Shown here: positions 1 through 64,000 of the stretch, piece by piece
Layout: each line of letters begins with the position of its first letter
Position numbering within the stretch: position 1 is the first letter of the stretch
Origin: a virus
Taxonomy: Duplodnaviria; Caudoviricetes
IMG/VR virus record: IMGVR_UViG_2974707348_000001
Span: 1-64,000 of that record
Length of the DNA: 64,000 nucleotides
Strand: one strand, 5' to 3'
Notes under the pieces: model-generated
Databases searched by the model: none
What the model was told of the DNA's origin: nothing
The model's input: the letters and a program-made list of their open reading frames with translations, nothing else
Made by a program: the position numbers and the translations under genes

Positions 1-144
1 AGTTTTTTGCGTGTTATGGATATTTTTCCGCAGCACGCTTTTTTTGTATTATAATAGTAAGATAAATGTAAACTGAAAAGTATTGAACTCTCAGCGACAT
101 TGTGGTATAATAGTTATATAACAATTGAATGAGAGGAGATAGAT

Positions 145-1164
145 ATGAGCGTAGTAGAAGCAGATGTATTATCAATTGTACCAAAACCTGATTATGAAGT
201 ATATAATGCTATTCAATCATTTTTAGAGTCAGCAGGGGTTGAATCAAATAACACAAAAGTAACTTATGAGACAGCAATTAAAGACTTTTTTAAAGCAACA
301 CGCTCTAAGAGCCTATATGAGCTTTCTAGGAACGATTTAGTCTTTTCTTATATAGATGTAGAGAAGTACCGTAATGGACTCATAGGAACGCTTAAAAACG
401 CATCTATCAACATTAAGATGATTGCAATTAAAAAGCTATTCGATAAACTTGTTAAATATGAAATAGTGCAAGACAGTAAACCTTTCGAAATGCACAAGTT
501 AAAAGAACATGATATTAAAAGTTATGACTCAATGTCAATTGAAGAGGTTCGTAAATGTATAGACGTTGTAGAAGACTCTAAAAACGGTTTTGAGAAGGGT
601 TTACTTATTCGCTTGGCATTTATCACAGGATTCCGTAAACACGCTCTAATGACCCTTAAATTCGCAAATATAACTACTCTGAATGGACAAAATGTTATTA
701 AGGTCTTAGACAAAGGAAATAAATGGTCTACTAAGAAACTTGACGATGAACTTTATGAAGAAATTATGCAATATAAAGAAATAGTTAATCGTGATAATAT
801 CTTCAATTTATCTAACACAACTGTTCAACGTATGATGAAGTTGATTAATAATAAAGTTGACTTCGGTGATAGATATATTACTTTCCATAGTTTTAAAAAA
901 GCAAGTATTGAAGAAGTAGCCATTCAAACGAATTACGATATTAAAGCAATGCAATATCAAGGTAATCATGCCGATGTAACAACTACGTTAAATGTATATT
1001 TAGCTAAAAAGACAATGGATAATATGCCTACTATATCACTAACAAGTAATGAACCTGATTTGTCTCCTTTAAAAGATTTGACAAAAGATGATTTATATGA
1101 TATTATTAGTAAGCTAGACCGTCAAACACAAATTCAAGTACTTGAATTAGCAAACAAGAAATAG
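145..1164 (+). CDS. tyrosine recombinase/integrase (XerC/D-like)
   Basis: N-terminal SAM-like core-binding region; catalytic-type motifs TGFRK, DKGNK, FHSFKK, GNH, TTLNVY. Confidence 0.85.
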   Translation: MSVVEADVLSIVPKPDYEVYNAIQSFLESAGVESNNTKVTYETAIKDFFKATRSKSLYELSRNDLVFSYIDVEKYRNGLIGTLKNASINIKMIAIKKLFDKLVKYEIVQDSKPFEMHKLKEHDIKSYDSMSIEEVRKCIDVVEDSKNGFEKGLLIRLAFITGFRKHALMTLKFANITTLNGQNVIKVLDKGNKWSTKKLDDELYEEIMQYKEIVNRDNIFNLSNTTVQRMMKLINNKVDFGDRYITFHSFKKASIEEVAIQTNYDIKAMQYQGNHADVTTTLNVYLAKKTMDNMPTISLTSNEPDLSPLKDLTKDDLYDIISKLDRQTQIQVLELANKK

Positions 1165-1172
1165 AGGTAAAA

Positions 1173-3497
1173 ATGGTAAGCCTAAGAAACAATGAACTAT
1201 CAGTTACAGTAATACCGAAACGAGTTATCTTCCAAACGATTAATGAAGAAGATGAAAGCTCGTTCTCAGTATTAGCTTGTAACGTAGTAGAAAAAGGTGT
1301 AGTTAAATTAAATCAATATGGAAATATCACAATCACTGGGGACAACCTTATGGATTTAAAAATTAATGTACCAACCCCAGCATACTTGAGTCCGTCAACG
1401 AACTCTAAATACCCAGATGGATATACTGCACGTATTCCAGTAGATGACATTCCAGAAACAGCAAAAGGTCAATGGGATTTCCTTCGTTCAGTCCTAGGAG
1501 TCACCACAACTGAGAATTTTGCAAAAGTCTATAATGATGATGTTAAAATTGTTGACTTCTTATTTGATGAGTTAAATAGAAATGAAATTATAGCGAATGT
1601 TAAAGGTGTTGGAGAGAAAACTTACGAATCATTTATTAAACAACTTAAAAGTAAATCAGAATATGCTAAGACTTACGCTTTCCTTTCTGATTACGGTATG
1701 ACAGACTCATTAATCTTGAAAATCTATCGCAAACATACTGTCTTTAAAGTAATTAAGAACATTGTAGAAAAAGACATTTTCAGGTTGACGGAGATTAACG
1801 GTATTGGTTTTAAGCGTATTGATGAAATCTATCTTAAGCAAGAAGGTTCTAAAAAAGAAGATGAAAAGCGTATCGTAAGTGGACTTGAATATTACATTTC
1901 AGAAAATCAAGAAAATGGAAACACTCGTATCGAGAAACGTAAGCTTGAACAAGGAAGTCAAACCCTTTTAGATATAAACATTGATTATATTCGCAGAATG
2001 GTCAAACTTAGAACTTTCCACATCCGCACAGACAATATATTCGATGTTATGAGACGTGCACAAGAAGATGAGACATTATTTAAGGGTAAGATTATCGAGT
2101 TTCAAGGAAAATATTCTACCGCTAGTACGTTTACGACAGAGTGGAATGTGTTCAGAGAATTAACTAGTCGTTCCCGTAAAAAACCAGAAATTGCTGTTGC
2201 AGATATGGATTCAATCATCAAGAGATTTGGTGATAAATCAGGATTCTATCTTAGCGAAGAACAAAGTAATTTCTTCCGAAACTTATTCAATTCTGAAATT
2301 AGTTTCCTCTTAGGTTCATCTGGTTCTGGTAAGTCTAGTGCTCAGGCAGTATTACTTGAATATACGAAAGAGACAAATCAGTCAGTATTATTCCTAGCCC
2401 CAACGGGTATGGCCCGTAAACGCATCACAGAGGTAACTGGTAACGTCGCCTACACTATCCACTCATTTATCCGCAGTTCTAAATTAAGTGAGCAAAGTTT
2501 TGACATTTACTTGATTGATGAAGCATCCATGATTGATGTTGAGTTAGCTGAAAAACTTCTTAAGACAATTCCAATAGGTAAGAAAATTATCTTTGTTGGA
2601 GATGGCTCACAGATTCCCTCAGTATCATTTGGGAACTTCCTTTATGATTGTACAAATAACTCTGTTATTAAAATTGATAGATTTACTAAAGTTTTCCGTC
2701 AAAGTGAAGGTGGTATATTAGATATTGTAACTAAGATTCGTCAAGGAGAACAGTTTCTTCCAAACACATTCAATTCTCGTAAAGTTTTTGGTAATAACTG
2801 TGTTTTTGATATGTCAATAGCTCGTAACGAACAACCAATTGATAAAGTTATTACAGCATATAAGAATACTATCAAAACTGGCAAATATACAGAGGACGAT
2901 ATCGTAGTTCTTAGTCCAACCAAAAAAGGTAAAAATGGAACAGTTGCTATAAATAACAGCATTCAATCATTTATTAATCCTCATAAAACATTTAATGAGT
3001 TCAGTTCAGCAACAGATGGAGTAGATGTTGTATTTCGTAAAGGTGATAGAATCCTTAATAAGAAAAACCGTAAAGATATACCTGCGTATTATCAAACAGC
3101 AGGTGACATGTACATCTACAGCGAAAAGAAAGTAGATATTGTAAATGGAGATATCGGACATATTGTAGCCATTAAAGGTAAATCTGTCTATGCTAAATTC
3201 GATGACTCAATCCTTCTTTTCAGTACCACAGACTTTAATAATCAATCAATCATTCATGGGTGGGCGATTACAGGTCATAAATCTCAAGGTTCTGAGTTCA
3301 AGGTAGTTATCTGTCTGTTTGAACGTAGTTCTAAATTCCAAATGAATGGAAACCTGCTCTACACTATGACAAGTCGTGCGAAAGAACTCTTGCTTGTGTT
3401 AGGAGATATCTCAACAATTAATTCGTCATTGAAGAAATTTGAGAATACAAGTCGTGAGACTAATCTTCTTGACTTCTTCAATTTAAAAAATAAGTAA
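1173..3497 (+). CDS. recD2: RecD2/TraA-like SF1B helicase
   Basis: HhH repeats (KGVGEKT, INGIGFKRID), Walker A GSSGSGKS, LAPTG, IDEASM, VGD..QIPSV, FRQ, WAITGHKSQGSEF, LYTMTSRAK. Confidence 0.9.
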   Translation: MVSLRNNELSVTVIPKRVIFQTINEEDESSFSVLACNVVEKGVVKLNQYGNITITGDNLMDLKINVPTPAYLSPSTNSKYPDGYTARIPVDDIPETAKGQWDFLRSVLGVTTTENFAKVYNDDVKIVDFLFDELNRNEIIANVKGVGEKTYESFIKQLKSKSEYAKTYAFLSDYGMTDSLILKIYRKHTVFKVIKNIVEKDIFRLTEINGIGFKRIDEIYLKQEGSKKEDEKRIVSGLEYYISENQENGNTRIEKRKLEQGSQTLLDINIDYIRRMVKLRTFHIRTDNIFDVMRRAQEDETLFKGKIIEFQGKYSTASTFTTEWNVFRELTSRSRKKPEIAVADMDSIIKRFGDKSGFYLSEEQSNFFRNLFNSEISFLLGSSGSGKSSAQAVLLEYTKETNQSVLFLAPTGMARKRITEVTGNVAYTIHSFIRSSKLSEQSFDIYLIDEASMIDVELAEKLLKTIPIGKKIIFVGDGSQIPSVSFGNFLYDCTNNSVIKIDRFTKVFRQSEGGILDIVTKIRQGEQFLPNTFNSRKVFGNNCVFDMSIARNEQPIDKVITAYKNTIKTGKYTEDDIVVLSPTKKGKNGTVAINNSIQSFINPHKTFNEFSSATDGVDVVFRKGDRILNKKNRKDIPAYYQTAGDMYIYSEKKVDIVNGDIGHIVAIKGKSVYAKFDDSILLFSTTDFNNQSIIHGWAITGHKSQGSEFKVVICLFERSSKFQMNGNLLYTMTSRAKELLLVLGDISTINSSLKKFENTSRETNLLDFFNLKNK

Positions 3498-3530
3498 CAT
3501 TATTGTAAGAGAAATGACATAACATTCTAT

Positions 3531-3559
3531 TTGACATTTCTCTCTTATTATGGTATAAT
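3531..3559 (+). promoter_or_regulatory. sigma70-type promoter with extended -10; representative of many near-identical promoters (e.g. 5875, 8922, 23246, 43260, 46158, 47449, 54190)
   Basis: TTGACA-17 bp-TATAAT with TG immediately upstream of the -10. Confidence 0.85.
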
Positions 3560-3589
3560 ATATAAATACCGTAAAGAAAAGGAGAAAAA

Positions 3590-4198
3590 ATGATAAACAT
3601 TTTTGCGGAAGACTTCAATAACTTCATCAAAGAACACAATATCAAAATCAATACTATGCAAGATATGATTAATGCTATTGAATACTTTGAAATCTATGAC
3701 GAGATTGAAGCTCTTAAAAAACATAATAATTTTTTTGATGAGGTTCAACTAGAGCTCGTACACCATACACCTTTATCTTCTGATGAAGCTGTAAATCTTT
3801 CTAAGAAAGAAGTGTGTGACCTTCTCGGACAACTCAAAAAAGCAGAGAATACAGAAGACAGAAATGAAATTATTTTCCTTATGGCAAATGAAATCAACTC
3901 TGCATATAAACATCTCTCACTATTTTATTCTAATGAAAAATTTTTGACCGATGCACATGATTTCATGGATAATGTCTGGGATAGCTTTCATACTTGTGGG
4001 ATTAAATATGATTTAGATGAAATGAACACTGTGATGGAAAATTCATTCGCACAACGAGACTTGTATATGGACACATTCAAAACAGATAATATCCTTGTAT
4101 TTTTTAACTCAGTTGATAATTCAGGTGGGGCGCTAAAACTAGATACAATGCAGGATATCGCAGTCTTCACAAAAGTCATTCGTGACTTAATTAAATAA
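3590..4198 (+). CDS. hypothetical protein
   Basis: 202-aa ORF with AGGAG RBS downstream of a promoter. Confidence 0.75.
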   Translation: MINIFAEDFNNFIKEHNIKINTMQDMINAIEYFEIYDEIEALKKHNNFFDEVQLELVHHTPLSSDEAVNLSKKEVCDLLGQLKKAENTEDRNEIIFLMANEINSAYKHLSLFYSNEKFLTDAHDFMDNVWDSFHTCGIKYDLDEMNTVMENSFAQRDLYMDTFKTDNILVFFNSVDNSGGALKLDTMQDIAVFTKVIRDLIK

Positions 4199-4257
4199 TA
4201 AAGAAAAGCAAATAACTAGAGTGTGAATTAATTCACACCGAAAGGAAAACTTATACA

Positions 4258-5818
4258 ATGAAAAAATTAACTATCTTAACTGTCGCAACAGCAACGCTTT
4301 TGACACTCGGTGCTACACTTCCAACATATGCAAAAGCAGAGGAAGTCAAAGAAGGAAACACTACTTTTTATGTAGTAGAATCTGGTGACACCCTATCTAA
4401 AATTTCTGAAAAATATGGTGTTCACTTTTCAGTAACACATGCAAATAACGCAAACCAAATCTCTAATGCAGATTTAATCTTTGCAGGTCAAAAACTTATT
4501 GTAGATGGCGAAGGGTTTGATAAAACAAAAGCTACAGTAGTATCAACAACATACAAACAAGACGAAGTTCAAGCTTCTACACAGGGAGATGAAACACCTG
4601 TTGAATCGGCACATGAACAAGCTCCAGTTCAAGAAGCACCTCCTGCTCAAGCTCCAGCTGGTGGAATTGACCTTAATCAAACATCAGGCTCAGTTGACAT
4701 CAACGCTTTAGCTAATTACTTAGCTGGTGCAGGAATGTCTGCTGGATATTCAGCAAGTGAATGGGCTTATATCATTTCTCGTGAATCAAATGGTAGTGTA
4801 ACAGCAACTAATGCATCATCAGGTGCTTATGGGTTAACAGTATAGGAAATGCCCATATAAAATTCCGTGAACTGCTGGAAACTCCTTAAGCTTGTATAGC
4901 TACAAACATAACTCGTGAGGGTACAGTTGAATGCTCTAAAAATATACAAGATTGGACAATCAGCATCCAAGGCATCTCTAATGAGAGAAGCAAGGTTCAA
5001 CGACTACATATACTAGTAACCTAGTTAGTGCGGAACATCAATAAGTAAATTTTTATTGATGATGATATAGTCTAAACACAAGACGAAAGATTGTGAGGTA
5101 CATCTATTGGATGAAATCTGGAAAGAATTACCCTTAAAAGGGTATTACATAAGTAACTTAGGTAGAATTAAATCATGTAGACCTATAAATGGAAAAGGTA
5201 AAATGTTATCATTCGATACAGGTAGGTTTATAAAATTTTCTCATGATAAAGATGGATATGAAATAGCTAATATACGAGGACTATCTACAAAGAAAGTACA
5301 TAGGCTTGTATTGATAACTTTTGAGGGGTATCACCCTGATAAAAATAAGAATTTAGTAAATCATAAAAATGAGATAAAAAACGACAATAGATTGTGTAAT
5401 TTAGAATGGGTTACACCTATGGAAAATTCTAACTATGGAACTTCAAAACAAAGATTATCCAAAGCGTTAACTGGTCGAAAAAAAACAATGACTGAAAAAG
5501 CTTTGAAACAGAAAGAGAATGCAAGAGATAATATAAAGAATGTTAAGAAAAAGGCTTATGCCAAAAAGGGCAACCAGTTTCTTGTCTTTGATAGCGTAAA
5601 ACAACTATCAGAACATTTTGGTGTTAAGTATGTAGAAATTTCTTCTCGTGGAAAAGTTATTAGTAAGGGTAAGTTAAAAGGGTGGACTGTAAACGTAGAT
5701 GACTAACCGTAATGGTTTCCAATTGCTAGGTCATGGCGAATATGCTGGAATGACACTTGGTGAACAAATTGATATGGCTCGTGGATTGCCACGTGGTTCA
5801 TGGGTAGTTTATCCATAA
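4258..5818 (+). CDS. secreted LysM-domain lytic transglycosylase-like protein, spliced join(4258..4834,5715..5818), 226 aa
   Basis: Signal peptide, LysM (YVVESGDTLSKIS), SLT-like IISRESNG..NASSGAYG; splicing restores GAYGCFQLLG and an in-frame stop at 5816-5818. Confidence 0.85.
4835..5714 (+). mobile_element. group I intron in the LysM/transglycosylase gene
   Basis: P1 TATGGGT/GCCCATA with U.G at the splice site; P10 GGAAAT pairs with exon 2 GTTTCC; core elements TGCTGGAAA, AATCAGCA, TCAACGACTAC, GATATAGTCT; terminal G. Confidence 0.9.
5107..5706 (+). CDS. intron-encoded NUMOD4/HNH homing endonuclease
   Basis: EIWK..YYISNLGRIKS; VHRLV..VNHKNEIKNDNRLCNLEW. Confidence 0.9.
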   Translation: MDEIWKELPLKGYYISNLGRIKSCRPINGKGKMLSFDTGRFIKFSHDKDGYEIANIRGLSTKKVHRLVLITFEGYHPDKNKNLVNHKNEIKNDNRLCNLEWVTPMENSNYGTSKQRLSKALTGRKKTMTEKALKQKENARDNIKNVKKKAYAKKGNQFLVFDSVKQLSEHFGVKYVEISSRGKVISKGKLKGWTVNVDD

Positions 5819-5941
5819 GAAAGAAAATTAAAAGAGGAGAATAAATCTTCTCTTTTTTTGTATACACTCGATACTTGACAAATTGAATATAATATGATAT
5901 AATTATATGTATATAGAATATTAATCGGAAAGGAGATTTAA

Positions 5942-6325
5942 TTGGAAGAACAAGTATTAGGAATATCATTAATCTCAGAAGTAGATGGAAAACGTGAACC
6001 ATACTTTGTAGGAAATTTCATTGAAACAATGTTTGGTGTTCCATTAAACACATTAATCGAAAATATTGATGTTTCTGAAAACGAGTCTGATAAACTTTAT
6101 GATGTAGTATTTACTTTCTTAAATAATACTGAGCTAGAGTTTTCACTTCTTAAAAACCAACTAGCAATATGGCAGACTGACGAGCCTGATGTCTACAATA
6201 AGTTTAAAAAAGAATCAGAACTTAGTTCAGAAGCCTATCTTGATAGTTTAGAAGAACAAGAAGAAGAATTGAAGAAAATTAACGAAGAAAAGGCTAGACG
6301 TAGCTTGAAACCTAATGGTATCTAA
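5942..6325 (+). CDS. hypothetical protein
   Basis: TTG start with AGGAG RBS after a promoter. Confidence 0.7.
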   Translation: MEEQVLGISLISEVDGKREPYFVGNFIETMFGVPLNTLIENIDVSENESDKLYDVVFTFLNNTELEFSLLKNQLAIWQTDEPDVYNKFKKESELSSEAYLDSLEEQEEELKKINEEKARRSLKPNGI

Positions 6326-6340
6326 GGGGAATATAACAAA

Positions 6341-6706
6341 ATGAATGAGGCACAAAAACACGAAAAAATAATTGAAGAAATTCATGACATGTTTGTGAAG
6401 AAAAACGCAGACTATGGTAATTCATTTGAAAAGAGTTTGGATGAGTGGGGATTAATTGTTTCGGCAATGAGAGTTCAAGAGAAACTTGACCGTGTAAAAA
6501 CTTCACTTAAGCATGAGCTTAAAGTAAAAGACGAGTCAGTAGAGGATTCATTCCTCGATATTGCGAACTACGCTATTATGACAGCAATGTGGTTACGAAA
6601 AGAAAAAGAAAAGAAAGAAGAATCAATGACTTACGAAGAATATGAAGAGAATCTAGTTAAAAAAGAAACGAGAGGAATACAGTTTGGTAAGTCATCTAGG
6701 AAATAG
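6341..6706 (+). CDS. DUF1599-like (nucleotide-modification-associated, MazG-like helical fold) protein
   Basis: KKNADYGNSF..R..EKLDR..DESVEDSFLDIANYAIM signature. Confidence 0.75.
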   Translation: MNEAQKHEKIIEEIHDMFVKKNADYGNSFEKSLDEWGLIVSAMRVQEKLDRVKTSLKHELKVKDESVEDSFLDIANYAIMTAMWLRKEKEKKEESMTYEEYEENLVKKETRGIQFGKSSRK

Positions 6707-6708
6707 AA

Positions 6709-7870
6709 ATGAATAAATATGATGGAGATTTTAGTCATGTAGAAGTGACACAATTAATTGAGTATGAAGATGAGTTAAATTGCGATATTGATTTGTATAA
6801 CGAAAGCATTATTCGCTTGCAATTAAGCTATCAACGAGAAGAAAAACCATTCAAAGAATATCTGAGTGAGTTTGAAATACTTAATGGTAAAATTGAACAA
6901 CTACGTGAATATCGAAACAACTTAACTTTAATTATCAATTCTCGAATCAAAGAATTTGACAATGACAATATCTTTGAATTAGACAACGAGGACTTTGTAG
7001 AACAATTCTATAAAGAAATGAAAAATGGAGGTTATGAAATTTGATTGATTATGAAACAAGAGATAAATTTAAAAAAGAATTGTCTGAGAAAACAAATGAA
7101 GAATTGTTAAGTCTCATTAGAGAATTTACAAAAAAATCTCGTGAATTACTAACTTCTTTGGCAAGATATGAAACGAGTGACGATTACACAATTATTAAAC
7201 AGATTGTTGACAATGAATATTATCGAACCACAACAATAGATTATTTAGTTGGAGGTGCTATTTAATGTTAATTAAAACTTTAAAAGTTATTAACCATTAT
7301 GAAAGTGGCTTTTTAGATAAATCATCTAAAATAACTGTAGAAATATTTGATGTAGACCGCAATGTAAAAATTATAGAAGGTGACATTGCTCGTGACAACA
7401 TGAATGAAATTCTTAAAGGGATTAAAATAGGAATTAATATGGCAGGATATCAAGTTACAGTTTTACCAATTGAAGAACATGATGACTTGACAAAAGCAGT
7501 TCGGAAGTTAAAGTAGATTTTGAGAGTTAGAATGATTAAAAGAATAACTCAGGCTTTCGAAGTAAGAGGTGAAATAATCGTTATTAAAGAATTTGCTAAA
7601 TTTGATGATTCAGGCAATTTAATATATGATAAGGTTCTTGATGATATCGCAATGAATAAGATATACGAAATATATCGAGAGAGAATGGGTTACTACAGTT
7701 TAGGAACGATACGTCAGTTAATCTTCTATTATGCAGGTGGATATGAGAAGGCATCTGAGATATCAGGATTATCTAAATTAAGTCTTAAATTACTTTGTAG
7801 TGGAAGTCTTGCAACACAATATGAAGAAGATAGATTAGAGCTTATAGTTAAAGCAGGTCTTATATTATAA
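6709..7870 (+). CDS. run of four small hypothetical ORFs (6709-7044, 7041-7265, 7265-7516, ~7520-7870)
   Basis: Abutting or overlapping start/stop codons. Confidence 0.65.
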
Positions 7871-7945
7871 ACTTAGAAATCAATCACGGAACATATACAT
7901 TTGCGGTGATAATGCTTACCGAGAGGTAAGAAGGAGGAAGCCAAA

Positions 7946-8542
7946 GTGGCTAAATTATTTTTTAAATATGGAACAATGAAATCAGGTAAATCAACGCATC
8001 TGTTGATGACTAAACACAATTATACAAGTCAAAATAAAAGAGTACTGGTATATACAAGTAATAAAGATACAAGGTGGGGGAGTGAAAAGGTAATTTCTCG
8101 AATTGGAATCAATAGTTTTGCATTACCTGTGACAGATGAAATTTTTAATGAGATTAAAGAAGAACACTTTAAAAATCACATCGCTTGTGTTTTGGTAGAT
8201 GAAGCTCAATTTCTTTCTGCTGAACAGATTGTCGCTCTTTGTTCAGTTGTAGATAATCTAGAAATACCTGTGATATGTTATGGGTTGAAAAACGATTTTA
8301 GAAATGCTCTCTTCGAAGGTTCTAAAACTCTACTAGAGCTTGCAGATGAAATTGAATTAATCAAAACCGTCTGCGAACATCACACATGTGGTAAAAAGGC
8401 AACAATGAATTTACGATTAGTAGACGGTAAACCGATTTATAAAGGTGAACAGTTCCAACTGGGAGATGAGGATTATGTTCCAGTATGTCGGAAGCATTAT
8501 TATCACTATGAGGAGGATGAAGATGGTAGATACTTTAGCTGA
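7946..8542 (+). CDS. tdk: thymidine kinase
   Basis: YGTMKSGKST, VISRIG, VLVDEAQFL, YGLKNDFR, C-terminal Zn-binding Cys and YVPVCRKHY. Confidence 0.95.
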   Translation: MAKLFFKYGTMKSGKSTHLLMTKHNYTSQNKRVLVYTSNKDTRWGSEKVISRIGINSFALPVTDEIFNEIKEEHFKNHIACVLVDEAQFLSAEQIVALCSVVDNLEIPVICYGLKNDFRNALFEGSKTLLELADEIELIKTVCEHHTCGKKATMNLRLVDGKPIYKGEQFQLGDEDYVPVCRKHYYHYEEDEDGRYFS

Positions 8543-10582
8543 TTTAGTTCCTCTATATGGAATAATTCTTATTATTGCCATATGGTGGTTCGGAAGTTAT
8601 TTAATAAGTAAACGGTATTCTAAAGATGTAAAGTTATTAGAACTCCATGATAGAATGAAAATTAAATTGGGAGAAGAGTTAAATGTCCCAAAAGAAGAGG
8701 TTCTTGAAATGTGGTTTGATAGAAACATCAGAGATGCAAAAGGGGTATATGTCATTGACAATAAGATATTTAGTAACTACATCTTTACCGTGAAATACAC
8801 AACTAAAGAAGATAGTTACGAAATTGAAACTTTTAAGAAAGTTCAAGAGGAAGTGGCAGATTTTTAAGGAGTCTAAAGATTCCTTTTTTTTATTTGTTAG
8901 GAAACTGTAACAACATATTCATTGACAATTGGGTATGATTATGTTATAATATATAATATAGACAAAACAAATAAAGGAGAACTAAATGTTTTGGATTTTA
9001 GCCATATTAATAATATTCATGTTCTATCGACCTAAAGAGATGATTCTAATTTTGTTCACTTTCGCATTTTTTGGATTTGGATATTGGATATTTAGTTTTA
9101 TATCATCAGAACCAGTACTTACTTTTTCAATATCTATATTTGTAATTTGGATTTTGTCTTTGTTTCTAGGATTGATAAATAAAACAACAGAAGAGGATAA
9201 AAATGAAGATAACACCTAGGGAAGAATATTTATTAAATTGTTTAAGACATATTTCTGAAACATCTTCTGAGTCGGATGTTGCAGACTTTGCATATGAAGC
9301 TATTTATATTTCTGGGACATTCCCAGAAGAAAAAAGTATTGTAGAGGAATATTTAGAATTAGTTAATGAACTGTGGGAATGTTGTCGCAGTGAAGAACCA
9401 CCTCTATATGACTTATACGAAAGATTTGAGGAATTAAATATAAAATGAAAGATTTAGAACAAATTATTAAAGAACCCCTTTGTTATCTCCGCAACACAGT
9501 TGCTTATAAAGAGATTAAAAGTAATGAAGCTGTTAGTTACAAAAATTTATACTTAGCATCTGATGGAACTCTTGTATCTAATAAACTTTTTGCAAAGAAA
9601 TTTAAAATGGAAGAGGTTGAAGATGTTAAAAGTGGAGTATATGAATTAGAATTTATCGAGGAAAAATAAATGAGAACATATAAAGGATTTATACAAAGAC
9701 TTGACAAAGTAACTAGTATTGTGAGAGAAACTGTCGGAGATAAAGAAAAAAGCGAATTAACAAAAGAAGAATTGCTCGTTGTAGTTAAGTGTTGTGAATA
9801 CATAGCTCATAGTTATTATAAAATGGCAATTATTAATGGATTCAAACAAGCTGGTGCTGGATTCTTAATAAATGACCATAGGAGAAAAAAATAGCATGTA
9901 CTTAGTAATGATTGAAACGTACAAAGATGAAACAAACATTCCCTATTATGAAACTCGTAGTATAAAAGGAGACCAAAATCTCCTAAAAGAATTACACCAT
10001 ATTAGAGATGTAGAAGGATATTCACAAGAAAGCATTAAGACATTTATCAAGAAACTAGATGAAGATGGTCTAGTATCATGGGAGGAAATAGAATATGGAT
10101 TTTAATGATGTATTAACTTTAGCAGTTTTAATTGCAGGATTACTTATTAATAAATGGATAAATAAAAAATATGGAGATGATTAAATGAAAGTAAAAGAAT
10201 TAATCAAAGTGCTAGAAAATCAACCGCAAGATATGGAAGTATGTTTTGATTATACTGATGGATGGTCAACTGATGACATTGACGAAGTTATCATTGCAAA
10301 TAAATACTATGATTATGATTTTGAAAAAGTAGTAGTCTTAATAGGAGGAAAATTATGAAAGAAACAGTAGCAGTTATTTTAGTTTGGGTTGGTGCAACAG
10401 TAATGAATGTCTCATTTTGGGTGTGGTTAATTTCATTGCTTGTATGGAAATTCTTTGCAGTAGTTGGTGCATCAACAGTTATCTATCCATCATTTTATTT
10501 CTTGGTTGGAGGAGTCATTACATTCGTAGTAGGGATTATTCTTGGAGCAATCGCAACCAAGAAAGATATTACTAAATGGTAA
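8520..10582 (+). CDS. cluster of small hypothetical and membrane ORFs (e.g. ~8520-8867, 8986-9219, 9203-9448, 9445-9669, 9670-9894, 10355-10582)
   Basis: Tightly packed ORFs with RBSs; several hydrophobic. Confidence 0.6.
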
Positions 10583-10598
10583 TTTAAGGAGAGAGTCA

Positions 10599-10976
10599 AT
10601 GAGTGAGGTATTTAAAGTCATCGTAGCTGGTGGACGTGACTTCGGAAATTATTCATATCTTAAAGAATCATTAGGCAGAATCTTGGCAGATATTAAAGAA
10701 CCAATTGTAATTGTTTCAGGTGGTGCAAGCGGAGCAGATATGTTAGGTGAAAAATATGCTCGTGATAAGGGATATGAGGTAGAACGACATCCAGCTCAAT
10801 GGGAATTGTTTGGTCGTGGCGCAGGAAATAGAAGAAATGCAGAGATGGGAATCTCTGTAAAGAATAATGGAAAAGGAATGCTAGTAGCATTTTGGGATAT
10901 GAAATCAAAAGGTACATCCAACATGATTGATGTGGCAGAGAGATATAACATTCCTTATCGAGTAGTAGAATATTGA
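10599..10976 (+). CDS. DUF2493/YspA-like SLOG-family protein
   Basis: VIVAGGRDF, IVSGGASGAD..GE.YA, AG..RN..M, VAFWD..SKGT..MI. Confidence 0.85.
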   Translation: MSEVFKVIVAGGRDFGNYSYLKESLGRILADIKEPIVIVSGGASGADMLGEKYARDKGYEVERHPAQWELFGRGAGNRRNAEMGISVKNNGKGMLVAFWDMKSKGTSNMIDVAERYNIPYRVVEY

Positions 10977-10977
10977 G

Positions 10978-11881
10978 GTGATGACATTGAAACATAATGA
11001 AAATAAGGAACAACATAAATTTACCATTCCAAAAGACATCGTAAGTCAATTGAACAATATAAATGCAAGTGAGTATGAAAGTCTCGTTGATAGATTTATA
11101 GAGTATTATGAAGATTATTCTCTATCAGAAAAATTAACTGAATTTAGCTCGAAGAGTCCATATAATTATCATCTGTGTATTTTATATCTTGTAGGAGAAG
11201 AACTTGGAAAACGAATGGTTGAGGTAGTGGAATGAGTGAGAAAAAATATTATGTGAAATTAAAAATTGAGACCTTTTCTTATTCAAGTATAGATGGATTT
11301 GAATGTCATTATTGTGCCAACCTATGGTTAAACGAATGTGGAATGTTTTCTCCGTTTGTTGAAAGTTATCCATTTACTAGAAAAGAGTTGACTAAAATAT
11401 CTGATGGGTGTTTATACAAAGAGTCTCAATGTCTTCCTTTTACGTGGACAAGTAGCCCAGATGAGTTAAAAGAAACGTTAGGTTGGGAATATGATGAAGA
11501 TTCAGATGTCTTTATCTGGATAAACCCTATGATTGAGTTGGTAGAAAAGGAAGATTAAATATGACGCTAGGACAAATTGTTATTGTTATCATTGCAGGAA
11601 TGCTTTTAGCTTTTCTCTTGATGCAGATTATAGGATATGAGGCAGCGATTCAAGATTTAGAGGAAGATTTATACTCAGCAAGAAATCCAGAGTTGCTTGA
11701 CTTGAAAGATTTTGATGATAGTAAACATCTTGAGACAAGTGATGGTGTTATTGAAGCAAATAATTTTAACATTGGTTCATTCTTCATCGACAATCATAGT
11801 CGAGTGGTGTGGAGAGTGATTGAGAATCATAAAGGAAAGAAAGTATTTCACGCTAGTGGGATTATAGAGACAGAGGATTGA
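10978..11881 (+). CDS. three small hypothetical ORFs (10978-11235, 11232-11558, 11561-11881)
   Basis: Coupled ORFs; the last has an N-terminal TM segment. Confidence 0.65.
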
Positions 11882-11904
11882 CAGTAGTCAGTCCCTTTTC
11901 TTTT
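11875..11904 (+). terminator. intrinsic terminator
   Basis: GGATTGAC-AGTA-GTCAGTCC followed by a T-rich tail. Confidence 0.7.
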
Positions 11905-12196
11905 CATCTCATGAAAATTAATTAGAGAGAAAGAATATTTGAAGTATGTCTTAGACGTTGGTATATATGGGTTTAAAAAGAATCGTAATGGGTTGTTTTG
12001 AGATGTTTTGAGTTCTTACGAACAAATTTGATAGAGAATGAGTATGTTTTGGTATAGAATTGGTGTATAAAGTGTTATTTTAATATGGTTTCTAGCTATT
12101 TTTAGTGTGTTTTTGAGGTGTTTTTAGGGTGTTTTTGTAGGGATATTACGTTTTATTTGTACTCTAAAATGAGAGAAATGTGAGTATATGAGAGAG

Positions 12197-12287
12197 TTAT
12201 TCACAGTGATTATTGTCCATTTGTTTATAGGGTTTATTTGAGACTGTAGATAACTTACTAACATACTGTGGATAACTCTGTGAATAA
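12197..12287. promoter_or_regulatory. DnaA-box cluster 1 (4 boxes)
   Basis: TTATTCACA at 12197 (+); TGTAGATAA 12245, TGTGGATAA 12267, TGTGAATAA 12279 (boxes on the - strand). Confidence 0.7.
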
Positions 12288-13162
12288 CTTTATTTTATTT
12301 CACTCAGTGAACATGAGAGAAAAATGAGAGTGGTTCAAAAAAGAGCACATAAAAAATTGAGATTTGGGTATATTTTGGGAGAGAGAAAGTGGATTTGGGT
12401 GAAACCCTAGGGGGGTTGGGATTAGATTTTGGAGTGGAAAGTTGGTGAGATTTGTGGTGGATTGGGGGTAGATTTAGAGTGGGTATGTGGGGAATATTGA
12501 TGGTGTGTAGGGTGGAAATAAGGGGTGATTTGAGAGGTGTGGTTTGTTAAAAAAGGTTTTGAGAGAGATGGTGGGATGGAGATGGATAGGGGTTTGTGTG
12601 GGATAGGGTAGGTATGAGGAATGTTAAAGTGGTGTGTATGGGTAGGGAGTGTAGGTGGTGTAGATATGGGGGTTGAGGGGTGGTGTATAGGTTGGTGGGT
12701 TTGCTACATAGTAGCGTGGTGTAAGTGGTAAGAGGTTTTTTGAGTTTTTGACTTCCTGATTTTGGTAAAAAGGTACCCCCTTTATTTTAAAAGTGGCATA
12801 TAATCAGAATTATAAACCGCCTTGCGTGTTTTTTCTACCCCTGTTTTTTAAAAGGATTGTCTACCCCCTCCAATAAAAAAACATGATGTTAGATTCTGGA
12901 AGCCCCTATGAAAGCACTTTCAAGATTCAAAAAATTTTTCTAATGATTTTATCATTTTTTGATTTTGGTTATATTTTCTTGATTCTATAACCTGCCAAAA
13001 TGTCATAAACTGACATCTTTACCTTGTTTGATTTGGGCGCTGATTGATAACACAACACACAACCCCAAAACCTCCGCCCTTTCCCACTCTCTCACACCCC
13101 ACACAACAAAACCAAACACACAACACCCCACACAACAAAACGAAACCCCCTCACACCCTCAA

Positions 13163-13218
13163 ACCTCAAACAATCCACCTCAAACAATCCACCTCAAACA
13201 ATCCACCTCAAACAATCC
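13163..13218. repeat. 14-bp tandem repeat x4 (ACCTCAAACAATCC)
   Basis: Four perfect adjacent copies read directly. Confidence 0.95.
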
Positions 13219-13482
13219 AACCCCCTTACAAATCCTTTTTTTTATTTTTCTTTTTTGTCTTTCGTCTTTCGTGCTATTCTCTTACCACTCTAACGCCTAA
13301 CCCTTCTACCTCCTTACCTCCTTACCCTTTAGCCTTAACAGCTTAACAGCTTAAGCATAACAACCAATCAACCATATAACACAACCAACCAACAAACAAC
13401 CATATAACAAAACAAAAGAAAGGGCAAAGCCTTAACGCTTTACCCTTTAACCTTATATCATTATAACATAACTCACTCTATA

Positions 13483-14007
13483 CTATCCCTTAACCTCTGC
13501 TATGTCCTTGCTATCCATGTCAAACCATAGTTCGTGCCCTTTATATTTGTATGCCATCATGTTGCTATAAAGTTCATAACCTCTATCTATCCACAACTCT
13601 GTTTCTATGTCCATATCTTCTTTGCTGTCGTTTGTGCTGATTAACTCCTCTAACTCTTCTTGCATTTCCTCAACTGTGAGAGTGTCACTTTCCCAATTAA
13701 TAATAATGTGGTCAGTATCGAAATTATACCATCTCGGGCTGTATACTTCTTTGACTGTAAACGTTCCCTGTTCATCTAATTCATATCCTAACATCTCAGT
13801 GTACAATTCCGCTATTCCCTTTAGATATTCATGCTTATCAATTGAAACATCTATGTCGTGGCAGTGAACCCTTAACATATCCGCTAATTCTTCTATTATC
13901 CAATCATCTTGTTCACTATCTAACCATATTGTATTATATAAACCATTAAACAACCCTAATTCTGTTACATCGATGGTCAACTGATTCAATTCTTTTTTCT
14001 TTTCCAT
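13483..14007 (-). CDS. very acidic hypothetical protein
   Basis: 174 aa with roughly 44 D/E versus 14 K/R; own - strand promoter TTGACA-17-TACAAT at 14111-14083. Confidence 0.8.
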   Translation of the reverse strand: MEKKKELNQLTIDVTELGLFNGLYNTIWLDSEQDDWIIEELADMLRVHCHDIDVSIDKHEYLKGIAELYTEMLGYELDEQGTFTVKEVYSPRWYNFDTDHIIINWESDTLTVEEMQEELEELISTNDSKEDMDIETELWIDRGYELYSNMMAYKYKGHELWFDMDSKDIAEVKG

Positions 14008-14394
14008 TTTTGTTTTTCCTTTTCTGTTTTGTTCTTTTGTGTTTGCTCTTTAAGGTCTGCTATCTCCTTACCTCATAAAACCATTGTACACCATAAACCC
14101 CTCAATGTCAAGCCTTAAGCATCCAATACTATTACATTACCTTAACAATACTATAAACATTATATCACTATATTATTATATCTTTATTACACAATCCATC
14201 ACTTCATCTACTGACTCTATACACTTATATAGCTATGTTTATCACTCTATGCTATACAGCTATACCATAATACCATTATACTATAACAGCGCTATATATA
14301 ACCGATTCAGTAAGCATATAACGTTATTCAATAGTACCATTATACCATAATAAAAAAGCCCTGTATCATGACAAGGCTTTTTGTCTTTCTTTTT

Positions 14395-14883
14395 CTAGTT
14401 TTCTTTAATTTTTAAGCCGTCTATTTCCCACTCGAACCACTCGGAAAAGTCTTGCTTAAAACCATTGATAGAATATTTTTCTTGTTCTTCTGCTTCTTTA
14501 CCATCTGACGGGTCTAAGTATGTTGGCTTGTCTGACGGTCTTGCGTATACACCCATCCACGTCTGAAAATCACCCTCAAAACTGCCATCGATTATAAATC
14601 CTTTTCTTGTCAGTTCTTCTCTTGCTTGTGCTTTTAGCTGTTGCTGTTTTTTTTCTTGTTTTTCTTTTTGTTCTTTTTCCATTTCTTCAATAAATCCATC
14701 AAGTTCAAACCAGACGAACTGATTCAATTCCATATCTGTTAAGCCATCGGGATAGCAATTTGAGATGTAAGTTTCTACATCGTTTTCAAGTCCTAGCGCT
14801 TTAATTTTTTCCCAATGTGCAACGGCACCGCCTCCAAAATTAAAATCGTTTAAGCTATCAATTTCTGTAATTACTTTAATCAT
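14395..14883 (-). CDS. hypothetical two-domain acidic protein
   Basis: 162 aa; - strand promoter TTGACA-17-TATAAT at 14949-14921; terminator-like hairpin ~14352-14385. Confidence 0.8.
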   Translation of the reverse strand: MIKVITEIDSLNDFNFGGGAVAHWEKIKALGLENDVETYISNCYPDGLTDMELNQFVWFELDGFIEEMEKEQKEKQEKKQQQLKAQAREELTRKGFIIDGSFEGDFQTWMGVYARPSDKPTYLDPSDGKEAEEQEKYSINGFKQDFSEWFEWEIDGLKIKEN

Positions 14884-15293
14884 TTTTTTTGTTTTCTCTT
14901 TTCTTTTATTTGATAAGTCTATTATATCACGACTATTTTAGTTTGTCAAACATTTAAATTAATTTTTTTAGTTCTTCTTTTAACATCTTTTTATTTTTTG
15001 CATTTAAAGCAGTGAAAACATTAAATCCTAAACGCTTTACAACCATGTTTATAACCGTTTTAACTCTATCAAGATATATCTTGTATTATAATTTTTTAAA
15101 AAACCCACCATATATAATAGATAATATAGTAGAAAAAATTTTTTTGGCTTTTGATTTTCGTTTTGATTTTTAAAGGAATCTTTTTTTTAGTTAATAAACT
15201 TAAAATTTTTTAAATCAAGTCCAAAAATAATCGAGGTTGACAAACTTCAAAGATAATGATACAATATGTTTATGAAGAAAAAAGGAGAAAAAC

Positions 15294-15785
15294 ATGAAAT
15301 GGGTAAAAATTAAAGATTTTACTAATTATTCTGTGTCGGAATATGGAGATGTTAGGAATGACAGAACAGGAAGAATTTTGAAACAAAGGCTTGATAAAGG
15401 TGATTATGTTATGTTTAACTTAAGTGAAAATGGCAAAGTGTACACTCTCTATTCTCACAGATTAGTGGTTAAACATTTCCTTAGCAAAGTAGAGGGCAAA
15501 GAATTTGTGAATCACATTGACGAAAATAAACAAAATAATCACTTTTCAAACTTAGAATGGTGTACCACGAAAGAAAATATAAATCACGGAACAAGAACTG
15601 AAAGAAGTGCTAAAACACGTTCTAAAGAAGTGGGACAATATGACCTACAAGGTAATTTATTAAATGTTTTTTGTAGTACAAGTGAGGCTTCAAGAAGCAC
15701 AGGTATCAACCTAGGAAACATCAGTAGTTGCTGTAGTGGAAGATATAAGTCAGCAGGTGGATATGTATGGAAATATACAGACTAA
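15294..15785 (+). CDS. free-standing HNH homing endonuclease (NUMOD4-HNH-NUMOD1 type)
   Basis: YSVSEYGDVRN, HRLV..VNHIDENKQNNHFSNLEW, C-terminal ISSCC..KSAGGYVWKY. Confidence 0.9.
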   Translation: MKWVKIKDFTNYSVSEYGDVRNDRTGRILKQRLDKGDYVMFNLSENGKVYTLYSHRLVVKHFLSKVEGKEFVNHIDENKQNNHFSNLEWCTTKENINHGTRTERSAKTRSKEVGQYDLQGNLLNVFCSTSEASRSTGINLGNISSCCSGRYKSAGGYVWKYTD

Positions 15786-15907
15786 ATAAAATAAAACAAA
15801 AAAAGAGCTTATATTTGACAAGGCTCTTTTTTGTGGTGTGACATTATCGTAGAAAAGAAAGAGATAACAATGCGAGTAGGAGAAATAAGTATGTTTTCTA
15901 AACATAC

Positions 15908-16280
15908 TTATCCACATCCTGTGGATAACTTAAGAAAAAACAAAATATTTTATGCAAAACTGTGGATAACTCAATATAGTAAAATTAGGATTTTACTGTT
16001 GCATATTTTAGCTCATAGTCGCACATTTTTAGACAATAAGCCCCTGAAATGCCCTATATTAGAGTTTTTCATATAAATATATGGGGATTTTTGACAGTTT
16101 TTTATAGTTTAGACTCAAATTTCAGCTTAGGATGGAGTTTTTTATACAAATCAGCATTAGTTATACAAAATATTCAGAATTATTTTTACATTTAGATAAA
16201 TTAGAAAAGTTATCCACAGATTTTTTAGAGTTATCCACATATTTAAGGAAGTTATCCACAGTTTCTAAAAGTTATCCACA
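15908..16280. promoter_or_regulatory. DnaA-box cluster 2 (7 perfect boxes plus 2 variants)
   Basis: TTATCCACA at 15908, 16210, 16231, 16252, 16272; TGTGGATAA at 15920, 15961; TTATACAAA at 16142, 16161. Confidence 0.85.
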
Positions 16281-16416
16281 GGTTATGCAATTATGCAATT
16301 TATAATGTATCTTTTGATTAAAAATATTATTTACATACTATATATAATAGAATTGAGCCAGACTTTAAAAATTTGAGTTTCTAATTTTTTATTTCAAACT
16401 GAAAAATTTGAGTTTG

Positions 16417-16702
16417 AAATTTTTGAAACGAGCACCATGCATCAGGTAATTAATTTTGAGTTTCAAATTTTTGAATCGAGCTGGCAGCTTTCATTTTCTA
16501 ATTTTTGAATCCAAACTAAATTTATTTGTGCTTCAAATTTTTGAAACGAAACTGATTTTATTTGAGATTGGAATTTTTCAAACCAAACCAACTTTCAGAA
16601 TCGAATTTTTAAAACGAGACTCCCATACCCCCACAAGCATTGGGGTTCAAATTTCTCAAACCAATCCAATTTTATTTCAGATTGGAATTTTTCAAACTAA
16701 AC
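16417..16702. repeat. degenerate iteron-like direct repeats (~18 bp, AATTTTTSAAWCSARAC-like) x8
   Basis: Copies start at about 16417, 16465, 16499, 16535, 16571, 16603, 16649, 16685. Confidence 0.75.
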
Positions 16703-16778
16703 GGACTTTGAGCTTGACATTCCTCAAACAAAATGGTATGATATATACATAACGTAAATTGAAAAGGAGATTTTTCAA

Positions 16779-18036
16779 ATGAGGGTGCTAGTAATTTATC
16801 ATTCAAATTGGAAAGAAACAAAAACAGTCTTTACAGACATCGAAAAAGGATATAGAAGAGTGCGGAATCTTCAACAACTAGGATATAATGTTGACTATCA
16901 CATTGAGTGGATTTGAGTATGGATATTCAGAAAGCAAAGGAACTAATTGGAGAAGATGTCTTTATCATTACACCTAAACGAATAATCGTAGAAGGTACAA
17001 TTGAAACCGTAGTGGTAAAATATTAGGAGGTTTAAAATGAAAATTTCAGAATTAAAAGAACTAGAAGGTCAGAATGTATTTTTTAAAAACCCTTTGGGTT
17101 ATATACAAGAAGTTACAGTAAAACGTATTTTAGGTTCTCGTACGGTTGTATATTCAATTAAAAACTACAACTTTACAGGTTTCGCTTGGGAATTTTTCAA
17201 AACAAGAGAGGAAGCAGAAAATGCGTAAAATTATTGAATGTCTAGAATGTAAAATGCCAATCTATGAGGGAGATGAAGATTTTTGTTTCTTCTGCCAATC
17301 ATCTAAAAAGTTAGGAATTGAAAAATGACAATTAAACACAAAGTAGTATCTTGCACAATGTGTGAGAAAGAGTTTTGGGTTAATAAAAATATAGCCCAAG
17401 GGCTTATAACAGTAGTAGATGAGCATTTGTGTTTGCAATGCGGTAAAGTAGTAGGAGGTTTGAAATGAAATTAAAAGAAACAACTTTTTGTGTTTGTTGT
17501 AAAAATTACGAAGTTAATCTAGCTTATAAGTTTCAAAAGTTTGAAGACCAAGAAAATATTGAATCTACATTAACTTCTGGAATCTGTTATGATTGCGAAT
17601 TTTTATTCCATTTTGAGGAGGAAAAATAAATGAACAGAATAACTAAATTCCAGATTGTTTGTGATATAATTCTAATTGCTTTAAGTGGATATTCAGGGAT
17701 TACAGCTAAAAGTCCGATTGATTTATTTGTTGCTTTTTTATGGTGTCTTTGCTTATGGCTACACATTAGTCGGATTTAAAGGTTTAAATAAGGAGATTTA
17801 AAATGAAATTAAAAGAATTATTACCAGTGATTGGTGCATTTGCTGATTTGACAATTATTATTGTAAACCCCAAAGACACTTCTGATGAGGTTGTCATTAG
17901 GGCTGGCTTAACATACAGAGCCCATAAAATTTTAAACAAGTATGAAGAATTGGAAATCAAATCTCTTCAACCAATCTGTGACTATGTAGAAAATGCCTAT
18001 TTAGCAATCTATTTAATCGGAGATGAAAAGGAGTAA
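16779..18036 (+). CDS. cluster of very small hypothetical ORFs, several with CxxC pairs (includes 17037-17228 and 17803-18036)
   Basis: Promoter at ~16714-16742; AGGAG RBSs; coupled short ORFs. Confidence 0.55.
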
Positions 18037-18041
18037 CAACA

Positions 18042-18632
18042 ATGACAAAACACAATCCCAAAATAGTATTATTTATTTCTCGAAACAAAGATAATAAAAA
18101 TGTTGAAGGATTTAAACAACGGTCACAAACATTTTTAACAAGTGAGTACACATCAGTTCAAGAAGAAACAAATCTATTTAAAGACTTTAATAATTTTGTA
18201 GACAAAGGTGTACTAGGAGAGACTTCAAGATTGTATATGTCAATCAACGAACGTGATTCAAAAAAAGTAAATAACAAATTAGTCCATTATCTAATTGACC
18301 ATCCTGAAATGAATCCAGCAAGTATTCCGTCTAAATCAGTTAGTTTGGCACAATCTATTGAGTGTGCCGTAACAAAGAAGTGGCTATTTGATTTTGATAA
18401 TGAAAATTATGAAAAGCTAGTTGAGTTCAAGGAAGACATTCATAAAATAATTGGCGTTGATAAGCAGGAAATTGTTCACTATGAAACAATGAATGGTTAT
18501 GCGGTAATTGTACCTCATGGATTTGACACTAGGGGTTTGTTAGCAAAATGGAACAAAGAAGAAACCATCGTCGAAGTTAAACGTGATGGAATGTTATTAT
18601 TAGAATATACGCAGTTGTTAAATGGGCAATGA
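18042..18632 (+). CDS. hypothetical protein with AEP (primase-polymerase)-like motifs
   Basis: KWLFDFD (DxD) and ETMNGYAVI resemble AEP motifs I and II. Confidence 0.55.
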   Translation: MTKHNPKIVLFISRNKDNKNVEGFKQRSQTFLTSEYTSVQEETNLFKDFNNFVDKGVLGETSRLYMSINERDSKKVNNKLVHYLIDHPEMNPASIPSKSVSLAQSIECAVTKKWLFDFDNENYEKLVEFKEDIHKIIGVDKQEIVHYETMNGYAVIVPHGFDTRGLLAKWNKEETIVEVKRDGMLLLEYTQLLNGQ

Positions 18633-18739
18633 ATGGAGATAAATAATGTATAGTGGTGGTAATAATAATTTAATATTAGAGGTGTTGACATAACACCTCT
18701 TTTTTGGTATAATAGTATTATAGAAAGTGAGGGAAGCAA

Positions 18740-19831
18740 ATGAAAGTTATAAAAAATACAAATGAATATTATCTAGTTACAGTAAGAGATAATAATTATC
18801 AAGAAGAATATTCTGTTCGATTATCAAATTTAGAGAGTGTAAAAGAAAAAATTGATTATTGCAAACTCATGTGTGAAGAAGTCTTAAAAGTAGAATTAAT
18901 CACAACAACAGAAACATCCAGAGAGATAGAAGGTTTATTATGAAAACGAACAAAGGACGTAAAGAAATCCGTAAACACTATGACTCTTAAGTGGTCATTC
19001 AATAAGGGGAGATTATGAAAAAATTAATTCCAGCAAAAGAAGTTGTTTCAAAGTTAAAGAAGAGTCTCGAAGATATTCCAGCGGAACTATTAGCTTCATT
19101 TTATGAAGATTCAATAGTGAGTAGCATTGAATATTATACAAAAAGAGGAATCAATGCGTTAATTATAGATGTTTTATGGGATGATAAGATAGAAAAATAT
19201 TATTATGGAGAATATATTTTACCATATAAAATCAGGAAAGAACTAAGAGAGAAATATAATATTTCTAAGGATGTTCAGATTTCTGCATATTTAAAAATAA
19301 CTCGTAAAATGGAAGATTTAGGGTATAATATTAAATATATTGGTGGTGACATGAACCAAATGGTGATAAGATGGTAAATGAAGATAGTTATGTAGTATAT
19401 AAAACATGGTATCCTAAGATATTTGGATTTACATATTTTGTAATTAGAAATAGGAATATTTACAAAGAAGAATTGTTAGAAGAGACTACCCCTATTCTTT
19501 ATACCAATAATTTTGACATAGCAACAAATATCGTAATAAAACTTAGAGAAGAATATAGAAGAAACTAAGAGAAAAAGGGAGGTAGATAATGTTAATGCAA
19601 TATACTGGTAGAGATGGAGATTTAGGACTTAAAACAAACGATAATTATTATGTTGTAGCAACAACAGACCACAACATGTGGAGCATCTGTGTATATATTT
19701 ATGAAATTAATTCTACTTATCCTATTTTTTGTCCTTATGACACCTTTGAAGGGTTCTTTATGAACTGGAATCCACATCCTAAAATTGAAGAAGAGGAAAT
19801 TGAAGAAGAAGATGATTGGAGTGATTTTTAA
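18740..19831 (+). CDS. small hypothetical ORFs (18740-18943, 19015-19377, 19371-19568, 19589-19831)
   Basis: RBSs and an upstream promoter. Confidence 0.6.
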
Positions 19832-19909
19832 TCAAAGGTAGCTTGTCACTTGACAAGTTACCTTTTTTATGATATAATTTATATATATGAAAATTGAAAG
19901 AGGTGCTAA

Positions 19910-20509
19910 ATGGCAAATGTGCTATTAGATATGGATAACACACTAACTCGTGTAGATGTTATCCTTGATAAAATGTCAAATGTTTTCCAAAAAGATATTA
20001 TCTCGGCAGACAAACTAGAATCATTCAAATTGGCTAAGGCATTTGGTGTAACAGATGAACAAGAAAAGTTCTTCTGGGAACATTATGGCTATGAGGTAAT
20101 TGAAAAGAGTGAACCAAATGAAAAAGTAATTGAATCATTATTTAAAAATGTTATTAAGAGTGATGATAAGGTTTATATTATTACAGCTCGCCCAGAATCA
20201 CAAAGAAAAATTACAGAGGATTGGATAAGTAGATTTCAAATTCCACATTCAGACTTAATTTTAACTGGAAATCACTCTAAAATTCAACACATTGAAAATC
20301 TTATGTTGGATACAATAATTGATGATAATCCAACATTGTTTGAAGAAATCGAATCAGTTCCTAAAGTTTTTCCTAATTCTTTTATATCTCAGATTGTTCA
20401 AGATAAAACAATTAAGCGTTATGCGGTAGGTTTTAACTATAACAAAGATTCATTAGTTGAATATCGAATTAATAGAGATACAGGGGAGATAACGAATGGT
20501 ATTAATTAA
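19910..20509 (+). CDS. HAD-family 5'(3')-deoxyribonucleotidase-like protein
   Basis: LLDMDNTL, YIITAR, K, IIDDNP motifs. Confidence 0.85.
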   Translation: MANVLLDMDNTLTRVDVILDKMSNVFQKDIISADKLESFKLAKAFGVTDEQEKFFWEHYGYEVIEKSEPNEKVIESLFKNVIKSDDKVYIITARPESQRKITEDWISRFQIPHSDLILTGNHSKIQHIENLMLDTIIDDNPTLFEEIESVPKVFPNSFISQIVQDKTIKRYAVGFNYNKDSLVEYRINRDTGEITNGIN

Positions 20510-20891
20510 ACTTAATGAATTAAAACGAAAAATAATTAAAGAAATCAATGCTTTAGAGTCAGAGGTCTTACCATATGACGTTGTTAAATTTATTTCAGGT
20601 TCTTTCAACATTTCAATCACAGAAGTAATGGAAGCACACCAAGATGGGAGGATGTTAGTAACTAAAAACAAAAAATTATTTGCATCATTTCTATTTGAAG
20701 AGTGGATGAGTGCGATGGGTATTAGTAAGGACGAAGATTCGACACAAGATAATTTCATCAAAATTGTTTGGTATGACTTTACTTTTGTTTACGATTATGA
20801 ACACGTATTGAGATATTCAGAAAGTGAATTGGGTATTAATGATAATACACTACTCCATATCTTCTATGAAGGAAAAGGAGATGAAGAATGA
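20496..20891 (+). CDS. hypothetical protein
   Basis: Coupled ORF with RBS. Confidence 0.65.
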   Translation: MVLIKLNELKRKIIKEINALESEVLPYDVVKFISGSFNISITEVMEAHQDGRMLVTKNKKLFASFLFEEWMSAMGISKDEDSTQDNFIKIVWYDFTFVYDYEHVLRYSESELGINDNTLLHIFYEGKGDEE

Positions 20892-21646
20892 ACATAAAAG
20901 AAGAATATAGAAAAGGCAATATTTTAGTTTTAGGATTCAGTGATTCTAATATTCTAAAAGATTTAGATAATGAGTCTAATGCATTGTTTGGAGTATCTTT
21001 TGATTCAAAGGCAGTTCAAGACGCATATAACGAAGGGTTTTATAATGTTTTTGATTATAACATCACTAATATTAATAAGTTATTCTCGGATGGATTGTTT
21101 GATACAATTATCATTGACCGAGCTTTACATAAAGTATTTACTTTAAATCAAAACCAAGGTGTATCTAAAAGTACAACAACTGGTGCTAAGAAAGCTATCA
21201 TCATGATGTCTCAGATTTGGGGACTGTTAAAAGATGATGGTATTGTACTTATTCAAGATTCAATGAAACCAGTTACAAGTTTTAGATATGATGCAGTATC
21301 TTATGTCCCTACAGAGAAATTTAAAGATTACTTAACAGATGTTAAAGAGACTGAAAATGTTGTTAAGTTGGGAGAACCACAAAATAATAGAGAAGCACTA
21401 ACGTTGGTAGACTTCTTACACTTTGGTAAAGGTTATGTCGAACACACTATCGGTGTGCAGTATATGCCATTTGATTTACAAGAAATTCAATACTATTTAG
21501 ATTTGGTAGGATTTGAAATTATTAAAGCATCTACAAATGTTGATAAAGAACTTCTTGAATTTTCACGTGAAGTCCAGTATTATAATTTGAGTCATGAAAA
21601 TATCTTTCCAAACACAGAATATATTTTAAAATTAAGAAAAAAATGA
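20888..21646 (+). CDS. class I SAM-methyltransferase-fold protein with degenerate motif I
   Basis: FSDGLFDTIII and LLKDDGIVLIQD typical of Methyltransf_11/25; motif I reads ILVLGFSDS. Confidence 0.55.
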   Translation: MNIKEEYRKGNILVLGFSDSNILKDLDNESNALFGVSFDSKAVQDAYNEGFYNVFDYNITNINKLFSDGLFDTIIIDRALHKVFTLNQNQGVSKSTTTGAKKAIIMMSQIWGLLKDDGIVLIQDSMKPVTSFRYDAVSYVPTEKFKDYLTDVKETENVVKLGEPQNNREALTLVDFLHFGKGYVEHTIGVQYMPFDLQEIQYYLDLVGFEIIKASTNVDKELLEFSREVQYYNLSHENIFPNTEYILKLRKK

Positions 21647-21751
21647 GTAAGTTATCAATTAACTTGCTCTTTTTTCTTTTTTATGGTATAATAGTATATG
21701 TTACAAGGAAAAAACAATCGTTTAGTTCTTATGAACAGATAGGAGATTTTA

Positions 21752-22798
21752 ATGACAAACTATGACAAAACCTTTATGCTTGGTGCAGGTCAAGGCTCAT
21801 CTCAAAAAACAAGTAATGAATATATTATCATTCATGATACAGCTAATGACAAAAACCAAGGAGACAATAGTGCATATAACGAAGCTAGCTATATGCACAA
21901 TAACTGGCAAAATGCATACACACATGCAATTGCTGGGTGGGATAGAGTATATTTGGTAGGAGAAGCTGGATATGTTGCTTACGGTGCTGGTAACGTAGCA
22001 AACAATCGTGCGCCTTTCCAAATTGAATTATCACATTATTCAGACCCAGTTAAACAAAGACAATCTTATGTTAACTACGTAAATGCTATTCGTGAATATG
22101 CAAATAAATTTGGTATTCCATTGACACTTGATGGTGGAGGAAAAGGTATCAAATCTCATAAATGGGTATCTGATAATATTTGGGGAGACCATCAAGACCC
22201 TTACGGTTACTTGGCACGTATTGGCATTTCAAAAAACCAATTGGCTAACGACTTGGCTCATGGCGTAGGTGGAACAGCTCCTGCTCCAGCACCAAAACCA
22301 GCATCAGCCCCAGCCCCTGCTCCAAAACCAAAACCAAGCAAACCTGCTCAAAAGGTACAAACTAATGTAGTATATGGATTGCATCAAAAAGGTGGAGGTT
22401 GGTTAGGAGAAATCACTAACTTCAACAACAATAACTCTAGTGGTTTTGCTGGGTCACCAAGTAATAAACATGACTTGCTCTATATGCGAGTAACTCATGG
22501 TGCATTGAAATACCGAGTACACACTATCGAAGATGGTTGGCTCGGTTGGGTAACAAATGGTAATAAGAATGATACTGTTAATGGATGTGCTGGTATTTCT
22601 GGTCACACTATTGATGGTGTACAAGCTTATTTCTACACACCTAGTGGTGAAGTATATCAACAAGCTCATTATCGGTCACAAACCGCTAAACGTGCAGGTT
22701 GGTTAGCTCCAGTAGTTGACGATTCAGACTTTGCAGGTATCTTGGGAGAGCCTTTAGATAGATTGCAAGTAGCAATTAGTAATACAAACCCATTCTAA
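21752..22798 (+). CDS. endolysin, N-acetylmuramoyl-L-alanine amidase (Amidase_2) with Pro/Ala linker and C-terminal cell-wall-binding repeats
   Basis: [27 protein letters not shown]; PAPAPKP linker; YRVH..GWLGWV. Confidence 0.9.
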
Positions 22799-22989
22799 AT
22801 GGTAAATTAAGTATACCTTCAAGTGTACTTTTTTCGAAACACAATAGTTACTAATATTAGAGTTCTGCCCAGTTGAATATTGGGGTTAATTCAAATAAGA
22901 ATAAAAAAGAGATATTTTATCTCTTTTTTTTCTTGACTTCTATTTCATATTATGATATAATAATAATATAACATAATCAAGAAAGGAGT

Positions 22990-23223
22990 TTGAACGCAGT
23001 GCTAATTTTTAACAAAGGTGACTTTAAGAAACAAATGCGACTCTTAGGACTTACACAAGAAGATATGCTTGAGATTATCTATGCTCAGTATGGCATTGAG
23101 TTATCAAGAGGAAATTTTAGTAAAGTTATCAATGGAAGTGTTCATTGGAAGCTAGAATTGGCAATGGCTGTATCAGAAATTTTAGATGTTGAAGTAAACG
23201 AATTATTTAAGCTGAAAAAATAA
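22990..23223 (+). CDS. XRE-family HTH regulator
   Basis: GLTQEDM..LSRGNFSKVING..LAMAVSEILDVEVNELF. Confidence 0.8.
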   Translation: MNAVLIFNKGDFKKQMRLLGLTQEDMLEIIYAQYGIELSRGNFSKVINGSVHWKLELAMAVSEILDVEVNELFKLKK

Positions 23224-23322
23224 TTTAAAAAATATAACATTATGCTTGACAAATGAATTTTAATTTGATATAATAGTTATGTTGTCAAAATAAAAAACCT
23301 AAGAATAAAAGGAGTCCAACAA

Positions 23323-24528
23323 ATGGCTAAAAAAGAAGAAGAAAAAATCTTGAATCAAACAAAAGGAACGTTCCGTCTCATCGGTAAAATTACTGGAACA
23401 GAGCGTGATAATTTCTTTACATCACGTATCCTCGAGCGAGGAAAAATGAAAGGTAAAGAAATGCGTTCGCTTCGATTTGGAGTAAAGACTTCTAATCAAC
23501 AAACAGTTTATGTTCAAATGACTGGATATGAACCAGAGACTGTTTACTTATGGAACGCTAAAGAAAAAGACAAGTCTAAACGTAGTTCTAAAATGAGTTA
23601 TGACGACTATCTTGACCAAAAAGAAGTTTTGGAAGAAGATGGAATTATTACGCTTGATTCAACAGTTGGTCTTACAGAAGCAGGTAAAGATGCACCACGT
23701 GTACATGATACAAAATTTGATAACGTTATGCTTGCAGAAGAGTTGCTTGAAAATGGCATGACAGTAATGGTTACTGGTACATTAGGACGTGGAGAATACG
23801 AAAAAGATGGAAGAGTAATTCAAACTCAAAACTTTGATGTTCAATCAATTTTGTTATATGACCGTGAGCTTGATTTTGATAGTCCTAAATTTAAAGAATC
23901 TGCATATTTCACAGAAGAATTTGTGCTGTTTGATACAGATTATGAAAAAGGTGATGAGCACATCACAGTAACTGGTAAAACTATCAACTATGCTCAAAAA
24001 ACTTTCCCAGTATCCTATGCGTTATCTTGGGAAAAAGACTTGAATAATCCATTTGTTAATTATGAGTCAATGTCTGATGAAGAAAAAGCAGAAGCTGATA
24101 AAGAAATTAATGCACAAGTTAAAATGAAACAAGGAATGGCTAGTGCATTTAAAAAAGTGAAGTTTGGCTCACTTCTTAAAATTGAGGGTAATATCATTAA
24201 CCGTGCAGTTGTAGTTGAAGAAGAAGCTGAGGAAGATGACCTACTTGCACAAATGCGTGGTAACGCTCGTAAGGTTACTAACTACATTTCGTTGTTGAGT
24301 ATTGAAGGTACTGACAAACATGAACCTGCTAAATATACAGAAGATGACTTCATGAAAGCTCTTGAACAATCTGAATTAGTTACATCTGACTCTAAGAAAG
24401 ATGACGAAGAAGAAGATGACCTTGGTGGACTTCGTGGCAAAGGCAAATCAGCAAGTAAAGAGTTTGATAAAGAAGCTTTTGGTTCAGACCCAATGGAAGA
24501 CCTTGATGACTCAGACCTCCCATTCTAA
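23323..24528 (+). CDS. putative single-stranded DNA-binding protein
   Basis: OB-like beta-rich segments, acidic tail ending DDSDLPF, first gene of the replication operon. Confidence 0.7.
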   Translation: MAKKEEEKILNQTKGTFRLIGKITGTERDNFFTSRILERGKMKGKEMRSLRFGVKTSNQQTVYVQMTGYEPETVYLWNAKEKDKSKRSSKMSYDDYLDQKEVLEEDGIITLDSTVGLTEAGKDAPRVHDTKFDNVMLAEELLENGMTVMVTGTLGRGEYEKDGRVIQTQNFDVQSILLYDRELDFDSPKFKESAYFTEEFVLFDTDYEKGDEHITVTGKTINYAQKTFPVSYALSWEKDLNNPFVNYESMSDEEKAEADKEINAQVKMKQGMASAFKKVKFGSLLKIEGNIINRAVVVEEEAEEDDLLAQMRGNARKVTNYISLLSIEGTDKHEPAKYTEDDFMKALEQSELVTSDSKKDDEEEDDLGGLRGKGKSASKEFDKEAFGSDPMEDLDDSDLPF

Positions 24529-24576
24529 TTAAACCTTGGAATCAATGCACATCAAAACACGAAATAGGAGAAAATA

Positions 24577-25662
24577 ATGGGAATTAAAGATAGAGTTAAA
24601 AAGAACAAAGTTAGCACGAAATTGTCAGACATGAAGATTACAATTGCAGGCCGCCAAAAGTCGGGCAAGACCAGCTTGTTTTATGAAATTCTCAAACGTG
24701 AAGGTGGTCTTGATACTGGATTGCTCTTTGCTTTTGAAAAGGGATATAACTTCCTTGACGGAATCAATGTAGTTGATATTGAATCATGGTCTGATTTCAT
24801 TGATACAATTGATGAGTTAGAGGATGATAACGAAGGATTCGTTTATGTCGGTATTGATACAGTTGATATCGCAGGTCGTTTATGTCAAGAGTATGTACTT
24901 CGCAAACAGAGTACTAAAGACGGCAAACGATATGACGCAATGGCTGATATTCCTTTTGGTAAGGGATATGAGTTGGTTGAAGCAGAGTTCTCGCGTCAAT
25001 TTGCACGTCTTGACCGTATCTTTGGTGGGTGGATGAGCATCACTCACGACAAAGATAAGACAGTTAAAGAAAAATCTGGTCTTGAGTATGACAAAACTAT
25101 GATGTCAGCGACTGGTCGTACAGGAGACTATATCAAGAACTCATCAGACTTTATTGTCTTTATCGACATTCAAACAGCTAAAACACGTGATAAAGAAACA
25201 CGCAAACAAACTGTTCAAGAGAATCGTAAGATTCGTTTCCGTGGAGATGGTACAACGGAAGCTGGTGGACGTATCTCTAAAGTTCCAGAAGAAATTGACT
25301 ATGATGTTGATTTGTTCTTGAAAACTATCCGTGATGCAGTTCTGGCAAACACTGGTGCAAGTGAGGAAGGTTCAACCGCTACTCCATGGACACCTAGCCA
25401 AGAGGATTCAGCAAAGGAAAAACCAAAAGAAACAAAAGCTCGTAAAACTGTGAAAACAGACAAACCGAAAGAAAAAGAAGAAGACGTAGTTGATATTGAT
25501 TCAATCAAATCAAAAATTGGTGACTTCCTTTCTGACTTAGAATTGTCTGAGAAAAAAGTTTGGGCTAAACGATTTAAAGAAGACTTGGGAACAATGAACT
25601 TCAATGAATCTGATGATATTAAAGCACTTCAAAGTATCTTATCTGATATGTCAGAAGGATAA
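24577..25662 (+). CDS. AAA_24/Sak4-like ATPase
   Basis: Walker A GRQKSGKT, VGIDTVD, ITH, SDFIVF. Confidence 0.8.
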   Translation: MGIKDRVKKNKVSTKLSDMKITIAGRQKSGKTSLFYEILKREGGLDTGLLFAFEKGYNFLDGINVVDIESWSDFIDTIDELEDDNEGFVYVGIDTVDIAGRLCQEYVLRKQSTKDGKRYDAMADIPFGKGYELVEAEFSRQFARLDRIFGGWMSITHDKDKTVKEKSGLEYDKTMMSATGRTGDYIKNSSDFIVFIDIQTAKTRDKETRKQTVQENRKIRFRGDGTTEAGGRISKVPEEIDYDVDLFLKTIRDAVLANTGASEEGSTATPWTPSQEDSAKEKPKETKARKTVKTDKPKEKEEDVVDIDSIKSKIGDFLSDLELSEKKVWAKRFKEDLGTMNFNESDDIKALQSILSDMSEG

Positions 25663-25767
25663 TAAATTAAAAGAGAGAAGAAATTCTCTCTTTTTTGTAT
25701 CTTACACTTGACATATTTATTTTATTATGATATAATATTACTATACTAAAGAAATGGAGATGAATAA

Positions 25768-26385
25768 TTGGCTAAACAAAGTATTCGCACATGTCCTGTC
25801 TGCAAGAAAAAAGACAAGATTGATGTTATGGTTCAATATGAAAAACTTCCAAACAGATATTTACATCCAGAATGCAAAGAGATGGAGATAGAAAAGTTCA
25901 AGATAAATCAAATAGAGCAAGAAAAGAAAGATATTTTCTGGGAAACTCTAGCTGAAATCGTAAACTTAAAGTTTGTTGATATTCCACCACGCATTTATAC
26001 CTTGGCTCAGAATTTAAGAAGTGGAAATCCTGTATTCAACAAGAGAAAAACTGACAAAAGATATCGTGATGGATTTGAGTGGGATGTCATGACAAGGACA
26101 GTGATTGATTCTAAAAAAAAGATTAGGACAGCAATTGAAACCAAGGACTTTCAATCAATTGATTCGGCATTATATTATATCATGAAAATTGTGGTTAATC
26201 GAATCCCTTTAGTTCATCAAAAGATGGAACGTGAGAAGAGAGCTCTTGAAGTTCAAAAGGCTCGTGAAGCAAGTCTCACACAGGAAGATATCAAGAAGAT
26301 TGTTAGATATCAATATGATGAGGAAGACGAAAAACCTAGAAAAAAACGTAAGAAACTAGGTAATGATATTAGTAAATGGTTATAA
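25768..26385 (+). CDS. Zn-finger protein upstream of the helicase (possible loader)
   Basis: CPVC..HPEC; position matches SPbeta yorH. Confidence 0.6.
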   Translation: MAKQSIRTCPVCKKKDKIDVMVQYEKLPNRYLHPECKEMEIEKFKINQIEQEKKDIFWETLAEIVNLKFVDIPPRIYTLAQNLRSGNPVFNKRKTDKRYRDGFEWDVMTRTVIDSKKKIRTAIETKDFQSIDSALYYIMKIVVNRIPLVHQKMEREKRALEVQKAREASLTQEDIKKIVRYQYDEEDEKPRKKRKKLGNDISKWL

Positions 26386-26394
26386 GAGGAAAAT

Positions 26395-27939
26395 ATGACA
26401 ACAGCTAAAAAGAAAACAAAGGCACAAGCAGAAGCTGAATCAATAAAACGACTAGCAAGTACTAATGAATCATATTTTGTGGGTTTACTATGGAGTCAAC
26501 CTATGGAAACATATACAAGCTATAGTGAAAAGATTTCACCAGACGATTTTTTACATCCAGAATGGGGCTTTTATTTTGAATTGGGTAAACGTCTTTACAA
26601 AAAAGGAATTAAAATCTTCGATGATATCTCAGTCAATGCCACAGTTGAAGAAATTGGTGTCCGTGACACCTTTGAAGAGTATGGCGGATACGGAACAATG
26701 GTACAATTGATTGATATTGTTGAAGAAAATGCACAAAACATTGAATCATACTACGATGCTCTTCTCAAAAATAAAGTAATCATGGCTCTGATTGATTTGA
26801 TTGGTGGAAAAGTAATTACCAACAATAAAAAGTATGATTATCGTGAGATGAATGCTCGTGAGATTTCTCAGTACTGGCAAAATCAAATGAATAATATTGC
26901 AATTGATGGAATCTCCTCATTTGAAAGTGAAAATCTCTATATCAGTGGTAAAAAGTTCTTAGGAAACTTAGAGAATAAAGCTGACGGAGTTCTTAAATTT
27001 GCAAACTCACGCCTATTAAATAGTGTTGTACAAGGTATGCCACGTGGAGAAGTGACAATGTTAGGTGGGTTTGGTAACAGCGGTAAATCTTCATTTATGA
27101 CAGATAAAGTACTCTTGTCATGTATTTATGACGTTGACAAAACACTTGTCATTCTTAATGAGGAAGGTGCTGATAAGTTACGAGAAAAGATATTTTTAAC
27201 ATTGGTTAATCATGAGATGAATAAGCATGGAGCTAAAGAACAGCGTAATTTTGAACGGCAAAAACTCAATAAAGTTAATGAATTAGACGATGAAGACCGC
27301 AAACTTATCTATGAAACTTTTGATAAATTAAAAGAGCTAATGGATGGCGATGAAGCACATATTAAAATCGTCTTCATGGAGCAATATCAGATTGAAGATT
27401 TAAAAAATATCGTAGCTCTACACGCAAATCTTGGATATGTTAACCTTATTATTGATACTCACAAAGTACCTGATAACTATAAATCGGCAAGTCGTTGGGA
27501 AGCAATTGTTGAAGCAACAAAAGAGATTTATAAATTAACTCGTCCTGAGTCTGGTGGATTTAACCTTCGCACTATGTTGACTGTTCAGTTGGCAGATAAC
27601 CATATCAAAGATAAATTCCTTGGATATGATGCTATTGGTGAGGGTAAAGGAATGAAAAATGAAGCATCTATTTTGATGATGTATCGTCCTATTTTCGATG
27701 ATGAATATGAAAAAATCAAACCACATCGTTTTGTTAAGAGTAACCTAAGTAAAGACGGATGGGTTCAAGAGGAAGTTCCACTAAAACGAAACAAAACTTA
27801 TTATGTAATGTTTATTCCTAAAAACCGTTATGGTCAAAACACGGACAATGGACAAGACGCAATTATTTATGAAGCTCGATTCCAGTACAACTCATTTGTT
27901 GAAGTTGGATTTGCAACTATTCCACGTGAATATAATTAA
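26395..27939 (+). CDS. dnaB: DnaB-like replicative helicase
   Basis: N-terminal PDDF.HP, Walker A GFGNSGKS, LNEE, IIDT, TVQL, KNRYG. Confidence 0.85.
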   Translation: MTTAKKKTKAQAEAESIKRLASTNESYFVGLLWSQPMETYTSYSEKISPDDFLHPEWGFYFELGKRLYKKGIKIFDDISVNATVEEIGVRDTFEEYGGYGTMVQLIDIVEENAQNIESYYDALLKNKVIMALIDLIGGKVITNNKKYDYREMNAREISQYWQNQMNNIAIDGISSFESENLYISGKKFLGNLENKADGVLKFANSRLLNSVVQGMPRGEVTMLGGFGNSGKSSFMTDKVLLSCIYDVDKTLVILNEEGADKLREKIFLTLVNHEMNKHGAKEQRNFERQKLNKVNELDDEDRKLIYETFDKLKELMDGDEAHIKIVFMEQYQIEDLKNIVALHANLGYVNLIIDTHKVPDNYKSASRWEAIVEATKEIYKLTRPESGGFNLRTMLTVQLADNHIKDKFLGYDAIGEGKGMKNEASILMMYRPIFDDEYEKIKPHRFVKSNLSKDGWVQEEVPLKRNKTYYVMFIPKNRYGQNTDNGQDAIIYEARFQYNSFVEVGFATIPREYN

Positions 27940-27949
27940 AGGATAAAAA

Positions 27950-28999
27950 ATGAGTGATTTAGCAGAGATTAAAAAACGACTCTTTGAAGAGGATAAAGTT
28001 CAAGACCTGTTTGAATCAATTGGTTGTCAAAATATAAAGTGGGAACAAGGTGAGACTCTTATTACAGCTCAGTTACCTGATGATTTTCACTCTACAAATA
28101 CACGTGCTGTACAATGTAGAGTGAATGAGGGGCTATGGTGTTCAATAAGGAATAGGAATGACTTTAGTGGAGATATCTTTAACTTAATCTCTTATCTCGT
28201 ACACAAAGTAAAAGGAGATGAATTACAGGATAATTTAAATGAAGCAAAGCAATATATTTGTAAGTTGTTTCATTGGAGTTATTCAAGCGGGAAGATTGAA
28301 GAAAGATATGACCCACTTAAAAACATCAAGAGTATGATGTATAAGGGAAGAGGTAAAGTAAGAAAGCCTAACAAAGTTCTTAATGAGAGTGTTCTATTTG
28401 ATTTTTTGGATTTGCCTAACAAACTATGGGAAGATGAAGGAATAAGCATAGAAACTCAAAGGACTTATGACATTGGGTTTGATATTCTCACTAGAAGAAT
28501 CACAATTCCTGTTCGTAATAAGTTTGGACAGTTAGTAGGGGTCAAAGGTAGAATGCTTTTAGAGGACGATGTCAATGAGTCAGACCCTAAATATATGTAC
28601 ATCTACAAGTGTAATCAATCACAAGAACTATTTAATTTCTATATTGCTAATAAATCAGCAAAAGAAAAGAAAGAACTAATCATTGTAGAAGGTGAAAAAT
28701 CTTGTATGAAATTTTATGAGAATAAGATTTACAATGTGGTAGCTCTTGGTTCGAGTGATATTTCTCCTACTCAGGTTGATATGATTTACTCACTAGGATT
28801 TGACATTGAGATTGTCCTAGCTTATGATAGTGACAAAACAATTGATGAAATTCAAAAGACAGCAGAGAAGCTCAATCAAAGAAGTGTGTCAATGGTATTT
28901 GACAAAGACAAGAAAACTGGTAAAAAGTCTGCCCCTATTGATAATGGTATCAAGGTTTGGAAAGATTTATATAATAACTATAAATACGATTTGGAGTAA
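27950..28999 (+). CDS. dnaG: DnaG-like primase (TOPRIM)
   Basis: RITIPVRN..GQLVGVKGR, PKY, IIVEGEKS, LAYDSD. Confidence 0.85.
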   Translation: MSDLAEIKKRLFEEDKVQDLFESIGCQNIKWEQGETLITAQLPDDFHSTNTRAVQCRVNEGLWCSIRNRNDFSGDIFNLISYLVHKVKGDELQDNLNEAKQYICKLFHWSYSSGKIEERYDPLKNIKSMMYKGRGKVRKPNKVLNESVLFDFLDLPNKLWEDEGISIETQRTYDIGFDILTRRITIPVRNKFGQLVGVKGRMLLEDDVNESDPKYMYIYKCNQSQELFNFYIANKSAKEKKELIIVEGEKSCMKFYENKIYNVVALGSSDISPTQVDMIYSLGFDIEIVLAYDSDKTIDEIQKTAEKLNQRSVSMVFDKDKKTGKKSAPIDNGIKVWKDLYNNYKYDLE

Positions 29000-29002
29000 A
29001 AC

Positions 29003-30784
29003 ATGGTAAAATGGATACAAAAGAAAACAAAGATTAAATCTGATAGAGAGGATGATTTAAAGACAAAAATTTTAAAAGCACGTGGGATTCCCTTAGAAGA
29101 CCATCAGGAGTTTTTGTTTCCTGATGAAAAATGGGAGAATCACCCTTTTGAAATCCGAAATGTAGAGAGGGCTGTCAATCGTATCTTAGAAGGTATCGCA
29201 AATAAAGAAACGATTGTGGTAAGTGGTGACCCTGATGCAGATGGAATCACAGCAACAGCTATTATGTTCAATCGACTGAAAGCACTACAAGATTTTAATG
29301 AGTTCAACTTAGATTACATCTATCCTCAACGTGATACAGGTCATGGATTGTATGGTCAATTATCGGTTCAAGACCATTGGTTAAATAAAGCGGAGAAAGC
29401 AAAGGCTGAAAAAGATAAAGAAAGTCTTGCTAAATGGGAAAAACTTATTGACCTTAGTCGTTCAAACATTGAAAAGACCAAGGTAGCTGACCTCCTCATT
29501 ATTTTGGATAGTTCAAGCAATGACTTAGAAGGTGTTGAACGTGCTCGAACATTGAATCCTGATTTAGATATTATTATCTTAGACCACCATGAGTTCGACT
29601 CTAAAGAAATTGCGAACAAAATGGACAAGGAAGTTATCTTATGTAACCCTCATCATCACCTAGACGAATCAGTTAATAAAGATTTATCAGGTGCTGGTAT
29701 GGCTTATAAAGTAGCCAAAGGAATTGATGAGGTCTTAGATGATGATGGATTTTCTAATCAATTTCGTGATTTGGTTGCAATTGGTCTAGTAGGAGATATG
29801 ATGAGTGTTCTTAATTTTGAGAACCGTTACCTTATCTCACAAGGGTTACAAAATGTTAACAATATTGGCTTATCACGAATCCTTAAGGGTGCTAAAATTA
29901 ATACATACCGATACAATACAAAAGATATTGGGTATAGTATTGCACCATTGATTAATTCATCTGCTCGTATGGGAGATATTGAGCTTGCTTTTCAAATTTT
30001 AATGGTGGATAATGATACTGATGCCAAGAAACTCCGCCTTAAAATGGATAAGTTAAATAAGAAACGTCAAGAAACTCAAAAAACAGTCATGCAAAAATAT
30101 GAAGATACTCAAGATATGAGAGACAAGATTATCATTGTTATTGACTCAGAATCAAACAAAGGTATGAATGGCTTAGTAGCTCAGAATATCGCTCAAAAAT
30201 ATCACCGTCCATGTTTTGTTGTAACAGAAGGAAAAGACGGAGTCTGTCGTGGTTCAGGTCGTTCATATGGTAGTTTTAATACCAATGAGTTCTTGAGTGA
30301 ATTAGACTTCGTAGAAGCACAAGGACATGGACAAGCTCATGGATTGAATTTTCCTATTGACAGATTAGATGATTTAAAAGAGTATATCGAAGAAAATATG
30401 CCAGATAATCTTGAAACAGAACAAACATTCTACTATGACATTGAATTGGAAAACGTTGAAGAAGCATTCATGGATTTGACTGACTTAATCAACATCAATT
30501 ACATTACAGGTAATAACTTTCCAGAGGTTGTAGTACGCATGGACAATGTTATGATTGAGGAACGTGCAGTTATTGGCAAAACAAAAGAGACAGTTAAATT
30601 TAAAACAAGTGGAGATTTAGTTTTTATTAAGTTTAAAGTTAATGAAGACTGGAATAAAGATATTGATACATTTGACACTGTTAGTGTTGTAGGTAATGGT
30701 ACAATCAATGAGTTTTATAACTTCGCAACAAAAGAAATGACACGAACACCACAAATTATAATTATGGATATTGTAAAGGATTAA
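29003..30784 (+). CDS. recJ: RecJ-like ssDNA exonuclease (DHH/DHHA1)
   Basis: GDPDADG, ILDHH, LSGAG, GLVGDMM, APLINSSARM, GSGRS, GHGQAHG. Confidence 0.92.
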   Translation: MVKWIQKKTKIKSDREDDLKTKILKARGIPLEDHQEFLFPDEKWENHPFEIRNVERAVNRILEGIANKETIVVSGDPDADGITATAIMFNRLKALQDFNEFNLDYIYPQRDTGHGLYGQLSVQDHWLNKAEKAKAEKDKESLAKWEKLIDLSRSNIEKTKVADLLIILDSSSNDLEGVERARTLNPDLDIIILDHHEFDSKEIANKMDKEVILCNPHHHLDESVNKDLSGAGMAYKVAKGIDEVLDDDGFSNQFRDLVAIGLVGDMMSVLNFENRYLISQGLQNVNNIGLSRILKGAKINTYRYNTKDIGYSIAPLINSSARMGDIELAFQILMVDNDTDAKKLRLKMDKLNKKRQETQKTVMQKYEDTQDMRDKIIIVIDSESNKGMNGLVAQNIAQKYHRPCFVVTEGKDGVCRGSGRSYGSFNTNEFLSELDFVEAQGHGQAHGLNFPIDRLDDLKEYIEENMPDNLETEQTFYYDIELENVEEAFMDLTDLININYITGNNFPEVVVRMDNVMIEERAVIGKTKETVKFKTSGDLVFIKFKVNEDWNKDIDTFDTVSVVGNGTINEFYNFATKEMTRTPQIIIMDIVKD

Positions 30785-30789
30785 AAAAA

Positions 30790-31329
30790 ATGAAAAAAAT
30801 AACTAAAAAAATTATTGTGACAATTATTATTATTGCAGGAATCTTTGGTTCAGCAACTTTTGGAGCTTATGCAGCTAATGCATGGGCAGGACATCAAAAT
30901 ATGGTCGCTGTGCAACAAAATATCTCTATCTTGAAACAACGCTTGCTAGACCGAAATGAAAAACTTAAAGAAGCAGATAATAACTCACATCAATATGAAA
31001 ACCAATTGAATCAATTGAACAACCAAATTAACCAGTTGAAAAACCAAATTAATCAAGCTGATTCTGTAAACCAACAACTTCAAGGTCAACTTAGAAATAA
31101 AGCTGCTAATTATCAAAATCAACTGAACGCACTCAATCAACAAAAAGAAGAAGTCGCTAGACAATTAAATCAAGTAAATCAAGGTAAAGCGAAGATGGCA
31201 CAACAAATTAATGATTTGAACTCAAAACTAATTGTAGCTCAACAAAAGACTGACGAGTTATCTCAAGCAGTGACTGATGCACAACAGACTAAAGACTTGT
31301 CAGACGATGCTGTCAATGCGACGAAGTGA
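30790..31329 (+). CDS. signal-anchored Q/N-rich coiled-coil protein
   Basis: N-terminal hydrophobic segment followed by heptad repeats. Confidence 0.75.
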   Translation: MKKITKKIIVTIIIIAGIFGSATFGAYAANAWAGHQNMVAVQQNISILKQRLLDRNEKLKEADNNSHQYENQLNQLNNQINQLKNQINQADSVNQQLQGQLRNKAANYQNQLNALNQQKEEVARQLNQVNQGKAKMAQQINDLNSKLIVAQQKTDELSQAVTDAQQTKDLSDDAVNATK

Positions 31330-31337
31330 GGGATTAG

Positions 31338-33430
31338 ATGAAAATCAAAGAAATTAAACATGTAAAACCAGAAGATTTTGCTGTCATTGAAGATGGTACT
31401 GTATATGGTTATGTTGTGGATAGAGGATACAGAGATGGGGCAGTCATAGTTGATGAATACCCTAAACTATATACAGAAGAAAGCATGATGACATTTATGC
31501 AATCAAACGTTGACCGTGCATTATTGATGTATGGTATGACATTTGATAGCATAGATGGAATGGCAGAAAATCGCAGACTAACAAAAGAAGAAAGAAATAT
31601 GGTTATTGAAGATTTCTTTTCATAAGGAGAATATAGTGAGTTATAATAGACAGGAATATGGATATAGTCAAATGTTATTTAATTATATTACAGACTATTC
31701 ACAGGGAATTAATGAAACGGTAAGTCAAATGGAATTTATTTGGCAAAATCGAGACAACTTCAAAGAAGATATTGAAGTCGAAGAAGTGATTAAGAGATTC
31801 AAAAAAGATATTGAAGATAAAGTGGAATCTTTTCTCTCATATCTTGAACCATTAGATGAGGAATAAGATGGAAACAAGACATCAAAAACTTCATATTATT
31901 TTCAAAAGAGTAATTTATTTACTCTTTTTTTATTTTATGCTTGACAAAAGTATTTTAATTTGATATAATTATAAATATAGAAAGTAGAGGAACTAAACAT
32001 GGCAAACATTACTACCGAAACACGTAACGCATCATTTGAAGAAATCCTTGAAACAATCAGTGACCGACAACAAATAGTTATTGACTACTTGGAAGCATTT
32101 GACGAACCTTTATCTGCGAGTGATATTGCGTATGGTCTATATATTAACGGACTTGTTCCAACACCTGAACGCAACTCAGTACACCCTCGATTAACAGAAT
32201 TGACAAAAATGGGAATTGTACGTGTAGTCGGTAAAGAAAAAGACCAAGTTACAAATCGAAAAGTTGCGGTCTATGAATTGGTAAAGGAAGCTCGATAATG
32301 AAAAAACTTAATGCAAATCAAACAATTCCAACAAACATTGTAAAATACTTAAACGGAGTCAATCATAATGAGTATGAGAGTGTAGTTGATGCATTCATTG
32401 AATCATACGATGACTGGACATTACCTGATGAACTTAATGACTTCTGCAAAGACATTAAGAACTTTCACTTATGTGTAATATACTTGCTAGATAGCGAAAG
32501 GTCATTACATATGTTTGAGAATGGAGAATAATATGTATCCTAAATTTATTGTAGTGGAAGTATATCAACATGAAATCAAAAAGTCTTACTGGAAGCTAAA
32601 AATTCTTGAAGGCAAAAGTAAAGTGTGGGAAGATTTCACACACTTTAGATATAATAACTGGATGGATGCCAATTATTATTTACAAACATCAAAAGAAATT
32701 AGAGGTTTAAAATGAAAACAAGTACAGAAGTTTTAACAACATTAGTATTCTTCATTATATTATTTGCGATGAAGATGATTGCAGGATTTGAATACGCAGT
32801 ACTTTTTGGTTTAGCAGTTGCCATTGTTAAAGTAATTAAGCATGGTAATGGATAAGAATGAATAACAAACACATCTCTGATTTTTAACCCCTCAGAATGC
32901 GTCAGATTCAATTCTAAGCATCTTTTCGACAAATTTGTCCAAATATACGCTGATGAGCGTGTGTATTACTATGCGGTCTTCTCAGAGGGTATTAAAAAAG
33001 AGAGACGAGTAAGAAAGATATAAAATAAGAATTTTATATACGGTTTATGGAGCTTATCGCTTGACAATTAGAAAGAAATAGATTATAATAGGGTATAAAA
33101 TAAGGAGTGGAAAATGAGATATGCTTACAGAGTAACAGACGGAGCGCTTGTTATAGCTTGGGAAGTAACCAATAGCATGGACGAGCTAATAAAAGTAAAA
33201 AACCATGCTGAAAATGTAAGAGGTTATAAGTTTGAAGCATGGGAACTAGAATTTAAGGAAATTGAAGTATGAAAAAAGTAAAATTTGAATTTAGTGACGG
33301 TTACCAAATACCCGTAACAGAAGTTTTTGAATTTGAAGACGAAGCGACAGAAGAGGAAATTGAAAAAGAGTTTCGTGAGTGGTTTTTTAACGAACTTGAT
33401 ATAGCTGGCATAGGAGGAAATTTTGAGGAG
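31338..33430 (+). CDS. small hypothetical ORFs, including a winged-helix protein (31999-32298)
   Basis: 31999 ORF: LSASDIA..RNSVHPRLTELTKMGIV wHTH pattern; others short with RBSs. Confidence 0.6.
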
Positions 33431-33438
33431 ATAGAGTT

Positions 33439-33846
33439 GTGAAAGAGGGAATAACAATGTATAACTCAACCTTTAGAGAAAGACCACTAAGAACAAACGC
33501 ACCAGTACAGCCGAATAAAGGAGTTATGATGGACAATAAAAGAATTTCTGAAATCGTTGACGAAGAAATGATAAAGCAAGATGCAAACAGATATCGTAAT
33601 ATGAGGAAAATTCTCACGATTCCGAAAAGCATTGCGGATGAGTTGGATGAAATTTTTATTACATTCATCAGAGAACAACATAGTTCTAGTGTTTGGCATT
33701 TTCTGTGGCGAGCAGAGGAAATAGACTGGGAAATCGGTGAACAGTTATCGGCATTACTACCAGATGAAAACCAAGTTAATATCGCTGTCGCCTACCTCGC
33801 AGGAAAAGCTCTTGGAGTTGATTTAGTAGAGGTGGTGGAAGAATGA
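33439..33846 (+). CDS. prophage-type hypothetical protein (TIPKSIA..AYLAGKALGVDLVEVVE family)
   Basis: ORF translationally coupled to the MTase; true start may be downstream. Confidence 0.65.
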   Translation: MKEGITMYNSTFRERPLRTNAPVQPNKGVMMDNKRISEIVDEEMIKQDANRYRNMRKILTIPKSIADELDEIFITFIREQHSSSVWHFLWRAEEIDWEIGEQLSALLPDENQVNIAVAYLAGKALGVDLVEVVEE

Positions 33847-34682
33847 TTGAATTAAATAAGATTTATAATGAGGACTGTTTAGAAGGAATGAAGCGGATAC
33901 CTGACGGTAGTATTGATATGATTTTATGTGATTTGCCATACGGAACGACCGCTTGCACATGGGACGAAATTATTCCTTTCAAACCCTTATGGGAGCAGTA
34001 TGAAAGAGTTATTAAAGATAACGGTGCGATAGTTCTCACAGCTAGTCAACCATTTACGAGCAAGCTAGTTAGTAGTAATATCAAATGGTTTAAGCATGAA
34101 TGGATATGGGAAAAACAACGTGCATCAAATTTTATGAGAGCTAATCATGAACCTTTAAAATATCATGAAAATATACTAGTATTTTCAAAGGGGTCACTGA
34201 ACATCAACCCACAAAGGTACAAAGTATTGGAAATAGACGAAATTATGAACATGACTAAAAAACAAATGGAAGGAATGATGAAATCAAAAGATTATGATAG
34301 GTTTGGAAAAGTCGATAGGAGAAAAACAGTCAAAGACCCAGACGAAAATAAAGAATATCTTGGTTCAGAAATTAAGAGAGTAAGAAACGCAGATGACGGT
34401 TTTAGAAACCCAAAAAGTGTACTTAAAATAAATAATAAACTGCATGGTAATATACATCCAACACAAAAACCTGTTCACTTATTTGAATACCTAATTAGGA
34501 CTTATACAAATAAAGGCGACACCGTCCTAGATAATTGCATAGGTTCAGGTACAACGGCAATTGCGTGCTTAAATACTGAACGAAATTTTATTGGATTTGA
34601 ATTAGACAAAGAATACTTTGAAGGTGCACAAGATAGAGTTGAAGAAAGAAAAAGTCAAATGAGTTTATTTGACGAGGTCTAA
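33843..34682 (+). CDS. DNA amino-methyltransferase (N6A/N4C, beta class)
   Basis: EDCLEGM, DLPY, HPTQKP, LDNCIGSGTT. Confidence 0.92.
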   Translation: MIELNKIYNEDCLEGMKRIPDGSIDMILCDLPYGTTACTWDEIIPFKPLWEQYERVIKDNGAIVLTASQPFTSKLVSSNIKWFKHEWIWEKQRASNFMRANHEPLKYHENILVFSKGSLNINPQRYKVLEIDEIMNMTKKQMEGMMKSKDYDRFGKVDRRKTVKDPDENKEYLGSEIKRVRNADDGFRNPKSVLKINNKLHGNIHPTQKPVHLFEYLIRTYTNKGDTVLDNCIGSGTTAIACLNTERNFIGFELDKEYFEGAQDRVEERKSQMSLFDEV

Positions 34683-34734
34683 GAATGACCGAAAAACTAA
34701 TATCAATGGTCAATGACTGGTGGGGAGGGATTAA

Positions 34735-35028
34735 ATGAACGAAAGAAAATCATTATATGTCAAACCAATAAATGAAATACACGATAGTGGGTTCAAAATG
34801 TTAGAAGTTGGCTATGTAAACAATGGAGAATACAACGCCATAGGACGATGTTCTGATGTTATAAACTTTGGTTTTTATGGGATGGATGTTGTGCCAAAAG
34901 ATTTAAATGTTGATGTGAGTCCAAACGGGGTGGTAAATATTTGGTCATTTAATGATGAACTTGAATGGAAAAGACCGATTTTATCTAATGCTCAAGTGAT
35001 TGTTAAAAACAAGGAGGATAACCAATGA
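34735..35028 (+). CDS. hypothetical protein
   Basis: GGAGG RBS. Confidence 0.65.
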   Translation: MNERKSLYVKPINEIHDSGFKMLEVGYVNNGEYNAIGRCSDVINFGFYGMDVVPKDLNVDVSPNGVVNIWSFNDELEWKRPILSNAQVIVKNKEDNQ

Positions 35029-35217
35029 AACTTTTATGTAAGCTGTTCGGGCATAAGTGGGATGATTTCCCAGTTGATGTTTATGGGACTGTCATCTGTG
35101 AAAGATGCGGAATTGAGTCGAAAGATTGTTTGGAGTAAAAAATTCCATTCACAAGATTTCAACTGCTCAGACCTTGACGAGTCTGATAACGTGTTCGGGG
35201 AGAAAAAAAATAAATGA
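35025..35217 (+). pseudogene. DUF1660-like gene, frameshifted
   Basis: MKLLCKLFGHKW..CERCG stops at 35138; the expected tail DFNCSDLDESDNVF continues in another frame. Confidence 0.6.
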
Positions 35218-35391
35218 ATGAACCATTAAAATATCGCATTTTAAGAAAATTAAAGCAGTTATTCTGTTTTAATCATGATTGGTATGTTTGGGTAAATAAA
35301 AAAGATAGAACTTGTCTAAAATGTGATAAAACAGAAAAAGATTTCAACCGCTCAGACTCTCATTAGTCTGACAGTGTGTTTAAGGAGGAAT

Positions 35392-38331
35392 ATGATGACA
35401 CAATTTGAAAAAGATTTGGACAAATTATTATATTTAGCAAGTGTTAATAGCAAAGATTATGTGGTAGTATATTCAGAATTTGTAAGAAAATATGAATTAA
35501 TCCTTAATCAAACAATAAATATGAAAGAATTTATAAATGATGTAATTCATGAGTGTGATTATGGTTGTGATAATAATTGTGAACTTGATGGCACTTTAAG
35601 TAGGTATGCAGTTGAAGACTTAAAAGGAACATTAGACAGCATTGAAGGAGAGTATAATGAAAGCTTATAAATTAAGTATTAAAGATGACCCAGACCAAGG
35701 AGAAATAATTGTTTTTGCGAAGACAGCTCGTGAAGCAAAGAATAATTGGCATTGGTACTTGGACGCTGATAACTTCCTCGATAAACTGGTTCATCGTGCA
35801 CCAGAATTTGACGGTATGGAAAATGCTAGTGATATGGAACTTATGACTAAGCAGTGGCAAGAAGGTTGGAGATGGTATGATTGTTATGATATGCCTGATG
35901 TAGAAGAAGATACAGTTGAAGATTTTCAAGCATGGTTCAGAAAGGAATATGGAAATGAATAAATTAATTAAAAAATATATTTTAACAATTATTGCGCTTG
36001 TTCTTGATATTTTTGCAATGGTAATCACAATTTTAACGCTTAATTTAAGTTGGAATCATTTTATCGTGCCAGCTTTTAATGTTCCAAAGCTAGGGTTTTT
36101 ATTAACTTTTGCAATTGTGGTAATGTGGGAGTTATTTGACTTTAGAGTAACGAATACAGGAATTACAACTATTTTATCTAAAACTACAGATACACCCAAC
36201 GAACAGATTGCAGTTGATTATGCTGTAACCAATGTAATGGTTTCATTGACAATCGCATTGGTTCTCTTAGTATTAAGCTTATTTATTTAAACTATCATTA
36301 GATAGTTTTTTGTTTGACTTTTGAATTATATTATGGTATAATATATATTATAAAACATAAGGAGAATTTAAATGGAAAGTAAACTTGATACAATCTATAA
36401 TTTCATTTTTAAAGAAAAAGCACCTAATGATTGGTCAGATAGTTTAAAGTTATTGATGATTACTTCTTACCTTGAATCAGAAATAAAAATTAAACAAGCG
36501 TTAGAAAAAACTAGGAGTGAATTATGGAAAACGAACGTATTCAACAGTTAGCAGAATTTTATGAATGTCAAATGGATGTAACTCTATCTAAAAATGACAA
36601 GGAAGAGTTATTTCAAGTTTATTTAGAATATCAAAAAGAGAGTGCAAAAATAAAGAGTTCAAGAATGATACATTTAGCAAGAAGCTCTGGGAAAACTCAT
36701 CTTATAAGACATTTTGGTGTTCTTGAAATGTTTGAATATATGGAGGCAAAAAATGGAAAGTAAAGAAATATTTACTAAAGCACAACTATCAATCTATCGA
36801 AACCTGCTGATTATCTGGATGAACAATTCAGACCTAAGATTTAATCAGTTTATATCTAATCTTCAAGTAGATTTTAATAATCGGCAGTTTAGAAAATATT
36901 CACGTAGTGATGGAACACCAGATTTGTTCTATTTAAGCGATGAAAAATTCGCAGAATTTTTAGAAGATTTAATAGAGGAGAATAGTTAATGGAATATGGA
37001 AAATCATTTGTACACAATGGATTAAAATACCAGCGCTCAGAGGACACGGTTCTCTTTACACTTCGAAATAAAAACAACCAATACATTGGAATTGATTTAG
37101 GTCGTAATGGTAATGAATTTGTTATCGAAAAGACCGTCTTAACAACGAGTGACGAAGCGTTTATTTTTATGATGGATAAAGAGATTTTTAAAGAAAAAGG
37201 AATCTCTAACACAATTGCTATGTTACGTAAAGAGGCTAGTAACAAAATGAACTATGCAGGATTTAAGCCAGTCATGGTGTAGGGAGACTAATATGGTACG
37301 ATATTTAGTACAATGGAAGAATGGGGAAAGTTTTACCAATCATGGATTCTTTCGAACAAGTGAACAGGCATTTGAGTCAATCCAAGACTGGTGGGAACTC
37401 AATAGTTTTAAACCTAACTATGTTCGTGTTCTTGGTGAAGACGACACAATCAAAGCAATTGACTATGGAAGTTATACATCATTTTATTATATTATTCCAG
37501 TAACAGAGGATACCTTTAGTGATTTATTAACTAATGGTGTGGAAGCATATGGGATGAATGTAAACTGGAATAAATATAAAAGTAATTAAATTGTAATTGA
37601 CTTTATTCTTTGAATATGGTATAATTATTATATAAAGTTAAGGAGAAACGTAAATGAACATAAAACAAATTTTAGATATGGAAGTTGTTAAAGAAGTACG
37701 TGTTGATTGGAATGACAATCACGATGGAGTATCTCATTTTGATATCAATACCCTTGATACAGCATTTTTTATGGAGGATGAATGGGATAAAGTAGCAGAA
37801 CACATTATGTATAAATTTGTTATTTATCACAATGTTGATGGTCGAAGAATTTGGGCTTTAGGATATGCAACTTTTGATAACGTTCCATTTATGATTATTC
37901 AAAATGCAGGTCGTGAAGGTGATGATTATGTTCAAGAATATATCTTTAATGAAGAGGTTTATGAACAAGCTGTTGAGTTGCTACTTGATATTCAAAGAGA
38001 TATTCCAAGAGGAGTCAGAAAACCATATATTTATAATATTGAAGAACATAATGAGAATTTAAACTCGTTTTATGGTTTGATTCTTAACAAGAATGAAGAG
38101 GACTAGAACATGGAAATTAAACAAAAAGCTGGTAGGTTTGCTGGTATGTCAGGGTGGTTAATTAAAGGTGCAAACATCTCTATTGCGGAAGATGAAATTA
38201 CTGATACACGGAGTGTGGTTTGTTATCCAGACCATCCAGTCGAATCAATCCAAGAAGCAGAGAGTTTGACGGTTTATCTCACAGAAGATGAGTTTGAACT
38301 CTTGAAAAAGATTTTCAGAATTGAGGAATAG
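35392..38331 (+). CDS. cluster of small hypothetical ORFs (e.g. ~35657-35962, ~35955-36290 membrane, 36524-36763, 36989-37282, ~37293-37589, 37654-38106, 38110-38331)
   Basis: RBSs, coupling, promoters at ~36314 and ~37597. Confidence 0.6.
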
Positions 38332-38438
38332 AGTTTAACTGACAAGGAAAAGTCAATAACACCCAATCACTATATACATGAGTGCGTGGTCAGCAGAATA
38401 GCTGATGCAGAGTAAGACAACTTATGTATGTAGATTTA

Positions 38439-38575
38439 TATGTCGTTAGTCGTGGTTGACTGATTGAGTAGCTTGATAGATGATTTTCAATGTATGATGA
38501 GACAATATTGTAAAGGATTCTAAATTGTTAATCGGAGAGTGAAAAATTTTGCAGGTTCGATTCCTGTCGACATAG
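38439..38575 (+). ncRNA. long tRNA-like RNA (137 nt)
   Basis: Acceptor TATGTCG/CGACATA; T-arm GCAGG-TTCGATT-CCTGT; ~105-nt interior with no canonical anticodon arm. Confidence 0.65.
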
Positions 38576-38591
38576 TTAAGGAGGTTCTCAT

Positions 38592-39304
38592 ATGAAAGAA
38601 CATATTGTAGTAATTGATGAAGTTCATGAAGATAACATGGAGAAACTAGAAAACATAAATAATGCAAAAGAATCTGTGCAAGCTCTCTCTGACTCTTTTG
38701 TTGAAGCTGGAGAGAAAATGAGAGAATTAGCAGATTCTTTACATGGTGAATCTATTGATGTTTATGACCCATTAACAGATAAACGTAAGAAAGAACAATC
38801 TTTTAAAAACGGTGTAAGTAATCTTAAACATATCAAAAAACGTGGAGGAAAGTGACATGTTAGTTAAAGTAGGAAAACGTATAAAAAACAAAAGGAACAA
38901 AAATTATGAGAATAACTAAATACATCAAAGATAATAATGTTAAAATAGTTGTGTTATTAACAATTATTACATTAATCATTAGCATTGCATACGCATTTAA
39001 TTATTCATCAAATAAAAAAATAAATGACAAAAAAGAATCAATAAAAACTGAAATTTATTTAAATAAACTTGAAGAATTAAAAGATGAAAATGATAGAATC
39101 TTAGAATTATATCGTGTTACAGATGGAATATCAGAATACGAATATGACACTTATGAAGAAAGAGAATTAAAAAATCTTAAAGACTGGCAAAAAGATAATA
39201 ATATGACAGATGAAGAATATAATGATATGAAAGATTTTGTAGAATTAAATACTGAAACATATAGTGATGTCTATTTTAATCAGCCAACGAGAAATAATTA
39301 CTAA
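38592..39304 (+). CDS. two hypothetical ORFs (38592-38855; 38906-39304 with an N-terminal TM)
   Basis: RBSs. Confidence 0.6.
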
Positions 39305-39404
39305 AAATAATGACTTTATTCTTGACAAGTGTTTAAGGATATGATATAATATATACATAGAGTCAGGGTAATAACCCACACGAACTCGAAAAGGAGAAAA
39401 CATA

Positions 39405-40481
39405 ATGACAATTATCAACGTAAGCGACACTTTTCAAATCTTTCCAGATGACCTTAAAACATTTGACAAACTTCCTAAGGGAACATATACAGTTCGATTT
39501 AATAAAATGGAAGGCTTCTCTCTTATTAAGCGTGAGAATCTAACTGTTGACGAAAAAATGTATGGTAATCATAAAGAAAAAGCTGAAAAAGCTCTTAAAA
39601 CATTTGGTCTCTTTGACCGTTCTATGGGAATTATTTTATCGGGAGATAAGGGTATTGGTAAAACAATGTTTACACGCTACCTTGCAAATCAGTTTGTTGA
39701 AACTAAAGAACTTCCTGTTATTCTAATTGACCAAGCCTACTTTGGTATTGCAGACTTCCTTTCATCTATCAAACAAGAAGCAATGATTTTATTTGATGAG
39801 TTTGAGAAAGTATTTGATGAACGCAATGACAATTCTGAAAGTCAAGATTCATTACTTGGTTTGTTTGATGGTCTATCAAGTACAAAACACATGTATGTAA
39901 TCACTGTGAATGACCTACATAGATTGAGTAGTTTTATGCAAAATCGTACAGGACGTTTCCATTATCATTTCCGATTCAAATATCCTAAAGGTCAAGAAGT
40001 TCGTGATTACATCCATGACCACGTTCAAGACATTGATGAATCAGTTTTAGATAAAATTGTTGACTTTAGCACAAAAGTTAAAGTTACATTTGATACACTT
40101 CGTTCAATTGCTTTTGAAGTAGCAAATGGACATAACTTTTCTGAAACTATTGAAGACCTTAATATCAGTCAAGGAGACGCTTCTCAATACTCTATCTTGG
40201 TTAAACTTAAAGATGGAACAATTCATAAAGTTCAAGATAAGTACGAAGTTGATTTATTCGAAGATTTTGTAAAATTTGGTGGTCATATTGATGGAGAATG
40301 GGTTAAGTTTGTCTTTGAATCTAAGAACTTACACTCAATTGCGTCCGAGGATGGATACCTTGTAGACACAGGTATTGAAGCTAAAGTTTATGATGATGAA
40401 GATGGCGAATATGTTCCACTAGAAATCGCCGAGATTCTTCTTAAAATCAACAATGATGCAAACATTAAATATACAGTTTAA
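39405..40481 (+). CDS. AAA+ ATPase
   Basis: GIILSGDKGIGKT, ILFDEFEK, LLGLFDG, NRTGRFHY. Confidence 0.9.
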   Translation: MTIINVSDTFQIFPDDLKTFDKLPKGTYTVRFNKMEGFSLIKRENLTVDEKMYGNHKEKAEKALKTFGLFDRSMGIILSGDKGIGKTMFTRYLANQFVETKELPVILIDQAYFGIADFLSSIKQEAMILFDEFEKVFDERNDNSESQDSLLGLFDGLSSTKHMYVITVNDLHRLSSFMQNRTGRFHYHFRFKYPKGQEVRDYIHDHVQDIDESVLDKIVDFSTKVKVTFDTLRSIAFEVANGHNFSETIEDLNISQGDASQYSILVKLKDGTIHKVQDKYEVDLFEDFVKFGGHIDGEWVKFVFESKNLHSIASEDGYLVDTGIEAKVYDDEDGEYVPLEIAEILLKINNDANIKYTV

Positions 40482-40508
40482 AATATTTAGACACGCAAGT
40501 GTCTATAA

Positions 40509-40581
40509 GGTTCTATAGCTTAGATGGTAAAGCCCTCTGCCCATAACAGAGTTAACGCAGGTTCAAGCCCTGCTAGAACCA
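40509..40581 (+). tRNA. tRNA-Met(CAU) (elongator Met or Ile2)
   Basis: Acceptor GGTTCTA/TAGAACC; anticodon arm CTCTG-CCCATAA-CAGAG; T-loop TTCAAGC. Confidence 0.85.
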
Positions 40582-40629
40582 TTCCCAAAAGGGAAAATAG
40601 ACAGATAGATAGAAAGAGAGGTACTAACC

Positions 40630-41963
40630 ATGATTTTAAAATATGGAGTACATAACGGTAAAGGAGAAACAGTTGTTAATATCGTAGACAACATCACAAG
40701 TGTAGAGGAGGTTGAAGGGAGTAATGCCCCCATCTTCCACCATGAAAGAGGAGATAAACCTCGGACATATTTCGGCAATCTCAAAGAGAATGAATATATT
40801 ATCTTTATGTATTTGATGAACGATGATTTTAAAACAATTAAAATTTACAAGAGGGATTAAACATGAAACGTATAAAAACACAGACTATATCATTTGATAT
40901 GAATGAAGTGAAAGCATTGACAGGTTTTACTTTAAAAAACTCATGGGGGAACTATGTTCTTGAACATGAAAAATATGGAGTTATCCATGACGTCGTTGAA
41001 GGTGAAGATGGAGAATCTTGGACAAATGGTCTGTTTAATTGCCACATGACTGAGTTAGAAGGTGCCCTAAGACATTATGTTCATCAAAATTTTAGTCTTG
41101 ACTATTTCGATATCGTACAGAACGGTCGATTTGAATATGATACTGTTGGGCATACTGTTCAATTCCATTCTGAAAATGAAGTTACAGTATATTTTATTCT
41201 TGAGGATGAAAAATATTGGGAGGTATCTTAATTTACTTTTTATTTTATTGCTTTTAAATATAATATGTAAGGAGAAAATATGGATACAACAACTGCATTA
41301 AAAATAACAGCAACAGCTGTAATTGCGACACTCTTTGAGTATGGATGGTATAAGAGTGTCGAGTGGATTTCTGAATGGAATTATACATGTGGAGTGATAT
41401 GGTTATTAGTGACATTTGCGATACAATTATTTTTAGTTCTTAGATTTACTGGTGATTTTCTTGATTTATTTTAAAGTTTATGCTTGACAAACATTAAAAG
41501 ATATGGTATAATATTTATATAACGCAAGGAGAGAAACATGGAAGAGAAATATATCGAATATCAAACAATGGTAGAAGAAATCATTCTAGGTCGTCGTATT
41601 GTTGTTATTGTTCCAGACAATATGCAAGATTATTCTAGGTTAAATAAAAAGTTAATTAACGATGGAGTTCATTATGAAAATCTATGGCTTGACTTACATA
41701 TGCCAAAAGACAGAATTAACATAATTAAATTAAGTACCTCCAATGGTCGTGAAAAACTTAAGCTTAAACCATTAACATTCTTAGTTGTTACAGACCCTTA
41801 TACTATGGAAGCTCTTGAAGTATATGCTGGTAAGAGTGATATTCTATATGTCGGTATGGATGGAAAAGGTAATTTATTAGATGTAACAGATAATTTAGAG
41901 TATATTTACGACAAATTCTTTCAGCCATTTCAATACTTTGAAGAAGTTCGAGGAGATTTGTAA
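40630..41963 (+). CDS. small hypothetical ORFs (40630-40860, 40863-41231, 41280-41474, 41538-41963)
   Basis: RBSs; promoter at ~41484. Confidence 0.6.
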
Positions 41964-42058
41964 GATTAAATAATTTAAAAAAAATTCAACTTTATACTTG
42001 ACATTATATCAAAATTATGGTATAATATTAATATAGTCAAGTGAGAGAGGTTGATTGA

Positions 42059-42658
42059 ATGAAAGAAATTGATTCAAAAGAGTTCTTTCCTATAAAAAGA
42101 TATGAAGGTATTTATGAAATCAATACTAACGGAGATATTCGTTCAGTAGATAGAATAATAACAACTAAAGGAAGCAATGGAAGGGGCTCTTACACTTCTC
42201 ATAAAAAGGGAGTTCCAATGAAGAGTTTTCAAAATGGTAGTGGTTATCTTCAAATTAGATTAAGTGTAAATGGTAAATGTAGAATGGAATATGTACATTG
42301 TCTTGTATATGATACTTTCATTGGTATCGAAGATAAGAAAAATGATATAGACCACTTAGACCATAACAAATTAAATTGTTCATTGAATAATTTAGAGGAA
42401 ATAACCCATAAAGAAAATATGAGAAGAATGCGTAAATTCTATGGTATAGAAGCTAAACCCAAAGAAAAGAAAAGCCGAAGAACTTATACATATGATGAAA
42501 TGAAGGAAGCTCTTGAAAGACTTAAAGCTGAACCAATGTCTAAGGTCTGTAAAGACTATGGAATTTCTGATAAAGGTTTATCAAAAAGACTTAAGAGTGT
42601 AGGTCTTCCATATCAAATGAAGGAAATAAATAAATACTTTAATAACAACTTCTTCTAG
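42059..42658 (+). CDS. free-standing NUMOD4-HNH endonuclease adjacent to the tRNA island
   Basis: YEGIYEINTNGDIRSVDR; VHCLV..IDHLDHNKLNCSLNNLE. Confidence 0.88.
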   Translation: MKEIDSKEFFPIKRYEGIYEINTNGDIRSVDRIITTKGSNGRGSYTSHKKGVPMKSFQNGSGYLQIRLSVNGKCRMEYVHCLVYDTFIGIEDKKNDIDHLDHNKLNCSLNNLEEITHKENMRRMRKFYGIEAKPKEKKSRRTYTYDEMKEALERLKAEPMSKVCKDYGISDKGLSKRLKSVGLPYQMKEINKYFNNNFF

Positions 42659-42667
42659 TTGTTATCT

Positions 42668-42740
42668 GCTCGGTTGGTGAAGCTGGATATCATGCAAAAT
42701 TTCTAATTTTGTGTCAAGGGTTCAAATCCCTTACTGAGTA
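42668..42740 (+). tRNA. tRNA-Arg(UCU)
   Basis: Acceptor GCTCGGT/ACTGAGT; anticodon arm CAAAA-TTTCTAA-TTTTG; T-arm AAGGG-TTCAAAT-CCCTT. Confidence 0.85.
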
Positions 42741-42781
42741 TATCAAGTCAATCTTGATTGATTTCTTTATTAGATTAAATG

Positions 42782-42864
42782 AAGTGGTGGAGGTACAGAT
42801 GAATCTGTAACGTACACATGGGTTGGGGGTACGGTAAGTAGTGTAGCTTATCGCTCGACCATTT
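42782..42864 (+). ncRNA. four-way cloverleaf RNA of unknown type
   Basis: Closing stem AAGTGGT/ACCATTT enclosing three hairpins. Confidence 0.5.
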
Positions 42865-42871
42865 TTATTAA

Positions 42872-43217
42872 GGGGATGTAAAGGTTTCGACAGACTATGG
42901 CAATCTCAAATCACATTCCGACAGGGATAGTCGTAAAAACCAAACTAAATATAATTGCAAATACTCAATTAGCTGTAGCCTAAGCTACAAAAAAGTTTAA
43001 GTAATTAAACAGCTAGTAACTGAGACATCGGTAGGTCACTAGTACAAAACAGATGTGTGATGGATTCTGATAAGTCACGATTAACAATCAGAACAGAGTT
43101 AGTAGATAGTTGTTTATTCAAGAAACTAACAATGTGTATCCAATGAATAAACTATGAATGTAAGAAAGTTTTAAGATATGTATAGTTTGGACGCGGATTC
43201 GATTTCCGCCATCTCCA
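42872..43217 (+). ncRNA. ssrA: tmRNA
   Basis: 5' GGGGATGTAAAGGTTTCGAC; 3' GACGCGGATTCGATTTCCGCCATCTCCA with G3.U70; resume context ATAATT-GCA, tag ANTQLAVA* at 42957-42983. Confidence 0.93.
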
Positions 43218-43309
43218 TCATGTTTTTAAAACATATTTAAAAAACATATTACTTTATACTTGACAAACATTAAAAAATGTGTTATAATAGTATATAGTGA
43301 TTATTAAAT

Positions 43310-43461
43310 GAAATAGAGTGCGAGGTCAGTCATATCATTATGATAGTGGACTGAATGACTAGAGTAAAAAGACTAACAATCTTCTAGTCTTAGAATAGGC
43401 AAGTTCCGTTCAATGTCGCCCAAGATTTCGGTTGGAGAAACTGAGAAGACAGCTTTATTTC
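43310..43461 (+). ncRNA. structured ~150-nt RNA at the start of a promoter-driven RNA operon
   Basis: Closing stem GAAATAGAGT/GCTTTATTTC with internal hairpins; promoter at 43260-43288. Confidence 0.5.
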
Positions 43462-43465
43462 TAAA

Positions 43466-43538
43466 GGTTTGTTGGTGTAGTGGTTATCACGCTTGCCTGT
43501 CACGCAAGAGAACACGGGTTCGAATCCCGTACGAGCCG
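43466..43538 (+). tRNA. tRNA-Asp(GUC)
   Basis: Anticodon arm CTTGC-CTGTCAC-GCAAG; T-arm ACGGG-TTCGAAT-CCCGT. Confidence 0.92.
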
Positions 43539-43715
43539 TAGATAAGATAGTAATACGAGTCTTATCGCCCTCTAGGGTTCACTGTAATGCCTAGGGTAAA
43601 AGGCTTTAGCCTAGTCCAGTATGGTAGTTTTAGTAACTTTATAACAAAGTTCTAAAGTCATCGAGGATATTGGACTAATGTAACACTACTAAATGTTAGA
43701 AAGTTAGTAGTCAAA

Positions 43716-43777
43716 GGTTAACGAGTGGTAGCAGTAGTTATTAAATGTTCAGCTGATGAAGTGGACAGCCAAGTATA
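43716..43777 (+). repeat. 62-nt structured RNA repeat, copy 1
   Basis: 59/62 identical to 45882-45943. Confidence 0.9.
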
Positions 43778-43905
43778 GGGTGCTTAGGATAATAATAAAG
43801 ATAGTCCTAATTGTTAAATGAGTAAAACTATCCAAGTCGACGGAAACTAACAGCCCTTTGTATATTATATGTCAGTGAACCTTTAACGTAGCTGGCATAT
43901 AATAA

Positions 43906-43977
43906 CAGGATATAGTGTTAATGGTAGCATGCGTGTTTTGGGAACATGTAGTGTTGGTTCGAGTCCAGCTATCCTGA
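43906..43977 (+). tRNA. tRNA-Pro(UGG)
   Basis: Acceptor CAGGATA/TATCCTG; anticodon arm CGTGT-TTTGGGA-ACATG. Confidence 0.9.
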
Positions 43978-44182
43978 TGAGTGGTGTATAGTCCACACGT
44001 AAAGTGTCTAATCGGTGTACAACGTATGGCACAACTATACAAGCATGAGAGTATGATAAATACCTGACGGGTGTAGCTACTATTTGTTATAACTACTTAT
44101 GTTAGTTACCAGAAACCTAGTGTATTAAATGTCACAGGGTAAAGGATAGGAACAAAGACCTATCGAATAAGTGACAGCTGGT

Positions 44183-44241
44183 TAGAGTAATAGGTTGCAA
44201 CAGGTCACGACTGTGGAGGGTCCGAGTCCCTTCTGCTCTGT
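44183..44241 (+). ncRNA. mini tRNA-like RNA 1 (no D-stem or anticodon arm)
   Basis: TAGAGTA/TGCTCTG acceptor, hairpin ACAG/CTGT, T-arm GGAGGG-TCCGAGT-CCCTTC. Confidence 0.5.
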
Positions 44242-44300
44242 TGAGGGAGCATAAACCTGGCGAAAAGTTATGTGGAGGAATAAACCTGGCGAAAAATTCA

Positions 44301-44358
44301 TCCGATATTATGGTTAAATAAAGGACGCTTTATGTTGGTTCGATTCCAACTGTCGGAT
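44301..44358 (+). ncRNA. mini tRNA-like RNA 2
   Basis: TCCGATA/TGTCGGA acceptor, ATAAAG-GACG-CTTTAT hairpin, T-arm GTTGG-TTCGATT-CCAAC. Confidence 0.7.
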
Positions 44359-44418
44359 ATAGGTGTTGCTTATTCACCGTATAATAAGCTAGAAAAGTAA
44401 GTATAGTAGGTAAATAAA

Positions 44419-44934
44419 ATGACAAATCCAATTCTAATCAAAGAATTAAGTTTTCAACTTAAAGAATATCGAGATATCTTAACAGATATTATTAAGTTAT
44501 CTGCACGTTCTGATGACCAAGCAAATTCAGCTAAAAATATATTATTTCAAATATTTTATCATACAGAATGGATGATTCAAATGTATGCTGGTAATTATGA
44601 AGAAAAACCATACGGAGACTCCGAAGATTTAAGTTTTAAAGAAGGAAAAGTTTCTCAAAATATTGTAAAATATATTATGGATAACTTCAAAGGTATTCCA
44701 CTTACAGAAGAAGGTTTGAGTAAGTTGACTAAGAAAGAAAAAGAATTTTTAAATCCTTTCGAAGACCTATTATCTATCACCCATAGAATGATAAGAGCTG
44801 TTGTAGATTATTCAGATAGTCATTCTGAAAGTAAAACTATAGACAGAACAGATGCACAACCTATGAGTATTTTATATTTCATTGATTCACTGAAAGAAAG
44901 AACTGCTTATGCTATGGAAAAAGAAGTATACTAA
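44419..44934 (+). CDS. hypothetical protein embedded in the RNA island
   Basis: 171-aa ORF. Confidence 0.65.
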   Translation: MTNPILIKELSFQLKEYRDILTDIIKLSARSDDQANSAKNILFQIFYHTEWMIQMYAGNYEEKPYGDSEDLSFKEGKVSQNIVKYIMDNFKGIPLTEEGLSKLTKKEKEFLNPFEDLLSITHRMIRAVVDYSDSHSESKTIDRTDAQPMSILYFIDSLKERTAYAMEKEVY

Positions 44935-45073
44935 TTTAGGTGACTCACTACCTATACCCCAAATGTGAAGCTTAAAGGGGGTTAATAACACTATTCCCTA
45001 GGTTTGAATCCTTGAAAATTATCGGTAAGCGATGATTGCAAAATTCATAGTGGATGGAGCAAGAGTGTTTCAT

Positions 45074-45147
45074 TGGTTGGTAGCTCAGTTGGTAGTAGCA
45101 CTAGTCTCCAAAACTAGGTGTCGTGAGTTCGAATCTCACCCAATCAG
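45074..45147 (+). tRNA. tRNA-Trp(CCA)
   Basis: Anticodon arm CTAGT-CTCCAAA-ACTAG; canonical D and T arms. Confidence 0.92.
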
Positions 45148-45212
45148 TATGTAAGAGCTGTGCACAGTTACTTACAGAGTTAGGTCAAAGGATTAATTAA
45201 CCTTAACCAAAC

Positions 45213-45266
45213 GGCTTGTTTTTGGTAATAACATGCGTTAACTGAGTTCGATTCTCAGGCAAGTCT
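45213..45266 (+). ncRNA. mini tRNA-like RNA 3
   Basis: GGCTTGT/GCAAGTC acceptor, TAAC-ATGC-GTTA hairpin, T-arm CTGAG-TTCGATT-CTCAG. Confidence 0.7.
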
Positions 45267-45322
45267 TATCAGTACCTTATCCGCTTAAGTAGAAATACAG
45301 CGCATTAGATAAGGGCGATTGA

Positions 45323-45394
45323 ATCCGTTTAGTGTAGTGGTAAGCACATCAGATTCCAAACCTGATAACGTGGGTTCGATTCCTACAATGGATG
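45323..45394 (+). tRNA. second tRNA-Trp(CCA)
   Basis: Acceptor ATCCGTT/AATGGAT; anticodon arm TCAGA-TTCCAAA-CCTGA (A.C mismatch); T-arm GTGGG-TTCGATT-CCTAC. Confidence 0.8.
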
Positions 45395-45607
45395 TTATAT
45401 GTGTGCAAGTCTCTCATAAAGGGAGATGGTGTTAAATGCGGAAGATGTCCGACAGCCATATAAAAACAACACAGCCAAAATACGACTCTATATAGATATT
45501 TTGGTTTGCAATCTTGGTGGTAATCGTTATAGAGACGGTAAGTCCGAAAATGATAGGGAAGGTGTTGTATGCCTATCTACGAGAGTGTTCAAGAAGCTCT
45601 CAATTAT

Positions 45608-45679
45608 ACAGGGTGGGTGGCAAGGAGTCGCATTAGTTTTATAGGCTAAATAAGAGCGGTTCGATTCCGTTACCCCGAA
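45608..45679 (+). tRNA. tRNA-Ile(UAU) with an imperfect acceptor stem
   Basis: Anticodon arm TTAGT-TTTATAG-GCTAA; T-arm AGCGG-TTCGATT-CCGTT. Confidence 0.6.
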
Positions 45680-45881
45680 TATTACTGAAAAGTAATTAAA
45701 AGGAACTTTGAGTAGTTCGCCTTTATGGAAACGGGTTGTTAGTGTATACCGCAAAAGAAAACTATCCGTTACTCTTTACGATATAAGAAGCTTAAAATCA
45801 TGTTTGGTCTTTGCATATCATTCCTAAAGACTAAGGTGTACTGATTGACGGTGCTTAAATGTTATAGAGTTGACAGCCAAT

Positions 45882-45943
45882 GGTTAACGAGTGGTAACAG
45901 TAGTTATTAAATGTTCAGCTGATGTAGTGAACAGCCAAGTATA
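45882..45943 (+). repeat. 62-nt structured RNA repeat, copy 2
   Basis: 59/62 identical to 43716-43777. Confidence 0.9.
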
Positions 45944-46052
45944 CATTGGTCTTGATAGATAATGTGAAGGTTATATTAGCTAGTCTATGATATAACTCAA
46001 AAAACTACTTGCACAGTACTCGATTTGTAGTTTACCAATACACAATTTGGTT

Positions 46053-46129
46053 TCCCACTTCGTTTAAACATTGGAAGAAGACTGCCTATTCGAGAACAGG
46101 CAACCTCGGTTCGATTCCGAGGGTGGGGA
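46053..46129 (+). ncRNA. tRNA-like RNA with an enlarged (10-nt) anticodon loop
   Basis: TCCCACT/GGTGGGG acceptor, D-arm, TGCCT-ATTCGAGAAC-AGGCA, T-arm CTCGG-TTCGATT-CCGAG. Confidence 0.65.
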
Positions 46130-46224
46130 TTTAATTTAAAATATTATTACTCATCTCTTGACAAACTCATTTGATTATGGTATAATAATATATGTAAGTT
46201 AAAAAAACGTAAGGAGAACAAAAT

Positions 46225-46338
46225 ATGGGATGTTTAATTCCGATTGTATTAATTGTATTTTTAATCAATCCAGCTATGGGTTTAATGACAGCAATTATTT
46301 TATTGATTGTATTGGCACTAGCAAGTCTTAAAAAATAA
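46225..46338 (+). CDS. 37-aa hydrophobic peptide
   Basis: AAGGAG RBS; MGCLIPIVLIVFLINPAMGLMTAIILLIVLALASLKK. Confidence 0.65.
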   Translation: MGCLIPIVLIVFLINPAMGLMTAIILLIVLALASLKK

Positions 46339-46351
46339 GGAGAAAACACAA

Positions 46352-47008
46352 ATGACACAAAGTAAAACACTCACAGTACAAGAAGCACTTAATGAACTTA
46401 AAGTTCTTGACAAACGTATTGAACGTAAACTTGGAGACACTAAATATGTAGGTGTTGTTCAAGAAGACAAACTTGTTTATCCTGCATCATCAAAAGGTGA
46501 TAAAGATAAATTCATTTCAGAGGCAAAATCTAGTATTGATTCATTACTTGATTTGATTGCTTATCGTCATGCTTTGAAAGCTGGTGTATTGCGTTCTAAT
46601 GCGTTAACAGAAGTTGTAATTGGAGACAAAACAATGACAGTTGCAGAAGCAATTGATTATAAAACTTCAATCCAAAGTGAAAAAGATTTGGTTCAAACTC
46701 TTGTTAATGATTTGACTCAAGCGACAACTAAGGCGACACGTATTAATGAGGATATTGATAAGACTCTTGAAAAGAAACAAAATAGCTTGTTAAGCTCAGA
46801 CAAAGACGATAAAAATCCTGATATTATTAAATTCTTGAAAGAACAAGCTGAGAGCGAAAAAGCAACAGTTCTTGAATTGGAAGTTGGTAAAGCTCTTGTA
46901 AGTGATTACACCAAAGCTAAACTTGACTCAATTGAACAATTTGAACAAACAGTTGATTTCAAATTAACTGCATCAAATGTTGCAACAGAAATTACCGTTG
47001 AGTGGTAA
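46352..47008 (+). CDS. coiled-coil protein resembling the DIP1984/DUF6847-type family
   Basis: LTVQEALNELKVLDKRI..SNA.T.V.IG..MTVAEAI..VDFKLTASNVATEI. Confidence 0.7.
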   Translation: MTQSKTLTVQEALNELKVLDKRIERKLGDTKYVGVVQEDKLVYPASSKGDKDKFISEAKSSIDSLLDLIAYRHALKAGVLRSNALTEVVIGDKTMTVAEAIDYKTSIQSEKDLVQTLVNDLTQATTKATRINEDIDKTLEKKQNSLLSSDKDDKNPDIIKFLKEQAESEKATVLELEVGKALVSDYTKAKLDSIEQFEQTVDFKLTASNVATEITVEW

Positions 47009-47021
47009 TAATTAAGTTATA

Positions 47022-47401
47022 ATCATGTTATGACGAACAATCTAAAGTATAGATTTCCAGATAGTTCTGTTTTTCAGAGGTTCTTATAACTGGAAATAAA
47101 TAATAAATATGACGAACTTCTGATACTATAATATAATATAAAAATATGATGAATCTCAAAAAGAGAGGTTATGTATTCAAGACGGTAAGGATGAGTCCTT
47201 ATTCGTAGGAATAGATAAAAACTACTTCATAGATTATAGTTCAAAGCTCATGCTTTATAGCTTAGAGTTTATATCTTATATTGGATAATGAATCCAGTTA
47301 TAGATTAAGTTTGAAGATTTAAGTTTTCTTCAAAATCCTAGAGTTACGTTTTGTGACTTTCTATATCAGTTTGGTTGTACGCTAGGCTGTCATAACATGG
47401 T
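47022..47401 (+). ncRNA. ~380-nt candidate ncRNA with heptamer repeats
   Basis: Closing stem CATGTTATGAC(47024)/GTCATAACATG(47389); eight in-phase 7-mers at 47226-47281; no ORF. Confidence 0.7.
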
Positions 47402-47402
47402 A

Positions 47403-47439
47403 AAATAAGGACTACTTCAGTAGTTCTTATTTTTTTTAT
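47403..47439 (+). terminator. intrinsic terminator
   Basis: AATAAGGACTAC-TTCA-GTAGTTCTTATT followed by a T-run. Confidence 0.85.
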
Positions 47440-47511
47440 ACTTTTCTCTTGACAAAGCAAAATAGTTATGGTATAATATATTATAACCGATTGAAAGGAA
47501 TGGTATTAACA

Positions 47512-49780
47512 TTGACAGAAAAAATTAGAAAGCTGAGTAATCGTGACCAAGCTCGTGAGAAGATTGCGGTATGGTACGGTTCAGCAGATAACTACCAACA
47601 TGGACTAAAAGAACTCCTAGCCAATGCAACAGATGAAATTATTAATAATTTTGAAGATGGGACTATTACGGTCAAGCTGAGTGCAGATGGCTCAACAGTA
47701 ACTGTTACAGATACTGGTCGAGGTATTCCAATTTCAGGCGAAACTGACGGAATCCCCAACTATGAATTGTTGTTTTTGACTCTCTTTGCAGGAACTAAGT
47801 ATGGAGATAGTGGTGTAACAAATGGAACTTATACAGGTTCAAATGGTGTAGGTACTACAGTTCTTAACTATACGTCAGTTCTTTTCGAAGTAACATCAAT
47901 TATTAAGGGAATTAAATACCATATTAAATTCACTAATGGTGGAGAAGTTACCGAAGAGTTAACAGAAGAAAAAACAAATGATACTGATGGAACAACTGTG
48001 ACGTTTTCACTTGACCCAGCAGTTTATACAAAGACAGTCTTTAAAGACGAAGATGTCCGTGAGATTGCACACCGATATGCTGTTAGTTCAAATAAGATTA
48101 CAGTTGACTATATTCATGGAGAGACTGAATTAAAATACCATTATACAGACTTGAAAGAATATTATTCAGAACTTACAGGTGCTGTCAATACAAGTGGGAT
48201 TGTCTTTGGTGATTTGGTTGAGTATCAAGATACAATTACAAGTAATCAACATGATGTTTTCACGTCTCATGAAGAATTAACTTCTCTTTCGATTGCATTA
48301 TCAACCTCAACAACACCAACACAAGAATCTTACTTGAACTTAAACTACTTACCTAATGGTGGCAAGATTAACGAAGGAATTATTAATGGTATTAAACTTT
48401 ACGTTAATAAATACTGTCGTGCAAATAATCTGTTTCCTAAGAAAGTCAATTCTTTTTCAGATTCAGATATTACAGAGTCATTTAGCTTTGTAGCTGTTAT
48501 GTTTTCAAACAATGTTGAGTTTGCAAATCAAACTAAATTCTCTACAAACAAAGAACTCTATAAAGAAGTTGCCAAGAGACGTGTTACACAAATCTTAGAA
48601 GTCACAGAAATTGAAGACCCTAAAAACTTCAAAGATATTATTAATCACCTACTTCTTGTTCAAAAAGAAAATACAGTCAATGCTAAACACAAAGAGAAAC
48701 TTAAAAAGAAATTGACTGAAAAGGTTGATTCAATGTCAAATCGTATTGATAAACTTGTTGATTCTCGTATTCATGGGGAAGAAGCAGAGCTTTATCTTGC
48801 GGAGGGAGACTCGGCTCATGGTTCAGTAGTTTTAGCTCGTGATAGTAGGTTCCAAGCAAGTATGCCTATGGGTGGTAAATTCCTTAACGTTGAAAAAGCA
48901 ATGAATATTGAAGACATTGTTAATAATGAAACAGTCATGAATGTAATTAAGGCTTTGGGGTGTGGGATTGATTTAGGTAAGAAACAAAAAGACTTACCTA
49001 AATTCGACATTACTAAGCTACGCTATGGGAAAATTATCTGTGCGTCAGATGAAGACCCAGATGGAGCGCAAATTCAATGTTTGATTATTACACTGTTCTA
49101 TAAGTTAATGCCAGAAATTATTCATACTGGTCGCCTATACTTGGCTCAAACACCTTTGTTCGAAATTAAGCTCAAAGATGATTCAGTTCTGTATGCTTAT
49201 ACAGATAAGGGACGTGATGAAATTCTAAAAGAACAAGGAAATAAAGTAGTTCAATATTCACGTTCCAAAGGGTAAGAGGAAATCCAAGCCCTTAACCACC
49301 TTTTCCAGTTATCACTGGGGTAATCATTATGATTGCTAACGAGGTAGCCTAAGTCTTTAAGATATGGTAATCTCGTGGGAAATTTTAAGTGTTTATTTTA
49401 TAAATTTGATTAGAAATTGGAAATCAATAATAGTTTAAATAAAATAAACACTTAAATAAACCTGTATCGACTATCGGCTTTGTCGCTGAGTACGCTAACT
49501 ATTGATACGTTAGTGGAAATGGGTGGATAACCATTTTTGGTTATTAAGAAATAGTCAGTGCCTGATGAAAAGAAGGATAATACACGTAGGAGAATTAGAT
49601 GCACATGTTATGGCTGAGACAGCAATGAATCCTGAGACTCGTCATTTGACACGTGTTACAATTGAAGATGCCAAAGAAGCTGAACAAGCTATTGTTGATT
49701 GGATGGGTAATGATGTTAGCAATCGTAAAGTATTCATTTCAAGAAACCTTAACAAATTTATTAAAGAAGGACTAGAATAA
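47512..49780 (+). CDS. type II topoisomerase subunit B (GyrB/ParE-like), spliced join(47512..49273,49587..49780)
   Basis: GHKL ELLANATDE, DTGRGIP, GSNGVG; TOPRIM EGDSA, DEDPDG; splicing restores SKGLGELD. Confidence 0.92.
49274..49586 (+). mobile_element. ORF-less group I intron in the topoisomerase B gene
   Basis: P1 AGGGT/GCCCT with U.G; core CTAACGAGG, AATCTCGTG, GTATCGACTA, AAATAGTC; ends in G before TAGGAGAA. Confidence 0.9.
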
Positions 49781-49781
49781 A

Positions 49782-51896
49782 ATGGAAATTGTAGAAAAAG
49801 GATTGCAACATATCGTGACCGACAATATGGGGCAATATTCAACATATGTATTGCTTTCACGTGCAATACCAGATTTTCGAGACGGATTAAAGCCATCTTA
49901 TCGAAGAATCTTATGGGCTATGCACGAAAAAAAAGCTACAAGATTCACTAAGTCTGCAAACATTGTGGGGGAAGCGATGCTTCTTCATCCTCATGGTTCA
50001 ACATATCCAACTATGGTTGGTATGACCCAAAAAGATAGCCAATTGAATCCTATGGTAATAGGAAAAGGAAACTTTGGACAACATGCAAGTGAATTAGCAT
50101 TTGGTGCTGAACGTTATACCGAAGTTAAACTTTCTGCTATTGGTCTTGATATGATGGCTGATGTTAAAAAAGACGGTGTTGACTTCGTAGACAATTATGA
50201 TGGTACACGTAAAATTCCAGAAGTTTTCCCAGTTAAATATCCAACTATCTTAGCATATGCTCAATCAGGAATTGGTGTAGGATTTAGTTCAAGTATTCCT
50301 TCGTTTAACACAACCGAATTGTGTGAAGCTATTATTAAACGAATTGAAGATAATGAACAGACATTGCTTATTCCCGACTTTGGTACTGGTGCTTATATTA
50401 TCAATGACCCTGATGTTATCAAGTCAATCAATGAAAATGGTAGTGGTTCAATCAATCAACGTGCTAAAGTTGAGTTTGATAAAGATAGCCGTGAGATTAT
50501 TGTTAAAGAAATTCCTTACGGAACAACAAAAGAGAAAATCATCGAACGTATTATTAAATTAAATAAAGAAGATAAGCTCAAAGAAGTTACTAAGGTGGAA
50601 GATGGGAGTGGATTGAAAGGTCTTGAAATTGTTATCACAGCTAAACGTGGTGTTGACCTTGAACAATTACTTGAAAAACTGTATCAGATGACACCTATGC
50701 AAGCAAGTTATTCTACTAACTTAATGGTTATTAATCGTCAAGGATTGCCAGAAAAGATGGGTGTATGGTCACTTATTGCTAAGTGGTTAGATTGGCGAAC
50801 AGATACATATCAACGCATGATTACGAAAGATATTCAAACTAAACAAGTACAGCTTGAAATTTTGTACGGACTGGAAAATATCAAAGATGATTTGGAACAT
50901 GTAATCAAAATTATTCGTAACTCTACAGATGATAATGTGATTCAAAATCTCTCTAGTGAGTTTAGCCTGACTAAACTTCAAGCAGAACGTGTTTCAGGGT
51001 TGAAACTTAAAAATCTTACAACTACTTTTATTAAGAAACAATTGAGTAATATTAAAAGTCTCGAAAAAGAAATTGAACAACTTGAATGGACAGTTGCAAA
51101 ACCTCAGCGTATTCATAAATTGATTGTTCAAGATATGAAAGATGTTATTGCTCAATTTGGAGCACCTCGTAAATCACAACTCATTGACAAATCTGTGGTA
51201 GCTAAGAAAGCAAAACTTTCCCCTGTAAATACTGTAGAAGAATATAATGTAAAAGTTATTGTAACTAAAGATGGTTATGTCAAAAAGATTCCCTTGACTT
51301 CTCTTCGTGGTAATGCAGAGATTCAATTTAAAGAAGGGGATGTCCCTACATCAGAAACTGATACTGACAATGGAGAAGAACTTCTTATCTTTACAAATAA
51401 ACAAAATGTTTATAAGAAACAACTTAATGATTTGAATGATACTAAACCCAAAGATTTGGGTAATTACATTCCATCTCTAATTGATTTAGAAAAGGGTGAA
51501 GAAATTAAGGGCATTATAACGCTTTCTAAGGACACCAAATACGTTCTTTTGGGATTTGAAGACGGAAAGGTCGCTAAAGTTAACGTAGAGGCTTATAGAA
51601 CGTCCACAAAGCGTTCTAAACTTAAGAACGGTGTGGTTGGTAAAATGATAGTTTTACTGACGACATTGACTGATGATGTGGACATTATGTCTATCTCTGA
51701 AAGTGATAAAGCTGTCGTTACTAACACATCTATGATTTCTGCTAAAAATTCTAAAGCAACACAAGGTATCACCAACCAAAAATTGAAAGTAGGAGAATCA
51801 ATTAAGAAGTTATTTGTTCTTCAAGAAGGTGATGAGGACAATCGAGAGTATTATCGTGTACAATCAGCAGGTGCTGGTAAGAAATTTAAAGGATAA
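49782..51896 (+). CDS. type II topoisomerase subunit A (GyrA/ParC-like)
   Basis: RAIPDFRDGLKP, KSA.IVG..HPHG, catalytic AERYTE, GIGVG, C-terminal pinwheel repeats; no obvious GyrA-box. Confidence 0.92.
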   Translation: MEIVEKGLQHIVTDNMGQYSTYVLLSRAIPDFRDGLKPSYRRILWAMHEKKATRFTKSANIVGEAMLLHPHGSTYPTMVGMTQKDSQLNPMVIGKGNFGQHASELAFGAERYTEVKLSAIGLDMMADVKKDGVDFVDNYDGTRKIPEVFPVKYPTILAYAQSGIGVGFSSSIPSFNTTELCEAIIKRIEDNEQTLLIPDFGTGAYIINDPDVIKSINENGSGSINQRAKVEFDKDSREIIVKEIPYGTTKEKIIERIIKLNKEDKLKEVTKVEDGSGLKGLEIVITAKRGVDLEQLLEKLYQMTPMQASYSTNLMVINRQGLPEKMGVWSLIAKWLDWRTDTYQRMITKDIQTKQVQLEILYGLENIKDDLEHVIKIIRNSTDDNVIQNLSSEFSLTKLQAERVSGLKLKNLTTTFIKKQLSNIKSLEKEIEQLEWTVAKPQRIHKLIVQDMKDVIAQFGAPRKSQLIDKSVVAKKAKLSPVNTVEEYNVKVIVTKDGYVKKIPLTSLRGNAEIQFKEGDVPTSETDTDNGEELLIFTNKQNVYKKQLNDLNDTKPKDLGNYIPSLIDLEKGEEIKGIITLSKDTKYVLLGFEDGKVAKVNVEAYRTSTKRSKLKNGVVGKMIVLLTTLTDDVDIMSISESDKAVVTNTSMISAKNSKATQGITNQKLKVGESIKKLFVLQEGDEDNREYYRVQSAGAGKKFKG

Positions 51897-51899
51897 AAT

Positions 51900-53002
51900 A
51901 TGGAAGAAAAAATATTTGATATTATCAGAGGAGTTCTGATGACAGTTATCACAATCAGTTTGCTATTGGGCTATATTTGGTTTACTTTTGACTTAAATAT
52001 GCTTGCGTGGGGAACTATTCTTGGAGGAATTATGTTTCAGGGTACTATAGTTATGTTTATAATTGGTTTATGGTTAGGAATATTAAGCTATATCTTCTTC
52101 TTTGTTTTAGGTATGGCATTAATATTCTGGATATCAGTTTTATTTGATAAAATTGAAGAATATATTTTTGAAGAAAGGAAAATACGAAATGATTAAAGTT
52201 TACCAATGTCGAGCACAAATTAATACACCCTATCTGACATCAAATTCACGTTCAGGGTTCTTTAAAAAAGGAGAAGACTTTCTTATGTATCGTAGTTCAA
52301 AAGGTACATGGGTTGTAAGTTCTCCGAAGAACTCAACAATGCACACAAATGCTATTCCAATCGAACATGCTTTGGATACTAAACACTCGTGGCTCTTAAA
52401 CCTTAATATCACGAGTATTGTGAATATTTTTGAAGCACCAAACAAGACACATCTACGTCATTCATTCACTCTATTCAAATACCCTAGCTTTGCAAATTTT
52501 GTCAATATAGAGAATTTTGAACTCAATCTTAAAGGAGAACAATAATGGATATTGTTAATTGTGAACATTGCAATAAAGAAATTGATTTAGACAAAGAATC
52601 TTATGACCGTAATGCAACAATGCGTTGTTTAAATCCCATCTGTTCAAAATGTGAAGATGGACTATGGGTAGAAGCCGAGGAGACTACAATATGAGAAAAC
52701 TAAAAGATGGTTATGTTTACCAAATCGAAGAAAAACTTGAAGATGTTATCAACAAATTAGATGTTATGCGTGAAGCTTTTCAACAATGTCGTGAACTGCA
52801 AGAAATCTATATTGATATATCAACAATAATTCAACAAGGACACTATAATGAACATCCAGAAGACTTAGAATTTGTTTATAGGAATGAAGAATTTGAGAAA
52901 ATTCTTGAAAAGTTTGAAGATACTTATGACACAGCCTTAGAAGAAGCATTTTTATCATTGAAAAAACTTGAACCACGAGACCATAAGGAGGTTCTTAAAT
53001 GA
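51900..53002 (+). CDS. small hypothetical ORFs (51900-52196 membrane, ~52189-52545, ~52691-53002)
   Basis: Coupled ORFs. Confidence 0.6.
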
Positions 53003-53517
53003 ACAAAGTTAAAATTTATTTTGCAAGCCCACTCTTTTCAGATATGGAACGTTGGTTCAATACCGACATCGTTGACAGCTTACGATACGCTCTTCCTGAA
53101 AATGTAGAGATTTATCTACCACAGGAAAATGAAGCAATTAATGATAAGTCAGGATATGCAAACTCTGTAATGATTGCAGAAGCTGATACAAATGAACTGT
53201 TGGGTTCTGACTTTATTGTCGCTGTCCTAGACGGTGCAACAATTGATGTTGGTGTGGCTAGTGAAATTGGAGTTGCTTATGCTAAGGGTATTCCAGTTAT
53301 TGGTCTATATTCAGATTCACGTCAAGGTGCTTTTGGAAACACAAACAAAATCAATGCTCTTGAAGAAGTAGGGGAATCACAATTCTCTTATATTAACCTC
53401 TATACTGTAGGGTTAGTTAAATCTAACGGTACTCTATTTAAAGATGTTGGCGACTGGTTCAACTACATTGTTGACGAAGCTAAAAAATTATCAGAAGAAA
53501 AGGAAACAAATGACTAA
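52999..53517 (+). CDS. nucleoside 2-deoxyribosyltransferase family protein
   Basis: KIYFASPLFS, YLPQEN, D..SDFIVAVLDG..DVGVASEIGVAYAKG, NLY. Confidence 0.88.
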   Translation: MNKVKIYFASPLFSDMERWFNTDIVDSLRYALPENVEIYLPQENEAINDKSGYANSVMIAEADTNELLGSDFIVAVLDGATIDVGVASEIGVAYAKGIPVIGLYSDSRQGAFGNTNKINALEEVGESQFSYINLYTVGLVKSNGTLFKDVGDWFNYIVDEAKKLSEEKETND

Positions 53518-54169
53518 ACTAATTAACAAACCAGCATTTCAATATGCCTATATCTCGCTTATCGTACTTGCTCAATTAGTAGTACTCTTCACAGTTCAAA
53601 CACCTATTATTCAATGGGTATCGGGTCTTTCAGGTGCATTATATGTATCGACTCTAACGTTCAGTAAGAAATATACTTTCTTAGTAGCTCTTGTATTTAA
53701 TACGACAATGTTGTTTATTGGGATTCAACATGGCATCTTATCAGAAAGTATTCAACAACCACTATTTATGGCAATGGGTATCATTGGATTCATTCATATG
53801 AACTTCAAAGGACGATACAAATTTATTAACAATACCCTTCAACGAATTAAAAATATTGAAGTTTGGAAAATTCTCTTACTTAGTGTGGTTGTTATGATAG
53901 TATGGACTTTCATTTCTAAGGGTCTCGGTTCTCCTATTTGGTGGAAAGATGGAATCCTTGGTGGTGTAGCTATTTCAGCACAGTTATTCTCTATTGCAGG
54001 AAGCAAATATAGTTGGTTCTACTGGATGACATTAAACGCTCTTACAACTTGGACGTGGTTTACCTTAGCGACACCTAATGTTACTATGGGTGTTCTATAT
54101 CTAATCTTCCTTGTAAACTCAATCTTTGGTTACATTTTCTGGAATGTATCTAATAAAGAAAGCCTTTAA
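53510..54169 (+). CDS. PnuC-like nucleoside/vitamin transporter
   Basis: Multi-TM; SPIWWKDG..SAQL...SWFYW..N resembles the PnuC pattern. Confidence 0.7.
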   Translation: MTKLINKPAFQYAYISLIVLAQLVVLFTVQTPIIQWVSGLSGALYVSTLTFSKKYTFLVALVFNTTMLFIGIQHGILSESIQQPLFMAMGIIGFIHMNFKGRYKFINNTLQRIKNIEVWKILLLSVVVMIVWTFISKGLGSPIWWKDGILGGVAISAQLFSIAGSKYSWFYWMTLNALTTWTWFTLATPNVTMGVLYLIFLVNSIFGYIFWNVSNKESL

Positions 54170-54247
54170 TGGGCTTTTTATTATGTCACTTGACAAACCA
54201 TGAAAAATATGGTATAATATAACTTGCATAGAAATTGGAGGAAATAG

Positions 54248-57200
54248 ATGGATAATTTATTTGTTGTTAAGAAAAGAACAGATGAGAAACAAGAAAGGGT
54301 GACGGAAGAGTGGAACTTTGATAAGGTAATTTCTGCCTGTCAAAAGTCAGCTCAACACATAGACAAACCTCTAAAGAAGGAACAAATCGCTAAGATTAAA
54401 TCCTTAGTAGAACTTGCCATTGCTAAGCGTCAAGATGATATTTTAGCTGATACAGATACTCAACATGAAGATAAACTTCATTACATTAATGTTCGTGAAA
54501 TTCACGATATTGTTTTGTCAGCTCTTAAACAAGTTGATACTGATATTTATGATTCATATCATGAATATCGAAATTATAAAATATCGCAAGATAAGCATTA
54601 TCGTGAACTATACAAGGATTTAGACAGTCTTAAGAATGGAATTTATACTGAGAATGCAAACAAAGATAGCTCTATTAATTCAACCAAGCGTTCTCTTCTT
54701 GCTGAAATGACTCAGAAGAAAATTGTGACTGACTTTATTCTTCAAAAGAACTGGGCTAAGGCTCATGAAGAAGGATGGATTTATATTCATGACTTAGGAG
54801 ATTTGTACTGGCGAACATTCAATTGCGACAACGTTGATTTAGCAAATATCATTAAGACTAAAAAGCAAAAAGATGGAGAGTATGCTTTTACTTTAAATGG
54901 TATTAAATATCCTGAACCTAAATCAATTAGTGCAGCATTCAATTTAGTGGCGGATTTGATTTTACAAATGTCTAGCCAACAATTCGGTTTAACAAAATCA
55001 GTCTAGCGACTACCAAACTGCCGAATCAAAACAGTGTTAACCTATCACAATAGGGGTCTTGATTAACATCAAGGCTAACGAGGAAGGGTTGGAATGGCTT
55101 AATCTCGTGATTATATAGAAAGTGGAATACTTTAATGGAAAATAAAAAACAATTTAATGACTTTAAAGATATAATTATCAAACTCTACGAAAAAGAAGGA
55201 AAATCAATTAAATATATTAGTAATCTCTTGGGCTTTGGAAGAAGCAATTTATCCAAACAAATTCAAGAGTGGGGGTTGATAGAAAGCCAAAATAAACATT
55301 TAAAACCATCTACGGTTAAATTTATCAACAAGCACAGAACGATGATAAAAAGTAGATTAGATAATGATGTAACTATTGCGAACATAGCTAGAGAGTTACA
55401 GGTAAAAGCAAACTATTTGTCTGTTACGATTATTCGAAATGATATGGTTTTGGAAAAAGCTAATGATGATAGACTTAAGCGTTCACATATTAGAAAACAA
55501 GCTAGAATAGAAGAACTAAAAGAGAAATCTTGTCTCACATATGATTTTAAAGATTTAGACAATGAGGAGTGGAGAGAGATTTTAGGATATCCAAACTACT
55601 TTGTATCAAATTTTGGTAGATTTAAAAAATATATGAAAAGTTCAGAAAGTTTTATTCTTATGAAAAAGACATATAATAAAGCGGTAGAGTATAATTATAT
55701 TAGTATGATTAATGATAAAAACAAACGAAAAAATCTTAGAGCTTGTAGAGTTGTTGGATTTGCATTTGTCGATGGATTTTCTAAAGAGAAAAATACAATT
55801 AATCATATTAATGGGGACAAAACAAATGACTCATCTTCTAATTTAGAATGGATTTCACAGCATGACAACAATCCTCATAGTCATAGAGTGTTGAATAGAG
55901 CTGTTAATAAAAACAAAAAGAGATATGAAAAAATAGTTTATAAAGAAAAGTATGAATTTAAGACAGTTATAGGTCTTGCAAAGTTCCTAGGGGTTTCTGA
56001 AGCGCAAGCTCATAGATTATTAAAACAGTCTCCTGACATATATTATACCCTTAAAGATAAAAAATAAATAATTTTCCAGAATATAATTGTAACGACTATA
56101 TATAAATATATTTAGAATCATCATAGGATGATTCGAAACACACTGATAGATAAACACAAATATCTATAAGAAATAGTCTAAGGTAGGGTTGGAACACAAA
56201 CCTCCCTATTCTTGGGTTTTAGTGTCCAGAACTTTGACCATCTTCTAGCACCTTATGCGGAATTAACTTACGATAAATCATTCAAAAGATATATGGAAAA
56301 GGGAATTGCATATAATACAGCACGTGAAATGGCAGAAGAAGATACTCTTTATGCAATAAAACAAGGTGTTCAAGGGTTTGAACTTGAAATAAGTACTGTT
56401 TCTAATGCGTTGGGACAAATTCCATTTACATCAATTGGTTTTGGGTTAGATACATCAAAATGGGGTCGTGAAATTACTCGTGCTTTCTTGCTTGAGCGTT
56501 CTGAACCAGATTGTGTACTTGTCTTTCCTAAATTAATCTTTGCTAGTGCGAAAGAAGTCAACTTAAATCCTGATTCACCTAACTATGATTTATTCCAATT
56601 GGCTATTAAATGCAGTTCAACTAAACTATATCCTGACTATGTTTCAATGGATAATGGTATTCTTGCACCTGCATACAGTCGTCATAAAGATGACTTAAAC
56701 CAAATTTTATCAGTACCAATGGGATGCCGCTCGTATAACAATGTTGAGTTTATTAATCCCTTAGAGGATTCAGAAGACTTCCAAAAAGAAGTTTATAAAG
56801 GACGTGGAAATGTTGGTGTAGTAACAATTAATTTCCCTAAAATTGCCATAGAATCAGGTGGTGATTGGAATAAATTCTATGAATTACTACATAAGTATAC
56901 CAATATGACGATGGATATCTTAGATTGGAGATATAATTATGCTGGAGAAGCTAGAGCAGAAAGCAATCCTCTCATGTGGATGGAAGGTGGAGCATGGAGA
57001 CGACTCAATCACGATGAAAAAATCTCTAAAACAATCTTTAATTTCACTGCCTCTGTTGGCATAATTGGGTTCAATGAAGCTTTGAACTACATGTATTTGA
57101 ATAATGGGTATGAAGTTGATAACTTACCAAACTACAAGAGTGGTGAACAACGTCAACAAGACCAAATAAAATTCATGGAAGTCCTTAATTCAATTAAAGA

Positions 57201-58971
57201 ATTTAGAAATATCCATGACGCTGTTCGTATTGACGAAGATGGTGTTCAAACTCGTGTTTGGGATGAAGAAGGAAACTTTGTTCACCCAGACCCTGACAAG
57301 AAATATCTTGAAGTTTATGAAGGTTTAGACACGACACACAAAACAACTATTATTCCTCGTATGTATTCTATCTATGGAACACCTGCTGAATCTCTTGTGT
57401 ATAAAATGATGAAGCAATTACAAAAACAGTATGGATTCATCAATGGTATTACAGCTCAAGAAGATGGAAAAGGACGTAATTATATTACCAACTCATTCCA
57501 CCAACCAGTGTGGGAAAAATCTAATATTTTTGATAAGATTGATTTTGAAGCACCTTTCCATTTGGATAAAATGGCAAGTGGTGGACATATCAGTCAAAAT
57601 GAATTTGCATATGGTACACCAGTAACAGTTCTTGAACAAACTGTGCGTTATGCAATGGAGAAGGGAATGTACTATGGCATCAATATTGCATCTAGTCATT
57701 GTTTTGATTGTGGATGGAATGGTGAAACAGCAGACACCTGTGCTGAGTGTGGCTCAGAGAATGTAGTAACAATTCAGCGTGTTTGTTTTACAGGAGAAAA
57801 TCTTGTGTTTACCGACAAAGGATACGTAAAAATCAAAGATATCAAAGAGGGTGACAAGGTTTGGACAATGAATAAGAGATTTAAGCCTGTCGTTCAAGTT
57901 GGTAAAAAAGAAGTAGAAAAAACAATTAATCTTAAAATTTCAGGAACAGAAGATGTTGTATCAACTTTAGACCATCCTTTCTTTGCTAAAAAAGATAAAA
58001 ATTCAGAAACAGAATTAATCGAAGCACAAAACCTAACAAAAGACTCTTATATTGCAGTACCAATCAATCAAGAATCTATTGTTCCGAAAGTAGAAGGACT
58101 ACCTGTTGAAGATAAAGATTTCTGGTGGTTGGTTGGTCGTTATTTGGGTGATGGTTGGGTCAAACAACATAGTGAAAACTCTATTAGAAGTTATATTTGT
58201 GTTGGAAAAGATGATTCTAATGGTATTGAAAAAATTCAATATGTAATAGATAAATTTAACCTTGGTTATACAGATAGAAAAGAGGCTCGGACAACATATA
58301 CATGGTCTACATTTGATAAAACATTTAATAATTTTATGAAACAAATGGGACATGGAGCTGAAAATAAACAGATTCCTGTAGAATGGCTCAATCTACCTAT
58401 TGATTTGGCGAGAGAACTTCTTTATGGATATCTTTCTGCTGATGGGTGCGTTCATAATAATAAACAAATTTGTAATTCTGTTTCTCGTAAATTGTTATAT
58501 GGAATTGGACAACTTGTATTAAAAGTTGAAAACAAAGGATATACCATTTACAAAAATAGAGATGCTGGAACTATGGAGATAGAAGGTAGAACAGTAAACA
58601 CTAAAGCTAGATATGACCTAAAATTCTCTTTAGGAAAACCAACTATGAGTTTTGTTCAAAATGGTTATGCCTTCTTTAGAGTTAGAGGTTCTGAAATTGT
58701 AGAAAAAAATGATACAGTTTACTCTTTGACGGTTTTAGATGATGCAAGTTATACAATTCAAAATTTACTTGTTAAGAATTGCGGTTATCTTTCTATTACA
58801 TCACGTAACGGACATAGTGTTGTCAATGCTGGTAAGACAGAGGAATTACTTGAACGTGTTAATCACGTTGGAAATGCTAAAAAAGAATATACTAAAAACT
58901 TTGAGAAAAAACATGACATACAAAGAGATGTTGTATCTAAAGAGTTCTCAATGTTTGAATCGGGGGAATAG
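54248..58971 (+). CDS. nrdD: anaerobic ribonucleoside-triphosphate reductase, spliced join(54248..54988,56215..58971), containing an intein
   Basis: ATP-cone, NANKDS, WIYIHDL, NC, QFG|GFS, PMGCRS, GRGNVGV, YITNSFH, CxxC..CxxC, RV-[intein]-CGYL. Confidence 0.93.
54989..56214 (+). mobile_element. group I intron in nrdD
   Basis: P1 ATTCGGT/GCCGAAT with U.G; core CTAACGAGG, AATCTCGTG, GTAACGACTA, AAATAGTCT; splicing restores QQFGGFSV. Confidence 0.9.
55135..56067 (+). CDS. intron-encoded HNH endonuclease with N-terminal HTH repeats
   Basis: EEWREILGYPNYFVSNFGR; INHINGDKTND..SNLEW. Confidence 0.88.
   Translation: MENKKQFNDFKDIIIKLYEKEGKSIKYISNLLGFGRSNLSKQIQEWGLIESQNKHLKPSTVKFINKHRTMIKSRLDNDVTIANIARELQVKANYLSVTIIRNDMVLEKANDDRLKRSHIRKQARIEELKEKSCLTYDFKDLDNEEWREILGYPNYFVSNFGRFKKYMKSSESFILMKKTYNKAVEYNYISMINDKNKRKNLRACRVVGFAFVDGFSKEKNTINHINGDKTNDSSSNLEWISQHDNNPHSHRVLNRAVNKNKKRYEKIVYKEKYEFKTVIGLAKFLGVSEAQAHRLLKQSPDIYYTLKDKK
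57784..58779 (+). mobile_element. LAGLIDADG intein (332 aa) in nrdD
   Basis: Starts CFTGENLV; block B STLDHPF; LVGRYLGDG and LYGYLSADG; block F VYSLTV; ends LVKN followed by C+1. Confidence 0.92.
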
Positions 58972-59567
58972 TGGCTTATATACATCAAATAAATGCTATG
59001 GACTTTGAGAACAGCTTCCAAGAAGGAGGATTTAGACACGATATGCAATCTAAACTTCCTGTTGGGGCTGTTGTTTCAGTCTTTGTGAACTACTGCTCAT
59101 TCCATTGTTTAGGATGTTGGAATAGTGATACGTGGGAGAGAAAAGATGATTTATTTGTAGAAGATGAGAAAGTTGCAGAACAAATCATCGAAGGATTAGA
59201 CCAGTTTGACTTAAATCCGCCTATTGGGTTGAGTTTCTTAGGTGGAGACCCTATCTTACCACAGAATGCAGAATCAACAGCTAATATAATTAGACTTGTA
59301 TTAGAGAAGAAACCTAACATTGTTATTGGTTTATGGACTGGATACAAATTTGAATACTTATTAAAACATGCTGATGAGAACCAAAAATACATCTTAGAAC
59401 ATATTGATGTTATCATTGATGGCAGATTTATTGAAAAGAAAAAGATAGCAAACAAAAGATATGGTTCATATAATCAACGAGTTATTAATGTTCCTAAATC
59501 ACTTAAAAAATGTAAGACAATATTTACAGAATCTTATCAACTAGATATGAAAGATTTCCCAATATAA
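58971..59567 (+). CDS. nrdG: anaerobic RNR activase (radical SAM)
   Basis: CSFHCLGCWN, SFLGGDP, WTGY, IDVIIDGRF, GSYNQRVI. Confidence 0.93.
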   Translation: MAYIHQINAMDFENSFQEGGFRHDMQSKLPVGAVVSVFVNYCSFHCLGCWNSDTWERKDDLFVEDEKVAEQIIEGLDQFDLNPPIGLSFLGGDPILPQNAESTANIIRLVLEKKPNIVIGLWTGYKFEYLLKHADENQKYILEHIDVIIDGRFIEKKKIANKRYGSYNQRVINVPKSLKKCKTIFTESYQLDMKDFPI

Positions 59568-59646
59568 ATTTAAAAGCTATCTCTTGACCGAGATGGCTTT
59601 TAATGGTATAATAATAATAGTAATATGAAATGAAAAGAGATAGGAA

Positions 59647-60183
59647 ATGCCTAAAAAATTAACAACAGAAGAAATTGATAAAAGAATTAAAGAATTAACT
59701 AATGGGGAATATTTATTATTGGGAGATTATGTTAATTCTTACACTAAAATACAAATCAAACACAGTCTATGTAGAAATACATATGAAGTGAAATGGAGTC
59801 ATTTTCAACAAGGTAGAAGGTGTCCAAAATGTAATGAATCTAAGGGTGAGAAAACAATCTCAGACATTTTAAACTCTCTTAACATTAAATACACTACTCA
59901 AAAAAGATTCCCAGAATGTAAGTATAAACATACTCTACCATTTGACTTTTATGTTTATAATAAAAAATCTAAACTACTTATTGAATTTGATGGTATCCAA
60001 CACTTTAAATCAATTGATGCATGGGGTGGAGATAATGGTCTTAAAGATACTCAATTCAGAGACCAAATCAAAAATGATTTCGCTCTCTCAAAAAATATTC
60101 CTCTGTTAAGAATGCCCTATACAGAACAAGATAATATCAAACAAATCCTAACAAACAAACTCAAAGAGTTAGATTTTATTTAA
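59647..60183 (+). CDS. putative homing endonuclease (Zn-ribbon plus Vsr/PD-(D/E)XK-like domain)
   Basis: RCPKCNESKGE, LPFDFY, LIEFDGIQH, RDQIKN..IPLLR. Confidence 0.75.
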   Translation: MPKKLTTEEIDKRIKELTNGEYLLLGDYVNSYTKIQIKHSLCRNTYEVKWSHFQQGRRCPKCNESKGEKTISDILNSLNIKYTTQKRFPECKYKHTLPFDFYVYNKKSKLLIEFDGIQHFKSIDAWGGDNGLKDTQFRDQIKNDFALSKNIPLLRMPYTEQDNIKQILTNKLKELDFI

Positions 60184-60240
60184 CTACGACTTGACTATTT
60201 TAAATAAATATGCTATAATATTATATAGAAGGAGATTAAT

Positions 60241-60708
60241 ATGAATTTATTAGAACATTATATTGAAGAAGTCGTTCTTGAAAAGCCTTTCAAGGCAGAC
60301 TGGACAAAACAACATAAAGATAAATTTGTCGAAGTCGAAATGATTGTAAATGTTCATGGTGGGCTATCTAGCGCACATAAAATTTTTACAGTTGACAAAT
60401 GGAAGGAAGTCAAAGAAAAGGGCTTTTATATTGCGTAATTATAAAGGAGGTGTATAATGACACTAGGTTCGGTAGATTTCAAAATAAAAGATTTAGTCAA
60501 GTCAGAATCAGATAACTTTGCCTTAGTACAGCATGACAATCTATATCAAGTATTTGAGAAAGACAGTAACAACCCATTTATCGTTTACGATGATGAAACA
60601 AAACAATTAAATTACCTAAACAAAAATGTTTATTCTGCTGATAATCAACATAAAGCTCGTGCTATATACGAGAAATTACAGATTATCAAAAACAACAGAA
60701 CGTTTTAG
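60241..60708 (+). CDS. two small hypothetical ORFs (60241-60438, 60457-60708)
   Basis: RBSs after a promoter. Confidence 0.65.
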
Positions 60709-60771
60709 TTGACAAAATAAGACTATTATGATATAATAGTCTTATTGCTTTATATAGAAGGAGATATAAAA

Positions 60772-61011
60772 ATGGTTAAAGTATACAGTAAATACAATTG
60801 CAAAAATTGTAAGCAAGTCAAACGCTTACTCAAATTCTCAGAGATTGATTATGTTGAGATTAATGTTGAAGACAATGAAGAAGCATTCAAATACGTTAAA
60901 GAAGAACTAGGGTTCTCTAATCTTCCAGTTATCGTAGCTCAGGATGTAGAACCATTTGAGTTCAACTCTATCAAAGTGAATGAATTTGTTAAGAGTCATG
61001 CACATGGATAA
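60772..61011 (+). CDS. nrdH: NrdH-like glutaredoxin
   Basis: VYSKYNCKNC..GFSNLPVI. Confidence 0.88.
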   Translation: MVKVYSKYNCKNCKQVKRLLKFSEIDYVEINVEDNEEAFKYVKEELGFSNLPVIVAQDVEPFEFNSIKVNEFVKSHAHG

Positions 61012-61375
61012 TATTTTAATTGCTTATAAATCATTAGGTGGAAACTGTGATAGAGTAATTAAAAAACTTGGTATCGGAGGATTCAAGATTGATGGAGATA
61101 ATATCTATGACTTTAATGAAAATAGTAAATTTTATCTCTTGATTCCCACTTATGAGGAAGAGTGGATTGGAGATGCGTGGGATTTTATGGACGATTATCA
61201 TGAGAACTGCCTAGGTATCATAGGGTCAGGAAACTTTAACTTTGGAGATGACATGTTCATATTTACAGCGAATGACATGAGTAAGAAATATGATATTCCT
61301 GTAATCTATTCCATTGAGAATTTTGGAAATAAGAAAGACATCAATAACATTAAAGAGTTATTGCAAATAAATTAA
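61004..61375 (+). CDS. nrdI: NrdI flavodoxin
   Basis: YKSLGGN, LIPTY, GIIGSGNFNFG..F, ENFG. Confidence 0.88.
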   Translation: MDNILIAYKSLGGNCDRVIKKLGIGGFKIDGDNIYDFNENSKFYLLIPTYEEEWIGDAWDFMDDYHENCLGIIGSGNFNFGDDMFIFTANDMSKKYDIPVIYSIENFGNKKDINNIKELLQIN

Positions 61376-61388
61376 TAGGAGGTTTCAC

Positions 61389-64000
61389 TTGACAGTCACA
61401 AAGATTGAAACAAAAAAATCAGCAACACCAGAGTATTTTATGCTCAACAACCAACTAAATATCATTAAAGATGGTAAAATTCAGTTGAACGCAGACAGAG
61501 AAGCTGTCCATAGCTATTTCATTGATTACGTAAACCCACATACAGTCTATTTTGGAGACTTGCGTGAGAAGCTCGACTATTTAGTGAAACACAAGTATAT
61601 CAAAGGCGAAGTACTTGATAAATATACTTTCAAATTTATTAAAAAATTATTTAAAACTCTATATGACAAGAAGTTTAGATTCACAACTTTCATGGGTGCG
61701 TATAAGTTTTATACACAATATGCTATGCACACAACAGATGGAAAATCAATTCTTGAACGATATGAAGACCGTATTGCTTTTAATGCCTTAGTTATGGCTG
61801 ATGGCGATGAGCAATTGGCTCTCAACATTGCAAATGAAATGATTTCACAAACCTATCAACCTGCAACACCAACATTTTCTAATGCTGGTAAATTGCGTGG
61901 GGGTAATGCTGTATCATGTTTTCTCTTGAATATTGAAGATAATATGACTTCTATCGGACGCTCAGTAAACTCAGTTCTTCAATTGTCTAAAATGGGTGGT
62001 GGAGTTGGAATCAACTTAACTGATATCCGTCCATCAGGAGACCCTATCAAGGGTATTGAGAATATGGCTGATGGAGTTGTTCCAATCATGAAACTTTATG
62101 AAGATTCATTTTCATATGCCAATCAACTGGGGACAAGAAGCGGTGCAGGAGTGACTTATCTCAATGTATTCCATAAAGATATTGTTAAATTCCTATCTAC
62201 TAAAAAAGAAAATGCTGACGAAAAAGTTCGTGTTAAAACACTTTCGTTGGGTGTTGTCGTTCCTGATAAATTCTATGAACTCATTGCTAAAGGTGAATCA
62301 ATGTATTTGTTCAGCCCTTATGATATCTATAATGAATACGGAAAACTAATGTCTGAAATCAACATCACAGAAATGTATGATGAGTTAGTTGAAAACAAAA
62401 ATATCAAGAAAGATAAAATCTTTGCTCGTGACCTTGAAGAAGAAATGTCTAAACTTATTCAAGAGTCAGGATATCCATACATCATTAATATTGATACAGC
62501 AAACCAAGAAAATGCTATTGATGGTGTAATTAAAATGAGTAATTTGTGTTGATAGTAGCACCTTTATAGAGAAATCTATATCGAAAATCCTGTGAAACGG
62601 AGAAACTCTAATTTTTAAATTAGACAATTCCGTGCTAAATAAAATATAGTTAAAAATAAAGGAAATAATAATAACTATATTTTTAAATGCCTAACGACTA
62701 GAGAAATCAGATGAGATAAGTAATTATCTCTGAATAAGAAATTATCGTAAGCCTTAAACAAGGTTGAAGCGCAGGAAACCTAAGAATCCAAAACTGGATT
62801 TATGGTTATGAAATAGTCTGTTCTATATAGTGATATATAGATGTTTATATCATAATGTACTGGATATAAACTGCTAAAGAGTAGTGACCTTTAGTGAACA
62901 AAAAGTCAGAAATCCTTCAAGTACAATCTCCATCAGAGTTGAACCCAGACCAAACTTATAAGACTATTGGTACTGACGTATCATGTAATCTTGGTTCAAC
63001 TAATATTGCACATCTTATGGAATCACCAGACTTTGGAAAATCTGTTAGAACAGCATTTCGTGCATTAACCTATGTTGCAGATAGCTCTAATATTGAAGAA
63101 GTTCCTACTGTCAAGAATGCCAACGACAAGTATCACTCAGTAGGGTTGAAAATCGCCTAGCTCTACTATAAAATTTTGCTATATGCTGGAAACTCTTAAA
63201 GATATTGATACTTGAATCTTACCAATTCGCAAAAGTAAAAATTCAATATATAAATAGACAATCAGCAGGGAAGTCGTGGTTGACCCCTCAGAGACTACAC
63301 GCAGAACAACTTAACCAAAAAAAACATTTAACTATAATAGAAAGGAGAATATATGGAAGAATTATGGTCTAATATTGATGGTTTTAACGACAAATATCTT
63401 ATAAGTTCTTTAGGTAGAATGAAAATTCAAGCCAATACATCTAAAAGAATGATTAATGGTGTTGTATTCGATTATCATCAAAAAGAAATGATAAAATCTC
63501 TAAAAATAAACGAAGATAAAAATGAATATGTAAAAGTTCGTCTAATTCAGAAACTTAATAATAAATCAAAAACAGTTTCTGTACATAGATTAGTTGCAAA
63601 AGCATTTATTCCTAATCCTCATAATCTACCAGAAGTAAATCATATAAATGGTAAGAAAAGTGACAATAGAGTTGAGAATCTTGAATGGTGCGATAAAAGC
63701 TATAACATGAAACATGCAATAGAATATCTTGGTTTCAAAGCTGACACCTCCAATTTACAAGACAAAAGACCTGTTTATCAAATAGATAAAGACACTGATG
63801 AGATAATTAAATCTTTTGATAGTATCACTCAAGCCACCAGAGAAACAGGGGTTTTGCACATATCTGGTGTTTGTTTGGGTAACAGACGTACAGCTGGTGG
63901 ATTTAAATGGAAATATAAAGAATAACAACTAATGGTTAAGTTGAAGATATAGTCCAAACCCTAGACAAATATCTCGAAAGAGAGGGTATTTTCATTGTAG
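61389..64000 (+). CDS. nrdE: class Ib RNR alpha subunit, partial; exons 61389..62549, 62906..63146, 63998..>64000
   Basis: [26 protein letters not shown]; splicing restores SNLCSEI; SCNLGS; exon 2 ends HSVG. Confidence 0.93.
62550..62905 (+). mobile_element. ORF-less group I intron 1 in nrdE
   Basis: P1 GTGT/GCAC; core AACGGAG, AATTCCGTG, CTAACGACTAG, AAATAGTCT; ends in G before TCAGAAATC. Confidence 0.9.
63147..63997 (+). mobile_element. group I intron 2 in nrdE
   Basis: P1 GTAGGGT/GCTCTAC; P10 guide CGCCTA predicts exon 3 starts TAGGCG and the window ends with TAG; core TGCTGGAAA, AATCAGCAG, TCAGAGACTAC, AAGATATAGTCC. Confidence 0.88.
63353..63925 (+). CDS. intron-encoded NUMOD4-HNH-NUMOD1 endonuclease
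   Basis: [30 protein letters not shown]; TAGGFKWKY. Confidence 0.92.

Follow-up and report, generated by a model that had tools for sequence, protein, structure and literature searches.

A recurrent junction motif in a phage tRNA array: a credible candidate for a new family of structured RNAs in dairy phages

The tRNA cluster of phage T4 contains two small, stable and structured non-tRNA species, species 1 and 2 (rnaC/rnaD), which are co-transcribed with the tRNAs and have no known function. In the mitochondrial model of tRNA punctuation, tRNA-shaped elements between units mark the cutting sites of polycistronic transcripts. The large ornate RNAs associated with phages and tRNAs, GOLLD and ROOL, are both represented in Rfam, and its ribozyme families include hammerhead, twister, twister-sister, pistol, hatchet, hairpin and HDV-like. 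Theta ribozymes are minimal, HDV-like and adjoin phage tRNAs; the role proposed for them is in the processing of tRNAs or of arrays (PMC10879173). The type III antitoxins ToxI and antiQ and the phage pseudo-ToxI mimics bind an RNase (PMC13064643). The same review describes six lactococcal Abi systems that pair a protein with an RNA, and phages that can escape ToxIN by means of antitoxin mimics.

Phages of the 936 group are the commonest isolates from dairy fermentations (PMC6105707). The 949 group infects the same host, and the window studied here, a 64 kb stretch of DNA, is part of a 949-group Lactococcus dairy phage with a genome of 123,023 bases. It contains a recurrent RNA element, here termed a module, in six copies (A to F). 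All copies lie inside one promoter-to-promoter tRNA array, on the same strand (+) as the tRNAs. The array opens with a consensus promoter at 43260..43288 (+; TTGACA-17-TATAAT with TG, 12/12 consensus positions), which probably drives the entire array, and is closed by a second, similar promoter at 46158-46186 (12/12 consensus positions); the two promoter regions are 71% alike (repeat family D4). The only terminator-like site between them is a weak one within tRNA-Ile. Interleaved with the modules on the + strand are tRNA-Asp (43466-538), tRNA-Pro (43906-977), two tRNA-Trp (45073-148 and 45323-394) and tRNA-Ile(tat) (45607-680), and many degenerate tRNAs surround the module copies. The array contains a single ORF (44419-44934), which matches no Pfam family and belongs to phrog_6282, to which no function is assigned. 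As 936-group phages lack this ORF, it was discarded as a candidate for a universal protein partner of the modules.

The modules share a core in which helix P1 (GGU/GCC) is stacked on helix P3 (UG..CA). The 3′ strand of this core is unbroken (..CA-GCC); in the 5′ strand, a G, an optional hairpin P2 and an unpaired UUAAA come between GGU and UG. Module length is 30-80 nt. The initial annotation had described a three-way junction in every copy, with UAAAUG and CAGCC as its fixed letters. In the predicted fold, modules A, B, E and F are indeed three-way junctions, whereas C and D lack P2 and form a bulged helix. UUAAA is unpaired; the letters G in UAAAUG and CA in CAGCC are base-paired in the second hairpin rather than being free positions of the junction.

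The most conserved type is module E (45835..45878, +), with P1 at 45835-37/45876-78, P2 at 45838-43/45849-54, UUAAA at 45855-59 and P3 at 45860-64/45871-75. Module A (43716..43770, +) pairs P1 at 43716-18/43768-70 and P3 at 43746-51/43762-67, with hairpin P2 and UUAAA (43741-45) between them. Module F (45882..45936, +) is a near-duplicate of A, the two being identical at 59/62 positions as originally noted: the differences at 43731 (G/A) and 43764 (G/A) amount to G.U versus A-U in predicted stems, and that at 43759 (A/T) falls in a loop. Module B (43777..43857, +) has a 5-bp P1, AGGGU/GCCCU (43777-81/43853-57), a P2 of UUAGGA/UCCUAA (43784-89/43805-10), UUAAA at 43814-18 and a P3 that begins UG..CA with a 2-nt AA bulge. 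In module D (45397..45462, +), which has no P2, the core GGU-G-UUAAA-P3-GCC occupies 45428-45457 and a hairpin at 45409-27 lies inside an outer stem, UAUAUG/CAUAUA; orthologues are found in phages 949, AM1, LW81, phiL47 and PMBT69. The sixth copy, module C (44119..44179, +), is a variant with AGT..ACAGCT in place of GGT..ACAGCC, a P1 of AGU/GCU, GUA alone before UUAAA instead of P2, and a long P3 (UGUCAC..GUGACA); its putative membership rests on the common junction letters and the G-C to A-U change in P1.

These six account for all but one of the seven copies originally listed, each at the position given there. The remaining one, proposed as a weaker copy (44012-44080), is not confirmed: it lacks both the junction and ACAGCC, and its predicted fold is no more stable than that of shuffled sequences (z +0.87). 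A decayed copy of E (E′; 43668..43715, +) stands next to module A: its 3′ half is recognisable, ACAGCC is lost and 27/48 positions are identical to E. It belongs to an 88-nt duplication (43690-43777 versus 45856-45943, 89% identity; repeat family D1). Distances to the called tRNAs are not fixed: D starts 2-3 nt 3′ of tRNA-Trp (45323-45394), B is 49 nt from tRNA-Pro, F more than 100 nt and A and E more than 150 nt from a tRNA.

Across the whole 123,023-base genome, the pattern TTAAATG-N(8-38)-ACAGCC has five forward and no reverse matches, all five within 2.2 kb; the reversed pattern, as control, has none on either strand. As a background estimate, the reversed control was also run on two unrelated bacterial genomes, where it matched 3+1 times in 2.7 Mb and 1+1 times in 6.2 Mb. 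ACAGCC occurs eight times on the + strand of the window, six of these between 43765 and 45931, and five of the six array sites stand 17-36 nt 3′ of TTAAATG. Start-to-start spacings of the junctions are irregular (73, 311, 1307, 423 and 52 nt), and Tandem Repeats Finder returned 0 rows of fixed-period repeats for 43200-46200.

Folded as single sequences, the six copies have energies that do not differ significantly from those of shuffles (z -0.3 to -2.0). Support for the predicted fold stems from phage-to-phage comparison, not from these energies. Among 29 distinct E sequences, 97.8% of the cells are paired, and covarying pairs are 8-22 (UA/UG/CG), 32-41 (UA/UG/CG) and 30-43 (GC/AU). Cells changed on both sides number 14, versus 2.6 in shuffles, and 0/500 shuffles reach 14. 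This covariation supports the predicted P2 and P3. The changes in P1 are all pairing-compatible: U.G becomes U-A in ACAACC variants of B, and G-C becomes A-U in C. Phage 56301 carries an orthologue of B whose P2 reads UUCGGA/UCCGAA in place of UUAGGA/UCCUAA, a compensatory exchange, and across phages at least six unrelated P2 hairpins are found on the one B junction. Covariation and hairpin swapping between phages therefore back the earlier proposal of a fixed junction with variable hairpins and pairing at the RNA level. An alternative reading of UUAAAUG as the start of a mini-ORF was rejected, because the change from AUG to AUA occurs with a compensating C to U.

Covariance models capture part of this diversity. 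R1, built from E, is too specific: it scores E at 76.8 bits, finds F and A weakly (A, 23.1 bits, E 2e-4), places D and C at E>4 (C, 7.6 bits) and does not find B. The general model R2 recovers E, F, A and D, all in or near its training set (A, itself in that set, 40.9 bits; D, whose orthologues are in it, 22.5 bits, E 1.5e-4). It does not unite all types: C goes undetected, and B, at 11.2 bits, has an E of about 1. Searched against two Lactobacillus phage loci, R2 returned nothing.

Among Lactococcus phages, copy E matches 388 records, versus 376 for the neighbouring 936-group gene m3. Only two E matches fall below 90% identity, versus 103/376 for m3, which drifts to 80-90%; E is better conserved than the neighbouring protein gene. 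When E is retrieved via P2 alone, TTAAAT and the P3 loop are kept in 93/93 complete copies, and the sole junction-side change, G to A in two copies, is accompanied by the corresponding C to T. The start of E in 936-group phages lies 7 nt past the m4 stop codon, and tRNA-Trp follows the end of B at about 11-13 nt. Internal deletions of B are frequent in these phages, its copies coming and going like accessory genes, and the deletion forms fuse one ACAGCC to sequence downstream of the next. Between m4 and m5, just before the start of m5, lie 48-nt tRNA-like elements without an anticodon arm, which retain only the requirements of RNase P and RNase Z; at least two T-arm boxes are present in 63/65 arrays. 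The motif is common to two unrelated phage groups (936 and 949) of one host, and the blocks that these groups share overlap module copies.

Comparison with known RNA families leaves the modules apart. In the window and in three 936-group loci, Rfam matches only tRNA and tmRNA at the gathering threshold and at E<=10, with the modules unmatched; a match to an existing Rfam family, named in the initial annotation as a possible refutation, did not arise. A cmscan of 42500-46300 and three 936-group loci (E<=10, permissive filters) gave no match to the self-cleaving ribozyme families of Rfam, including HDV, and neither GOLLD nor ROOL is among the Rfam matches. ARAGORN and Rfam RF00005 (E<=10) detect no tRNA at module coordinates. 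The modules are not tRNA-like, with a P1 of 3-5 bp and no T-loop, as against the cloverleaf, T-arm and 7-bp acceptor stem of a tRNA. Literature searches found no description of this element.

Outside phages, E is found in seven stretches of bacterial assemblies, all short contigs from unrelated genera, which are read as phage contamination. An E and B pair 9 nt apart occurs on a single contig among the Bacilli genomes; this contig is also an E match and is read as phage-derived. The 17-letter pattern is present in 77/401 Bacilli genomes, a set outside the true host, with a scatter much like that of the reversed control (not totalled). In a weak test, BLAST against plasmids (Lactococcus and other) gave no similarity except tRNA matches. 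In another, the motif was absent beside 30 AbiD/F (PF07751) genes of Bacilli, a test that is weak because no lactococcal Abi locus is certain to be among them. Together, the copies are credible members of a new, undescribed structured-RNA family of dairy phages.

What such a family does can be proposed only tentatively. The best explanation, possible though short of probable, is that the modules are factor-recognised end-caps or punctuation in a tRNA-processed polycistronic RNA. The modules would be transcribed as part of the phage tRNA array; host RNase P and RNase Z would then excise the neighbouring tRNAs and tRNA-like relics, so that the modules come to sit at the 3′ or 5′ ends newly formed on the flanking RNAs. 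At these ends, the compact fold could dock, via its sequence-conserved junction, to a putative protein, for which a host factor in RNA processing or RNA binding is the likeliest candidate, and the docked fold would fix or protect the RNA ends in cis. Consistent with this proposal, five exact copies and one variant lie on the tRNA strand between two perfect consensus promoters without a good terminator; E shows fold covariation, P1 changes are pairing-compatible and B carries its swapped hairpins on one junction; and E is under selection, as seen in its kept junction (93/93) and its conservation above that of m3. Position also fits, with modules near tRNAs or genes (E 7 nt after m4, B about 11-13 nt before tRNA-Trp, D at 2-3 nt), as do the T-arm boxes of 63/65 arrays and the 48-nt tRNA-like elements before m5.

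Other observations weigh against an end-cap role. A plain exonuclease roadblock would not require conservation of the junction sequence, and the protein partner is one that we infer. Distances to tRNAs vary: about 11-13 nt in the 936-group and, in the window, 49 nt for B and more than 150 nt for A and E. Not every copy is needed, since B is often deleted in the 936-group and E′ has decayed. Single-sequence folding energies are no better than those of shuffles, and R2 leaves B at E about 1 and C unfound.

Several of these features have been weighed under other readings. ToxN-type toxins cut at AAAU-like sites, and modules released as small RNAs might bind and titrate a host RNA-targeting Abi toxin, with exposed UUAAAU as bait; candidate targets are the type III toxin-antitoxin RNases AbiQ, AbiD/D1/F, AbiV or another RNase. 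Such an anti-defence decoy is rather improbable. Multiple copies, conserved sequence and variable arms are the pattern expected of a protein-binding site, two unrelated phage groups with a common host both have the motif, B is gained and lost like an accessory gene, and both protein-RNA Abi systems in lactococci and escape by antitoxin mimicry are on record (PMC13064643). However, E is near-universal and fixed in place in the 936-group, as in a core rather than an accessory element; its near-universal presence directly after m4 suggests a role in cis, in RNA processing or stability, no less than a decoy. Moreover, AbiQ is listed as active against both phage groups (PMC13064643), the copies form no fixed-period tandem array, no toxin (endoRNase) gene lies near the modules, the array ORF without a Pfam family being the only one there, and the plasmid and AbiD/F searches, both weak tests, gave only tRNA matches and no motif, respectively. 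That the modules are a new small ribozyme, dividing the array by self-cleavage, is very unlikely. The roughly 17 conserved letters that surround a junction bearing variable arms, within a phage tRNA array, would suit a ribozyme, and theta ribozymes are a precedent (PMC10879173); however, no Rfam ribozyme matches at E<=10, ten of the conserved letters form plain Watson-Crick or G.U pairs, UUAAA is the sole unpaired junction strand, P2 can be missing and the distance to tRNA ends varies. The checks run gave no positive support to sponge, antitoxin-mimic or ribozyme functions. The broader proposal, a new functional RNA class of lactococcal phages that acts as an Abi-nuclease decoy or minimal self-cleaving ribozyme in a multicopy counter-defence or processing device, is itself doubtful.

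The remaining two readings require no RNA-level function. The modules could be relics or recombination scaffolds, left-over duplicated cassettes (E-F-B-tRNA) shuffled with tRNA genes. The 88-nt duplication with its decayed E′, the deletion forms that join one ACAGCC to sequence past the next, and the many degenerate tRNAs nearby would all be expected of such cassettes, but changes are compensatory and the E junction is invariant (93/93), while the adjacent protein gene drifts in 103/376 records; this reading is unlikely. A site read on DNA, for example a hairpin formed by single-stranded DNA in recombination or replication, or a target of the homing endonucleases that occur beside such arrays, is most unlikely of all. 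An HNH endonuclease gene lies at 42059-42658, and module copies overlap the blocks shared by the 936- and 949-group. Against this, strand bias with the tRNAs is strict (five forward, none reverse), the G.U-type pairs (U.G in P1; the UA/UG/CG series) would turn into mismatches if the opposite strand folded, and the copies lie within a transcription unit.

Whatever its role, this 45-nt RNA element matches about the same number of phage records as the adjacent protein gene and is better conserved, with compensatory changes and no Rfam match. If the cap or punctuation reading is true, it would offer a handle on how phages convert tRNA arrays, dead tRNAs included, into RNA-processing signals. A decoy or ribozyme would instead mean that a host-phage system in which RNA-based Abi defences already abound has a further weapon or catalyst at the RNA level. 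Under either reading, a direct test is possible in a model laboratory phage-host pair.

Set beside known systems, the modules differ from each. The T4 species 1 and 2 RNAs, set apart here by description, are longer and single-copy, whereas the modules are 30-80 nt, multicopy and built on a defined junction. A likeness to tRNA punctuation lies in the 48-nt tRNA-like elements between m4 and m5 of the 936-group; the modules themselves, not being tRNA-like, would be capped ends rather than cutting marks. Type III antitoxins, like the modules, are multicopy RNA units of phages or plasmids, and the host genus is rich in such systems; they run head-to-tail with one fixed period beside a toxin gene (PMC13064643), whereas the modules are irregularly spaced and have no toxin gene. 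Theta ribozymes are likewise small structured RNAs tied to phage tRNA genes, but they lie within +/-5 nt of a tRNA (PMC10879173), whereas the modules lie 2 to more than 150 nt away and D alone abuts a tRNA. By description, the only basis on which the two are compared, the theta fold is a nested HDV double pseudoknot (P1, P1.1, P2, P3, P4; PMC10879173), whereas the covariation-supported helices of the modules form a plain three-way junction.

The sequence comparisons indicate that GGU-hairpin-UAAAUG-hairpin-CAGCC is a real, conserved RNA motif that is supported by covariation and belongs to no known family. On the + strand of the window ACAGCC occurs eight times; six occurrences fall within 43765-45931, five of these 17-36 nt after TTAAATG. 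Across the whole genome, TTAAATG-N(8-38)-ACAGCC gives five forward and no reverse matches, and its reversed-pattern control gives none (1-4 matches per 2.7-6.2 Mb in two bacterial genomes). Copies A (43716-43770), B (43777-43857), D (45397-45462), E (45835-45878) and F (45882-45936) are joined by a sixth, C (44119-44179), a variant reading AGT..ACAGCT, and the recurrence described in the initial annotation is thus real. A and F are, as stated there, identical at 59 of 62 positions; one difference falls in a loop and the other two exchange G.U and A-U within predicted stems. A supposed weaker copy at 44012-44080 was dropped; the junction letters are missing from it, and it folds less well than shuffles. 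An 88-nt duplication reveals a decayed E copy, E' (43668-43715), ahead of A, so the window has one cassette in two versions, E'-A-B-tRNA-Pro and E-F. A conserved module at 43980-44062, a GUAUAGU..ACUAUAC helix around AGU-bulge-UAAAG-UG..CA-ACU, has the strand topology of the motif in other letters and may be a distant relative.

The fold model of E comprises GGU, the optional hairpin P2 (GUACUG-AUUGA-CGGUGC), the unpaired strand UUAAA, the hairpin P3 (UGUUA-UAGAGU-UGACA) and GCC, which closes helix P1 with GGU. This is predicted to be a perfect three-way junction with one unpaired strand only. Named phages and IMG/VR contigs supplied 29 distinct sequences of E; in their alignment 97.8% of cells are paired, and pairing falls to 23-61% when partners are slid along it. 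Both-side changes occupy 14 cells, where shuffles give 2.6 and not one of 500 attains the observed count; pair 8-22 reads UA 14, UG 9, CG 5 and other 1, pair 32-41 UA 11, UG 10 and CG 8, and pair 30-43 GC 28 and AU 1. P1 is invariant within E and elsewhere shows pairing-compatible changes only: U.G to U-A in B variants reading ACAACC, G-C to A-U in C, and C to U facing G in one 949 copy. Single-sequence folding energies of the copies are unremarkable.

Because the initial retrieval pattern for E fixed the junction and the P3 loop, a second retrieval used a P2-only pattern. This returned 99 matches: five in unrelated coding sequence, one cut off and 93 complete copies, every one retaining TTAAAT and the P3 loop. 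Their sole junction-side change, G to A in two copies, is matched by C to T. The 21 distinct B sequences have 93.2% of cells paired in an alignment where MAFFT misaligns divergent P2 arms, and pair 39-52 reads GC 19, AU 1 and CG 1. Across B copies the junction is constant, and its P2 hairpins fall into at least six unrelated kinds and its P3 loop takes several forms. Covariation and this exchange of hairpins support the proposal of a fixed junction with variable hairpins. As P2 is missing from C and D, the common core is modelled as a P1-P3 stack whose 5' strand bulges out at G and UUAAA, where a hairpin can be hosted. Conservation of the paired letters around the junction at sequence level argues for recognition by a factor, beyond a merely stable hairpin.

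The window spans the initial 64 kb of a virus record of 123,023 bases and at the DNA level best matches Lactococcus phages AM1 and 949 (genus Audreyjarvisvirus, formerly the 949 group; 91-94% identity over 72-88% of a 3 kb query). Seven tRNA genes and a tmRNA gene lie at 40.5-46.15 kb, all on the + strand, with five of the tRNA genes inside the motif array. Perfect consensus promoters mark the array start (43260-43288) and end (46158-46186) with no convincing terminator between them, so the stretch carrying every motif copy looks like a single transcription unit. It contains tRNA-Asp, tRNA-Pro, tRNA-Ile and two tRNA-Trp, besides several tRNA-like relics and an ORF of 171 codons. The relics at 44181-44243, 44300-44365, 45200-45262 and 46040-46130, not called by ARAGORN, have good T-arm boxes; that at 44300-44358 matches tRNA-Sec weakly (21 bits), with TTA at the would-be anticodon position. 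Two relics flank adjoining 28-nt direct repeats at 44242-44298 (82% alike, with ATAAACCTGGCGAAAA). The ORF (44419-44934, 171 aa, phrog_6282, no Pfam family) is missing from 936-group phages, and homologues encoded by Lenus and Bacchae, phages of Lactobacillus plantarum, lie beside tRNA genes or directly 3' of a 16-tRNA array. Just upstream of the array promoter is the phage's own tmRNA gene (42872-43217; Rfam 111 bits; tag peptide VKTKLNIIANTQLAVA), at whose place phage 949 has an HNH endonuclease gene. A second recurrent spacer, a long AU-rich hairpin (UAUUAUAUG..CAUAUAAUA), lies upstream of tRNA-Pro (43862-43903) and, in the 936-group loci read, between tRNA-Trp and the following tRNA gene (about 1695-1760 in locus L009); the outer stem of D shares letters with it.

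E matches 388 Lactococcus phage records (20 at >=99%, 202 at 95-99%, 164 at 90-95% and 2 at 80-90% identity); the 936-group (Skunavirus) gene m3, counted separately, matches 376, of which 103 at merely 80-90%. E of 936-group phages begins 7 nt beyond the stop codon of gene m4, and is followed by B or a B deletion remnant, 11-13 nt, tRNA-Trp, and more tRNAs or relics up to the small ORF m5. At least two T-arm boxes occur in 63 of 65 arrays with a recognisable m5 start. Immediately ahead of m5 lie tRNA-like elements of 48 nt that have no anticodon arm and whose score is at the gathering threshold for tRNA. Instances in three loci (L009 2107-2154, L011 2061-2108, L002 3954-4002) reach 29-32 bits on the tRNA model; the element lies about 10 nt upstream of the ribosome-binding site of m5, a small membrane ORF, and looks like a processing mark, not a decoder. 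In phage 949 the counterparts of E and B are directly followed by a tRNA whose anticodon, CTA, is of the amber suppressor type (L001 5257-5329), whereas in the window E is followed by F and merely a tRNA-like relic.

The favoured, if tentative, role for the modules would be cis-acting punctuation or end-capping. E has a fixed place where the m1-m4 message ends, B lies just ahead of a tRNA, D starts right after one, and tRNA relics are retained with acceptor and T arms only, all of which fit this proposal. RNase P and RNase Z would cut at the tRNA and tRNA-like elements, so that the modules would end up as structures at the termini of adjacent RNAs. The main rival, that the modules decoy an RNA-based Abi system, of which Lactococcus has many (review PMC13064643), would account for the copy number and for the accessory behaviour of B, but is hard to reconcile with E, which is as universal as a core element, drew no support from the weak tests run, and is on balance unlikely.

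That the modules are relics devoid of function, as E' has decayed, is improbable given the compensatory changes and the junction kept in all 93 complete E copies. Deletion forms fuse one ACAGCC to the sequence following the next, so motif copies recombine. A DNA-level site has only the slightest probability. Neither gathering scores nor a threshold of E<=10 brought an Rfam 15 match to any copy, whether in the window or in three 936-group loci, and the lists, apart from tRNA and tmRNA, name only chance-level matches to other stretches; the motif was thus not traced to an existing family. Rfam includes models for the known small ribozyme classes, and also for GOLLD and ROOL. A new ribozyme, as the initial annotation had suggested, is very unlikely.

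Seven matches to E in bacterial assemblies, on short contigs from unrelated genera, are read as 936-like phage contamination (L114-L120, one of 31.5 kb, in assemblies labelled Staphylococcus, Paenibacillus, Bradyrhizobium, Oceanibaculum and Clostridia MAG). Among 401 Bacilli genomes the 17-letter pattern shows no enrichment, and plasmids gave tRNA matches only, so that across these three sets, which leave aside Lactococcus chromosomes, the motif was not found beyond Lactococcus phages.

The motif makes a good candidate for a new family of structured RNAs from dairy phages, with a putative function. No published description was found in full-text literature, as distinct from supplementary files, which may carry annotation; passages of PMC6105707 and PMC12724721 mention tRNA scans alone. 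Neither a tandem array of the motif nor an adjacent toxin gene is present, so a type III antitoxin locus is ruled out. The modules also do not keep the tight spacing to tRNA described for theta ribozymes, which nonetheless set a precedent for the association of small RNAs with phage tRNAs (PMC10879173).

Follow-up and report, generated by a model that had tools for sequence, protein, structure and literature searches.

Three short tRNA-like elements in a lactococcal phage tRNA cluster: probable remnants of eroded tRNA genes

When a phage tRNA array contains short elements that fold into the acceptor stem and T arm of a tRNA and lack its D stem, are these selected RNAs or what is left of tRNA genes? 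The question is raised by the tRNA/tmRNA cluster of a 949-group (Audreyjarvisvirus) Lactococcus phage, which lies in the 64,000-nt stretch of DNA analysed here (the window). An initial annotation had described three such elements (hereafter minis m1, m2 and m3) and had taken the intact pairing of three copies as an argument against decay.

Here, we compare these minis with known tRNA and tmRNA classes and with their homologs, and conclude, with a probability of roughly 0.6, that they are eroded phage tRNA genes that are probably still transcribed and cut out.

Three minis within a tRNA cluster

The minis and the features around them are:

43260–43288, + strand: perfect sigma-70-type promoter-like site (12/12, with TG extension), from a sequence scan
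43906–43977, + strand: tRNA-Pro(tgg), the upstream neighbour of m1
44183–44241, + strand: m1, a 58-nt mini plus discriminator T
44245–44295, + strand: direct repeat read from the sequence, two copies of GGAG..ATAAACCTGGCGAAAA with period 29, in the m1–m2 spacer
44301–44358, + strand: m2, a 57-nt mini plus discriminator T
44419–44934, + strand: 171-aa ORF (phrog_6282), between m1/m2 and tRNA-Trp
45073–45148, + strand: tRNA-Trp(cca), between the 171-aa ORF and m3
45213–45266, + strand: m3, a 53-nt mini plus discriminator T
45323–45394, + strand: second tRNA-Trp(cca), 57 nt 3' of m3

A check of the sequence found the three elements on the + strand where the initial annotation had placed them, with the linkers it quoted, and unconstrained minimum-free-energy folds of each recovered the layout it had proposed: a 7-bp acceptor, a 9–10-nt linker with GG, a 4–6-bp hairpin and a T arm. 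The m1 acceptor (44183–44189 paired with 44234–44240) leads into the 10-nt linker ATAGGTTGCA, the hairpin ACAG-GTCACGA-CTGT (4 bp, 7-nt loop) and a 6-bp T stem closed by the T loop TCCGAGT. m2 pairs 44301–44307 with 44351–44357 and has the linker TTATGGTTAA, a 6-bp hairpin with the loop GACG and the T arm GTTGG-TTCGATT-CCAAC, while m3 pairs 45213–45219 with 45259–45265 and has the linker TTTTGGTAA, the hairpin TAAC-ATGC-GTTA and the T arm CTGAG-TTCGATT-CTCAG. Unrelated sequences in one architecture, as first described, is an accurate summary once the T loop is excepted. The further description of the elements as having neither a D stem nor an anticodon arm stood in part: the D stem is absent from all three and m2 and m3 carry 4-nt loops, but m1 keeps a 7-nt loop with a U at the U33 position, so that only its D stem can be called missing.

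We searched with a descriptor of this layout (7-bp acceptor with at most two G-U pairs, 5- or 6-bp T stem, T-loop motif, 15–31 nt between), which returned exactly m1, m2 and m3 on the + strand of the window, nothing on the − strand, and no further mini in the whole 123-kb genome. All three matches fall within 1.1 kb on the tRNA-gene strand. Across 200 dinucleotide shuffles of the window, searched on both strands, the mean was 0.395 matches and three or more were reached in 3/200. Folding-energy z-scores are weak (m1 −0.56, m2 −2.08, m3 −2.08), with 52, 9 and 5 of 200 shuffles, respectively, folding as well or better.

Existing models do not recognize the minis as tRNAs. ARAGORN calls none of them, and the Rfam tRNA model RF00005 (gathering score 29 bits) matches none even at E-values up to 10; m2 gives a sub-threshold match to Rfam tRNA-Sec (21.4 bits, E 1.2, gathering score 47), and Rfam has nothing for m1 or m3. 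In its metazoan-mitochondrial mode ARAGORN reports no D-replacement tRNA, leaves m1 uncalled and misplaces m2 and m3, whose T arm it reads as an anticodon arm. A 7-bp acceptor with a TTCRANN T loop is nevertheless present throughout, save for the m1 loop, in which position 55 is C. The folds also show a stemless D loop beside the T arm, as in the tRNA-like domain of tmRNA, to which the elements had been likened; the resemblance is one of layout (acceptor, GG D-loop remnant, T arm) and not of membership, as the G3·U70 alanine identity pair is absent (3:70 is G-C in m1 and C-G in m2 and m3) and the Rfam tmRNA model matches 42872–43220 and nowhere else in the window. The records consulted carry no annotation at the mini sites.

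From the sequence scan, the site at 43260–43288 probably starts a unit comprising tRNA-Asp, tRNA-Pro, m1, m2, the ORF, tRNA-Trp, m3 and tRNA-Trp. The next perfect promoter-like site on the + strand is at 46158–46186, and the single + strand terminator-like site between the two is weak (45617–45631); three further ones lie elsewhere in the scanned region. Transcription of the minis probably continues, given that they share the strand of the tRNAs and are flanked by strong promoter-like sites that no good terminator separates. A search of sequencing runs gave 11, each with a share of at most 0.16 and in the form of assembled contigs; the four compared contain pieces of related phages and carry neither RNA ends nor strand. 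RNase P, RNase Z and the CCA-adding enzyme need no more than an acceptor/T-arm minihelix, so that the minis are probably also cut out as small RNAs. The base 3' of the discriminator is T in m1, m3 and the four tRNAs read, and a T in this position favours Bacillus RNase Z. The ATG of the 171-aa ORF is 60 nt downstream of the m2 3' end, and the scan lists no promoter-like site in this interval; a TATAAT 25 nt after m2 was considered as an internal promoter for the ORF and set aside, as it has no acceptable −35 element at 16–18 nt. Among the neighbouring proteins (an HNH endonuclease, an AAA ATPase and other phrogs), none points to a tRNA-related enzyme.

Homologs and slot occupants in lactococcal phages

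Homologs of m1 occur in 46 phage records, Skunavirus included, and in 51 IMG/VR stretches, so that this mini is found in two phage genera; the module of tRNA-Pro, hairpin and m1 also occurs in Skunavirus phages. Among seven 949-group genomes m1 is complete in five (three sequence forms), reduced to its 3' half in LW81 and absent from phiL47. Seventeen distinct homologs gave standard pairs in 99.3% of 289 pair cells, with both sides changing in 5/17 pairs, figures to be read in light of acceptor columns that are partly fixed by the search pattern and of T-arm exchange through recombination, which could mimic compensation. On each of the five measures all 500 shuffles fell short, and pairing in slid controls was 30–57%. 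The D stem is absent from all 17 variants, suggesting that the D-armless fold has been kept through some divergence.

The 7-nt loop of m1 takes nine sequences among the 17 variants, with at least four triplets at the anticodon position (CAC, CGC, AGC, CGA and others); the U33 position is T in 16/17 (the exception, L101, has the loop CAACGTA), and the triplet is followed by a purine in all variants but L049 and L101. The T loop reads TCCGAGT in the window, TTCGAGT in AM4, and CTCGATT in AM1, WRP3 and 949. In an alignment of 13 Skunavirus m1 sequences with their flanks, the 5' acceptor strand and the T loop are invariant, and 15/18 central and 29/60 5'-flank columns vary, with boundaries one or two columns off. 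Longer and shorter relatives of m1 measure 64, 53 and 40 nt; no cloverleaf version was found.

m2 and m3 have a narrower distribution. Their homologs, in 17 phage records for m2 and 12 Lactococcus phage records for m3, belong to the 949 group without exception, where m2 is present in 6/7 genomes and m3 in 4/7; the GGAG..ATAAACCTGGCGAAAA repeat pair is kept in 6/7 of these loci. One Skunavirus-like IMG/VR stretch (L146) contains an m2 homolog at 6197–6254, in which the linker GG has become GT, together with a single copy of the repeat. The four m2 substitutions within the 949 group (3:70 as C-G, U·G or U-A; 6:67 as U·G or U-A; purine 57) are all structure-compatible, an outcome with an estimated chance probability of about 0.25. 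Minis of this group are no less conserved than spacers, and substitution rates within it are therefore not decisive. Two sets of similarity matches were rejected as homologs: IMG/VR stretches L145 and L147, chance matches to m2 without tRNA-like context, and 18 Pseudomonas phage records matching m3, which cover the hairpin-3'/T-arm part alone (47% of the query) and reflect T-arm similarity.

In relatives, the slots of m2 and m3 can hold other tRNA-like genes. In phage 949 the m3 slot is occupied by a 70-nt tRNA-Sup(cta), and the 55 nt that follow are identical. In phiL47 the m2 slot contains a 149-nt element with acceptor, D arm and T arm, whose T arm is almost that of m2 and whose 60-nt 3' flank is identical; this element was published as a tRNA-Ser with a 58-bp intron (PMC3888941). 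Both occupants are full elements non-homologous to m3 and m2. Full-length tRNAs at these loci in relatives, which the initial annotation had named as counting against its reading, are thus found in part: as slot occupants here and as true longer versions for several sister mini families described below, but not as longer homologs of m2 or m3. IMG/VR yielded two m3 stretches, each of 53 nt and from 949-group genomes, and seven m2 stretches; four of the seven, in contigs of 949-group size, show the 54-nt match that the search pattern should give for m2, and one is the Skunavirus-like homolog. Starting from a cloverleaf, m2 and m3 would each need several separate deletions, an observation that runs counter to a deletion origin.

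Two mini families are under weaker constraint than adjoining tRNAs in Skunavirus

Skunavirus loci preserve minis alongside their longer counterparts. At one locus, versions of 71 nt (tRNA-Leu(gag)), 68 nt and 58 nt form a series; others run from a 70-nt tRNA-Trp to 47 nt between GTAA repeats, from 67 to 47 nt, also at GTAA, and from 63 through 55 to 48 nt. The m1 series itself runs from 64 through 60, 59/58 and 53 to 40 nt, its final step falling between GGTG repeats. Microhomology was present at the deletion junctions of all three steps checked, and four Skunavirus sister families have longer or complete counterparts at homologous loci, identical outside the gap. We also identified hybrids in which the 5' half of m1 continues, from the T loop on, into the 3' acceptor strand of the adjacent 47-nt family, leaving the acceptor halves unmatched.

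For a census of constraint we took 80 Skunavirus loci, picked via a neighbouring protein gene with tRNA content disregarded. The 56 m1-type copies comprise 39 intact ones, 9 with an A1·A72 mismatch and 8 that are broken or hybrids. By comparison, tRNA-Pro/Trp copies, which were located through their middle part, have an acceptor or T-stem mismatch in 0/78 (versus 8/56 for m1, Fisher p = 7e-4). In the 47/67-nt family, 9/23 distinct sequences have a stem mismatch, against 0/47 distinct tRNA-Pro/Trp (p = 1e-5). Both m1 and the 47/67-nt family are therefore under weaker constraint than the adjoining real tRNAs. The most common Skunavirus m1 form is the 53-nt one, in which the hairpin is lost, and among tRNA-free loci 14/27 have at least one mini, downstream of the last annotated genes. 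The T-loop census left out the one-mismatch acceptor class, with about 1.7 chance matches expected per site (an estimate).

These results overturn the initial argument that intact pairing in three copies speaks against decay. Deletions proceed stepwise in relatives, where hybrids also occur; minis are broken much more frequently than real tRNAs; and the window m1 itself has C at the invariant U55, where the 98%-identical AM4 copy has T.

Deletion origin, alternatives and known systems

We propose that m1, m2 and m3 descend from tRNA genes in which small deletions removed the D stem together with some or all of the anticodon arm. Such deletions could be promoted by short direct repeats inside the genes (GTAA..GTAA just past the D-loop GG; GGTG..GGTG) and by the near-identical T-loop segment of adjoining genes. 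The residue would comprise an acceptor stem, a short linker in which the D-loop GG survives, a T arm and, in some cases, a hairpin that is either left over or fortuitous, and it would presumably decode no longer. Because an intragenic deletion leaves both gene ends in place, the residue is always acceptor, GG linker and T arm, and the shared architecture would then follow from how deletions arise rather than from common descent or design. In favour of this origin we weighed the slot occupants, patchy presence, length series, hybrids, mismatches, mutated invariant positions, the changing loop and triplet of m1, and rejection by tRNA finders. The m1 covariation, the abundance of minis and the invariant 5' acceptor strand and T loop of Skunavirus m1 run counter to pure decay.

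The m1 covariation and the mini abundance also keep under consideration two roles that the initial annotation had suggested. One is processing punctuation, with tRNA-derived minis retained as RNase P/Z cut sites that separate tRNAs, structured spacers and the ORF mRNA. We regard this as possible but doubtful. It fits the position of the minis on the tRNA strand, in an interval bounded by the promoter-like sites at 43260 and 46158 and free of good terminators, the scan result between m2 and the ORF, and the T that follows the discriminator in m1 and m3 as in the four tRNAs read. In 7/7 949-group genomes, moreover, the 60-nt ORF leader is directly preceded by a T arm and acceptor 3' strand (m2 in six, the phiL47 element in one), the cassette exchange falls exactly at the element 3' end, and the acceptor and T arm are conserved around a variable centre. 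Yet minis persist in tRNA-free Skunavirus loci beyond the last annotated genes, broken and hybrid copies are tolerated, m1 is halved in LW81 and missing in phiL47, m3 is missing from 3/7 genomes, and tRNA-Pro, a real tRNA, already lies upstream of the ORF. The other role, which we consider improbable, is that of decoys: CCA-tailed minihelices that would titrate factors acting on tRNA acceptor ends or elbows, such as AbiE/MenT-type nucleotidyltransferase toxins or other tRNA-end-targeting defences. Factors of this kind would see the acceptor, T arm and GG; the frequency of minis in Skunavirus and the sharing of m1 by two genera would suit such a role, and AbiE is reported to be active against Skunavirus, likely via nucleotide transfer to tRNAs (PMC13064643). 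Against it, elbow positions are mutated (U55C in the window m1, U54C in AM1/949, loss of GG in the L146 m2), copies decay and are often absent, and the escape mutations reported for 13 lactococcal systems map elsewhere (PMC12184496). Acceptor sequences are unrelated between families, indicating that no single tRNA is mimicked.

A broader claim, that the m1 type and perhaps the whole mini class is a selected anticodon-free tRNA-like RNA, kept and exchanged as a cassette by two lactococcal phage genera, RNase P/Z-cut, CCA-tailed and serving as punctuation or as an acceptor-end decoy (for example against AbiE), strikes us as unlikely. That m1 is a working D-armless decoding tRNA, like mitochondrial tRNA-Ser(AGY), is very improbable: its stem of 4–5 bp covaries and closes a 7-nt loop with a near-constant U33 and following purine, but the triplet differs between close relatives (CAC, CGC, AGC, CGA), the commonest Skunavirus form has lost the hairpin, the metazoan-mitochondrial search returned no D-replacement tRNA, and the loops of m2 and m3 measure 4 nt. 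Chance resemblance in AT-rich spacer DNA is hardly credible. The m1 folding energy is no better than that of shuffles, and 61/200 shuffled windows give at least one descriptor match; however, the three matches sit together in 1.1 kb of the tRNA strand, whereas 128 kb (both strands) should yield 0.395, the m2 and m3 T loops are the canonical TTCGATT, and the conserved homologs with their covariation refute this explanation.

If the deletion origin holds, the locus is an unannotated example of phage tRNA-array erosion, in which microhomology deletion and T-loop recombination yield closed minihelix stubs. In Skunavirus, the best-studied dairy phages, such stubs would be nearly as frequent as real tRNAs (64 intact minis alongside 89 ARAGORN tRNAs in the 80 genomes), a caution that a tRNA-like stub with intact pairing is no evidence of function. 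If the minis were instead selected RNAs, the deletion series would record tRNAs being repurposed and not merely dying, and phages would carry decoding-free tRNA mimics, which bears on operon RNA processing and on the arms race with tRNA-targeting defences.

The closest known counterparts are tRNA pseudogenes and truncated tRNA genes of phage clusters and prokaryotes, which like the minis are tRNA-derived, missed by finders, variable between close relatives and decaying. Prokaryotic tRNA gene fragments, however, are described as mostly 3' or 5' halves from integrating elements or CRISPR spacers (PMC9897764), whereas the minis are internal deletions that keep both ends as a closed acceptor/T-arm minihelix and form a whole length series at one locus. 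No account of phage minis like these appears in the main texts of the literature consulted, and the available text of 949-group and 936-group genome papers reports tRNAscan/ARAGORN tRNAs only. The tRNA-like domain of tmRNA shares with the minis the acceptor, a stemless GG D loop, the T arm and a helix replacing the anticodon stem, but the minis have no G3·U70, mRNA-like domain or pseudoknots and are much shorter (53–58 nt, compared with some 350 nt). D-armless and armless mitochondrial tRNAs of nematodes and mites resemble the minis in length (42–60 nt) and in having no D stem, but they decode with a conserved anticodon arm (PMC6158502, PMC2797822). By contrast, m2 and m3 are without an anticodon loop and the m1 triplet is unconserved.

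MALAT1 mascRNA is a tRNA-like module with demonstrated processing, and tRNAs punctuate mitochondrial transcripts. Processing has likewise been demonstrated for the tRNA-like GUT15 RNA (PMC6152437). These are tRNA-shaped, non-decoding and excised by RNase P/Z from longer transcripts, and the minis could work in the same way; unlike mascRNA and GUT15, the phage minis show decay, and their processing is a prediction. RNase P, the CCA-adding enzyme and some aminoacyl-tRNA synthetases accept minihelices as substrates. Synthetic acceptor/T-arm RNA minihelices are laboratory constructs (PMC4695843); what the minis conserve is their coaxial acceptor/T stack, which in m1 has 7+6 bp against 7+5 in the synthetic ones.

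The mini-tRNA-like elements and their transcriptional setting

By ARAGORN, the 40.5-45.7 kb interval of the window carries seven tRNAs and one tmRNA, all on the + strand; Rfam confirms six of the tRNAs and the tmRNA. Three further elements, hereafter minis, lie in this cluster close to an open reading frame:

44183-44240 (+): m1, mini-tRNA-like element
44301-44357 (+): m2, mini-tRNA-like element
44419-44934 (+): 171-aa ORF (phrog_6282), between m2 and tRNA-Trp
45213-45265 (+): m3, mini-tRNA-like element

The initial annotation had described a 7-bp acceptor, a linker with a central GG, a short hairpin and a T arm in each mini. This description matches the sequence exactly and the same architecture is returned by unconstrained folding of each element, with the refinement that the 4-bp stem of m1 still closes a 7-nt loop and m2 and m3 carry tetraloops. 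Folding energy is by itself unimpressive (z of -0.56 for m1 and -2.08 for both m2 and m3). A descriptor requiring a 7-bp acceptor, a T stem of 5/6 bp, a T-loop motif and 15-31 nt in between had no matches in the window other than m1, m2 and m3, which all share the strand of the tRNAs, and nothing further in the full 123-kb genome; dinucleotide-shuffled windows scanned on both strands gave 0.395 matches on average and reached three in 3 of 200 cases. The tRNA models of ARAGORN and Rfam rejected all three minis.

Promoter-like sites at 43260 and 46158 (+) are perfect (12/12 with TG) and enclose a single weak terminator-like site, a layout which suggests that tRNA-Asp, tRNA-Pro, m1, m2, the 171-aa ORF, tRNA-Trp, m3 and a second tRNA-Trp probably share one transcript. 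The promoter-like set around the cluster is strikingly uniform, with TTGACA-17-TATAAT plus the TG extension matched perfectly at 41484, 41998, 43260, 46158 and 47449, all on the + strand. No protein encoded near the minis indicates tRNA metabolism.

Slots and deletion series in related phages

Positions 43900-45400 are 88-95% identical to Lactococcus phages of the 949 group (Audreyjarvisvirus), and parts also match many Skunavirus (936-group) phages. We compared the homologous regions of 949, AM1, LW81, AM4, WRP3, phiL47 and Skunavirus 63302, whose records leave the m1, m2 and m3 sites unannotated. Among 949-group genomes m2 is present in 6/7 and m3 in 4/7. In phiL47 the m2 slot holds a 149-nt element with a different but perfectly paired acceptor, a D-arm-like hairpin and a T arm nearly identical to that of m2, after which the 60-nt leader of the 171-aa ORF follows unchanged; PMC3888941 presents this element as a tRNA-Ser with a 58-bp intron. 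Some acceptor/T-arm element precedes this leader in all seven genomes. In phage 949 a 70-nt tRNA-Sup(cta) stands in the m3 slot, immediately followed by the 55-nt spacer and tRNA-Trp that otherwise come after m3. The initial annotation had held that full-length tRNAs at these loci would refute its reading, and on this count the two occupants speak partly against it: different longer cassettes fill the m2 and m3 slots, but they are not longer versions of m2 or m3, which we did not find in phage records or IMG/VR. Substitutions in m2 within the 949 group are structure-compatible, and in its only Skunavirus-like homolog the GG is gone and three of the four loop bases differ, with the stem kept. 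We infer a deletion origin for m2 and m3, whose copies are few and nearly identical, by analogy and from the slot evidence; within the 949 group, selection and recency are not distinguishable from sequence rates.

The m1 family is larger, with members in 46 phage records found by BLAST (mostly Skunavirus, 80-83% identity) and in 51 IMG/VR stretches found by pattern scan. These give 39 distinct sequences, or 38 without an unrelated match (L016/L036), in lengths of 64, 60, 59, 58, 56, 55, 54 and 53 nt, with 40-nt forms in further genomes; all lack a D stem. Three sequence forms occur in the 949 group (window/AM4, AM1/WRP3 and 949), LW81 keeps only the 3' half and phiL47 lacks m1. Invariant T-loop bases are gone from 949-group copies: position 55 is C in the window but T in the AM4 copy (98% identical), and position 54 is C in AM1, WRP3 and 949. 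Among 17 distinct hairpin-bearing variants, standard pairs make up 99.3% of pair cells, and both sides have changed in five pairs, of which two lie in the hairpin and three in the T stem. None of 500 shuffles reaches these values, and pairing falls to 30-57% in slid controls. This covariation offers genuine support for the fold, subject to two caveats: the search pattern fixed part of the acceptor, and recombination demonstrably exchanges T arms in lactococcal phage tRNA arrays. The 7-nt loop takes nine sequences among the 17 variants, with no conserved triplet at the anticodon position, and in 13 sequences the 5' acceptor strand and T loop are invariant and the centre variable (region boundaries being slightly off register).

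Scanning all fetched loci with the descriptor revealed many unrelated mini families with one layout in lactococcal phages, several of them with a longer parent at the same locus. The tRNA-Leu(gag) of 71 nt in MV10L and 68 nt in 63302 has, in Phi91127, phi93 and 8R06S, a 58-nt form that is identical save for a 13-nt D-arm gap. A 70-nt tRNA-Trp has a 47-nt derivative from which 23 nt between two GTAA words are gone, a 67-nt element is shortened to 47 nt in a derivative with a GTAA junction of this type, a 63-nt element has derivatives of 55 and 48 nt, and the 53-nt m1 gives a 40-nt form by loss of 13 nt between two GGTG words. Since GTAA directly follows the D-loop GG, such deletions automatically spare the GG, which explains the central GG of the initial annotation. 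Hybrids also occur, in which an m1 5' half continues across a T loop into the acceptor 3' strand and flanking sequence of the adjacent element, the signature of recombination between near-identical T-loop segments.

We used the adjacent Holliday-junction endonuclease gene to choose 80 Skunavirus loci, thereby avoiding selection on intact stems. Downstream of this gene lie 89 tRNAs (ARAGORN), with none in 27 loci, and 64 intact minis of at most 62 nt (descriptor); at least one mini occurs in 14 of the 27 tRNA-less loci, several of which end at contig ends. The m1 5' half was found at 62 sites in 55 loci; with six unrelated sequences dropped, the other 56 divide into 39 intact copies, 9 with an A1.A72 mismatch and 8 broken or hybrid ones. 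By contrast, copies of tRNA-Pro and tRNA-Trp, located by their middle parts only, have an acceptor or T-stem mismatch in 0/78 cases (Fisher p = 7e-4, with copies related by descent). Stem mismatches likewise affect 9/23 distinct sequences of the 47/67-nt family versus 0/47 distinct tRNA-Pro/Trp sequences (p = 1e-5, kinship ignored). These comparisons place minis under a clearly weaker constraint than working tRNAs.

Origin and possible roles of the minis

We favor the reading, with a probability of about 0.6, that m1, m2 and m3 are tRNA genes eroded by internal deletion. The shared shape would then be an outcome of the deletion mechanism, and the eroded minis would likely still be transcribed and likely be cut out as minihelices. 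The covariation of m1, its invariant 5' acceptor and T loop around a variable centre, the structure-compatible substitutions in m2 and the number of minis speak against pure neutrality. For this reason retention as RNase P/Z punctuation, one of two roles raised by the initial annotation, is a less likely alternative, to which the acceptor/T-arm element before every 171-aa ORF leader also lends weight; minis could act in the manner of mascRNA-type processing modules.

The other role, as decoys, is improbable; the obvious candidate target would be AbiE, for which PMC13064643 lists activity against Skunavirus and a likely action by nucleotide transfer to tRNAs. The minis resemble D-armless mitochondrial tRNAs, but without a conserved anticodon, and a decoding D-armless tRNA is nearly excluded, as is chance resemblance, the least probable reading of all. 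They share the layout of the tmRNA tRNA-like domain, but lack its defining G3.U70 and mRNA-like body. Eroded tRNA genes of this kind are best filed as a new tRNA pseudogene variant, in which internal deletions keep a closed minihelix, in series and in large numbers; we found no earlier description in the literature searched, including main-text passages of relevant phage genome papers.

Neighbouring elements and mobile genes

Several other features of the region were recorded:

38439-38574 (+): 136-nt element in which a perfect 7-bp closing helix, acceptor-like, and a canonical T arm (TTCGATT) surround a 105-nt insert
42059-42658 (+): HNH/NUMOD4 homing-type endonuclease gene
42872-43217 (+): phage-encoded tmRNA with a tag that ends in ANTQLAVA, 111 bits in Rfam
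43846-43860 (+): word ACTAACAGCCCTTTG, also present, or as close variants, in many Skunavirus loci
43978-44182 (+): tRNA-Pro/m1 spacer with conserved inverted repeats GTGTATAGT..ACTATACA and GTCAC..GTGAC
45607-45680 (+): tRNA-Ile(tat), called by ARAGORN
46053-46128 (+): tRNA-like element of 76 nt; acceptor paired, T arm canonical, anticodon loop replaced by a 10-nt loop on a 5-bp stem

The 76-nt element, called by neither ARAGORN nor Rfam, is kept in 7/7 949-group loci with G-U-compatible acceptor changes, and the perfect promoter-like site at 46158 lies downstream of it. The 136-nt element lies 2 kb upstream of the tRNA cluster and resembles long elements of phiL47 (118 and 149 nt). ARAGORN also finds the tmRNA in AM1, LW81, AM4, WRP3 and phiL47, and finds none in phage 949, which has an HNH endonuclease gene between tRNA-Arg and tRNA-Asp; all six GenBank records of 949-group relatives leave the tmRNA unannotated. 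In Rfam the tRNA-Ile(tat) reaches only 19.8 bits against a gathering score of 29. At what is apparently the same locus in 949, LW81 and phiL47, beyond the 3' end of the second tRNA-Trp, ARAGORN reports tRNA-Met(cat), so the window copy may be a mutated tRNA-Met/Ile2 or a pseudogene.

In both phage genera, ACTAACAGCCCTTTG or close variants stand from a few to ~45 bases upstream of many different tRNA or tRNA-like cassettes, and the word could represent either a conserved leader or an arm for recombination. Cassettes are exchanged at exact boundaries with spacers conserved, as in one slot used by tRNA-Trp or the TAGGATA family. Homologs of the HNH/NUMOD4 gene occupy other positions within the tRNA region of AM1, WRP3 and 949, and a transposase gene lies in that of LW81 and 949; mobile genes may drive cassette turnover. 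The inverted repeats of the tRNA-Pro/m1 spacer could reflect a structured RNA or a further deletion series; in Skunavirus they also adjoin tRNA-Pro and m1, and the intervening 130 nt are often missing.

Follow-up and report, generated by a model that had tools for sequence, protein, structure and literature searches.

The proteins TRAP and HutP are the closest described analogues for the reading of short RNA repeats by a protein oligomer. TRAP is an 11-mer of an 8-kDa beta-sandwich protein, and it binds (G/U)AG repeats, spaced by 5-6 nt, in a leader RNA where it controls a terminator. The hexameric HutP recognises 3 + 3 UAG sites (UAG-N4) in a regulatory leader. Contiguous units of 7 bp are known at the DNA level, where the omega repressor of pSM19035, a ribbon-helix-helix protein, binds heptad repeats in dsDNA. 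Type III toxin-antitoxin systems likewise couple a protein to a repeat RNA, and one of them, AbiQ, is carried by lactococci.

The locus described here comes from a Lactococcus 949-group phage, of which a stretch of 64,000 nt (the window) was analysed. Positions 47022-47401 of the window belong to a large family of structured phage RNAs that had so far gone without annotation. Together with the gene that precedes it, this heptamer-array RNA looks like a new RNA-protein pair.

The transcription unit in the 949-group phage

All features of the unit lie on the + strand. It is driven by a TG-extended, sigma-70-type consensus promoter at 46158-46186 (TTGACA-17-TATAAT, 12/12 matches), already placed at 46158 in a preliminary description of this DNA. 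The site is kept across the 949 group and has a twin at 47449, the next consensus promoter, which leads to the topoisomerase II gene. A candidate internal promoter at 47109 was rejected, its spacing being broken by a 5-nt indel in 5 of the 6 other aligned 949-group phages (intact in AM4). The first ORF (46225-46338) encodes a hydrophobic peptide of 37 aa that matches phrog_9039 (E 6e-23) and is annotated in AM1, phiL47, and 949. Its presence had been correctly described, but its place in a conserved unit has to be given up: PMBT69 lacks it, with the promoter running directly into the next gene, and the peptide is 949-group-specific and outside the conserved module. The second ORF (46352-47008) encodes a 218-aa protein whose residues 4-218 align with positions 2-211 of the 211 in the PHROG 1491 profile, a full-length match (E 3.1e-68). 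The 380-nt RNA element (47022-47401), defined by its fold, by covariation, and by a covariance model, begins 13 nt past this gene, and an intrinsic terminator (47402-47433) lies directly after it and ends the unit. As the preliminary description held, the RNA is free of ORFs: none of at least 30 aa is found on the + strand in 47009-47448.

Among the 23 sequencing runs listed as holding part of the stretch, 5 are recorded as RNA, and contigs from 4 runs span both the ORF and the RNA. In one run, contig depth over 46706-47337 is above that of the flanks, although contigs say nothing on ends, strand, or expression level. Where the contigs come from libraries of RNA type, they span the region with no defined ends and may include DNA carry-over.

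The element is closed by a helix, P1, whose 5' arm (47022-47035) pairs with its 3' arm (47388-47401, preceded by a conserved GGC). The stem previously given as 11-13 bp is thus present but longer, at 14 bp including 2 G.U pairs. The 5' arm is followed by a conserved junction, G|AACAAUCUAAA, at 47036-47047. A first heptamer array of 8 units extends from 47225 or 47226 to 47281, with N-Y-U-Y-A-U-A as the unit found here. It is followed by a variable hairpin (UGGAU/AUCCA, 47282-47296), which is absent in PMBT69, and by a second array, an in-phase chain of 4 units (47296-47323). These are the 8 heptamers, and the 4 more past a hairpin, that had been seen at first; their coordinates, like those of the other features listed then, agree within 1-2 nt. 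They are in register, and all 12 units have a U as their third and an A as their fifth nucleotide. The 3' domain (47332-47386) consists of a conserved AAAAUCC motif and a helix around an inner hairpin. In this helix, CCUAG at 47337-47341 pairs with CUAGG at 47382-47386, and across the family it is 96.9% paired, with double changes at 4 of its 5 pairs.

The + strand of the element folds with a z of -5.9 (-114.6 kcal/mol); the - strand is nearly as good by z (-5.6) but reaches only -91.3 kcal/mol. By lag-7 score, the heptamer tract is the second of the 64-kb window, and periodicity within the window alone is therefore unexceptional. The RNA holds 8 in-phase U-N-A units, against a maximum of 4 in shuffled RNAs. 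In PMBT69, at about 66% DNA identity, 8 of 8 units are in register and the stem is kept through 4 compensatory changes. A MITE (a mobile multi-copy element with inverted ends) was also considered and rejected: the 123-kb genome contains one copy only, the stem sequence is repeated no more than chance expects, and a conserved 21-mer has 0 matches across the genomes of 185,579 species. An extra IMG/VR match to a 16-mer (locus L089) lies inside a coding sequence and is due to chance.

A family of structured RNAs behind PHROG 1491 genes

The PHROG 1491 protein is encoded in 721 of 50,697 phage records, and proteins of this type form a family of 3348 representative clusters. The preliminary description mentioned similar repeat tracts behind homologous genes in other Firmicutes and took homologues with no structured or periodic RNA downstream as the observation that would speak against its candidate RNP system. 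The homologue loci do not refute that proposal. Behind distant homologues (<40% identity), a strict stem-plus-junction rule finds the element at 87 of 111 loci, and covariance model R1 adds 13 of the same loci, for 100 of 111 in total. By either the rule or the model, it is not found at 11 of the 111, which suggests that the protein may work without the RNA; loci without the element include the Bacillus-phage-type L069, L074, L082, and L138. The linkage also holds in the reverse direction: a search that started from the RNA motif found the gene upstream in 30 of 30 assessable RNA matches, and upstream of 0 of 31 chance matches in the control of this motif-first scan. Phages bearing the element include T5, SP15, bombadil, phage G (Bacillus), phiCD211, Vibrio JSF12, and Hena1, and their hosts are Firmicutes and Proteobacteria. 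The tracts mentioned are thus real, and their range is wider than was proposed, as they occur in T5-like, Vibrio, Erwinia, and other phages too.

The RNAs of the family measure about 260-430 nt, and each lies immediately 3' of a PHROG 1491 gene. They share a long closing helix with the junctions G|AAAAYC... and ...GGC|UG, a 5' hairpin region, two single-stranded heptamer arrays, and a 3' hairpin domain closed by a covarying 5-bp helix. An nhmmer search with a profile of the 949-type RNA matched the 949 group and PMBT69 only, and the family is therefore recognised through its architecture, not its sequence. No annotation of the element was found in any record examined. In the T5 record, stable RNAs known from experiment, such as rnaX, are annotated, yet none at the locus of the element; rnaX is a separate locus, about 2 kb away. 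No description of the RNA or of a function of the gene was found in the main texts of openly accessible papers, and passages of PMC3888941 and PMC5371800 are silent on the region of the element.

Evidence for the fold comes from alignment A4, which comprises 70 RNA sequences and in which 20 pairs were scored. The closing stem P1, in every one of its pairs, and the 3' helix covary strongly: 90.6% of cells pair, compared with 62.2% after shuffling (0/500) and 29-43% for a slid pairing, and both sides have changed in 412 cells. When the arms are set solely by the junction columns, at least 10 of 11 positions pair in 52 of 69 RNAs, whereas only 3.6% of arms drawn from different RNAs do so. Stems of at least 12 bp are found on the + strand at 89 of 109 loci, versus 45 of 109 on the reverse complement, 22 of 109 in shuffled sequences, and 26 of 95 upstream regions.

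These data bear on a reading at the DNA level, in which the element would consist of origin iterons or form a centromere-like site of the omega/pSM19035 type, or in which its transcript would be an origin primer RNA. A transcript with the latter role has been reported in the lactococcal phage c2. Such a role would suit the contiguous 7-bp units, the A/T-rich region, and the position of the window element just upstream of topoisomerase and replication genes. However, covarying helices with about 2.5 G.U pairs per closing stem point to an RNA rather than a DNA site, as does a helix that spans about 300 nt and forms far better on the strand of the gene. Nor is the proximity to replication genes conserved, the neighbours in T5 and SP15 being an endolysin and a YqeY-like gene, and the protein matches neither ribbon-helix-helix proteins nor initiators. 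A DNA-level role is therefore very improbable.

The arrays are in register across the 70 aligned RNAs and typically count about 7 + 4 units in the family, compared with 8 + 4 in the window. The family unit is G-U-U-C/U-A-A-A, with an invariant U-N-A core; the arrays are A/U-rich, poor in G, and predicted to stay unpaired in the consensus fold. A lag-7 score of at least 0.60 is reached within 450 nt after the stop codon at 35 of 108 homologue loci, but at 0 of 104 upstream, 0 of 91 further downstream, and 0 of 114 within-gene controls; among lags 5-10, none other than 7 scores 0.60.

The position of the element could also indicate a cis-acting 3' untranslated element that serves the stability or processing of the mRNA or of a tRNA-operon transcript, or through which the protein feeds back on expression or read-through, with no free particle being formed. 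Between the stop codon and the 5' arm of the RNA there are always 3-84 nt (median 14), both lie on one strand, and in the window no terminator intervenes while one comes next. At 12 of 84 loci, a tRNA gene begins within 40 nt of the element. Termination is also what TRAP and HutP, the nearest analogues among repeat-binding proteins, regulate in cis. Against this, an architecture of 260-430 nt that combines a closing helix, conserved junctions, and about 11 precisely phased units goes far beyond known 3' stabilisers, and the arrays overlap neither the terminator nor an alternative hairpin. Moreover, the immediate flanks of the element vary, with a terminator-like site next at 10 of the 84 loci, and downstream content is not conserved. 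We consider a purely cis-acting role quite unlikely.

The partner protein and the proposed particle

PHROG 1491 carries the putative label "tail fiber protein", which comes from annotation. The preliminary description called the 218-aa product a coiled-coil protein. The ORF stands, but the AlphaFold2 model (pLDDT 86.8) is mainly helical with small beta elements, and the prediction is a bundle of helices that carries two SN(A/V)xT-strand motifs, a coiled coil being at most putative. Conserved residues are R22, R72, S82-N83-T86, T96-I101, and S208-N209-T212, the polar ones sitting at helix ends or strand starts, at one pole of the predicted secondary structure. Searches of Pfam, NCBIfam, and PDB sequences gave no match to a named family or an RNA-binding domain. 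The best fold match, 3kdq (Z 10.2, rmsd 9.6), is of unknown function; others are generic helical hairpins (ESCRT-III-like, BAR-like) at Z of about 7, which is background for helical models, and a BFVD fold search matched uncharacterised phage proteins only. The protein has intermediate relatives at 38-76% identity, but these are absent from IMG/VR, the metagenome collection, and the phage records. The retron anti-defence protein Rad (SP15 ORF75) was tried as a related gene and rejected (BLASTP E 16, hhalign probability 0.1); the sequence compared was the 189-aa "DNA primase" CDS of a T5-type tRNA-rich region, equated with ORF75 by its length and primase label.

In the best model, the co-encoded protein would oligomerise on the RNA with one protomer per heptamer, on the principle of TRAP on (G/U)AG and HutP on UAG-N4. 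We favour this model tentatively, giving it a nearly even chance. The mRNA of the protein would itself supply the RNA from its 3' portion, with the ends of the RNA shielded by the closing helix. Successive copies of the 24-kDa protein would then bind one per heptamer by way of their pole of conserved polar residues (R22, R72, K104, and both SNxxT motifs), placing about 11-12 protomers on the two arrays, and the product would be a ring-like or filamentous ribonucleoprotein. Because the module so often lies in or beside phage tRNA clusters, one may speculate that the particle acts early in infection, in tRNA or translation takeover or in counter-defence. A bolder form of the proposal, which we regard as doubtful, is a new class of RNP. 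Here, about a dozen acidic, helical PHROG 1491 copies would load co-translationally on U-N-A-A heptamers and build a ring or filament on the RNA scaffold, and tRNA-carrying phages (T5, the 949 group, Bacillus phage G) would use the particle on tRNA or translation, or against tRNA-targeting defences.

The family is acidic, with a median pI of 5.3 and a net charge of -2 to -7 in 18 of 18 members, which argues against RNA coating, as most RNA-binding proteins differ in this respect. Further points against the model are that the searches recognised no RNA-binding domain or fold, that 11 homologue loci show no element, that the T5 record has no annotation at its locus, that the RNA-type contigs lack defined ends, and that its immediate flanks vary. 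The acidity would fit another reading, in which the RNA would act on a conserved host factor as a sponge, decoy, or scaffold. This factor could be an endoribonuclease, Rho, ribosomal protein S1, or an enzyme that binds or cleaves tRNA; the heptamers would be its binding or cleavage sites, and the upstream protein would belong to the same pathway and not be a coat. The single-stranded, A/U-rich, G-poor arrays also fit, as does the frequent location in or near tRNA clusters, with tRNA genes within about 3 kb at 84 of 176 loci, every one on the strand of the gene. In addition, G|UUY of the element is presumably similar to RN|WUU, which RNase E prefers, and we take U-N-A-A in a 7-nt unit to be like an anticodon loop (U33, A35). 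However, the unit is conserved although Firmicutes and Proteobacteria hosts have different RNases, the RNase E motif leaves the invariant A at position 5 unexplained, and a sponge requires neither the strict two-way linkage nor a fixed site directly behind the gene. Capture of a host factor thus appears unlikely.

If the co-encoded pair is borne out, a structured RNA family has remained unannotated in thousands of phage lineages, including the long-studied model T5; its obligatory partner, currently mislabelled as a tail fibre, would call for the correction of a widely propagated annotation; and the two would constitute a novel type of RNA-protein module in phages. The pair can be tested with T5 in E. 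coli K-12 or with 949-group phages in L. lactis, and it bears on the role of the genes and RNAs other than tRNAs in the tRNA regions of phages.

Comparison with known systems

Identity with a known RNA family was rejected. At the gathering score, Rfam 15 returned only tRNA, tmRNA, and one skipping-rope RNA, all elsewhere, over the whole window and 17 loci, and at E<=10 over 46900-47520 it gave just chance-level matches on the terminator. The most similar RNAs in setting are GOLLD (RF01998), ROOL (RF03087), and the T4/T5 stable RNAs, which are likewise ornate phage non-coding RNAs in or beside tRNA clusters and, like the element, of unknown function. We know of none among them with heptamer arrays or an obligatory partner gene.

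The preliminary description also suggested a toxin/antitoxin-like pair, in which the repeat RNA would neutralise a toxic protein. As in ToxIN and AbiQ/antiQ, a repeat RNA and a protein share one transcription unit here, but the likeness does not extend to the length of the repeats, the order of the genes, the family of the protein, or the carrier. In type III systems, processed repeats of about 35 nt precede the gene, with a terminator between, whereas the element has 7-nt repeats within a folded scaffold after the gene, with the terminator after the RNA, and the module is borne by virulent phages. In Pfam, PHROG, and NCBIfam, the protein matches neither ToxN/AbiQ endoribonucleases nor any other toxin family, and no such fold is among its top matches, which is weak evidence. 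This suggestion is not supported and is scarcely credible.

The omega/ParB system of pSM19035 resembles the element in its contiguous 7-nt units, each taken by one protein unit, putatively so in the element. It acts on dsDNA, unlike the G.U-rich, covarying, strand-asymmetric helices described here, which are also not what is expected of origin iterons, whose function in dsDNA involves no strand-specific pairing.

HutP shares with the element a 7-nt periodicity and triplets in two separate sets, which in the element would be recognised likewise. The element differs in its 11-12 sites and in belonging to a phage-encoded module, and the 218-aa protein has no HutP-family match in Pfam. Compared with NAG triplets and 4-nt spacers of the HutP type, the period is also 7, but the core is U-N-A-A and not UAG, even if UAUAG or UUAGAG occurs in several window units.

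Finally, TRAP differs from the pair in both partners. The PHROG 1491 protein, at 24 kDa, helical, and in no named Pfam family, has no Pfam match to the TrpBP-family beta-sandwich of TRAP/MtrB. Instead of (G/U)AG triplets 2-3 nt apart, its RNA has U-N-A cores spaced by exactly 7 nt, and the closed scaffold of 260-430 nt that contains them is encoded past the gene. What TRAP and the element have in common is a series of about 11 short repeats that are single-stranded and regularly spaced (7-8 + 4 units in the element) and, putatively for the latter, their reading one per subunit by a homo-oligomer; if this is true, the precisely phased heptamer arrays would be a clean model of the reading of RNA repeats by an oligomer.

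The unit and its surroundings

The window region shares 90-97% identity with the Lactococcus 949-group phages AM1, AM4, WRP3, LW81, phiL47, and 949. The unit lies at the end of a cluster of seven tRNA genes and a tmRNA gene, with the gene for the topoisomerase II large subunit just downstream. The tRNA genes (40509-45680), two of them tRNA-Trp, surround the phage-encoded tmRNA gene (42872-43217, + strand; Rfam 111 bits; tag peptide VKTKLNIIANTQLAVA). Other tmRNA genes are present in the related phage loci L092, L093, and L095.

The operon parts listed in the preliminary description were all found. They include a consensus TG-extended promoter (46158-46186, 12/12 matches), a hydrophobic 37-aa ORF (46225-46338), a 218-aa ORF of PHROG 1491 (46352-47008), and an RNA-encoding stretch with eight heptamers (47225/6-47281), four further units (47296-47323), and a terminator (47402-47433). 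No + strand ORF of at least 30 aa is present in the 440 nt following the 218-aa ORF, up to and including the terminator. The proposed closing stem is also present, its length being 14 bp rather than 11-13 bp (P1, 47022-47035 with 47388-47401). A second TG-extended promoter follows at 47449-47477. Both promoters match the consensus perfectly and flank the unit 1.3 kb apart in near-identical contexts (CTCTTGACAAA ... TATGGTATAAT); they may be of the phage early-promoter type.

The element folds at -114.6 kcal/mol (z -5.9) on the + strand and at -91.3 kcal/mol (z -5.6) on the - strand. The U at heptamer position 3 and the A at position 5 are invariant in 12/12 units. Because the lag-7 score of the tract ranks only second within the window, the argument for its significance comes from comparing it with other phages. 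The 5' half of the RNA also holds three copies of the motif AUGACGAAC / AUGAUGAAU (47036-47044, 47109-47117, and 47145-47153), the first belonging to the conserved P1 junction. Elsewhere, 13163-13219 holds 4.1 perfect tandem copies of a 14-nt unit (ACCTCAAACAATCC), in repeat-rich surroundings (about 13.0-14.7 kb) where several short periods score high.

The RNA behind homologous genes

The seven 949-group sequences are too alike to be informative. The Lactococcus phage PMBT69, with about 66% DNA and 48% protein identity, has the same arrangement minus the peptide ORF. Its eight heptamers are all in register, its closing stem is maintained via compensatory changes, and the 16-mer ahead of the 3' arm is perfectly conserved; two inner hairpins of the window RNA are absent. 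PMBT69 additionally encodes a skipping-rope RNA (RF02924, 75.8 bits) directly 3' of tRNA-Asp (L002 377-455), which has no match in the window.

The wider comparison used 160 loci around homologues from IMG/VR and metagenomes, with duplicates dropped by gene sequence. The suggestion of similar tracts behind homologous genes was borne out, a lag-7 tract and a junction-flanked stem following the stop in distant homologues. Below 40% identity, a 7-nt-periodic tract occurs within 450 nt past the stop (mean best lag-7 identity 0.565). Downstream of the stop, lag-7 identity is at least 0.60 in 35/108 loci, compared with 0/104 upstream flanks, 0/91 flanks 1 kb further on, and 0/114 gene bodies, and all other lags from 5 to 10 stay below this value. 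The best long-range stem has at least 12 bp in 89/109 loci, compared with 45/109 on the opposite strand, 22/109 in shuffled sequences, and 26/95 upstream. Window-type junctions (G|AA... and ...GC|U) lie inside the stem in 87/111 loci, where it starts 3-84 nt past the stop (median 14), spans 259-425 nt (median 320), and contains a mean of 2.5 G.U pairs. Of the 28 loci missed by the strict rule of stem plus junctions, 14 yielded the element to a covariance model built on the 3' 126 nt, giving 100 of the 111 loci with enough flank; the model had no matches beyond the elements across 234 kb, both strands included. The element went undetected in 11/111 loci, four of which are of the Bacillus-phage type (L069, L074, L082, and L138), with no RNA after the gene by stem rule or covariance model.

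The linkage was also followed in reverse. The 3' motif had 62 matches in an IMG/VR scan, 31 with heptamer periodicity just upstream. The protein gene precedes 30 of these, the 31st having only 377 nt of flank. The other 31, with neither periodicity nor gene, are chance matches.

In an MAFFT alignment of 70 diverse members, the heptamers are in register. Pairs were scored for the closing helix and a 5-bp helix joining AAAAUCC-NNG to CNN-GGCUG: 90.6% of 1336 cells pair, compared with 62.2% after shuffling (0/500 reach the observed value) and 29-43% with slid partners, and both-side changes are seen in 18/20 pairs. With arms set by junction columns alone, at least 10/11 positions pair in 52/69 RNAs, compared with 3.6% for arms from mismatched RNAs; in the other 17, the alignment has slipped by one column. 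The family consensus comprises about seven units (logo G/n-U-U-C/U-A-A-A), a short U-rich spacer that may contain a hairpin, about four units, UCGAUAAAAUCC, a 3' hairpin domain, GGCUG, and the 3' arm, with both arrays unpaired. Uninterrupted strict chains most commonly have 7 units (median 6), the longest in shuffled sequences having 4. A DNA-level role, as an origin or centromere, is very improbable given the strand specificity of the helices and their abundant G.U pairs.

In T5 the element follows T5.085, the homologue of the 218-aa gene, and it follows orthologous genes in SP15, bombadil, Bacillus phage G, phiCD211, Vibrio JSF12, and Erwinia Hena1. Nothing is annotated at it in any of these records, although that of T5 does list other stable RNAs such as rnaX. 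This 719-nt RNA (L179 2849-3567; T5 record 40848-41566) adjoins tRNA-Arg; the element lies about 2 kb upstream of it. Same-strand tRNA genes lie within about 3 kb of the gene in 84/176 loci. A tRNA starts at most 40 nt from the 3' arm in 12/84 cases; in 10/84, the element is followed by a terminator-like site. The gene often begins about 50 nt past the last tRNA of a long array (e.g. L068/L069/L081/L082, L054, and L074).

The protein and rejected identities

A full-length match places the 218-aa protein in PHROG 1491 (E 3e-68), whose label "tail fiber protein" appears to be a propagated annotation. No match at a meaningful score was obtained in Pfam, NCBIfam, or PDB sequences. The AlphaFold2 model (pLDDT 86.8) combines six short strands with five helices, of which some are very long. 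One fold match stands out, to the uncharacterised Corynebacterium protein 3kdq; all others are generic helical hairpins. Conserved polar residues (R22, R72, S82-N83-T86, T96-K104, and S208-N209-T212), including a repeated SN(A/V)xT-strand motif, are located at predicted helix ends and strand starts. The family forms 3348 representative clusters at 50% identity and occurs in 721/50,697 phage records, carried by T5-like, Vequintavirinae (Erwinia phage Hena1), Vibrio, Pseudomonas, Bacillus, Clostridioides, and other phages.

Several identities were rejected. The element has no Rfam match and is not a repeated mobile element. Rad, described as an anti-retron protein of the T5 tRNA-rich region (10.1101/2023.03.15.532788; PMC11555353), is a different gene, unrelated to that of PHROG 1491. 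The toxin/antitoxin-like reading in the preliminary description was not supported and is highly improbable; the unit is not a type III pair. A literature search, with subscription journals and supplementary files outside its scope, found no description of the element or of the gene's function, nor do passages from two 949-group phage papers describe the element; an earlier description may exist elsewhere.

How gene and RNA may act together

At the locus, a structured RNA is conserved together with an obligatory adjacent gene. The RNA would form the 3' portion of that gene's own mRNA; in the window, stop (47008) and 5' arm (47022) are not separated by a terminator. Contigs from four RNA-type libraries span ORF and RNA and are weak evidence of expression, as transcript ends and expression level cannot be read from them and DNA may be present. 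A cis-acting 3' element is an unlikely reading, and a host-factor decoy or scaffold is a slightly better, still unlikely, candidate. Our tentative proposal, at somewhat under even odds, is that the protein oligomerises on the arrays, copies loading with one protomer for each heptamer. Against this oligomer stand the acidity of the protein (family median pI 5.3), its lack of any fold recognised as RNA-binding, and the failure to detect the RNA at 11 homologue loci. The nearest precedents for such repeat reading are TRAP and HutP.

Follow-up and report, generated by a model that had tools for sequence, protein, structure and literature searches.

A probable group I-type intron and a predicted intein interrupt conserved motifs of the anaerobic ribonucleotide reductase gene nrdD in a Lactococcus phage

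Introduction

The window, the 64,000-nucleotide stretch of DNA analysed here, derives from a dairy phage of the Lactococcus 949 group, and its gene for the anaerobic ribonucleotide reductase (RNR), nrdD, is broken in two places. One insertion carries an endonuclease gene and the other encodes an intein next to the residue that would bear the glycyl radical. This raises the question of whether such a gene is a host to homing elements, a gene that is split or in decay, or, as the initial annotation proposed, an enzyme under the control of redox- or oxygen-conditional protein splicing. Our analyses make it very probable that two selfish homing elements have independently invaded nrdD and that each interrupts a conserved motif.

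Results

Gene layout and boundaries

Boundaries were taken from an alignment of the nrdD of the window with the uninterrupted nrdD of phage phiL47. The alignment places the end of exon 1 at 54988 and the start of exon 2 at 56215, and therefore the exon junction at QFG/GFS (a slash between residues or bases marks an insertion point). The features are:

54248..54988, plus strand: nrdD exon 1, 247 codons, with the ATP-cone and the start of the NrdD barrel, ending CAA TTC GGT; colinear with phiL47 nrdD to the last base
54989..56214, plus strand: probable group I-type intron, 1226 nt, at site A, QFG/GFS; missing from the nrdD of phiL47, 949 and AM1
55015..55026, plus strand: internal guide, AAACU (P10) then GCCGAAU (P1), pairing with both exons
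55135..56067, plus strand: intron ORF, 310 aa, NUMOD4 and HNH_3 homing endonuclease, in the P6/P6a loop (Pfam, PHROG)
56089..56178, plus strand: 3′ half of the intron catalytic core, read from the sequence, with helices from the fold
56215..57783, plus strand: nrdD exon 2, N-extein part, ending CAG CGT GTT (QRV) (domain profiles, alignments)
57784..58779, plus strand: intein, 332 aa (996 nt), with a Hint splicing domain and a LAGLIDADG endonuclease (alignment, Pfam, AF2)
58780..58971, plus strand: C-extein, 63 codons and stop, with the CGYL glycyl-radical motif and the C-terminal tail (alignments)
58971..59567, plus strand: nrdG, the radical SAM activase (Pfam Fer4_12, 2.7e-30)

In Pfam, exon 1 covers positions 1–104 of the ATP-cone/NRDD profiles, and the frame 56212–58971 contains NRDD from position 105 onward together with Hint, LAGLIDADG and Gly_radical. 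Exon 2 opens at 56215 with GGT TTT AGT, and its N-extein holds the barrel, the PMGCRS motif, whose Cys is the putative thiyl residue by homology to T4, and a CxxC..CxxC zinc ribbon. The intein junctions read ..TIQRV / CFTGEN...NLLVKN / CGYLS. In the PDB alignment the Gly of RVCGY corresponds to position 580 of T4 NrdD, which is Ala in those chains; we take G580 to be the radical site of the T4 enzyme and the aligned chains to be its G580A variant. The nrdG gene overlaps the nrdD stop by one base and is annotated likewise in phages 949, phiL47 and AM1.

Removal of both inserts yields a stop-free product of 833 aa that aligns without gaps to phiL47 NrdD, 777 of the 833 residues being identical (93%). 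The unspliced frame comprises exon 1 and five intron codons before a TAG at 55004–55006 (a 252-aa ORF). A TTG at 56212, which could be mistaken for a start, falls within the intron and was rejected as such. Chance as the origin of this arrangement is excluded by the domain E-values and by the exact colinearity with the insert-free allele. The phiL47 alignment, together with the Pfam domains, bears out the initial annotation in its description of the locus, namely an intron with an HNH domain at QFG/GFS and a 332-aa intein between RV and CGYL that uses the Cys beside the radical Gly as its +1 residue and ends in Lys-Asn, with Lys replacing the penultimate His.

The intron

The insert is exact to the base when compared with the insert-free allele, ..TTCGGA GGTTTT.. 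in phiL47 corresponding to ..TTCGGT / TTAAC...TTCTTG / GGTTTT in the window; exon 1 ends in U and the intron in G. A cut one base leftward also gives FGG, but the intron would then end in T. P1, P3, P4/P5, P8 and P9 all emerge from an unconstrained fold of the intron, P3 as a long-range pairing. In this fold P1 joins AUUCGGU at the end of exon 1 to GCCGAAU and places a U.G pair at the splice site, and the sequence immediately 5′ of the P1 guide, AAACU, can be read as pairing with GGUUU of exon 2 to form P10. The core follows in the order UGUAACGACUA (J6/7 and P7), the hairpins P7.1 and P7.2, P3′ ACACUG, P8, and AAGAAA-UAGUC (J8/7 and P7′). The strand order P3-..-P7-P3′-P8-P7′ is the one that the group I pseudoknot requires, the R and S elements UGUAACGACUA and AAGAAAUAGUC agree with the RF00028 consensus, and both P4, flanked by AA on either side, and P6, which closes the ORF, look canonical. 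The product of the intron ORF matches NUMOD4 (3.8e-8) and HNH_3 (2.9e-4, with a score of 20.9 below the cut-off of 24.8) in Pfam, and PHROG 59, HNH endonuclease (4.4e-24).

The Rfam model RF00028 gave no match at E≤1 over 5.2 kb and, with the 3′ core by itself, none at E≤10; it scores the neighbouring introns at 26–60 bits. The miss may be explained by the 930-nt ORF in P6 and the additional P7.1/P7.2. No match to the window intron was obtained by blastn against 50,697 phage records, a set that may omit the window's own record.

The split nrdD of Vibrio phage F100 (records F89–F102), annotated merely as NrdD fragments and HNH endonucleases, is interrupted by an intron at exactly the same boundary, CAA TTC GGT / GGT TT, in a phage and host far apart from those of the window. 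Both introns share the 12-base guide at the matching place, the R and S elements and the helices, and their HNH ORFs are homologous (32% identity over 96% of the length of the window ORF). P3 is CAGUGU/ACACUG in the window and CUCAGU/ACUGAG in F100, which amounts to three double changes, P4 shows one, and the sequences of P8 and P9 differ entirely. The P1/P10 guide is identical and therefore offers no covariation; the P1 loop measures 12 nt in F100 and 31 nt in the window. Two small hairpins lie on the 5′ side between P3 and P4 in both introns, a position in which the textbook helix order is not known to have hairpins. RF00028 gave no match at E≤1 on this homologue either, and it detects a second F100 intron at the site equivalent to PMG/CRS. 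No intein is visible in the F100 nrdD, whose C-terminal fragment reads ..LTRRLCGYV unbroken. With a helix model drawn from these two distinct sequences, the insert is probably a group I-type intron of the phage-type subgroup with P7.1/P7.2.

Could the 1226-nt insert instead be a free-standing HNH gene without a ribozyme, nrdD having been split into two polypeptides that reassemble? The lack of an Rfam match and the TTG at 56212 would fit such an arrangement, and a functional split RNR has a precedent in the nrdA of Aeromonas phage Aeh1 (PMC3653736, excerpts). The base-exact insertion with its U and G ends, the guide pairing with both exons, the agreement of the P7 core with the group I consensus and the recurrence of the helices with different sequence in the same-site homologue all argue against it, and the two parts of nrdD would be separated within the conserved QFGG motif. 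These observations make a split gene extremely improbable.

The intein

The second insert scores 31.5 for Hint_2 (cut-off 28.4) and 31.9 for LAGLIDADG_3 (cut-off 22.5) in Pfam, and 33.2 for Intein_splicing, which is below the cut-off of 35.8. Its AF2 model has a pLDDT of 96.2, and a Foldseek search returned the TliVMA intein (7qsu, 3e-21), followed by PI-SceI, PI-PfuI and I-DmoI. The nucleophiles are C1, N332 and C+1, the last being the Cys of RVCGY, and block B reads T61-L-D-H64. In 40 intein sequences C1, H64 and N332 are invariant, as are D123 and D220 of the two LAGLIDADG motifs, and T61 and K195 are invariant or nearly so. Against three relatives (dS 0.16–0.51), omega for the whole intein is 0.059, 0.032 and 0.050, and for the nuclease domain alone 0.054–0.085; in each of these comparisons the exteins have a higher dS than the intein. 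Distant NrdDs carry same-site inteins that share 49% and 40% identity with the window intein, the corresponding N-exteins sharing 33% and 32%. These features point to a class 1 intein that bears a LAGLIDADG endonuclease, and its omega of 0.03–0.06 across both domains is indirect evidence that it may splice and cleave DNA.

Three assisting residues are absent from the intein: F:4 is Ser314, F:13 is Ala321 and G:6 is Lys331, where Asp, His and His are usual (block positions as named in PMC4031507, excerpts, with the intein aligned to the blocks by eye). A set of 250 related inteins has His at G:6 in 238 members, the others having Lys (6), Leu (4), Gln (1) or Ala (1), so the penultimate Lys to which the initial annotation drew attention is not unique. 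F:13 is Asn in 106, His in 82, Glu in 36, Ser in 18, Ala in 5, Gln in 2 and Pro in 1, and F:4 is Asn in 175, Asp in 65, Ser in 5 and another residue in 5. The Ser/Ala/non-His pattern is common to the inteins of the 949 group and the code-25 NrdD inteins, in which it is under purifying selection. The absence of the three residues could make splicing slow or conditional; PMC4031507 (excerpts) describes all three positions as "less conserved" helpers that are not obligatory, and its reference list names, by title, papers on splicing without the penultimate His.

The same residues, together with an intron that Rfam does not recognise and the phage nrdH, nrdI and nrdE just downstream, could also be read as signs of a decaying gene, in which splicing of at least one element has been lost and nrdD survives as a pseudogene that the phage can do without, its function being supplied by the class Ib RNR (nrdHIEF) or the host NrdD. 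Dwivedi et al. do term the nuclease part in phage 949 "remnants" (PMC3653736, excerpts). Every frame is nevertheless open, the restored protein keeps its 93% identity to the uninterrupted phiL47 NrdD, and the LAGLIDADG Asp residues are invariant. Moreover, omega is 0.084–0.114 in the N-extein, 0.017–0.038 in the C-extein and 0.03–0.06 in the intein, and such low values over a dS of up to 0.5–0.9 are impossible for a dead gene. Decay is thus very unlikely.

Presence and absence of the elements

The nrdD genes of phiL47 and WRP3 carry neither intron nor intein. That of AM1 has no intein and a different, ORF-less intron at PMG/CRS; AM2, 3, 8, 9, 11, 12 and LW81 are taken as AM1-like from identical match statistics alone. 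Phages 949 and AM4, which were inspected, combine the PMG/CRS intron with the same intein as the window, and AM5 is taken as similar to them from identical match statistics. The occupant of the PMG/CRS boundary varies with the lineage, being a group I intron in some and an intein in another. In metagenomes, where runs were analysed as contigs and "RNA" runs are probably DNA, one contig spans exon-intron-exon and others run straight from exon to exon without the intron or from N- to C-extein without the intein; intein-free and intein-bearing alleles occur together within single runs. Elsewhere in the genome of the window, a DnaE-like polymerase contains an intein, and there are additional group I introns.

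Discussion

A probable double invasion by homing elements

From the boundaries, folds, same-site homologues, polymorphism and purifying selection that we observe, we infer that both elements splice and that both nucleases are active, with the following chemistry. The intron, located between the two Gly codons of QFGG and with its HNH endonuclease gene in the P6 loop, would remove itself from the RNA by two transesterifications guided by P1 and P10. The intein, inserted between Val and the Cys immediately N-terminal to the radical Gly, would form a thioester at Cys1, transfer it to Cys+1, be released by cyclisation of Asn332 and leave RVCGY restored after an S-to-N shift; the Gly loop and activation by NrdG would be possible only after splicing. 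As homing targets, conserved motifs would be more reliable than any other DNA, and it is this, rather than a role in regulation through splicing, that would explain the position of both elements; an intact endonuclease domain under purifying selection would be sufficient for the intein to persist.

The proposal of conditional splicing

NrdD is an oxygen-sensitive enzyme, and redox inteins reportedly have precedents in a MoaA-type Cys-3 trap and a PolII-type Cys1–Cys+1 disulfide. The intein could accordingly be imagined as a redox or oxygen switch that lets NrdD mature only in a reduced or anaerobic cell, either through a Cys1–Cys+1 disulfide under oxidation or through stalling of a weakened C-terminal module. 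Both nucleophiles are indeed Cys, the missing F:13 His, G:6 His and F:4 Asp could slow Asn cyclisation, and the Ser/Ala/non-His pattern is kept by selection in two groups of NrdD inteins. Disulfides of catalytic Cys residues make some inteins sensitive to the oxidation state of the cell (PMC4031507, excerpts).

However, there is no Cys at -3 for a redox trap, nor anywhere from -1 to -11, the nearest being the zinc-ribbon Cys at -12 and -15, and the remaining Cys of the intein are all in the endonuclease domain. This leaves the generic Cys1/Cys+1 pair, and Cys is found at +1 in 248 of the 250 related inteins, mostly in methyltransferases and polymerases. An nrdD free of the intein is frequent both among sister phages with the same host species (phiL47, WRP3, AM1 and others) and in the same samples, and the same-site intein P0153 has both His residues. 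The 2014 review, in the excerpts concerned, states that conditional splicing of physiological relevance had yet to be found at that date (PMC4031507). Our analyses thus lend no specific support to the control of the anaerobic RNR by conditional splicing that the initial annotation had suggested, and we consider such a switch unlikely.

We give a similarly small chance to a broader proposal, in which the inteins at the NrdD glycyl-radical site would form a lineage that has lost both C-terminal His residues (F:13 being Ala and G:6 Lys or Leu) and Asp F:4 while remaining under tight purifying selection. Should Asn cyclisation in them depend on a factor outside the intein itself, which could be the folded zinc ribbon 12 residues upstream, reduced Cys1/Cys+1 or NrdG, splicing would be tied to conditions in which NrdD is functional, and the intein would act as a checkpoint in the maturation of this oxygen-sensitive radical enzyme.

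Implications

The arrangement of an intron and an intein in nrdD is real and of a known kind, and our findings change nothing known in kind. For annotation, the locus should be given as a single intein-containing nrdD, join 54248..54988, 56215..58971, and not as two or three ORFs; public records annotate its relatives as separate NrdD fragments. The gene is a hot spot in which QFGG, PMG/CRS and the glycyl-radical site RV/CGY each host homing elements. Phages of the 949 group, differing only in the elements they carry, would offer a convenient natural system for measuring homing and its cost. The C-terminal module with Ser, Ala and Lys is a lead, though a modest one, for work on intein chemistry.

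Comparison with known systems

The closest known case is the nrdD of phage 949, in which Dwivedi et al. (2013) described a "non-coding intron" and an "intein similar to Chy RIR1" (PMC3653736, excerpts). The initial annotation had counted prior cataloguing of the site against its own proposal, and this applies in part, because an intron and an intein in the nrdD of phage 949 are already in print (PMC3653736, excerpts). Phages 949, AM4 and AM5 have the same intein at the same site (98–99% amino acid identity to the window), and the phage 949 gene likewise needs one RNA and one protein splicing event. The introns differ: that of phage 949 is an ORF-less group I intron at PMG/CRS, whereas that of the window bears an HNH gene and lies at QFG/GFS, 170 codons upstream of a PMG/CRS site that is itself free of an intron. 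The word "glycyl" occurs 0 times in the excerpts of PMC3653736, and the glycyl radical goes unmentioned there.

TliVMA, PI-SceI and PI-PfuI, endonuclease-bearing class 1 inteins of solved structure, resemble the window intein in their two-domain Hint and LAGLIDADG fold and in Cys1, the Thr..His of block B, the terminal Asn and Cys+1. Sequence identity to them is 11–18%, and the window intein departs from the usual Asp F:4, His F:13 and His G:6 with Ser, Ala and Lys at these positions.

The nrdD (sunY) of phage T4 contains a self-splicing group IA intron with a homing endonuclease, I-TevII, and adjoins nrdG, as here. Its intron lies at another site, after ..AFQAYE, at about residue 304 of phiL47 NrdD compared with 247/248 in the window, and its nuclease is of a different family, annotated as GIY-YIG. 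An intron and an intein also coexist in one RNR gene, nrdE, of Bacillus phage SPbeta, for which the phrase "lightning strikes twice" has been used (PMC3653736, excerpts). The SPbeta gene encodes a class Ib enzyme and has other elements at other sites, but the expression of this single RNR gene, like that of the window nrdD, calls for splicing at both the RNA and the protein level.

An intron and an intein interrupt nrdD

The gene for the anaerobic ribonucleotide reductase, nrdD (54248..58971), belongs to a virus record of 123,023 bases, estimated to be 98% complete, whose initial 64 kb make up the window. Across shared parts, the nrdD region has 91-95% nucleotide identity to 949-group Lactococcus phages (genus Audreyjarvisvirus). 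The nrdD of the sister phage phiL47 encodes 833 aa with no interruption, and all boundaries given here were fixed by alignment of the window to it.

Parts of the interrupted nrdD
54248-55006, NrdD N-terminal part, Pfam NRDD profile positions 1-104
54988, end of exon 1 (..CAA TTC GGT)
54989-56214, intron insert of 1226 nt, from the alignment to phiL47
55135-56067, 310-aa ORF with Pfam NUMOD4 and HNH_3
56212-58971, 919-aa frame with NRDD positions 105 onward and Hint, LAGLIDADG and Gly_radical domains
56215, start of exon 2 (GGT TTT AGT)
57784-58779, in-frame intein insert of 996 nt (332 codons) between ..TIQRV and CGYLS.., first residues CFTGEN, last NLLVKN

With both inserts removed, nrdD reads through 833 codons with no stop, and 777 of the 833 positions are identical to phiL47 NrdD. 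The activase gene, nrdG, directly follows the nrdD frame in the ORF listing and by Pfam. In alignments to solved structures, the Gly of RVCGY falls on T4 NrdD position 580, which is Ala in the solved chains; we take G580 to be the T4 radical residue and these chains to be the G580A variant. The window QFGG aligns to T4 QYGG, and PMGCRS to T4 PMGCRS, whose Cys is the thiyl-radical Cys. The initial annotation had described an HNH-bearing intron at QFG|GFS and a 332-aa intein between RV and CGYL, ending in Lys-Asn and using the Cys adjoining the radical Gly as its +1 residue. This description is correct in every element, because the ORF and domain assignments, the phiL47 alignment and the structure alignments agree: the phiL47 boundaries enclose the NUMOD4/HNH_3 ORF and delimit the intein with its Lys-Asn end, and removal of the intein restores RVCGY with its Gly at T4 position 580.

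Anatomy of the putative group I intron at QFG|GFS

Rfam found no family for the whole intron region at E<=1, only chance snoRNA-like matches for its 3' core at E<=10, and no match for the homologous intron of Vibrio phage F100 at E<=1. As Rfam was blank for both introns, the structure was worked out manually with the help of unconstrained folds, and the case for a group I intron is one of anatomy and comparison. The base before the 5' splice site is U and the final intron base is G. In an unconstrained fold with the ORF left out, the exon end AUUCGGU pairs with GCCGAAU at 55020-55026 (P1), and AAACU, the five bases directly 5' of this guide, is complementary enough to GGUUU, with which exon 2 begins, to form P10. 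The 3' part of the intron carries UGUAACGACUA and AAGAAAUAGUC, which fit RF00028 at J6/7-P7 and J8/7-P7' when set against the consensus printed for the phage 949 intron. They are separated by two hairpins, the strand ACACUG and one more hairpin, in that order. ACACUG forms P3 with CAGUGU at 55032-55037, so that the strands of P3 and P7 follow one another as in a group I core that has P7.1/P7.2, an architecture that we take to mark subgroup IA. The ORF loop is closed by AUUAUAU/AUAUAAU and UGGAA/UUCCA, with the HNH start and stop codons 7 and 6 nt from the closing stem. Splicing would join 54988 to 56215, and the product would read ..CAATTCGGT GGTTTTAGT..

Among full-length relatives, the HNH protein is closest to those in 14 records from Vibrio phages F89-F102, with 32% identity over 96% of the length. 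In F100 the homologous ORF lies inside nrdD, within an insert that shares with the window intron its codon boundary (CAA TTC GGT | GGT TT), its guide and its R and S elements (conserved core strands), and an independent fold of this insert gave the same helices. When the helix sequences were compared by eye, P3 of F100 (CUCAGU/ACUGAG) differed from that of the window by three double changes, and P4 (ACGGGG/UCCCGU against ACGAGG/UCUCGU) by one. P8 and P9 are formed by unrelated sequence in the two phages, and two small hairpins stand between P3 and P4 in both copies. The structural model has the support of two distinct sequences only.

A 'distant' blastn search of 50,697 phage records gave no match to the window intron. 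Contigs from dairy and wastewater metagenomes carry it at ~98% identity (25 differences in a 1404-nt contig). A search of IMG/VR for close relatives of the HNH ORF gave five pattern matches, none of them confirmed, and seven IMG/VR loci matching an 18-base guide pattern were dismissed as chance, having no R or S element.

No sequencing run contained at least half of the search words (best 0.41), and the four runs examined consisted of contigs. Joints across the intron and across the intein are present in DNA or probably-DNA runs, and therefore represent insert-free alleles, not splicing. Metagenomic runs labelled as RNA behave as DNA, since they include joints across the intein, which are impossible by RNA splicing. 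The sole true RNA run gave one 248-nt contig within the intein, informative on neither transcription nor splicing.

The intein belongs to a lineage specific to its site

The intein passes the Pfam cut-offs for Hint_2 and LAGLIDADG_3 and falls just under that for Intein_splicing. Its AlphaFold model, made from 40 sequences (pLDDT 96.2), matches endonuclease-bearing inteins of known structure, with TliVMA (7qsu) first at E 3e-21 and PI-SceI and PI-PfuI next, and the middle domain matches I-DmoI. C1, H64 (in TLDH), D123 and D220 (one in each LAGLIDADG motif), K195 and N332 are invariant in the 40-sequence alignment. Phage 949, phage AM4 and one IMG/VR contig have the same intein; AM5, judging from identical match statistics, carries it as well.

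Substitution rates of the window intein and its exteins
Against phage 949: dN/dS of the whole intein 0.059; dS 0.21 (intein), 0.28 (N-extein), 0.40 (C-extein)
Against phage AM4: dN/dS of the whole intein 0.032; dS 0.16 (intein), 0.28 (N-extein), 0.35 (C-extein)
Against IMG/VR contig L030: dN/dS of the whole intein 0.050; dS 0.51 (intein), 0.72 (N-extein), 0.87 (C-extein)

For the nuclease domain alone dN/dS is 0.054-0.085. Because dN/dS is low over the whole intein and over this domain, both activities, splicing and nuclease, look maintained. In all three comparisons dS is lower in the intein than in the exteins, which fits an intein somewhat younger than the host gene lineage.

A word-index search found an intein at the same place in the NrdD proteins P0153 (..RRT|CFTKD..SVHN|CGYL) and P0161, P0163, P0164 and P0165 (..RRT|CFTKD..AVLN|CGYL). 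Their identity to the window intein is 49% and 40%, against 33% and 32% for the N-exteins, and by such comparison the same-site NrdD inteins form a lineage tied to this site. Outside NrdD, the closest inteins (30-43% identity) are for the most part found in DnaE-type polymerases or in cytosine-5 methyltransferases, where they precede the catalytic Cys. Among species-representative genomes, the 13 loci inspected of 23 held no same-site NrdD intein and six full-length or partial inteins in other proteins, for instance in ..FP|C..|CQD methyltransferase motifs. Three of the 30 inspected IMG/VR loci (80 kept) were in NrdD, all from the 949 group, and the RV..CGY context in NrdD was absent from the 150 listed HMMER representatives (150 pattern-scanned, 27 flanks read).

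The metagenome proteins P0161, P0163, P0164 and P0165 have Trp at positions where all relatives have a conserved Gly (for example IEGR/ILWR, GHGA/GSWA, PMG/PMW) and look like TGA=Gly (code 25) genes translated with TGA=Trp. A second intein of the phage genome to which the window belongs (78504-79526, outside the window; Intein_splicing 45.4 bits) lies in a DnaE-like polymerase with PHP, DNA_pol3_alpha and finger domains.

The Lys-Asn end and conditional splicing

The last 21 intein residues were placed on the helper positions named in passages of a 2014 review (PMC4031507), giving Ser at F:4, Ala at F:13 and Lys at G:6. Of 250 related inteins, 238 have His at G:6, six have Lys, four have Leu, one has Gln and one has Ala. 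The 949-group cluster counts as one of the six Lys cases, and the other five precede CQ.. +1 contexts, like methyltransferase-site inteins. A methyltransferase intein on an IMG/VR contig (start CLTADS, end ..VISKN|CQDLS) also ends in Lys-Asn, so the penultimate Lys recurs outside NrdD. Among the related inteins, only the NrdD inteins of the 949 group and of the P0161 type show the trio of Ser, Ala and non-His; P0153, which shares their site, retains His at F:13 and G:6. Papers on splicing without the penultimate His are named in the reference list of the review.

The initial annotation had raised the possibility that splicing is conditional on redox or oxygen state, which we consider very improbable. 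Both intein nucleophiles are Cys, which speaks for such a dependence, but Cys+1 occurs in 248 of the 250 relatives, across unrelated host proteins, and there is no Cys at -3, the closest being at -12 and -15. The oxygen sensitivity of NrdD and a helper set that is weakened yet conserved would also suit conditional splicing; however, sister phages such as phiL47 and WRP3 have intein-free alleles, both alleles occur in one run (X1, intein-bearing contig at depth 98 and a contig with the intein-spanning joint at depth 12.8), and the homing nuclease is maintained.

Further homing elements and RNAs in the phage

The gene for the class Ib large subunit, nrdE (61389-64000), is also in pieces.

Features at nrdE
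61389-62552, nrdE piece, barrel profile positions 1-212
62541-62840, RF00028 match, 48.5 bits
62894-63160, nrdE piece, barrel profile positions 213-286
63171-63307, RF00028 match, 44.5 bits
63353-63925, NUMOD4/HNH_3/NUMOD1 ORF
63799-63977, RF00028 match, 26.1 bits

This arrangement suggests a further pair of group I introns in nrdE, one of them HNH-bearing. A search of the phage's own genome gave a group I intron at 4805-5095 (60.3 bits, above the Rfam cut-off), closely flanked by a LysM-domain ORF (4258-4845) before it and a NUMOD4/HNH_3 ORF (5107-5706) after it; the intron was missing from an Rfam scan of the whole window at gathering threshold, presumably because it was lost to the scan filters. 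A further RF00028 match lies outside the window at 70400-70778. Between nrdG and nrdH, a 178-aa ORF (59647-60183) matches 'HNH endonuclease'/'homing endonuclease' families (PHROG 559, 2e-59) and looks, from these matches, like a free-standing homing nuclease; the ORF at the corresponding place in phage 949 is annotated 'hypothetical group I intron protein'. A full-length Rfam tmRNA match (42872-43220, 111 bits) stands among six tRNA genes.

Comparison with known nrdD insertions

Phages 949, AM4 and AM1, which were inspected, have an ORF-less intron (RF00028, 41.6 bits, E 2e-9) exactly between ATG GGT and TGC of PMG|CRS. Identical match statistics indicate that AM5 is like 949 and AM4, and that AM2, 3, 8, 9, 11, 12 and LW81 are like AM1. 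F100 has a second HNH-bearing intron at what is apparently the equivalent of PMG|CRS (RF00028, 38.6 and 19.2 bits), which would give its nrdD two such group I introns in all, at QFG|G and ..MG|CRS. In the F100 record (2718-6852) this gene is annotated as four separate NrdD pieces and two HNH genes, and it has one further break at 6471/6472. P0164 carries a second intein, of 361 aa, at PM(G)|CRSF, where phage 949 has its group I intron. In T4 the nrdD intron occupies yet another site, which corresponds to roughly residue 304 of phiL47 NrdD.

In the relevant passages of Dwivedi et al. (PMC3653736), phage 949 nrdD is described as having a non-coding intron, and NrdD-b as containing remnants of a nuclease domain along with an intein resembling 'Chy RIR1'; among the texts retrieved, in whole or in part, this was the only one found to describe that intein. 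The corresponding passages of the phiL47 paper (PMC3888941) mention group I introns near RNR genes and not the nrdD intein. None of the retrieved texts was found to place an intein in the glycyl-radical motif, and Table S1 or Figure 4 of PMC3653736 may give the site. The nrdD arrangement of the window is a known kind of thing, and its intein had been documented before in phage 949. Among Lactococcus phages the QFG|GFS intron with its HNH gene is new, and it has an unremarked homologue in Vibrio phages.
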